Source: a virus (lineage: Duplodnaviria; Heunggongvirae; Uroviricota; Caudoviricetes). Taken from it: DNA of 24,352 nucleotides. A program made the translations under genes and the position numbers. The notes under the pieces were generated by a model. The model did not search any database. It was not told the origin of the DNA and was given only the letters and a program-made list of their open reading frames with translations. Each line of letters opens with the position of its first letter. The stretch's first letter is position 1. The stretch lies in IMG/VR virus record IMGVR_UViG_2548876950_000008; one strand, written 5' to 3'. This document shows, piece by piece, positions 1 through 24,352 of the stretch.

Positions 1-9088: not shown

Positions 9089-10128
9089 AAAAACCTCTCG
9101 TCACCCGTAATGACATAGCCGAAGCGATCGCCCTGCATACTGCCTGTATGCCGACACGGGAGATCCCCGGCGCAATTGCCAACTATTTCATGATAACCAG
9201 ACGTTTTTATACCCGAACAGATAAGGCTGTGATCAACAAGCTACTGATAGCCGAGATCAGGGATTATTTGATTGAACAAGGACGTCTACGTTACGCAACA
9301 GTGGCAGCAGAAATGAGAAAGGAGGCACATAGAATGACCGGTAATAATTTGAATGTTGAAAAAACAGCACCTGTTACGTCAGCTACGCCAGCACCAGCCG
9401 TGAATATCATCCCCAACACCGGAGACACAATCGACAGCCTGACACTGTTAAAGATGGTCAATGAAGCGCGTAAGTTATGTGGGGAACCAGAGGTTCGGAA
9501 CAACAAATTCATCGAAAAAATACTCGACGAATTAGAAGGTGAGGACGGTTACACAAAAAGTGCAACCGTGCCGCCAGGTGGCGGTACGCCTATGGTTGTC
9601 ATAACCATGACCTACAAACAAGCCCTGCGAGTCGCCGCACGCGAATCAAAAGCCGTCCGCCGTTCGCTGATCGACAAACTGGAAGAATTGCAGCAGGCAA
9701 ACTCCCCTGCCCCATCGATCCCCCAAACATTACCAGAAGCTCTACGCCTGGCTGCCGAGTTGGCAGAACAGAAAATGCAGCTGGAACAACAGCTGGTGGC
9801 CGCAGCCCCTAAAGTCGATTTTGCCGACCGGGTATCAGTGGCCAATGGAATCCTGATCGGGAACTTTGCAAAGGTCGTTGGACTTAAGCAAAACGCCCTT
9901 TTCTCATGGTTGCGCCAGAACGGCATTCTCATGGCTTTTGGTGCGCGCAAAAACGTACCGCGCCAGCAGTACATTAACGCCGGGTATTTCACGGTGAAAG
10001 AAGTGGTGCTGGATGATGAAAATGGCTACCAGATACGGCTGACGCCCCAATTAACGGGTAAAGGCCAGCAGTGGTTAACTCGCAAGCTACTTGATGCTGG
10101 TTTGTTAAAACCAGTAGCAATAGGTTAA
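9085..10128 (+). CDS. ant: antirepressor Ant (347 aa)
   Basis: Position downstream of Op51/c4/icd; C-terminal about 130 aa (PQTLPEALRLAAELAEQK...GKGQQWLTRKLLDAGLL) is a conserved antirepressor C-terminal domain shared with the downstream KilA. Confidence 0.8.
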   Translation: MKKPLVTRNDIAEAIALHTACMPTREIPGAIANYFMITRRFYTRTDKAVINKLLIAEIRDYLIEQGRLRYATVAAEMRKEAHRMTGNNLNVEKTAPVTSATPAPAVNIIPNTGDTIDSLTLLKMVNEARKLCGEPEVRNNKFIEKILDELEGEDGYTKSATVPPGGGTPMVVITMTYKQALRVAARESKAVRRSLIDKLEELQQANSPAPSIPQTLPEALRLAAELAEQKMQLEQQLVAAAPKVDFADRVSVANGILIGNFAKVVGLKQNALFSWLRQNGILMAFGARKNVPRQQYINAGYFTVKEVVLDDENGYQIRLTPQLTGKGQQWLTRKLLDAGLLKPVAIG

Positions 10129-10141
10129 CAAAAGAAAAAAA

Positions 10142-10166
10142 CCTGCCAGCAAACTGGCAGGTTTCT
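10142..10166 (+). terminator. rho-independent terminator after ant (CCTGCCAG-CAAA-CTGGCAGG followed by TTTCT)
   Basis: 8-bp GC-rich stem, 4-nt loop and T-run 14 nt after the ant stop codon. Confidence 0.65.
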
Positions 10167-10206
10167 GAGCAGATCGTCCAACCCGATCTGGATCGGGTCA
10201 GAAAAA

Positions 10207-10223
10207 TTTGCTCTAATAAATTT
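10207..10223 (+). promoter_or_regulatory. C1 repressor operator (Op53-like), TTTGCTCTAATAAATTT
   Basis: 16/17 match to the C1 operator consensus; the surrounding about 30 bp is a near-copy of the Op51 context (8536-8567). Confidence 0.75.
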
Positions 10224-10292
10224 CGTTTTCTAAGTGCAAAGAATCACCATTTCGAGCTGGTGATTGAAGGTTGATGCAAATTTGGAGAAAAA

Positions 10293-11093
10293 ATGCAACA
10301 AACATTCAATGCGGATATGAATATATCAAACCTTCATCAAAATGTCGATCCTTCAACCACTCTGCCCGTTATTTGTGGTGTTGAAATTACGACCGACCGC
10401 GCTGGCCGTTACAACCTTAATGCTCTACACAGAGCGAGCGGACTCGGTGCCCATAAAGCGCCAGCTCAATGGCTAAGAACGCTGTCAGCTAAACAGCTCA
10501 TCGAAGAGCTTGAAAAAGAAACTATGCAGAATTGCATAGTTTCGTTCGAAGGCCGTGGCGGCGGCACTTTTGCCCATGAATTGCTCGCTGTGGAGTACGC
10601 AGGCTGGATTTCTCCCGCGTTTCGGCTGAAGGTAAACCAGACATTTATCGACTATCGAGCTGGAAGATTACAACCTGCTATTCCGCAGAGTCTCCCTGAA
10701 GCTCTCCGTTTGGCTGCCGACCTGGCAGAGCAAAAGCAACGGCTGGAGCAAAAAATGCTTATGGATGCACCTAAAGTCGAATTCGCCGAACGCGTTGCTA
10801 CCGCCAGCGGGGTTCTAATCGGCAACTATGCCAAAGTGCTCGGCCTGGGCCAAAACTATCTCTTCACTTGGTTGCGTGATAACGGAATTCTGATCGCAAC
10901 CGGTGAACGCAGGAACGTCCCCAAACAAGAATACATATCCCGTGGGTACTTCACCCTCAAAGAAACCGTGATCGATACAAGCAATGGAAGCAGGATTTCT
11001 TTCACGACTCGTATAACCGGTAAAGGTCAGCAGTGGCTTATGAAGCGATTGCTTGATGCTGGTGTGCTGGTACCTGTCGCGGCAACGCGCTAA
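10293..11093 (+). CDS. kilA: KilA (KilA-N domain fused to an Ant-type C-terminal domain), 266 aa
   Basis: Position between Op53 and repL; C-terminal half is paralogous to the Ant C-terminus (PQSLPEALRLAADLAEQK...GKGQQWLMKRLLDAGVL). Confidence 0.8.
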   Translation: MQQTFNADMNISNLHQNVDPSTTLPVICGVEITTDRAGRYNLNALHRASGLGAHKAPAQWLRTLSAKQLIEELEKETMQNCIVSFEGRGGGTFAHELLAVEYAGWISPAFRLKVNQTFIDYRAGRLQPAIPQSLPEALRLAADLAEQKQRLEQKMLMDAPKVEFAERVATASGVLIGNYAKVLGLGQNYLFTWLRDNGILIATGERRNVPKQEYISRGYFTLKETVIDTSNGSRISFTTRITGKGQQWLMKRLLDAGVLVPVAATR

Positions 11094-11122
11094 CAAACGT
11101 AGTAAGAACCACCAGCATTGTA

Positions 11123-11968
11123 ATGCTGGCTAAAGTCACTTTCCTGAGCTGTATAACGATGAGCGATTTTACTTTTTCTGGCTATGAATTGGCCTGCTTT
11201 GTAACACACTCCGGTCTATCCCGTAGCGCCGGGCATATCCTGTCGCAATGTGCAAATCTCGCGGCAACAACCAGTGAATACTTCATTCACAAGCCTCACC
11301 GCCTGATCGCGGCAGAAACTGGTTATAGCCAATCAACCGTCGTTCGTGCATTCCGTGAAGCTGTAAACAAAGGAATTCTGTCTGTAGAGATTGTTATCGG
11401 CGATCACCGTGAACGTCGCGCTAACCTGTACCGGTTTACACCATCATTTTTGGCCTTCGCACAACAAGCCAAAAATGCGCTGATTGAAAGCAAATTAAAG
11501 ATCTCTTCAGCGGCAACCAAGGTTAAAGCTGTTCTCGCTAAGACATTGGCTTTATTTAATTTTTTATCCACACCCCCATGTCAAAATGATACCCCCTCCC
11601 CCTGTCAGGATGACGTGGCAATAAAGAATAAGAAGTCACAAGTTAAAAAAACAAAAAGATCAGTTTCCGGCGGTGCCGGAACGACCAGACTCAAAAAATT
11701 GACTTCATGGATCGCTGAGGCAAAAGCAAAGGCTGACAATCTGCGGTTATCCAAAAAACGCGCTCAAAAACATGAGTTCAAGCAGAAAGTAGAGGCGGCA
11801 GCGCGGAAATATGCTTACCTGAAGGACAAGCGTTCTCCTGATATTGGCGGGATATCAAACTTCGATAATCTGCCGCATTGCATGACGGTAAACGAAGCTC
11901 TTAATGCGGTTTTAGCCAAAAATAAAGATAACGAACAATGGGGTATACCGGCAGGATTCAGAGGGTGA
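11123..11968 (+). CDS. repL: lytic replication initiator RepL (281 aa)
   Basis: 281-aa ORF directly after kilA under the Op53 promoter, as in P1; the gene contains an exact DnaA box in an A+T-rich stretch, consistent with an internal oriL. Confidence 0.75.
   Translation: MLAKVTFLSCITMSDFTFSGYELACFVTHSGLSRSAGHILSQCANLAATTSEYFIHKPHRLIAAETGYSQSTVVRAFREAVNKGILSVEIVIGDHRERRANLYRFTPSFLAFAQQAKNALIESKLKISSAATKVKAVLAKTLALFNFLSTPPCQNDTPSPCQDDVAIKNKKSQVKKTKRSVSGGAGTTRLKKLTSWIAEAKAKADNLRLSKKRAQKHEFKQKVEAAARKYAYLKDKRSPDIGGISNFDNLPHCMTVNEALNAVLAKNKDNEQWGIPAGFRG
11540..11600 (+). promoter_or_regulatory. candidate lytic origin (oriL) core inside repL: exact DnaA box TTATCCACA (11567-11575) in an A+T-rich tract
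   Basis: Sequence ttggctttatttaattttttatccacaccccc read directly; P1 oriL is known to lie within repL. Confidence 0.4.
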
Positions 11969-12018
11969 TAGATTGCTCTAATCTGGAGTCACCTGGCGTT
12001 TTCAGTTTGAGGTCGGAG

Positions 12019-12264
12019 ATGCAATCTGATTTTTTACAGTTAGCGATCGCTTTTGCAGGATATGTTTGTATTGGCTTCTGTGTATACATGATCAGCCGAA
12101 AAATGCTTGTCGATATCGACCGCAAAGAACAAGCAGAGGAGATCTTAGTATGGATTTTCTTTGGCGCGGTCTGGCCATTAGGGGTCATGTTTGCTGCAAC
12201 GTTTCTTCTGATGTGGATATTCACCCTTCCAGGTGATTTCTATAGAAAAAAAGCCAGACATTGA
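12019..12264 (+). CDS. small membrane protein, two predicted TM helices (81 aa from the internal ATG)
   Basis: ORF track 11938..12264; the ATG at 12019 has an SD (GAGGTCGGAG-ATG). Hydrophobic segments LAIAFAGYVCIGFCVYMI and VWIFFGAVWPLGVMFAATFLLMWIF. Confidence 0.5.
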   Translation: MQSDFLQLAIAFAGYVCIGFCVYMISRKMLVDIDRKEQAEEILVWIFFGAVWPLGVMFAATFLLMWIFTLPGDFYRKKARH

Positions 12265-12334
12265 TACAATCGCTGCGGGTGCTTGAGGCTATCTGCTTCA
12301 GGCATTACCCGAAAAGCAGATAGAAGAAAGCCCC

Positions 12335-12396
12335 AGATAACATTACGCGTCCTGCAAGACGCTTAACATTAATCTGAGGCCATATCTATGCTTAGC
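12335..12396 (-). ncRNA. sok: candidate Sok-like antisense RNA
   Basis: Minus-strand promoter TTGACC (plus 12427-12432) - 18 nt - TAATCT (plus 12403-12408) would fire antisense across the mok start/SD region. The 3' end is not defined. Confidence 0.35.
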
Positions 12397-12594
12397 ATAC
12401 GTAGATTAGCCTCTTACCGACCAAAAGGTCAAGGAGAAGCAGGCTATGAAGCAGCAAAAAGCGATGTTAATCGCTCTGATCGTCATCTGTTTAACCGTCA
12501 TTGTGACGGCACTGGTAACGAGGAAAGACCTCTGCGAGGTACGAATCCGAACCGGCCAGACGGAGGTCACTGTCTTCACAGCCTACGAATCTGA
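12388..12594 (+). CDS. mok: mok-like overlapping reading frame (68 codons)
   Basis: ORF with SD (GAGG 8 nt upstream) that begins upstream of hok and overlaps it in another frame, the arrangement of mok in hok/sok loci. Confidence 0.45.
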   Translation: MLSIRRLASYRPKGQGEAGYEAAKSDVNRSDRHLFNRHCDGTGNEERPLRGTNPNRPDGGHCLHSLRI

Positions 12595-12601
12595 AAGGTA
12601 A
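12446..12601 (+). CDS. hok: Hok/Gef-family type I toxin (51 aa)
   Basis: Translation MKQQKAMLIALIVICLTVIVTALVTRKDLCEVRIRTGQTEVTVFTAYESER is near-identical in pattern to E. coli Gef/HokC as I recall it (MKQHKAMIVALIVICITAVVAALVTRKDLCEVHIRTGQTEVAVFTAYESE). SD AAGGAG 9 nt upstream. Confidence 0.8.
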   Translation: MKQQKAMLIALIVICLTVIVTALVTRKDLCEVRIRTGQTEVTVFTAYESER

Positions 12602-12920
12602 GAGACCTGGCGGGGAGAGATCCCCGCCACTCTTCGTGTGTCAGGTATCCTCAATGCACCCTTTTCTCCCCAATAGTGTAAAACACAATGAAGTAGAAGG
12701 AGTTATTTCACATCATGCAAAGATTCAGACCATATCTCCCAATAGCCTTCGCGACATGATGACTTTCAGAAATATCTAGCTGTTAACAAAATTCCATACT
12801 TGCTTTGCTAATACCACCTAGATTATATATGGAAAAATACACCTAAAACTTAAACAAATTATATCCACAACAAACATCCATCTATTAGGATTAAAATTAA
12901 TTTAATAATAAATAATACAA

Positions 12921-12948
12921 CACCGGTTCATTTTCTAACAAACCGGTG
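12921..12948 (-). terminator. hairpin (CACCGGTT ... AACCGGTG) followed by an A/T-rich run, 3' of the MazG-like gene
   Basis: 8-bp stem with 12-nt loop, 7 nt downstream of the stop at 12956; minus-strand RNA continues UUGUAUUAUUUAUUAUU. Confidence 0.45.
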
Positions 12949-12955
12949 GGCACCA

Positions 12956-13945
12956 TTATTGGAATAACTTACTGATTACATTAAAAACATTAAGGGCGTT
13001 ACTTGCCACACTAGACATCTTAGCTGAATTTTTTTCGATTGAGTCAAGAACACTTTCGACTTCCGATAAAGTTCTTCTGCTATCTGCATCTTTTCCTGAG
13101 TCTATCGCATCTTTAATTGCAGATATAGCAGACTCTAAATTCTCCTTAAACTCACCTGTCGTCTCATCCTTCAAGAGAAGTTCTAACTCTTGTTTAAGTT
13201 TTTCCAATGATGCTCTTTTCTCATCAGTTTTACTAATCTTCCCTGAATAACTGACACAAACACATTCTCTTTTATTGCAGACAGGACAACCATTTAGATA
13301 ATAACTTTCAAACGCCTCGCCAAGATCATCATCTTTAAAAATAATCCCCCATAAAGAAAACAACCAAGCATATATATCAGCACACTCTTCATGAAGATTT
13401 TCTTTGTTGTAATTTTTATCTTCAATTGATTTAGCATAAGCCTCTTGCAACTCACCCAACTCTTCGAATAACCTGGATGAATGATAAAACCCACCAAAAG
13501 TAGACCAAATGGTTCTATTCGACGGATAGATGTCATTAATCATTCGTGGCGCATAAGGCGGAAATTGCATAGGTTTAATAGCGTTATATTTATTGAAAAG
13601 CTCATCTTTAATTCCTTTTGCGCTTCTTATTTTCTCTGGCTTTCTGTGTGTTTGAGAACAGGAACAAGGCGCCCCTAAGCAATAAGGACAGCAACTAGGA
13701 AATTTTTTATAAAATGCTTCCTGTGGTTGTATTTCAAGTTTATCACAGATTGCAAAAAGCCAAGACAATGCTTCTATATAGGTATTTTTTAATAATTCTT
13801 TATCCTGATTACCATCACGAATAAACTCACGTGTTAAATAAGCTGTTTTCCTTGTCAGATAAGAGTACATATACTCAAATGATTTTTCTTCATTTTTTTT
13901 GCTGTAAATACCTACAATAATATTGCTCATATCATTGATACGTAA
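12956..13945 (-). CDS. tandem MazG-like (all-alpha NTP pyrophosphohydrolase-like) plus zinc-ribbon protein (329 aa from the SD-backed ATG)
   Basis: ORF track 12956..14026; the SD-backed start is AAGAGGAATGTC-ATG at 13945 (MLRINDMSN...). Two internal repeats each carry a MazG-like helix (EELGELQEAYAKS ... EECADIYAWLFSLWG; ...YIEALSWLFAICDKLE) followed by a Cys cluster (CCPYCLGAPCSCS; CPVCNKRECVCVS). A+T-rich. Confidence 0.7.
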   Translation of the reverse strand, partial: LRINDMSNIIVGIYSKKNEEKSFEYMYSYLTRKTAYLTREFIRDGNQDKELLKNTYIEALSWLFAICDKLEIQPQEAFYKKFPSCCPYCLGAPCSCSQTHRKPEKIRSAKGIKDELFNKYNAIKPMQFPPYAPRMINDIYPSNRTIWSTFGGFYHSSRLFEELGELQEAYAKSIEDKNYNKENLHEECADIYAWLFSLWGIIFKDDDLGEAFESYYLNGCPVCNKRECVCVSYSGKISKTDEKRASLEKLKQELELLLKDETTGEFKENLESAISAIKDAIDSGKDADSRRTLSEVESVLDSIEKNSAKMSSVASNALNVFNVISKLFQ

Positions 13946-14196
13946 CATGACATTCCTCTTAAATAAGCCAATACTTCCTAGAACCATATATGCTTCGACA
14001 AAGATTAACGGACATCTTGCCTTCACAAACTTTGACGCTACATAAATTTAAGCATGTGCATACTAAATATTTAAGGTAGAAAAGTATAGGAGTATTTATT
14101 AATAGGTAACTGTTAGTTTACACTCACTTCATACCAGAGTATTGACAAGATGTTATTTTACTCTATTCGCTAGGCGGTGGAATGCGGTTGTATCAA

Positions 14197-14214
14197 GGGG
14201 AGGTAAACCTCCCC
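14197..14214 (-). terminator. GC hairpin (GGGGAGG-TAAA-CCTCCCC) 3' of the late structural operon
   Basis: Perfect 7-bp stem about 30 nt downstream of the 14246 stop; no strong U-run, so it may be a stabilising 3' hairpin or a weak terminator. Confidence 0.45.
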
Positions 14215-14245
14215 CGAAGAAGATTAAAAGTACAAGGGATAACAC

Positions 14246-14755
14246 TTAATCCCACTCAATCCAGTTGTAGACGATACGAAGTGACGGGCGCACAGCGGCA
14301 GTCACATCTTCGGTACTAAAGTCGATTGCATCACTGTAGATTTTGCAGTCCAACATTTCAATTGTTGTAGCAGCTTTTGTCACAGCGTTAACCCCGGAAG
14401 ATTTGGATTCAGGGGTCGCAGCCATCGTGATATCAACATAGTCCTTCGCCGCAATGCGATCTTTAATGAACTGAAGAATATCGCCTTCGATAGTCTCCAC
14501 GCACTGGACCTGGATTTCCCCAGAGTTTCGAATTGGACCGTGCTGGTTGAACTTCACACCATTCGGACCATAGTCCTCCACATCCTCGCGGGTCATTTCA
14601 GGAATTTGCGACGTGCGAACCAGTACGCTGATATCTTCATGGCCTGCAAAAGTGAGCTGGAATTCAGAAGATACCAGTCGTTCGCCTTTGGCCGCGTTGG
14701 CAGTATAGCGGCCCTTAATAAATTTACGGTTTCCCTTAGTGTTATTGTGCCCCAT
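14246..14755 (-). CDS. phage tail structural protein (169 aa), tube- or baseplate-like
   Basis: SD AAGGA 8 nt upstream of ATG at 14755; last gene of the capsid-sheath operon. Function from context only. Confidence 0.65.
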   Translation of the reverse strand: MGHNNTKGNRKFIKGRYTANAAKGERLVSSEFQLTFAGHEDISVLVRTSQIPEMTREDVEDYGPNGVKFNQHGPIRNSGEIQVQCVETIEGDILQFIKDRIAAKDYVDITMAATPESKSSGVNAVTKAATTIEMLDCKIYSDAIDFSTEDVTAAVRPSLRIVYNWIEWD

Positions 14756-14766
14756 ATAAAATCCTT

Positions 14767-15348
14767 TTACTGGAACGCCCGAACAATATCGGAGCTGTTA
14801 TATATCGAAGAACCGGTCAACTGGAGGTTGACGGTGTTTTTCAGGAAATGCCCATTGCTGTCCCTGGGCGCATCGAGATCGAAACTTATGTCCTGGATAG
14901 CGACATCAATGATGTTGATCCGGCGACCAATGTTTAGCGTCACACGCTCCGGGATTCGACCACCAATACTGGCATCTTTAAGTTCCGGGCTAATCATCGC
15001 TGACAATGCGGCGATAGCTCCTGAAACCTCCGTGAATGGGTCAAACAAAGCGATGAAAGTTACTGGCAGCGTGAAAGTCGGCGGTGTTCCCCCTTCCCAA
15101 ACCATTAAGCTGTTCCAACGGGCAACCGACGTTGTTTCAGTACCAACCTGCGCAAAACCACTGAAGGCACCAGCAACAGATCCCATGGACATACCGGTAA
15201 ACGGCGCTTCCCAATTCTGGGCCATGTTCATTGCCGCTCCCTGGCTGATATATCCGGTAACCTGGTACTGAGAGTTCGTTAAAGTAACTTTCAGATATGG
15301 CGATACACCGTCAGCCTGGCTGTAAACCCCATAAGGTATAGGTGCCAT
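14767..15348 (-). CDS. phage tail structural protein (193 aa)
   Basis: Co-oriented and tightly packed in the capsid-sheath operon; Gly/Ala/Ser/Thr-rich beta-type composition. Confidence 0.65.
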   Translation of the reverse strand: MAPIPYGVYSQADGVSPYLKVTLTNSQYQVTGYISQGAAMNMAQNWEAPFTGMSMGSVAGAFSGFAQVGTETTSVARWNSLMVWEGGTPPTFTLPVTFIALFDPFTEVSGAIAALSAMISPELKDASIGGRIPERVTLNIGRRINIIDVAIQDISFDLDAPRDSNGHFLKNTVNLQLTGSSIYNSSDIVRAFQ

Positions 15349-15383
15349 TCAAGTTAAAGGCCGGAGTTCTCCGGCCTCCTCCT

Positions 15384-16199
15384 TTAGCCGAGGCGCTTAC
15401 GGCGCAGTTTCATTGACTTTTTGCGGGCCAGTTTTGCCGCGCCGGTCTGGGCTTTACGACGCGCTTTTTTCAGCGCCGATTTTTGAGCCGCAGTCAGACG
15501 TTTTTTACGCAGGCGTTTACGGATGAGTTTGATCTCACCGTTACGAACAACCTTCTTAAATGCTTCAGTCAGCATTTCATCAGAAGTGCCAGCAACAACA
15601 AACGCCGCTTCCAGTTCGTCACGGTCGTCGCTATCTAAACCAGCGATAGAGGCACCAACATCAGCAGCTGCGTCGTCGTCTTCATCGTCAGCCAGTGCTT
15701 CGATCAGGTCATCATCTACACCGCATGCTGCGAGGAAGTCAGCAACATTTGCCCATGCTTCGTTATAGGCATCGTCCTGTTCTTCTGTAACTTCGGAGTC
15801 GTCGTCATCAGAGATACCAGCGATAGCCTGAACGAAACCATCAAGGGAGTCGAAAGTCAGATCACCGCTATCAGCCCAGGCGAAAACGGCGTCGGCCGCA
15901 TCACTCAACGCATTCTGCATAGCACTTCGATTTGCAGCTTCCAGAATCATCTGGTGCGCCTGTTCGACGGTCCATTCTTTACCGTCTTTCCCTTCCAGGA
16001 TTTGCTCAGGAGCCGTGGCAGATGGAGCGTTATCGTTAGTCTGTGCCGCCGGTTCCGGATTATTATTAATAACCGGATCTGTTGTCGGTTCGGCGCTTGC
16101 TCGGGCAGACTCCATCAACTGCACAGGATCAGAGTTCAAAGCGAAACGAGACAGTCCATTCCCCAAAAATGCCCCGGATTGAAAAAAGTTTTTGCTCAT
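15384..16199 (-). CDS. highly acidic protein with polybasic C-terminal tail (271 aa)
   Basis: SD AAGGAAA upstream of ATG at 16199; the middle is D/E-rich (ISDDDDSEVTEEQDD..., ADDEDDDAAAD...) and the C-terminus is KLIRKRLRKKRL...KLRRKRLG. Confidence 0.7.
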   Translation of the reverse strand: MSKNFFQSGAFLGNGLSRFALNSDPVQLMESARASAEPTTDPVINNNPEPAAQTNDNAPSATAPEQILEGKDGKEWTVEQAHQMILEAANRSAMQNALSDAADAVFAWADSGDLTFDSLDGFVQAIAGISDDDDSEVTEEQDDAYNEAWANVADFLAACGVDDDLIEALADDEDDDAAADVGASIAGLDSDDRDELEAAFVVAGTSDEMLTEAFKKVVRNGEIKLIRKRLRKKRLTAAQKSALKKARRKAQTGAAKLARKKSMKLRRKRLG

Positions 16200-16208
16200 T
16201 GTATTTCC

Positions 16209-17798
16209 TTACTTAATAAGCAGCGGTACGCCCTGGATACGACGGGCTACGCCAGTCGGGCAGCAGGCCCAGACTACTTCCCATTTATCGAATTCCGCCT
16301 GCGTAACTTTCAGCACATACGGTTCTGTACCGTCAGCATCAGGATCACGAGGAGCCACCAGAGCGCCGGAGGCGACAAAGCGATCCAAAAGTTTGGTCAT
16401 CCCTTTAGTCAGGCCAGACTCAGTAATGCCGTCCGGGTTATGCTTCATCTGTCGGGCTAACTGGACAAAGAAACGGCTGATTGCGTTCATCAGGGATGGG
16501 ACGTGCTGGAAATGCAGATAGTTGTCCTGCGTGCAGCAAGTTAAAGCATCATCGATGATCATCTGGCCCGAAGTACCTACAGATACTTTATTGAGTCGGC
16601 CCTTGACCATAGCTTCTTCGTCCGGGGTGTCTTCAGGATACAGCGGCTGAAGTGATGCACGAGCAATGACGGCACGTTCTTCACCAGCCGGTGAGTAATG
16701 CCAACCGCCGACATCGGAGTTTTTCTTGACGCCACGAGCTTTCGCCGCATACGCCGCGCCAGACAGACCGAAGACCACGCGGGATTGGGTCCATTTGTCT
16801 TTGCAGGAGAACGGGAAATGATAGACAGCACAGCTTACATAATCGGTACCAAGTAAACCGGTATCTTCAACAGCAGAGATCGCTTCCGTGTACGTCAATG
16901 TCGGTTTGACATCAAAGAAGCCATCAATCAAGCGATCAGAACAGATATTACCTAACGCAGTGATCGCCGCATTGTCATAGCAACCCAGGCCGAGAACAGC
17001 GGTGTACATGTACGGCGCATTGTTCAGCACTTTCACCGCACGCAGGTACGCAGCGGTTGAGATTTTCGACTGATCGCCGTTGGTACCGCCAGTGAACGCC
17101 AACGATTTTTTGTTTGTTACTTTCGCTGTCGAAATCAGCTCTTCATTAACAACCGCGCGCAGATATTTAGAACGGGCTTCCAGAGCCGTAGGCAGATAAC
17201 ACAAGCGGCCCATGTCATCTTTCGCTTCTTCCGCCAAAGACACAGTGTGTGTCTCCAGGGTCGTTACCACGCCGAGCGAAGTCGTCTGGGTCAGTTTTAA
17301 GAGGAAGCGTTCATTACCCGCGCTGTCCGCTGTTGCCGTTTCGATGGTTAACTCACGGGTAGGTGAAATACACGGATCACCATCATCAACGTAGATAGCA
17401 AAGGCTTCGCCACTATCAAGTTCAATTTCAGAACCGTATGGCAACGCACTGTAAGCCGGTTCGCCTGATTCATCGAACATAATAATCGGGAACTTCGCAT
17501 CATCCGGAACAGCGCGAACAACATAACCAGACGTTTGCTGAATAGCTTCGTACACATGGCGAATTGGTTCGAACTGTGAGCCGGAAGACGGCTTCAGCGG
17601 TTCGCCGAGAACATCTTCGTAATTGGACTCAGTAACCGCAAGAACAGTAAACGGCTTGCCACGCGCAAATACGCCAATACCAGCCCACAAGCTGCTATTT
17701 AATGCAACACCGGTAGATAACGTCGCATCGGCATTGATCGGGCTAACAGCGACGCCGGATGCATTACCTAATGACTGTTGAATTGAATATTGAGACAT
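16209..17798 (-). CDS. 22: contractile tail sheath protein (529 aa)
   Basis: N-terminus (MSQYSIQQSLGNASGVAVSPINADATL...) and size are typical of myovirus sheath proteins; position beside the capsid gene matches P1 gene 22 as I recall the map. Confidence 0.75.
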   Translation of the reverse strand: MSQYSIQQSLGNASGVAVSPINADATLSTGVALNSSLWAGIGVFARGKPFTVLAVTESNYEDVLGEPLKPSSGSQFEPIRHVYEAIQQTSGYVVRAVPDDAKFPIIMFDESGEPAYSALPYGSEIELDSGEAFAIYVDDGDPCISPTRELTIETATADSAGNERFLLKLTQTTSLGVVTTLETHTVSLAEEAKDDMGRLCYLPTALEARSKYLRAVVNEELISTAKVTNKKSLAFTGGTNGDQSKISTAAYLRAVKVLNNAPYMYTAVLGLGCYDNAAITALGNICSDRLIDGFFDVKPTLTYTEAISAVEDTGLLGTDYVSCAVYHFPFSCKDKWTQSRVVFGLSGAAYAAKARGVKKNSDVGGWHYSPAGEERAVIARASLQPLYPEDTPDEEAMVKGRLNKVSVGTSGQMIIDDALTCCTQDNYLHFQHVPSLMNAISRFFVQLARQMKHNPDGITESGLTKGMTKLLDRFVASGALVAPRDPDADGTEPYVLKVTQAEFDKWEVVWACCPTGVARRIQGVPLLIK

Positions 17799-17858
17799 AA
17801 CTTTCCCTGTTATGCGCCCCGCACGGGGGCGCTATGTTAAACGGAGAACTTCCCCTGA

Positions 17859-19586
17859 TTACTCAGAGTCACCGGCATCAATCGTGTCGCCGCTTATAAA
17901 GTTAAGCCCGCCTTTTTTGGCCATTGTCAGCGTTACACGAGTGAAGTAATCAGCGCCGTTGCGTGGGTGCATATCGTTGATAGCCGAACCCCACAGTGTG
18001 GTACGGTTGACCAGCGCCGGAGTGGTCGGATGCTGGAACGGGATAGCCGGGACAGCATCACCAGTCACAAAGCCTGCTTTACCCGGATTTTCATCACGGA
18101 CGTAGCACAGCACATCCATCGAGCTGAACTGAATGTTCTCTGTCGTTAAGTTCTTACAAATACCAGCAGGTACTTCGTACACTTTCACGTTACCGAACAG
18201 GGTACCGATGTAGTGAACATACGGAGTCTGGATATAGTCTTCGGCTGGCTGGAAGAAATCCTTCGGCAACTGTTTGAAGAAAGATGCTGCATCAGCACCA
18301 GCAAACATCCCCATCGCACCAGAAGATTTAACGCGCTCAATAATGTCGCGATATACAGTCTGGAATTTGCCACGAATGATGGTTGCCCATACATCAAAGG
18401 ACTGGTTAACCGGCAGAGCGATGTCAAAGGTGTCGGTCGCAAGAGTACGCCAGATCATGATGCGAAGACGCAGCATATCCTGTTCATGAGACAGGTATTC
18501 CTTCAGGGTGCGGAACTGTAGGGAACCCAGGTCCAGACCAAATTCACGCTGTGCTTCATACGCCGCCTGTACCGTGTGCTCAGCCGCGATAACGAACTGG
18601 CTTGGGAACAGGGTGTATTTCTTCATTTCGTGGTTGATCAGCGGGATCAGCTCAGGAGCGGCTTCAATATTGATTTCCGTCTCAATTGCGATCTCAGTGC
18701 CTTTATCCGGCGCTTTGGAGAACGACAGGGCAATCTGACCAATGTTGTAGTTCAGAGAGCAGGTAACAGTGATTTGCTCACCAGCAGCATTAGTAAACGA
18801 GTGAAGTAGGCTGCCGGAACCGTTATCAACAACAGACTTAATACGGTTAACGTAGATATTAGTGCGACCTTTTCGGATTGGTACATTCTGGCCTTCGAAG
18901 TCTTCCATCTTGAAGGTTGCGGTTTTGCTGGTGCCATCGGAGCTTGCCACCAGCACATAGCGGCGGCGTAACTGGCTGTACACACCGACGGATTGCATGT
19001 CCAGAACATCACCAGCAGCATAAGAACCAAAAGAGGAACCTGCCACGTTAAAGACTTCATAGATGTCGGACTGGTCACGCGTAACCGGAATGAAGGTACA
19101 CGCATCAGCGGTAGCTGCCCCCAACTGAACAGGCAGGATCATCGCGAGGAATAAAGGCAGACGCATAACACCGTCAGAAACGCTCATCATCTCTGCTGCG
19201 ACGGATTCCAGCATCGCTTTATTAGTGGCATCCATGCTATTGCGGGTGGACTCAATCAGGCAGTTTTCCAGCGTCTGGTGGCAGGAGGCCAGAATTTCCG
19301 GACGCGGCATAGATTTATGTGCTGCGGCGTAGTCAGCCAGTGCACTTGCCCACGCTGTAGCGATTTGAGCGGTGGCATTATCAGAGATACCCGCAAAAAC
19401 CGGGTCTTTACGTGCAGCTTCAAGGATAGATGCGGCACGCGCGGCATCATCTTTAATGAATTGGTTATCAGTACCGAACTGCGCAGTGCTTGCCCAGCCA
19501 AGCACAGCTTTAGAGCGTTTTGCGATATCTGCAATACGATTCTGGTATTCGCGTAAGTTACTCAATTTACTCTTCCTTAAACACAA
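17859..19586 (-). CDS. 23: major capsid (head) protein precursor (up to 575 aa)
   Basis: Large ORF between sheath and parB, the position of P1 gene 23. The track ORF starts on TTG; a more plausible start is the TTG at about 19565 preceded by AAGGAAG, so the N-terminus is uncertain by about 7 codons. Confidence 0.65.
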   Translation of the reverse strand: MCLRKSKLSNLREYQNRIADIAKRSKAVLGWASTAQFGTDNQFIKDDAARAASILEAARKDPVFAGISDNATAQIATAWASALADYAAAHKSMPRPEILASCHQTLENCLIESTRNSMDATNKAMLESVAAEMMSVSDGVMRLPLFLAMILPVQLGAATADACTFIPVTRDQSDIYEVFNVAGSSFGSYAAGDVLDMQSVGVYSQLRRRYVLVASSDGTSKTATFKMEDFEGQNVPIRKGRTNIYVNRIKSVVDNGSGSLLHSFTNAAGEQITVTCSLNYNIGQIALSFSKAPDKGTEIAIETEINIEAAPELIPLINHEMKKYTLFPSQFVIAAEHTVQAAYEAQREFGLDLGSLQFRTLKEYLSHEQDMLRLRIMIWRTLATDTFDIALPVNQSFDVWATIIRGKFQTVYRDIIERVKSSGAMGMFAGADAASFFKQLPKDFFQPAEDYIQTPYVHYIGTLFGNVKVYEVPAGICKNLTTENIQFSSMDVLCYVRDENPGKAGFVTGDAVPAIPFQHPTTPALVNRTTLWGSAINDMHPRNGADYFTRVTLTMAKKGGLNFISGDTIDAGDSE

Positions 19587-19699
19587 GGCACTTGTGTGAA
19601 TCCCTTTTCGGAAGAGATTTTATTGAAAGTCACTTGTTGACTTTCTCGTGACAAGCAATTTTTTTATTTTTTTCGGGAGGAGGGGAGGAAGGTAAAATC

Positions 19700-19790
19700 C
19701 AAGGTGAAATCGTGGCGATTTCACCTTGAAATTTTAGAGTAATTTACTTTAAAAACAGTCAGTTAATAGTGAAATATGAATGGCGAAAGT
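19700..19790 (-). other. parS: parS partition site: ParB box-A heptamers (ATTTCAC / ATTTCAA) and box-B hexamers (TCGCCA) flanking an A+T-rich IHF-type core
   Basis: Minus-strand reading gives ATTTCACTATTAACTGACTGTTTTTAAAGTAAATTACTCTAAAATTTCAAGGTGAAATCGCCACGATTTCAC, matching the P1 parS architecture as I recall it. Directly 3' of parB. Confidence 0.8.
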
Positions 19791-20792
19791 TTAAGGCTTC
19801 GGCTTTTTATCGAGGCTCTTTCTAAGGATATGCCCAATCATCCTGTCGAGTTCTTCCTGTAGCTCTTTTGAAAGTCGATTAAACTCATAAGAAAATGCAC
19901 GGCCTTTCACGCGCTTCCTTGCAAAGCGATCCTTGTCCTCAAATTTCCATAATTCAGTAACTACGGACTTATCTTTAGAACCTTTATCCGTGAGTAGTGA
20001 GGCTTCCTTTGTTATCAAGCGCAGGATTTTATTTTTAACTTCATCTTCGGCCATTTCTTCAATGGATAAGATGTCGTTTATTTCCGGGGATATGTTTTGA
20101 ATAAGCTGATCAAACTCTAAATTCTTGTTCCCCATTTCGTCGCCAACAGCACAAAGCGTTTTGTAGTCCGAAAAGGTTAATTCCGACTGCACAGGGAAAA
20201 GGGCGACTAATTCTTCCGGAGCACTCGCTGCCTGGAGAGCACGCGTGACCTTCGCCTGAGACAGCCCTTCTTTGGCTGCAATATCCTTCTGACTCATCCC
20301 ATCATTTTTCATTCGCATCAAACGCAGACCTATTTCTCGAATGCTGTGCTGCAATGCTGTCTGAACGTCTTTCGCTAAATTTTGCGCTTCCTGAACGCTG
20401 ATCTCCTGGTCCGTGACTAAAACCCGCAACCCTACGTTCTCTAAGATGGCAGAAGCTCGACGCCGGGAACCATCCAAAATTTCAATTTTCCCTGTAGCCC
20501 GTCTGACACCTATTGCAGGGTAAAATTGCTGATGCTTAATAGTGCTTCGGATACTTTTTAATGATTTTGGCGTAAGAGATGCCTGGTCACGCCCGTTGTT
20601 ATGCTGATCAACAAAGGTATCGCTTTCTACCTGGTTCGGAGGTATTACCTCTTCAATAAATGTGGCCTGGCGACCAGTTGATAACTTGAATACCTGCTCG
20701 ACTCGATCGCCAGAGGCTGAAGAACTATCAAATCCGCTTAATATTGAAGGATTAAGGGTTCGCCCAATTGTTGGTCTGTTTTTCTTTGACAT
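19791..20792 (-). CDS. parB: partition protein ParB (333 aa)
   Basis: Downstream of parA and followed by parS; 333 aa, the length I recall for P1 ParB. Confidence 0.9.
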   Translation of the reverse strand: MSKKNRPTIGRTLNPSILSGFDSSSASGDRVEQVFKLSTGRQATFIEEVIPPNQVESDTFVDQHNNGRDQASLTPKSLKSIRSTIKHQQFYPAIGVRRATGKIEILDGSRRRASAILENVGLRVLVTDQEISVQEAQNLAKDVQTALQHSIREIGLRLMRMKNDGMSQKDIAAKEGLSQAKVTRALQAASAPEELVALFPVQSELTFSDYKTLCAVGDEMGNKNLEFDQLIQNISPEINDILSIEEMAEDEVKNKILRLITKEASLLTDKGSKDKSVVTELWKFEDKDRFARKRVKGRAFSYEFNRLSKELQEELDRMIGHILRKSLDKKPKP

Positions 20793-20808
20793 GGGGGTTT
20801 CTTACTCC

Positions 20809-22005
20809 TCAGTTAGATCTGATAAATTCAATACGGTCAAAAACTGCTTTAGCAAAATCTTCCGCGGCAATTCGCGCGTTCTTCAATGCATCAGCACTAC
20901 CAACATACGTTGCCGGGTTAGCTGAAATAACAGTGTCAAAAGACTCGCCGCAACGTTCAAAACCGTCAAGGCGAGGGAGGACGACATCGAGCATATCCCC
21001 ACCGAACACTTCTTTAGCCAGGCTATGGCAATACTTATGATCTGCCTTGTTACTCAACTTGGACATAAAACCAATGTTAGTCGCAAGCTGGCACTCGCAG
21101 CCTTCATCCGAAATGAGTTTCACCAACTCAGGAAGGCGGGCAACGTATTTAAGCGATGAGTGGAAATCGACAGTTGCTGGCGGCAGAGGTGTAAACAGTA
21201 TATTGGCCGAGGCCAAAGCATTTTTCAGGAAGGCGTCAAGGTGAGGACCACTATCAACGAGGATAAAGTCATAATCGCTCTTCAGCTTATCAATCACATT
21301 CTCTTTCAGGACAGCATGGATGTTCTGACCCGGTAGATGCTCATTGCACAGCTCTCTCCAATCGGATGCAATAAAGGCATCGTCAATCGACGCAGGCATA
21401 ACGTCAACCCCAGGTACAACAGAAGGAACAATAAACTCCTCTAACAGCTCTTCACGGCTTACATTCTGCAACATAGCCTGTGCAGATGTTGCGTTTACGA
21501 TACCAATAGAGTGTTTATGGCTTAAAAACATCGTTGCTGAAGATTGCGGATCAAGGTCAATAACCAGAATCCTTAAATCTTCCATCAGAAGATGAGGGTG
21601 GGCACGCATTGCATGCGCCAGAGAAACCGTCGATACAGTTTTTGACACACCGCCTTTAAGATTGGAGATGAAAATCACATACGCTTCGCTGTAGCGATCC
21701 CGGTATTTTGGCACTCCGCGATGTTCATATATGTCAATGATGTTCTGAATTGACATCGCATATTTCATTGAAGAGCCAGCAGGGCGTTTATCGAAAACAT
21801 AACCCTTTTCTTCCATTTCACTTACGGCATAGTCAACGTTCGCTCGAGTCAATAGAGGCAATTTTGCCAGTGCCGCTTTCGCATAGACCTGGTAAAACTC
21901 GTTCGCGTGTAGCTCATCCTTTTGCAACTGTACTTGTTCAGTCAGAACATTGAGCATTCTGTTTGCTCTTTGAGCAACCTTGTGAAGCTGGCTGGAATCA
22001 CTCAT
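20809..22005 (-). CDS. parA: partition ATPase ParA, type Ia with N-terminal DNA-binding extension (398 aa)
   Basis: Deviant Walker A motif (FISNLKGGVSKTVSTVSLA); 398 aa as I recall for P1 ParA; sits between repA/incA and parB. Confidence 0.9.
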   Translation of the reverse strand: MSDSSQLHKVAQRANRMLNVLTEQVQLQKDELHANEFYQVYAKAALAKLPLLTRANVDYAVSEMEEKGYVFDKRPAGSSMKYAMSIQNIIDIYEHRGVPKYRDRYSEAYVIFISNLKGGVSKTVSTVSLAHAMRAHPHLLMEDLRILVIDLDPQSSATMFLSHKHSIGIVNATSAQAMLQNVSREELLEEFIVPSVVPGVDVMPASIDDAFIASDWRELCNEHLPGQNIHAVLKENVIDKLKSDYDFILVDSGPHLDAFLKNALASANILFTPLPPATVDFHSSLKYVARLPELVKLISDEGCECQLATNIGFMSKLSNKADHKYCHSLAKEVFGGDMLDVVLPRLDGFERCGESFDTVISANPATYVGSADALKNARIAAEDFAKAVFDRIEFIRSN

Positions 22006-22110
22006 CGAAAGTCATCCTTTATGCTGTATTTTTGAATTTAATTAAAAATGCTGCATAAAATAATAATGTATGCGTAGATGCTTGTACATAGCATTCTCTG
22101 CATGTTTACT
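22006..22110 (-). promoter_or_regulatory. par operon promoter/operator region (A+T-rich, contains the palindrome TTTAATTAAA)
   Basis: A+T-rich leader upstream of the parA ATG with a palindrome at about 22037-22046; ParA autoregulation sites are expected here. Confidence 0.4.
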
Positions 22111-22278
22111 CCTTTGCCAAGTGTGTCACAACATGCTTTGGCATCCTCCACGCATAAAGGACGCGGATTTCTTCTATGTTCAGGTTGTAGCCTGAATCAT
22201 TTTGGTGATTTCCTGCTTCAACGGGTAGCCAGGCTTCACTCTCTATCAACTGGTGAGAACGGCTTGCCCGGCAGCTTC

Positions 22279-22560
22279 GATGTGTGCTGGAGGGAGAATA
22301 AAAGTCTAAGATGTGCGATAGAGGGAAGTCGCATTGAATTATGTGCTGTGGAGGGATCGCTGGTATCAAATATGTGTGCTGGAGGGAAAGACAGAGAATT
22401 ACATGTGCACTGGAGGGAAAAACGGGTGGACAGATGTGTGCTGGAGGGAAAGTCTGAGCAAACTGCGGGGCGTCCCCCTCCAGCGCACATCAAAAACGGG
22501 AAATTGGACAAGCCTTCCCGGCAGCACACATTTTTTGAATGCAGCTGCCCTCCAGCACAC
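22279..22560. repeat. incA: incA iteron array: about 9 copies of the RepA-binding repeat (consensus GATGTGTGCTGGAGGGAAA), 6 in one orientation and 3 inverted
   Basis: Copies at about 22279, 22311, 22342, 22372, 22403, 22434 (direct) and 22474, 22516, 22545 (inverted), read directly; matches the P1 copy-control locus downstream of repA. Confidence 0.85.
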
Positions 22561-22562
22561 AC

Positions 22563-23423
22563 TTATTCGGGAAGTTTCAGCTTTGGATTGCGAGAATGGA
22601 CGATTACAAAACTTTCCCGGCCTTTCTTCTCAATTGAACAGTCGAGATAACCGATTGTTTTAAGCTGTTCTATCGCTTTCTTAATGATACGGTTTTGCTC
22701 GCCAACAGCTGACTGCAAAGCCAGGCGCTCACGGATTCGCGCGAACGATAGCGGCAACGGGTTCTGCGGAAGGCTTTCGATGAAAGTGTAAATGGCTTGT
22801 GCAGCTTCTTTCTTCGGAAGGGCACGCAAGGCGTGGTGTTGCAACAGAACGCGATAATCAAGCTGGAACAGCTCCCACAGCTTCGAATCAGCCTCCAGCT
22901 CTATCAGATCAAGGTCAGCATCAAAACGCCCGACCTTAAGCAGACCAGTCTGATAGCCGCCTTTAGCATCTTTTCCGCGCTTAAAAGCGATACCCTTGTT
23001 ACGCAAGCGTCCAAGTGATTCATGAATGGTTAAACGCAGTTTCGCATCCAGACGTTTTGAGGGGAAACCACAGGCTTTAGCGAATTCCTGAAACGATAAC
23101 TGGATGGTGTTTGAGGACAAGCCGTATTTGCTGAACGCGTAGATGACACCGATCCACGTTTTGAAATCAGTATCCATATCGAGTCGAGGACCGGTGATTT
23201 TAATATCATCGTAACCCTCGGCTTTAGCTATCTCCAGCTGGGAAAACGCTTTGGTGGCATCAATCTCTTTACTTTCTCCTTTGCTCTTTGATGGCTTCGG
23301 CACGAATACCCCCAAGCGCATCAACGCTACAGGCTGCACAGTGTTGTTTGAATTAACTGTTAGTTCTTTTGCCTTACTTTCAATGTCTGCGTAAAGAATA
23401 TCGGAGATAAAAGATTGATTCAT
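22563..23423 (-). CDS. repA: plasmid replication initiator RepA (286 aa)
   Basis: Flanked by iteron arrays on both sides; 286 aa as I recall for P1 RepA. Confidence 0.9.
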   Translation of the reverse strand: MNQSFISDILYADIESKAKELTVNSNNTVQPVALMRLGVFVPKPSKSKGESKEIDATKAFSQLEIAKAEGYDDIKITGPRLDMDTDFKTWIGVIYAFSKYGLSSNTIQLSFQEFAKACGFPSKRLDAKLRLTIHESLGRLRNKGIAFKRGKDAKGGYQTGLLKVGRFDADLDLIELEADSKLWELFQLDYRVLLQHHALRALPKKEAAQAIYTFIESLPQNPLPLSFARIRERLALQSAVGEQNRIIKKAIEQLKTIGYLDCSIEKKGRESFVIVHSRNPKLKLPE

Positions 23424-23483
23424 ATTACTTTTTCCGAATTATGTGGATAGCTTTTATAAGTGGTGATAACTACCCAGGCTTTC

Positions 23484-23586
23484 CCGTCAGCACACATCCT
23501 ATATCCCGCCAGCACACATTAGCAACCCGTCAGCACACATTTTTATCCCGCCAGCACACATCGTTTTCCCTCCAGCACACATCGCG
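23484..23586. repeat. incC: incC / origin iterons: 5 copies of the same repeat (CCAGCACACATC core) at 21-bp spacing
   Basis: Five repeats at 23484, 23505, 23526, 23547 and 23568, immediately upstream of the repA start; the repA promoter is expected within them. Confidence 0.85.
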
Positions 23587-23610
23587 ATACACTTCTAAGC
23601 CAGACGTGGC

Positions 23611-23700
23611 GCGGCCTGCAACGATCAGGGATCTATATGGATCTAATTGGGATCTGTATGGACCTAATTATTGGATCTACCCAGTGGATAATGTGGATAA
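23611..23700. promoter_or_regulatory. oriR: oriR core: five GATC (Dam) sites within about 55 bp plus tandem DnaA boxes (AGTGGATAA, TGTGGATAA)
   Basis: GATC at 23623, 23630, 23640, 23651 and 23674; DnaA boxes at 23683-23691 and 23692-23700; a further DnaA-like box TGTGGATAG at 23442-23450 next to the repA start. Confidence 0.8.
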
Positions 23701-23749
23701 GTGAAAAACCGGCCACTGAGGACCGATTTCTGTGAAGAGTTGAAGCGAA

Positions 23750-24151
23750 TTAGTTGTCGTTTTCCGTACCTACTTCTTCGATCAACAAACTACTTGTATA
23801 GATGCGTAACGTATCACCTTTGTAGAGGAATTGATAACCAACACCTCCTATGGCAGGGAGGTCGGGGAACATTTCAGAAGCAACCCCAGAGCAAATCACG
23901 GCGATACAGTCATCCCGCTGTACATCCTTACGCTCTGTACTCAAAGTTTGCTCTTCCCCGATTGCCTTTGTCATCTCCTCATCTTCGTACGCAACAGGGA
24001 TATATTCAATCGCATCAGGCGTTTTGATACCCAGTTCTTCAGCAATCTCGAACGCCTGTTTAAATTGATCTGACCCAGGATATCCAACGGTAATACTCTC
24101 AATTTCGAACAAAGAAGTAGCGTTGTTTATTTCTTGTTTAACCACAAGCAT
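23750..24151 (-). CDS. hypothetical protein (133 aa) beyond the replication origin
   Basis: ORF track; ATG at 24151 with SD AAGGA upstream. No recognisable motif. Confidence 0.55.
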   Translation of the reverse strand: MLVVKQEINNATSLFEIESITVGYPGSDQFKQAFEIAEELGIKTPDAIEYIPVAYEDEEMTKAIGEEQTLSTERKDVQRDDCIAVICSGVASEMFPDLPAIGGVGYQFLYKGDTLRIYTSSLLIEEVGTENDN

Positions 24152-24352
24152 GTTGTTTGTCCTTAGTGGCTTCCTGCCAAAGTAAAGTCATGAGTGTTGA
24201 TATTACGATTTCTACAGTTGATTAAATCTGCTCGCTGAGCTTTTGCTTCAGCAGATAACCTTCCAGCGGCCAGATTTTCTCAATGGCGTTCTTACGGGCT
24301 GAACCGCCCCGGGTTTCCTGGAGAGTGTTTTATCTGTGAACTCAGGCTGCCA

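Follow-up and report, generated by a model that had tools for sequence, protein, structure and literature searches.

Evidence for an intact hok/mok/sok-type toxin–antitoxin cassette in variable region 5 of a P1-like phage-plasmid

The locus described here lies in a 24,352-nt stretch of a P1-like element, which was analysed as a whole, is referred to below as the window and provides all coordinates. Between repL and bplB, in variable region 5 of this P1-like phage-plasmid, the window very probably carries an intact type I toxin–antitoxin cassette of the hok/mok/sok type, belonging to the hokD/hokW subgroup. All the sequence and structure elements of such a cassette are present, intact and conserved (Table 1). 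A preliminary description of this DNA had already placed a complete hok/mok/sok locus downstream of repL, and this holds on the strength of the toxin family, the mok frame, an antisense promoter and RNA identified by homology, the tac/fbi pairing and an Rfam match. The box that had been drawn around it, 12290–12640, is too narrow and cuts off both ends of the cassette. DNA alignment to phage 933W shows that the stretch common to other hok loci is 12265–12661, and the functional unit, from the hok promoter to the 3′ fbi element, covers approximately 12243–12665.

Table 1 Features of the hok/mok/sok-type cassette, in window coordinates
Feature	Position	Strand	Details and basis
hok mRNA promoter	12243–12270	+	TAGAAA, 16-nt spacer, TACAAT, with a TG extended -10; promoter scan
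tac element GGGUGCUUGAGGC, putative 5′ end of hok mRNA	12277–12289	+	Rfam position 1 at 12277; pairing with fbi in the minimum free energy (MFE) fold
5′ hairpin CUAUCUGCUU...AAGCAGAUAG, enclosed by the tac–ucb helix	12289–12325	+	Rfam consensus structure; 5′-domain MFE fold; inverted repeat I1
ucb-like element AAGCCCC	12328–12334	+	Rfam consensus; pairs with tac in the 3′-truncated (active) conformation
Predicted Sok-like antisense RNA, ~71 nt	12326–12396	-	mapped from the annotated 71-nt sokW of 933W; ends ± a few nt
mok reading frame, 68 codons	12388–12594	+	ORF list; ATG aligns with annotated mok/mokW starts; frame analysis
sok promoter	12403–12432	-	-35 TTGACC 12432–12427; 18-nt spacer; -10 TAATCT 12408–12403; read from the sequence
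hok toxin gene, 51 aa	12446–12601	+	Shine–Dalgarno (SD) AAGGAG 12431–12436; Pfam HOK_GEF; identity to RefSeq HokD
3′ stem-loop GGCGGGGAGAGAUCCCCGCC	12609–12628	+	MFE folds; two compensatory changes (helix 16)
fbi (fold-back inhibition) element CCUCAAUGCACCC	12649–12661	+	complementary to the 5′ end of the mRNA; 3′ boundary of the cassette

The 51-residue toxin frame and the overlapping mok-like frame had both been given with the coordinates listed in Table 1, and both were confirmed in the ORF list, the former also by Pfam HOK_GEF. Members of this family are small toxins of about 50 residues, with a transmembrane segment at the N terminus and a conserved periplasmic part at the C terminus. The toxin matches PF01848 over the entire profile (positions 1–42 of 42; E 2.4e-22, 78.7 bits against a cutoff of 22) and PHROG 251, ‘MokW-like host killing’, with an E value of 4.9e-32. 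An alignment to Hok/Gef family members had been suggested as a check, and it bears out the assignment, with 94% identity to HokD/RelF of K-12 (48 of 51 residues) and 92% to HokW of 933W. The protein is 100% identical to the RefSeq entry ‘type I toxin-antitoxin system toxin HokD’ of the IncY plasmid NZ_CP123268; because the NCBIfam Hok models score below their curated cutoffs (49.5 versus 73 bits), the name HokD, which RefSeq derives from hokD of K-12, rests on this identity rather than on a hidden Markov model. None of the defence-system models in PADLOC matched Hok, ORF81 or the neighbouring MazG-like gene product, leaving a defence-system assignment unsupported.

The mok frame overlaps hok in a different reading frame, with the two ATGs 58 nt apart. 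Its SD sequence, GAGG at 12376–12379, lies 8 nt upstream of the mok ATG, and both fall within the region complementary to Sok. The ATG is kept in all six cassettes compared below, and two of the records carry an annotated mok or mokW. The cassettes divide into two subtypes: in the window and in Rac, where 58 nt separate the two ATGs, mok and hok occupy different frames, as in R1, while in 933W, Tritos, Evi and pPE4 the mok ATG lies in frame (57 nt), from which it follows that ‘MokW’ is an N-terminally extended Hok. Neither an IS element nor a frameshift was found within the window cassette from the ORF list and a repeat search.

The extent of the hok transcript is suggested by the promoter and by Rfam together. 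The promoter, whose -10 is its only part within the stretch that the cassettes have in common (the others reading TAGAAT), ends at 12270 and makes 12277 the likely start of the transcript; position 1 of the Rfam model falls on the same base. A scan of the entire window with Rfam returned three matches in all, including that of RF01794, ‘sok’, at 12277–12451 on the plus strand (114.9 bits against a gathering score of 59; E 7.7e-26; model positions 1–157 of 157). Since the match lies on the hok-sense strand and ends at the hok AUG, the model describes the leader of the hok mRNA, with the complement of Sok in it, rather than the antisense strand.

Folding of the 5′ and 3′ regions had been proposed as a further check on the locus, and it reveals the expected pairing. 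In the MFE structure of the full-length RNA (12277–12665; -157.7 kcal/mol, z -8.9), the first 12 nt, GGGUGCUUGAGG (12277–12288), pair with the fbi element to form the tac–fbi clamp that is the defining trait of hok mRNAs. The isolated duplex has an energy of -19.7 kcal/mol, and its 12 pairs are intact and invariant in six of six cassettes; as these pairs never vary, the helix is backed by conservation and not by covariation. When the 5′ domain is folded separately (12277–12336), its MFE structure is the tac–ucb conformation of the Rfam consensus at -26.9 kcal/mol, a helix to which the window sequence fits without mismatch. The predicted partner of tac is fbi as long as the RNA is full-length, and ucb once the RNA has been activated. 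Folded on their own, the first 34 nt give a hairpin of -18.2 kcal/mol, in agreement with the metastable hairpin of the nascent transcript that has reportedly been described for the hok family in the R1 work of the Gerdes laboratory. In the MFE structure of the 3′-truncated mRNA (12277–12631) it is this 5′ metastable hairpin that appears, and not the expected tac–ucb helix; the folding pathway is a matter that thermodynamic folding would not decide. By analogy with R1, the 3′ stem-loop may represent the protective end of the processed, translatable mRNA.

The antisense gene is less conspicuous. The minus-strand TTGACC-18-TAATCT is present as it was first reported, although a generic sigma-70 scan did not call it, because its -10 matches only three of the six consensus positions, and judged on pattern alone it is no better than chance. 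The element does, nevertheless, align column for column with the sokW promoter of 933W/Sp5, TTGCCT-17-TAACCT, such that TAATCT in the window sits on TAACCT in 933W. In a ‘pro-less’ hokW–sokW construct, primer YO-421 replaced TAGGTTA by CCGGCTC and antitoxin activity was abolished (PMC8621323). The replaced stretch is the sokW -10, which is aligned with TAATCT in the window. Judged from this alignment, the minus-strand TTGACC-18-TAATCT corresponds, in position and by homology, to the sokW promoter that was mutated experimentally.

Coordinates for the antisense RNA were transferred from the GenBank record of 933W, which annotates sokW (71 nt), mokW and hokW. A Sok-like RNA across the mok initiation region had been anticipated and is indeed predicted there, with a length of approximately 71 nt by homology in place of the roughly 65 nt first assumed. 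It would comprise a 15-nt single-stranded 5′ tail (12396–12382) complementary to the mok start region, a 52-nt hairpin (12381–12330) and a U-rich tail (CUUUCUUCU), with a predicted folding energy of -29.1 kcal/mol and a z of -4.8. The 15-nt recognition stretch (12382–12396) is the fastest-diverging part of the cassette, differing among copies at 2–6 of its 15 positions (13–40%), while the Sok hairpin differs at 1–3 of 52 (2–6%) and the hok coding sequence at 8–11 of 156.

Comparative support for the folded mRNA was sought in an alignment of the window cassette with five copies that are 88–92% identical, from 933W, Rac (strain 442/2), vB_Apl-pPE4, Tritos and Evi. Standard pairs occupy 93.6% of the cells, compared with 36–43% when the partners are slid by one to three columns, and seven pairs have changed on both sides, against 2.5 ± 1.1 in shuffles (of which one in 500 reached seven) and 0–1 in the slid controls; as these counts were scored on the window’s own MFE structure and the six sequences are close relatives, they are biased towards structure. 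The compensatory changes fall in the 5′ hairpin, where one C–G pair has become U–A (helix 2), in the 3′ stem-loop and in one long-range helix, which joins the region of the mok start and Sok target to a stretch just upstream of fbi.

The P1-like character of the window is evident from kilA, repL, ParB, ParA and a Rep3-type RepA, together with the C4 antisense RNA and its targets (Rfam). Homology with reference P1 breaks off at 11982 and is regained at 14213, and the gap is filled in P1 by rlfA–rlfB–pmgF, genes that constitute ‘highly variable region 5’ of P1-like phage-plasmids (PMC9603915). In the window the gap holds three modules: a small ORF annotated by RefSeq at 12019–12264 (PHROG 3772, function unknown), the hok cassette, and a low-GC segment at 12665–14212 (GC 0.31–0.36 versus ~0.47 in the flanks) with a minus-strand ‘MazG-like’ gene. 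That this last segment is a separate module is indicated by MH422554, a P1-like phage from infant faeces, in which homology to the hok cassette runs to 12664 and bplB follows almost directly. As homology with the unrelated phage 933W spans 12265–12661, the mobile unit extends from the -10 of hok through the final base of fbi. At the left, the breakpoint of homology with P1 lies inside the C1 operator Op55 (P1 ATTGCTCTAATTATAAC versus window ATTGCTCTAATC...), leaving Op55 truncated in the window. The cassette is co-oriented with, and directly downstream of, the C1-controlled lytic operon kilA–repL, and two terminator-like hairpins, at 12172–12187 and 12221–12236, lie between repL and hok. Transposition was considered and rejected, as neither flanking direct or inverted repeats nor IS elements were found around the cassette. 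Module exchange by recombination, with breakpoints at 11982, 12265, 12661/12664 and 14213, is the more likely origin.

The cassette had initially been regarded as cargo. Reference P1 does lack it, but hok turns out to be the common allele of the described variable region rather than an occasional addition. Among PLSDB plasmids, 515 match repL and 604 match 12200–12700, 417 of them covering at least 80% of the latter, a coverage that requires some P1-type flank; the repL–ORF–hok junction (11850–12450) is covered to at least 80% in 302. Roughly 300–420 of the ~515 repL-bearing plasmids therefore carry the cassette at this site, the fractions being approximate as the sets of records were counted separately. 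These counts indicate that the hok allele, and not the rlfAB of P1, is the usual occupant of the site.

The closest characterised system is hokW–mokW–sokW of the Stx2 phages Sp5 (VT2-Sakai) and 933W, which matches the window from end to end with 87.6% DNA identity over 12265–12661. Both are carried by temperate phages and encode a Hok of 51 residues (92% identical), with the same tac and fbi sequences, the same position of the sok promoter and only three differences in the 52 nt of the Sok hairpin. They differ at 5 of 15 positions in the recognition stretch, in the sequence and spacing of the sok promoter given above, and in the host element, which is a plasmid prophage for the window and an integrated lambdoid prophage for hokW–sokW. 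HokW is toxic and localised to the inner membrane, and its antitoxin is sokW, transcribed from its own promoter, with partial contributions from RNase III and Hfq (PMC8621323).

The R1 hok/mok/sok (parB) system has the same architecture as the window locus, with a weak hok promoter, a 5′ tac, a 3′ fbi and ucb, a mok in a second frame overlapping that of hok, and a convergent sok promoter driving a transcript across the mok start; the comparison with R1 is based on the Rfam model and the literature. Both reside on low-copy plasmid replicons, and the Rfam family that matches the window was built around R1. In R1, the hok mRNA has been shown to be stable and Sok labile, with 3′ processing of the mRNA and killing upon depletion of Sok, and part of this behaviour has also been demonstrated for hokW–sokW. 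The toxins, however, are distant: HokW, 92% identical to the Hok of the window, is 44% identical to R1 Hok (PMC8621323). Processing, half-lives and translational coupling were shown for R1 and would extend to the window subgroup by analogy.

In K-12, hokD (relF, Qin prophage) encodes a toxin 94% identical to that of the window, and its DNA is 91% identical over 12432–12661, including the 3′ stem-loop and fbi. The K-12 locus lacks everything upstream of 12432, that is the hok promoter, tac, ucb, the sok gene and the mok start, and is instead abutted by relE. The window copy is thus the complete form of the cassette of which the K-12 locus is a fragment. The phd–doc module of P1 is a functional analogue, being an addiction module presumed, like hok/sok, to kill or arrest segregants that have been cured, but it is a type II protein–protein system, unrelated to hok/sok in sequence and mechanism, and is located elsewhere in the genome, outside the window. 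It is highly conserved in P1-like phage-plasmids (PMC9603915).

We propose the following mechanism by homology with hok/sok of R1 and hokW–sokW of Sp5. The weak promoter would give rise to a stable hok mRNA of ~385–390 nt, in which the tac–fbi clamp of the 5′ to the 3′ end would keep the message untranslatable and unable to bind Sok. Slow trimming from the 3′ end would remove fbi and allow the 5′ end to refold onto ucb, exposing the mok start and the Sok target. As long as the plasmid is present, the unstable Sok RNA (~71 nt) supplied by the convergent promoter would pair with the mok start region, block translation of mok and thereby the coupled translation of hok, and commit the duplex to degradation. 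Should the supply of Sok stop, through plasmid loss or a shut-off of transcription, the activated mRNA would be translated and the 51-residue Hok peptide would insert into the inner membrane, resulting in cell death. In assigning function to the window copy we draw on its relatives, hokW at ~88% DNA identity and the much less similar R1, and it is from these that we infer its expression, RNA half-lives, toxicity and biological role.

The most likely role is addiction, or post-segregational killing, of a single-copy plasmid prophage. With par and repA close by, such killing is the natural function to expect for a prophage of this kind, and it would be redundant with par and probably also with phd–doc. 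The partition system that had been noted alongside the cassette is encoded in the window by ParB (19791–20792) and ParA (20809–22005). The study of hokW–sokW, on the other hand, the one direct functional work on a close relative, found faster lysis and a doubling of phage release on prophage induction, and not plasmid stabilisation (PMC8621323). We rank addiction first among the roles, followed by a helper function in lysis, then phage exclusion, and last an inert relic.

The same machinery could serve the lytic cycle, if induction led to the loss of Sok and early membrane damage by Hok gave faster lysis and more phage. For the window copy we regard this as possible but unlikely to be its main purpose, and it would be compatible with post-segregational killing. 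In Sp5, the sokW RNA vanishes after mitomycin C, HokW appears ~1 h before the endolysin, and deletion of hokW–sokW delays growth arrest by ~40 min and halves the phage released (PMC8621323). The 87.6% identity of the window cassette to this locus favours the transfer of such a role, as does its position downstream of and co-oriented with C1-controlled kilA–repL, with the truncated Op55 adjoining; from this position, read-through upon induction could collide with the convergent sok promoter. Nevertheless, the two terminator-like hairpins separate repL from hok, and the support comes from Sp5, an integrated lambdoid prophage, and not from any P1-like element, so that its extension to the window would be by analogy, while a single-copy plasmid has an obvious use for addiction. 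P1, furthermore, has its own timing system of holin, antiholin and endolysin, which we count against a lysis role. It is rather doubtful, though worth stating, that both the position and the sequence details of the cassette are adaptive, in that read-through upon induction could shut down the convergent sok promoter, so that Hok would come into play early and assist lysis, and that the recognition stretch may have diverged under selection. If true, the former would provide the missing trigger mechanism for the effect of hokW–sokW in Sp5.

A role in abortive infection or phage exclusion, whereby an infecting lytic phage would stop host transcription, Sok would decay and Hok would kill the cell before the phage matures, seems improbable. 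It draws on R1 hok/sok, which is reported to have lowered the plating efficiency of T4 by 42% and plaque size by ~85% when carried on a high-copy plasmid, and on the location of the cassette in a variable region beside a low-GC, MazG-like accessory gene, a typical site for prophage defence genes. The effect in R1 is weak and depended on the high copy number, and the PADLOC models match neither Hok nor the neighbouring gene. Least probable is that the cassette is an inactive or neutral passenger, decayed like several chromosomal hok copies of K-12 and kept only because it hitch-hikes at a hotspot of recombination. Truncation is frequent in chromosomal relatives, as K-12 hokD with its homology from 12432 onward illustrates, the sok -10 is a poor match to consensus, and a recent spread, instead of selection, could account for the near-identity of the copies in hundreds of plasmids. 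Yet nothing that the R1 paradigm requires is missing or interrupted, the structure has been kept up by compensatory changes, the Hok frame is intact and 92–94% identical to active relatives, and the cassette is free of detected IS elements and frameshifts. We therefore reject an inactive relic on the intact elements, the compensatory changes and the intact Hok frame.

Much of this is already known in outline. Hundreds of RefSeq records annotate the toxin gene, few type I systems have been studied as thoroughly as this family, and hokW–sokW, a close relative of the window cassette, has been characterised. Among the papers searched, none discusses hok/sok specifically in P1-like phage-plasmids, the mentions of hok concerning other plasmids, and the system is present for these elements as annotation in database records only; this is a gap in commentary and not a discovery. 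The locus documents that the majority of sequenced P1-like phage-plasmids possess, unlike textbook P1, a second addiction or killing module, one based on RNA, which is relevant to the stability of P1-like elements, often carriers of resistance genes, and to attempts at curing them. The window locus offers a clean and complete reference copy of a hokD/hokW-type cassette on which promoter, tac, ucb, sok, mok, hok and fbi are mapped. Automated annotation marks only the 51-residue ORF, and Rfam names the hok leader ‘sok’ on the sense strand, so that the antisense gene routinely goes unnoticed, as does the full span of the locus.

Of 5,426 complete E. coli genomes, 4,739 contain relatives of the cassette with at least 80% identity, the median being two places per positive genome, and copies with at least 99% identity are present in 360 records among these genomes. 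Sok RNAs from such chromosomal cassettes, which most E. coli hosts carry, might cross-neutralise the plasmid-borne copy and blunt post-segregational killing. The selection on the 15-nt recognition stretch that we raised above as rather doubtful may have been for escape from exactly this kind of cross-neutralisation (‘anti-addiction’) by chromosomal hok/sok copies.

The hok/mok/sok cassette copies fall into two subtypes according to the distance between the mok and hok start codons (12388-12446 in the window; 1622-1679 in the compared record L001). This distance is 58 nt in the window and in phage Rac (442/2), so that mok occupies a frame separate from that of hok, as it also does in R1. A spacing of 57 nt is found in 933W, Evi, Tritos and vB_Apl-pPE4, where a 1-nt deletion places the mok ATG in frame with hok, and the annotated 'MokW' is consequently an N-terminally extended Hok of 70 aa. 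The same indel alters the small hairpin over the hok Shine-Dalgarno sequence (GACC/GGUC versus GCC/GGC).

The highest divergence within the cassette lies in the stretch around the mok ATG that is complementary to the 5' tail of the predicted Sok-like RNA, with 2-6 differences over its 15 nt among the six aligned copies. In the same copies, 1-3 differences occur over the 52 positions of the Sok hairpin and 8-11 over the 156 of the hok coding sequence. The 15-nt stretch may represent a specificity determinant that restricts cross-talk between co-resident hok/sok loci. One of the six copies, that of Actinobacillus phage vB_Apl-pPE4 (L006, PP818812.1; cassette at 13219-13618), is 89% identical to the E. 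coli-type cassette of the window, and its recorded host, Actinobacillus pleuropneumoniae, is odd given so close a match; the record could be an E. coli prophage or could be mislabelled.

The Rfam family RF01794 ('sok antitoxin') matches the window at 12277-12451 on the hok-sense strand and extends to the hok AUG, while the real antisense gene is at about 12396..12326 on the minus strand. A pipeline relying on RF01794 would therefore name the hok leader 'sok', with both the strand and the extent wrong.

The P1-like identity of the window is confirmed by the presence of P1 immI elements at 8613-8665 and 8734-8819, namely the C4 antisense RNA (RF01695, scoring 68.4 bits) and the a1/b1 sites that it targets (RF03163, scoring 56 bits). 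Genes for plasmid maintenance are also present, and phd-doc is not within the 24-kb window.

Coordinates of features in the window
Feature	Position	Strand	Details
Small ORF between P1 breakpoint and hok	12019-12264 (or 11938-12264)	+	
Complement of Sok 5' tail, around mok ATG	12382-12396		15 nt; alignment A2 columns about 143-157
Low-GC module	12665-14212		GC 0.31-0.36
MazG-like ORF in low-GC module	12956-14026	minus	356 aa (330 aa as annotated)
ParB	19791-20792	minus	plasmid maintenance
ParA	20809-22005	minus	plasmid maintenance
RepA, Rep3-type	22563-23423	minus	plasmid maintenance

The low-GC module is lacking in reference P1 and in the P1-like phage MH422554. Its ORF is named 'MazG-like family protein' in RefSeq and has a weak PHROG match to NTP pyrophosphohydrolase (E 4.3e-6); Pfam and PADLOC searches returned no match, and the ORF may have a role in defence or counter-defence. 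The small ORF upstream of hok encodes 81 aa as annotated, or 108 aa counted from the first ATG, and its product appears hydrophobic by eye. No Pfam match was found for this ORF, which does match PHROG 3772, a family of unknown function, with an E value of 6.8e-54. The ORF ends in a TGA stop at 12262-12264 that shares bases with the TG of the extended -10 of hok. In comparison with reference P1, the left recombination breakpoint lies within the C1 operator Op55/Orlf (11972-11983), of which the core ATTGCTCTAAT is retained and the 3' third is substituted.

Follow-up and report, generated by a model that had tools for sequence, protein, structure and literature searches.

What kind of gene has been inserted between hokD and bplB in this P1-like phage-plasmid, and whose interest does it serve? 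The window, i.e. the whole 24,352-nt stretch of DNA analysed here, carries at this place a reading frame that a first, sequence-only reading had described as an A+T-rich single-gene island encoding a tandem MazG-like protein. The flanks, hokD (Pfam HOK_GEF match, E 2e-22) and bplB, are as it had described them, and the island proved to be a true insertion: comparison with phage phi456 and 680 P1-like plasmids sets the approximate bounds of an insert of about 1.55 kb (Table 1) that separates the two genes, while in phi456 and most P1-like plasmids hok and bplB lie ~100 bp apart without it. G+C content is 34% in the gene and cassette versus 46.7% in the remainder of the window. The cassette is carried by 17 of the 680 P1-like plasmids (about 2.5%) and was found in 19 of 5,426 complete E. 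coli genomes, each time plasmid-borne and with at least 99.7% identity. Its site is the variable repL-bplB interval of the phage-plasmid, and neither terminal direct or inverted repeats nor a transposon signature could be convincingly recognised at the insert boundaries. Its position between conserved phage genes, deviant composition, own terminator and upstream region and sporadic distribution mark it as a 'moron', a cassette that moves horizontally and consists of a single gene with its upstream region and terminator. A single unit of hok and the MazG-like gene was also considered and rejected, because hok occurs without the gene in most of the P1-like plasmids that match the region. Besides, a 47-aa ORF (12636-12779) has no family match, and the surrounding downstream DNA is poorly conserved with respect to the P2-like copy of the cassette; this ORF was treated as non-coding. 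The sole P1 C1 operator sites found in a search of the window are at 8536 and 10207, none of them near the MazG-like gene.

The maximal reading frame on the minus strand (12956-14026) opens with GTG and encodes 356 aa. The frame first described thus exists, but the real coding sequence probably comprises only 330 aa and begins at the ATG at 13948, since an AAGAGG Shine-Dalgarno sequence (13955-13960) lies 6 nt upstream of this codon, the RefSeq/PGAP entry WP_000944483.1 ('MazG-like family protein') has the same extent, and all homologues begin at the corresponding Met. The ~100 nt adjoining the gene upstream are partly conserved with the P2-like copy. A sigma-70 scan of the 170 nt upstream gave no convincing promoter, the count in this region not being above that of shuffled sequences, and expression in the lysogen is thus assumed in what follows. 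Two hairpins had been described as bracketing the gene, and both are present. The one past the stop codon (-18.8 kcal/mol, z -4.3) runs into a U-rich tail and has a structural equivalent behind the gene in the P2-like context, so that upstream region and terminator hairpin accompany the gene in both P1-like and P2-like surroundings. The other has a GC-rich stem of 8 bp (z -2.6) and serves bplB as terminator, in place of the one in phi456, so that it does not bracket the gene's own transcript.

Table 1. Features of the inserted cassette and of the protein it encodes, with positions counted from the first nucleotide of the window.
Feature	Positions	Strand	Basis
Inserted A+T-rich cassette in the hokD/bplB interval, missing from phi456 and ~97% of P1-like plasmids	12676..14226	.	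Comparison with relatives; composition
Intrinsic-terminator-like hairpin and U-rich tail, 8 nt past the stop codon	12921..12948	-	Folding; equivalent in P2-like context
Probable CDS, 330 aa plus stop	12956..13948	-	RefSeq WP_000944483.1; RBS; homologue starts
C-terminal helical-bundle tail, ~90 aa, four predicted helices, pLDDT 58-85	12959..13228	-	Model
Second Cys4 cluster, CPVCNKRECVC, aa 221-231	13256..13288	-	100% conserved
C-terminal MazG-like catalytic domain (predicted), aa 133-216	13301..13552	-	Profile matches to 1VMG, iMazG, 5IE9, YpjD
ECAD (E188, D191), ExxD part of the metal-binding motif	13376..13387	-	Conservation
EELGE (E162, E163, E166), EExxE part of the EExxE...ExxD metal-binding motif	13451..13465	-	Conservation
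First Cys4 cluster, CPYCLGAPCSC, aa 87-97	13658..13690	-	~99-100% conserved, 175 representatives
N-terminal MazG-like pseudo-domain, aa 4-82	13703..13939	-	1VMG, E 8.7e-11; duplication; conservation
In-frame GTG extension of the maximal ORF, probably untranslated, contains the AAGAGG RBS	13949..14026	-	Homologue starts at 13948
A+T-rich upstream non-coding region, presumed promoter location	14027..14196	-	Comparison with P2-like copy
GC-rich hairpin GGGGAGGU..ACCUCCCC downstream of bplB, arrived with the insert	14197..14214	-	phi456 comparison; folding

The protein is built from two related halves, as the internal duplication proposed at the outset had implied. In hhalign, the N-half profile aligns with the C-half profile at a probability of 93.7% (E 1.9e-7), and HMMs specific for one half cross-match the opposite half in nearly every family member. 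Each half also finds MazG-like structures by itself, in keeping with the fold first suspected: the N-half profile matches 1VMG with E 8.7e-11 over 77 residues, and the C-half profile matches 1VMG (2e-8), iMazG 2Q73 (7e-7), 5IE9 (3e-5), YpjD 2GTA (1.6e-4) and 1YVW (1.8e-3), with HisE and DCTPP1 among its matches. An NTP-PPase family, phrog_2245, is matched with E 4e-6, and the protein displays the four-helix bundle of the all-alpha NTP pyrophosphohydrolase superfamily. Searches with the window protein against Pfam and NCBIfam profiles gave nothing above the curated thresholds, its Pfam MazG (PF03819) score being 14.5 bits (E 0.045) against a gathering threshold of 22 bits; its relatives P0142 (27.1 bits) and P0159 (29.1 bits) do exceed this threshold, and a precomputed PF03819 match exists for two close homologues. 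Foldseek against PDB and BFVD returned no significant match.

Only the C-half retains the metal-binding motif of the superfamily, which was tested as EExxE(12-28)ExxD. Its residues are ~95% conserved among 175 representatives and invariant in the close family, and the complete pentad E162/E163/E166/E188/D191 is intact in 186 of ~220 family sequences, fusion proteins included. The N-half is devoid of the motif, its acidic ligands being replaced by R/K (at positions 40 and 59 family-wide) and by other residues, which bears out the loss of acidic residues already noticed in the first repeat. Judged by this conservation, the protein is predicted to be a pseudo-dimer, with two all-alpha NTP-pyrophosphohydrolase domains of the MazG type joined in a single chain; the N-terminal lobe would be catalytically dead and the C-terminal lobe would hold a full metal site.

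The cysteine clusters read CPYC-x4-CSC and CPVC-x4-CVC, and all eight cysteines are ~100% conserved. They had been taken for zinc ribbons, and the four Cys of each half are invariant; a ribbon, however, has two CxxC knuckles on beta-hairpins and a three-stranded sheet, whereas the spacing here is C-x2-C-x4-C-x-C and no beta-strands are predicted, the cluster loops in the model being strandless at a pLDDT of about 55. Thus, going by the model, 'Cys4 zinc knuckle' looks like the better label. The C-terminal tail had been called a coiled coil, a label that we abandon because its helices (aa 241-329) form a four-helix bundle in the model and not a long coiled coil. This tail is kept in the 330-aa forms, and GGDEF takes its place in some distant relatives.

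With the short MazG-like enzymes (SSO3215/1VMG, iMazG 2Q73, YpjD 2GTA, DCTPP1/RS21-C6, HisE) both halves have the four-helix-bundle domain in common, and the C-half the EExxE...ExxD motif likewise. Those enzymes assemble ~100-aa subunits into symmetric homo-oligomers whose active sites are equivalent, whereas here two domains are fused and the first is apparently inactivated, and each domain of the window protein adds a cysteine cluster and an 'IY..N' motif, followed at the end of the chain by the 90-aa helical tail. Profile alignments to solved MazG-like structures stop short of the Cys clusters, and to our knowledge neither these nor the 'IY..N' motif nor the tail are known from the solved relatives. 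E. coli MazG (PDB 3CRA), which is found among the weak and non-significant Foldseek and profile matches (E 0.7 and 2.3), resembles the window protein in having two functionally asymmetric MazG domains per polypeptide, but it has no Cys clusters or tail, and it is chromosomal and mazEF-linked instead of a mobile moron. Dimeric dUTPases and T4 gp56-type dCTPases (PDB 5MYD, 1W2Y) are only 7-8% identical and not significant in Foldseek, a sequence-level search of the window protein against dUTPase families gave no match, and the known enzymes of this kind lack Zn sites.

Homologues, in a family of roughly 1,000 members, are uniformly A+T-rich cargo, carried by P2-like, lambdoid and filamentous prophages and by small plasmids, and the G+C content of the gene lies 10-22 points below that of its flanks in nine of ten other contexts and 3.7 points below in the tenth. 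The gene sits between gpS and gpV in a P2-like phage, and P2-like prophage ends are carriers as well. In a lambdoid prophage it occupies the early region, with a DNA methylase on one side and antirepressor/Q antiterminator genes on the other, and a Vibrio inovirus holds it as an accessory gene between a gene-I-like assembly gene and a regulator. Small Rep3/MobA plasmids and IMG/VR viral contigs are also among the carriers. One homologue is adjoined by nrdAB.

The gene might benefit its carrier in a plain way, by removing dUTP, dCTP, other unwanted nucleotides or (p)ppGpp for the carrier's own replication, much as phage dUTPases, the T4 gp56 dCTPase and cyanophage MazG are thought to aid replication. 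We regard such housekeeping as unlikely. The nearest relatives are indeed house-cleaning dNTPases (iMazG, DCTPP1, YpjD, dimeric dUTPases), the weak top matches in BFVD are phage NTP-PPase-like proteins, phage-encoded MazG-like and Dut genes are common, and the nrdAB neighbourhood would suit this role. However, a gene that is found in so few P1-like plasmids, and in phages of four types at insertion sites that are unrelated, does not behave like part of a replication module; the gene travels with its own terminator and upstream region, and a filamentous phage and 8-kb plasmids need little pool sanitation. Nor is housekeeping easy to square with the relatives that bear a TIR or CHAT fusion or have a 2-TM protein as partner.

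Among the relatives, fusions of this core involve TIR (at least 9 cases), cytidine/dCMP deaminase (5), Ser/Thr kinase (3), GGDEF, CHAT or PNP_UDP_1 domains, which are mutually exclusive and located at either terminus of the constant core. In one sister clade a 2-TM protein invariably accompanies it, the only conserved operon partner found across 44 loci. The fused relatives are distant (only about 25-35% identical), for which reason the function of the window protein may have diverged from theirs; the window itself contains no remnant of the 2-TM partner, the P1 form being solo and without a fused effector. Neighbours of some distant relatives match restriction-modification, GajA/PtuA, E1-E2 (a PADLOC family name), MADS and TIR models, an observation that is semi-quantitative. 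Searches of PADLOC-DB v2.0 gave no match above the curated thresholds for the window protein, only a coiled-coil-type one to LmuB (E 0.018), no matches for three homologues, and nothing significant for two 2-TM partners, the best being AbiEii (E 0.005) for one of the two.

Whether such a protein defends the host or counters its defences had been left undecided by the sequence-only reading. The TIR, CHAT, PNP, deaminase, kinase and GGDEF fusions, the 2-TM partner and the moron-type carriage favour defence or immune signalling at the level of the family, even though ordinary signal transduction typically makes use of GGDEF and kinase fusions as well, which counts against an immune interpretation. 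A counter-defence enzyme, by comparison, would break down or forestall the immune nucleotides of the host, be they signalling molecules or the NTP precursors of these, or would remove toxic analogues such as viperin-type chain terminators; NTP-like immune products of the ddhCTP type are chemically plausible MazG substrates, and a phage-borne accessory gene with a predicted action on nucleotides, in a rare mobile cassette, is reminiscent of many anti-defence genes. Nevertheless, we consider this role highly improbable. In MazG-type enzymes, cleavage is directed at the alpha-beta phosphoanhydride of NTPs and not at the phosphodiester bonds of cyclic oligonucleotides, whose cleavage is chemically unlikely for the fold; chromosomal non-phage relatives with TIR, CHAT, PNP and deaminase fusions and the 2-TM partner fit host-side immunity, and the presence of the gene on plasmids and in an inovirus speaks against counter-defence in the lytic cycle.

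We tentatively propose, as the most likely role though at somewhat less than even confidence, an immune or exclusion function that serves the lysogen through (d)NTP hydrolysis. We infer that the protein is an active enzyme, expressed in the lysogen, and directed against phages. Upon superinfection, the single live site would hydrolyse a (d)NTP to monophosphate and pyrophosphate, whether this is one of the canonical dNTPs or a nucleotide that is aberrant or specific to the phage, and replication of the incoming phage would be starved or poisoned as a consequence. The dead lobe, Zn knuckles and tail may contribute to substrate selection, regulation or oligomerisation.

Removal of (d)NTPs that aborts phage replication is the logic that the proposed function would share with dCTP deaminase, dGTPase and PUA-Calcineurin-HAD systems. 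Deaminase-MazG fusions within the family recall such nucleotide-depleting systems, but the window protein is not homologous to the dCTP-deaminase and dGTPase proteins used in defence, and a PUA or HAD partner is lacking. Published predictions, so far without validation, cast MazG-like domains as dNTP-targeting defence effectors (bioRxiv 10.64898/2026.01.15.699771; PMC13092281), among them a MazG-like domain as the predicted effector of rare PUA-HAD systems (bioRxiv 10.64898/2026.01.15.699771). Another unvalidated defence prediction for a MazG NTP-PPase domain is the 'MazG + MazG-C kinase' of DefensePredictor (PMC13092281), which differs in architecture and neighbourhood, with MazG-C kinase, NMAD and UDG partners; WP_000944483 is absent from the portion of its supplementary text that was examined. 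No validated defence system with the tandem MazG-Cys4 architecture was found, and the family was not described in the literature searched for the accession and for MazG in P1-like, TIR, CHAT and defence contexts.

The core may also act as a nucleotide-binding and -hydrolysing input module and not as an effector, reporting a phage-derived or abnormal nucleotide by a logic like that of STAND NTPases or sensor domains, with the fused domain or the 2-TM partner as output in the relatives and the helical tail or a host protein in the P1 form. In its favour, the constant core is combined with a wide range of output domains that exclude one another and can sit at either end, GGDEF fusions retain the [G/S]GDEF and RxxD I-site as in ordinary sensor-cyclases, and the 2-TM partner of the sister clade resembles an effector. 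In addition, charge swaps have removed the acidic residues from ~8 representatives in which all eight Cys are kept, which suggests a scaffold role beyond catalysis. Yet the catalytic pentad, unneeded by a pure ligand sensor, is so widely conserved, fusions included, and an output domain is so hard to recognise in the solo form, its tail being similar neither to the 2-TM partner nor to known effectors, that we deem this reading improbable. A bolder version, doubtful but worth stating, is that the tandem MazG-Zn core is an immune sensor-switch of a kind not recognised before: a pseudo-heterodimeric NTP pyrophosphatase that would sense a (d)NTP, aberrant or of phage origin, through its hydrolysis and pass the signal to interchangeable outputs (TIR, CHAT, PNP, deaminase, kinase, GGDEF, 2-TM, or its own tail in the P1/P2/inovirus form), constituting a new and widespread single-protein anti-phage system traded by temperate phages.

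A plain house-cleaning dNTPase would mean a modest improvement in annotation. The predicted asymmetric live/dead tandem with invariant, putative zinc sites is of enzymological interest, too. If the proposed immune function is true, this small (330 aa) single gene would be an easily testable candidate, the same cassette would be exchanged among P1-like phage-plasmids and P2-like, lambdoid and filamentous phages, and MazG-type pyrophosphohydrolysis would be a third enzymatic route beside dCTP deamination and dGTP triphosphohydrolysis or, alternatively, TIR, CHAT, PNP and kinase effectors would have in this family a new input module that senses nucleotides.

Comparison of a profile built from residues 1-126 with one built from residues 127-240 of the MazG-like protein gave a probability of 93.7% (E 1.9e-7), and half-specific HMMs also matched the opposite half in almost every family member, which bears out the internal duplication proposed in the sequence-only reading of this DNA. 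Both halves contain an 'IY..N' motif and a conserved Trp helix (SW/AW), and both end in a C-P-x-C-x4-C-x-C cluster; all eight cysteines are ~100% conserved, in agreement with the four-Cys cluster described for each half, albeit 'zinc ribbon' is too loose for the data and short Cys4 knuckle is the better term, just as the tail called a 'coiled coil' is better described as a helical bundle. Solved structures were searched with broader alignments of the N-terminal half (N-half) and the C-terminal half (C-half) separately, and each half alone found the MazG-like structure 1VMG (E 8.7e-11 across 77 residues for the N-half, 2e-8 for the C-half), as expected from the suspected MazG-like fold. Further C-half matches were iMazG 2Q73 (7e-7), 5IE9 (3e-5), YpjD (1.6e-4), HisE (1.8e-3) and DCTPP1/RS21-C6 (~1e-2). 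The protein also matched a family of nucleoside triphosphate pyrophosphohydrolases, PHROG 2245 (E 4e-6), and scored 14.5 bits with Pfam MazG, under the 22-bit threshold. Its sequence, motif and fold all place it in the all-alpha NTP-PPase superfamily.

Without exception, the close family carries the metal-binding signature E162-E163-x-x-E166 ... E188-x-x-D191, and this catalytic pentad is complete in 186 of ~220 family sequences. At the corresponding positions the N-half mostly has R/K, consistent with the earlier remark that the first repeat had lost some acidic residues; the sequence-only account of the two repeats is right. Given the duplication, the 1VMG matches and the one-sided metal signature, the protein is, as judged from its sequence, a pseudo-heterodimer within a single chain, one MazG lobe being live and the other dead. 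Characterised MazG-like enzymes cleave the alpha-beta bond of NTP/dNTP; by analogy, the C-half would cut this bond in an NTP or dNTP that it binds together with a divalent metal, and the dead lobe would complete or regulate the pocket. Hydrolysis of this kind might instead serve pool sanitation to the phage's own benefit, which we consider unlikely.

The maximal open reading frame reported for the gene is present and opens with a GTG, but translation almost certainly begins at the downstream ATG, because AAGAGG lies 6 nt 5' of it, the RefSeq frame WP_000944483.1 is exactly this 330-aa frame, and all homologues start at the same Met. Public annotation of this RefSeq entry reads 'MazG-like family protein' and nothing more. 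The gene and its surroundings have 34% G+C versus 46.7% in the rest of the window, so that the A+T-rich island stands. The window holds a second such island (34-40% G+C), encoding a 394-aa protein whose C-terminal part is a bacterial SH3 domain and two further ~170-aa proteins whose hydrophobic N-termini resemble signal peptides. At two sites the window also matches the operator consensus of the P1 C1 repressor with one mismatch (~0.2 such matches expected by chance); neither site is near the cassette.

The window is a P1-like (IncY, Punavirus) phage-plasmid with the gene order kilA, repL, hokD, MazG-like gene, bplB, pmgG, 21, 22, 23, which places the gene between the hok locus and the structural operon, as previously noticed. 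The hokD product matches Pfam HOK_GEF (E 2e-22), and hok/sok is itself counted among the phage-exclusion loci. Only ~100 bp separate hok from bplB in phage phi456 and most P1-like plasmids, where hok alone fills the repL-bplB interval; rlfA-rlfB-pmgF occupies it in P1, and hok plus the MazG-like cassette does so here, which makes this interval a variable slot for accessory genes in P1-like elements. The insert is carried by only 17 of 680 matching plasmids, and the cassette occurs in 19 of 5,426 complete E. coli genomes, plasmid-borne every time and with an identity of at least 99.7%. Both hairpins said to bracket the gene are present; one is a good intrinsic terminator of the gene, and the other follows bplB. 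The bplB terminator hairpin was swapped by the insertion (AAAAAGCTCCCGAAGGAGCTTT in phi456, GGGGAGGTAAACCTCCCC in the window), which puts the recombination junction within the former terminator. A search of the insert boundaries for terminal repeats and signs of a transposon gave nothing convincing.

A word-indexed search found only 28 clusters, each of 329-378 aa, and an exhaustive profile search yielded 993 representatives at E<1e-3, of which 101 reached E<1e-30. Mobile elements carry the close and intermediate homologues as cargo. Gene G+C lies below that of the flanks by 10-22 points in nine of the ten other contexts checked, the tenth being the Vibrio inovirus copy (3.7 points), an accessory gene flanked by a gene-I-like assembly gene and a regulator in the slot that holds the toxin genes in CTXphi. 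Between the P1-like and P2-like copies, ~100 nt upstream and the terminator hairpin are conserved besides the coding region. The cassette is mobile and autonomous, a classic moron. One chromosomal homologue lies directly 3' of nrdA and nrdB, which encode ribonucleotide reductase, and is followed by a putative REP-associated tyrosine transposase-like gene (from reading the translated ORF); this tie to nucleotide metabolism may be coincidental.

Coordinates and carriers of the MazG-like gene, its relatives and other features of the window
Feature	Location	Details
Insert	window ~12676-14226	bounds versus relatives, alignment judged by eye
Maximal ORF	window 12956-14026 (-)	GTG start, 356 aa
Preferred ATG	window 13948	330 aa
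Gene terminator hairpin	window 12921-12948	-18.8 kcal/mol, z -4.3, U-rich tail
Hairpin after bplB	window 14197-14214	8 GC-rich pairs, z -2.6
bplB terminator, phi456	L002 4075-4098	
repL-bplB interval	window 11969-14245	
Second A+T-rich island	window 6182-8466 (-)	
C1 operator matches	window 8536-8552, 10207-10223 (+)	
P2-like phage homologue	between gpS and gpV	79% identical
P2-like prophage homologues	prophage ends	
Lambdoid prophage homologue	early region	between DNA methylase and antirepressor/Q antiterminator genes
Vibrio cyclitrophicus filamentous prophage homologue	L048 (PQ189347.1) 6649-7641	8-kb prophage; 29% identical
Rep3/MobA plasmid homologues		plasmids of ~8.5 kb
IMG/VR viral contig homologues		n=16
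Small chromosomal islet homologues		
nrdA/nrdB-linked homologue P0028	L012 3155-9029	chromosomal
Sister-clade pairing	L007:9080-9826; L003:9068-9805; L011:9077-9823; L066-L071	
GGDEF-fused relatives	L037, L030, L040, L032, L026, L035	~10001-11300 each
Charge-swapped full-length members		P0109, P0116, P0121, P0122, P0132, P0135, P0146, P0111

In a sister clade (representatives P0011-P0021, ~53% identical), a 244-248-aa protein with an N-terminal and a C-terminal transmembrane segment is always next in order. This partner family comprises only 16 clusters, directly follows the MazG-like gene in every locus examined, and had no match in Pfam or PADLOC; the pair is carried at P2-like prophage ends, in one lambdoid prophage and on small Rep3/MobA plasmids. 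Neither the partner nor a remnant of it was found in the window clade. Among distant relatives, the core is fused to TIR (at either terminus), cytidine/dCMP deaminase, Ser/Thr kinase, GGDEF, CHAT protease or PNP_UDP_1 phosphorylase domains, and the pentad is nearly always complete in these fusions. Since both the [G/S]GDEF motif and the RxxD I-site are intact, the GGDEF-fused relatives resemble active nucleotide cyclases whose N-terminal input domain is the MazG-Zn core. In ~8 representatives the catalytic residues are charge-swapped (REKDD, KRRDD and similar) and all eight cysteines kept, which suggests catalytically dead derivatives that retain a scaffold function. A sensor-switch, in which the core would be an input module feeding variable outputs, appears improbable. 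Counter-defence is very unlikely, as cleavage of cyclic oligonucleotides is chemically improbable for a MazG-type fold and the chromosomal TIR and CHAT fusions agree poorly with it. Some neighbours of distant relatives match defence models (restriction-modification, GajA/PtuA, the PADLOC family E1-E2, MADS, TIR), and housekeeping genes occur among them too.

The window protein belongs to none of the curated defence families, and dNTP-depleting defences are its closest functional analogies. MazG has been predicted, without validation, as effector of rare PUA-HAD systems (bioRxiv 10.64898/2026.01.15.699771) and occurs in another, different system predicted by DefensePredictor (PMC13092281); our literature search found no paper on the tandem MazG-Zn architecture, phage carriage of such proteins, or their fusions. 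Family-wide, the protein is associated with temperate elements, a membrane partner and effector-type domains. Our best-ranked explanation, held tentatively, is nucleotide-targeting immunity or exclusion with hydrolysis itself as the effector step: the gene would be expressed from the prophage, and the lysogen would be protected. The function of the MazG-like protein leans towards immunity, and it is conceivable, if doubtful, that the family represents a new type of immune sensor module, one that hydrolyses nucleotides and is exchanged between temperate phages.
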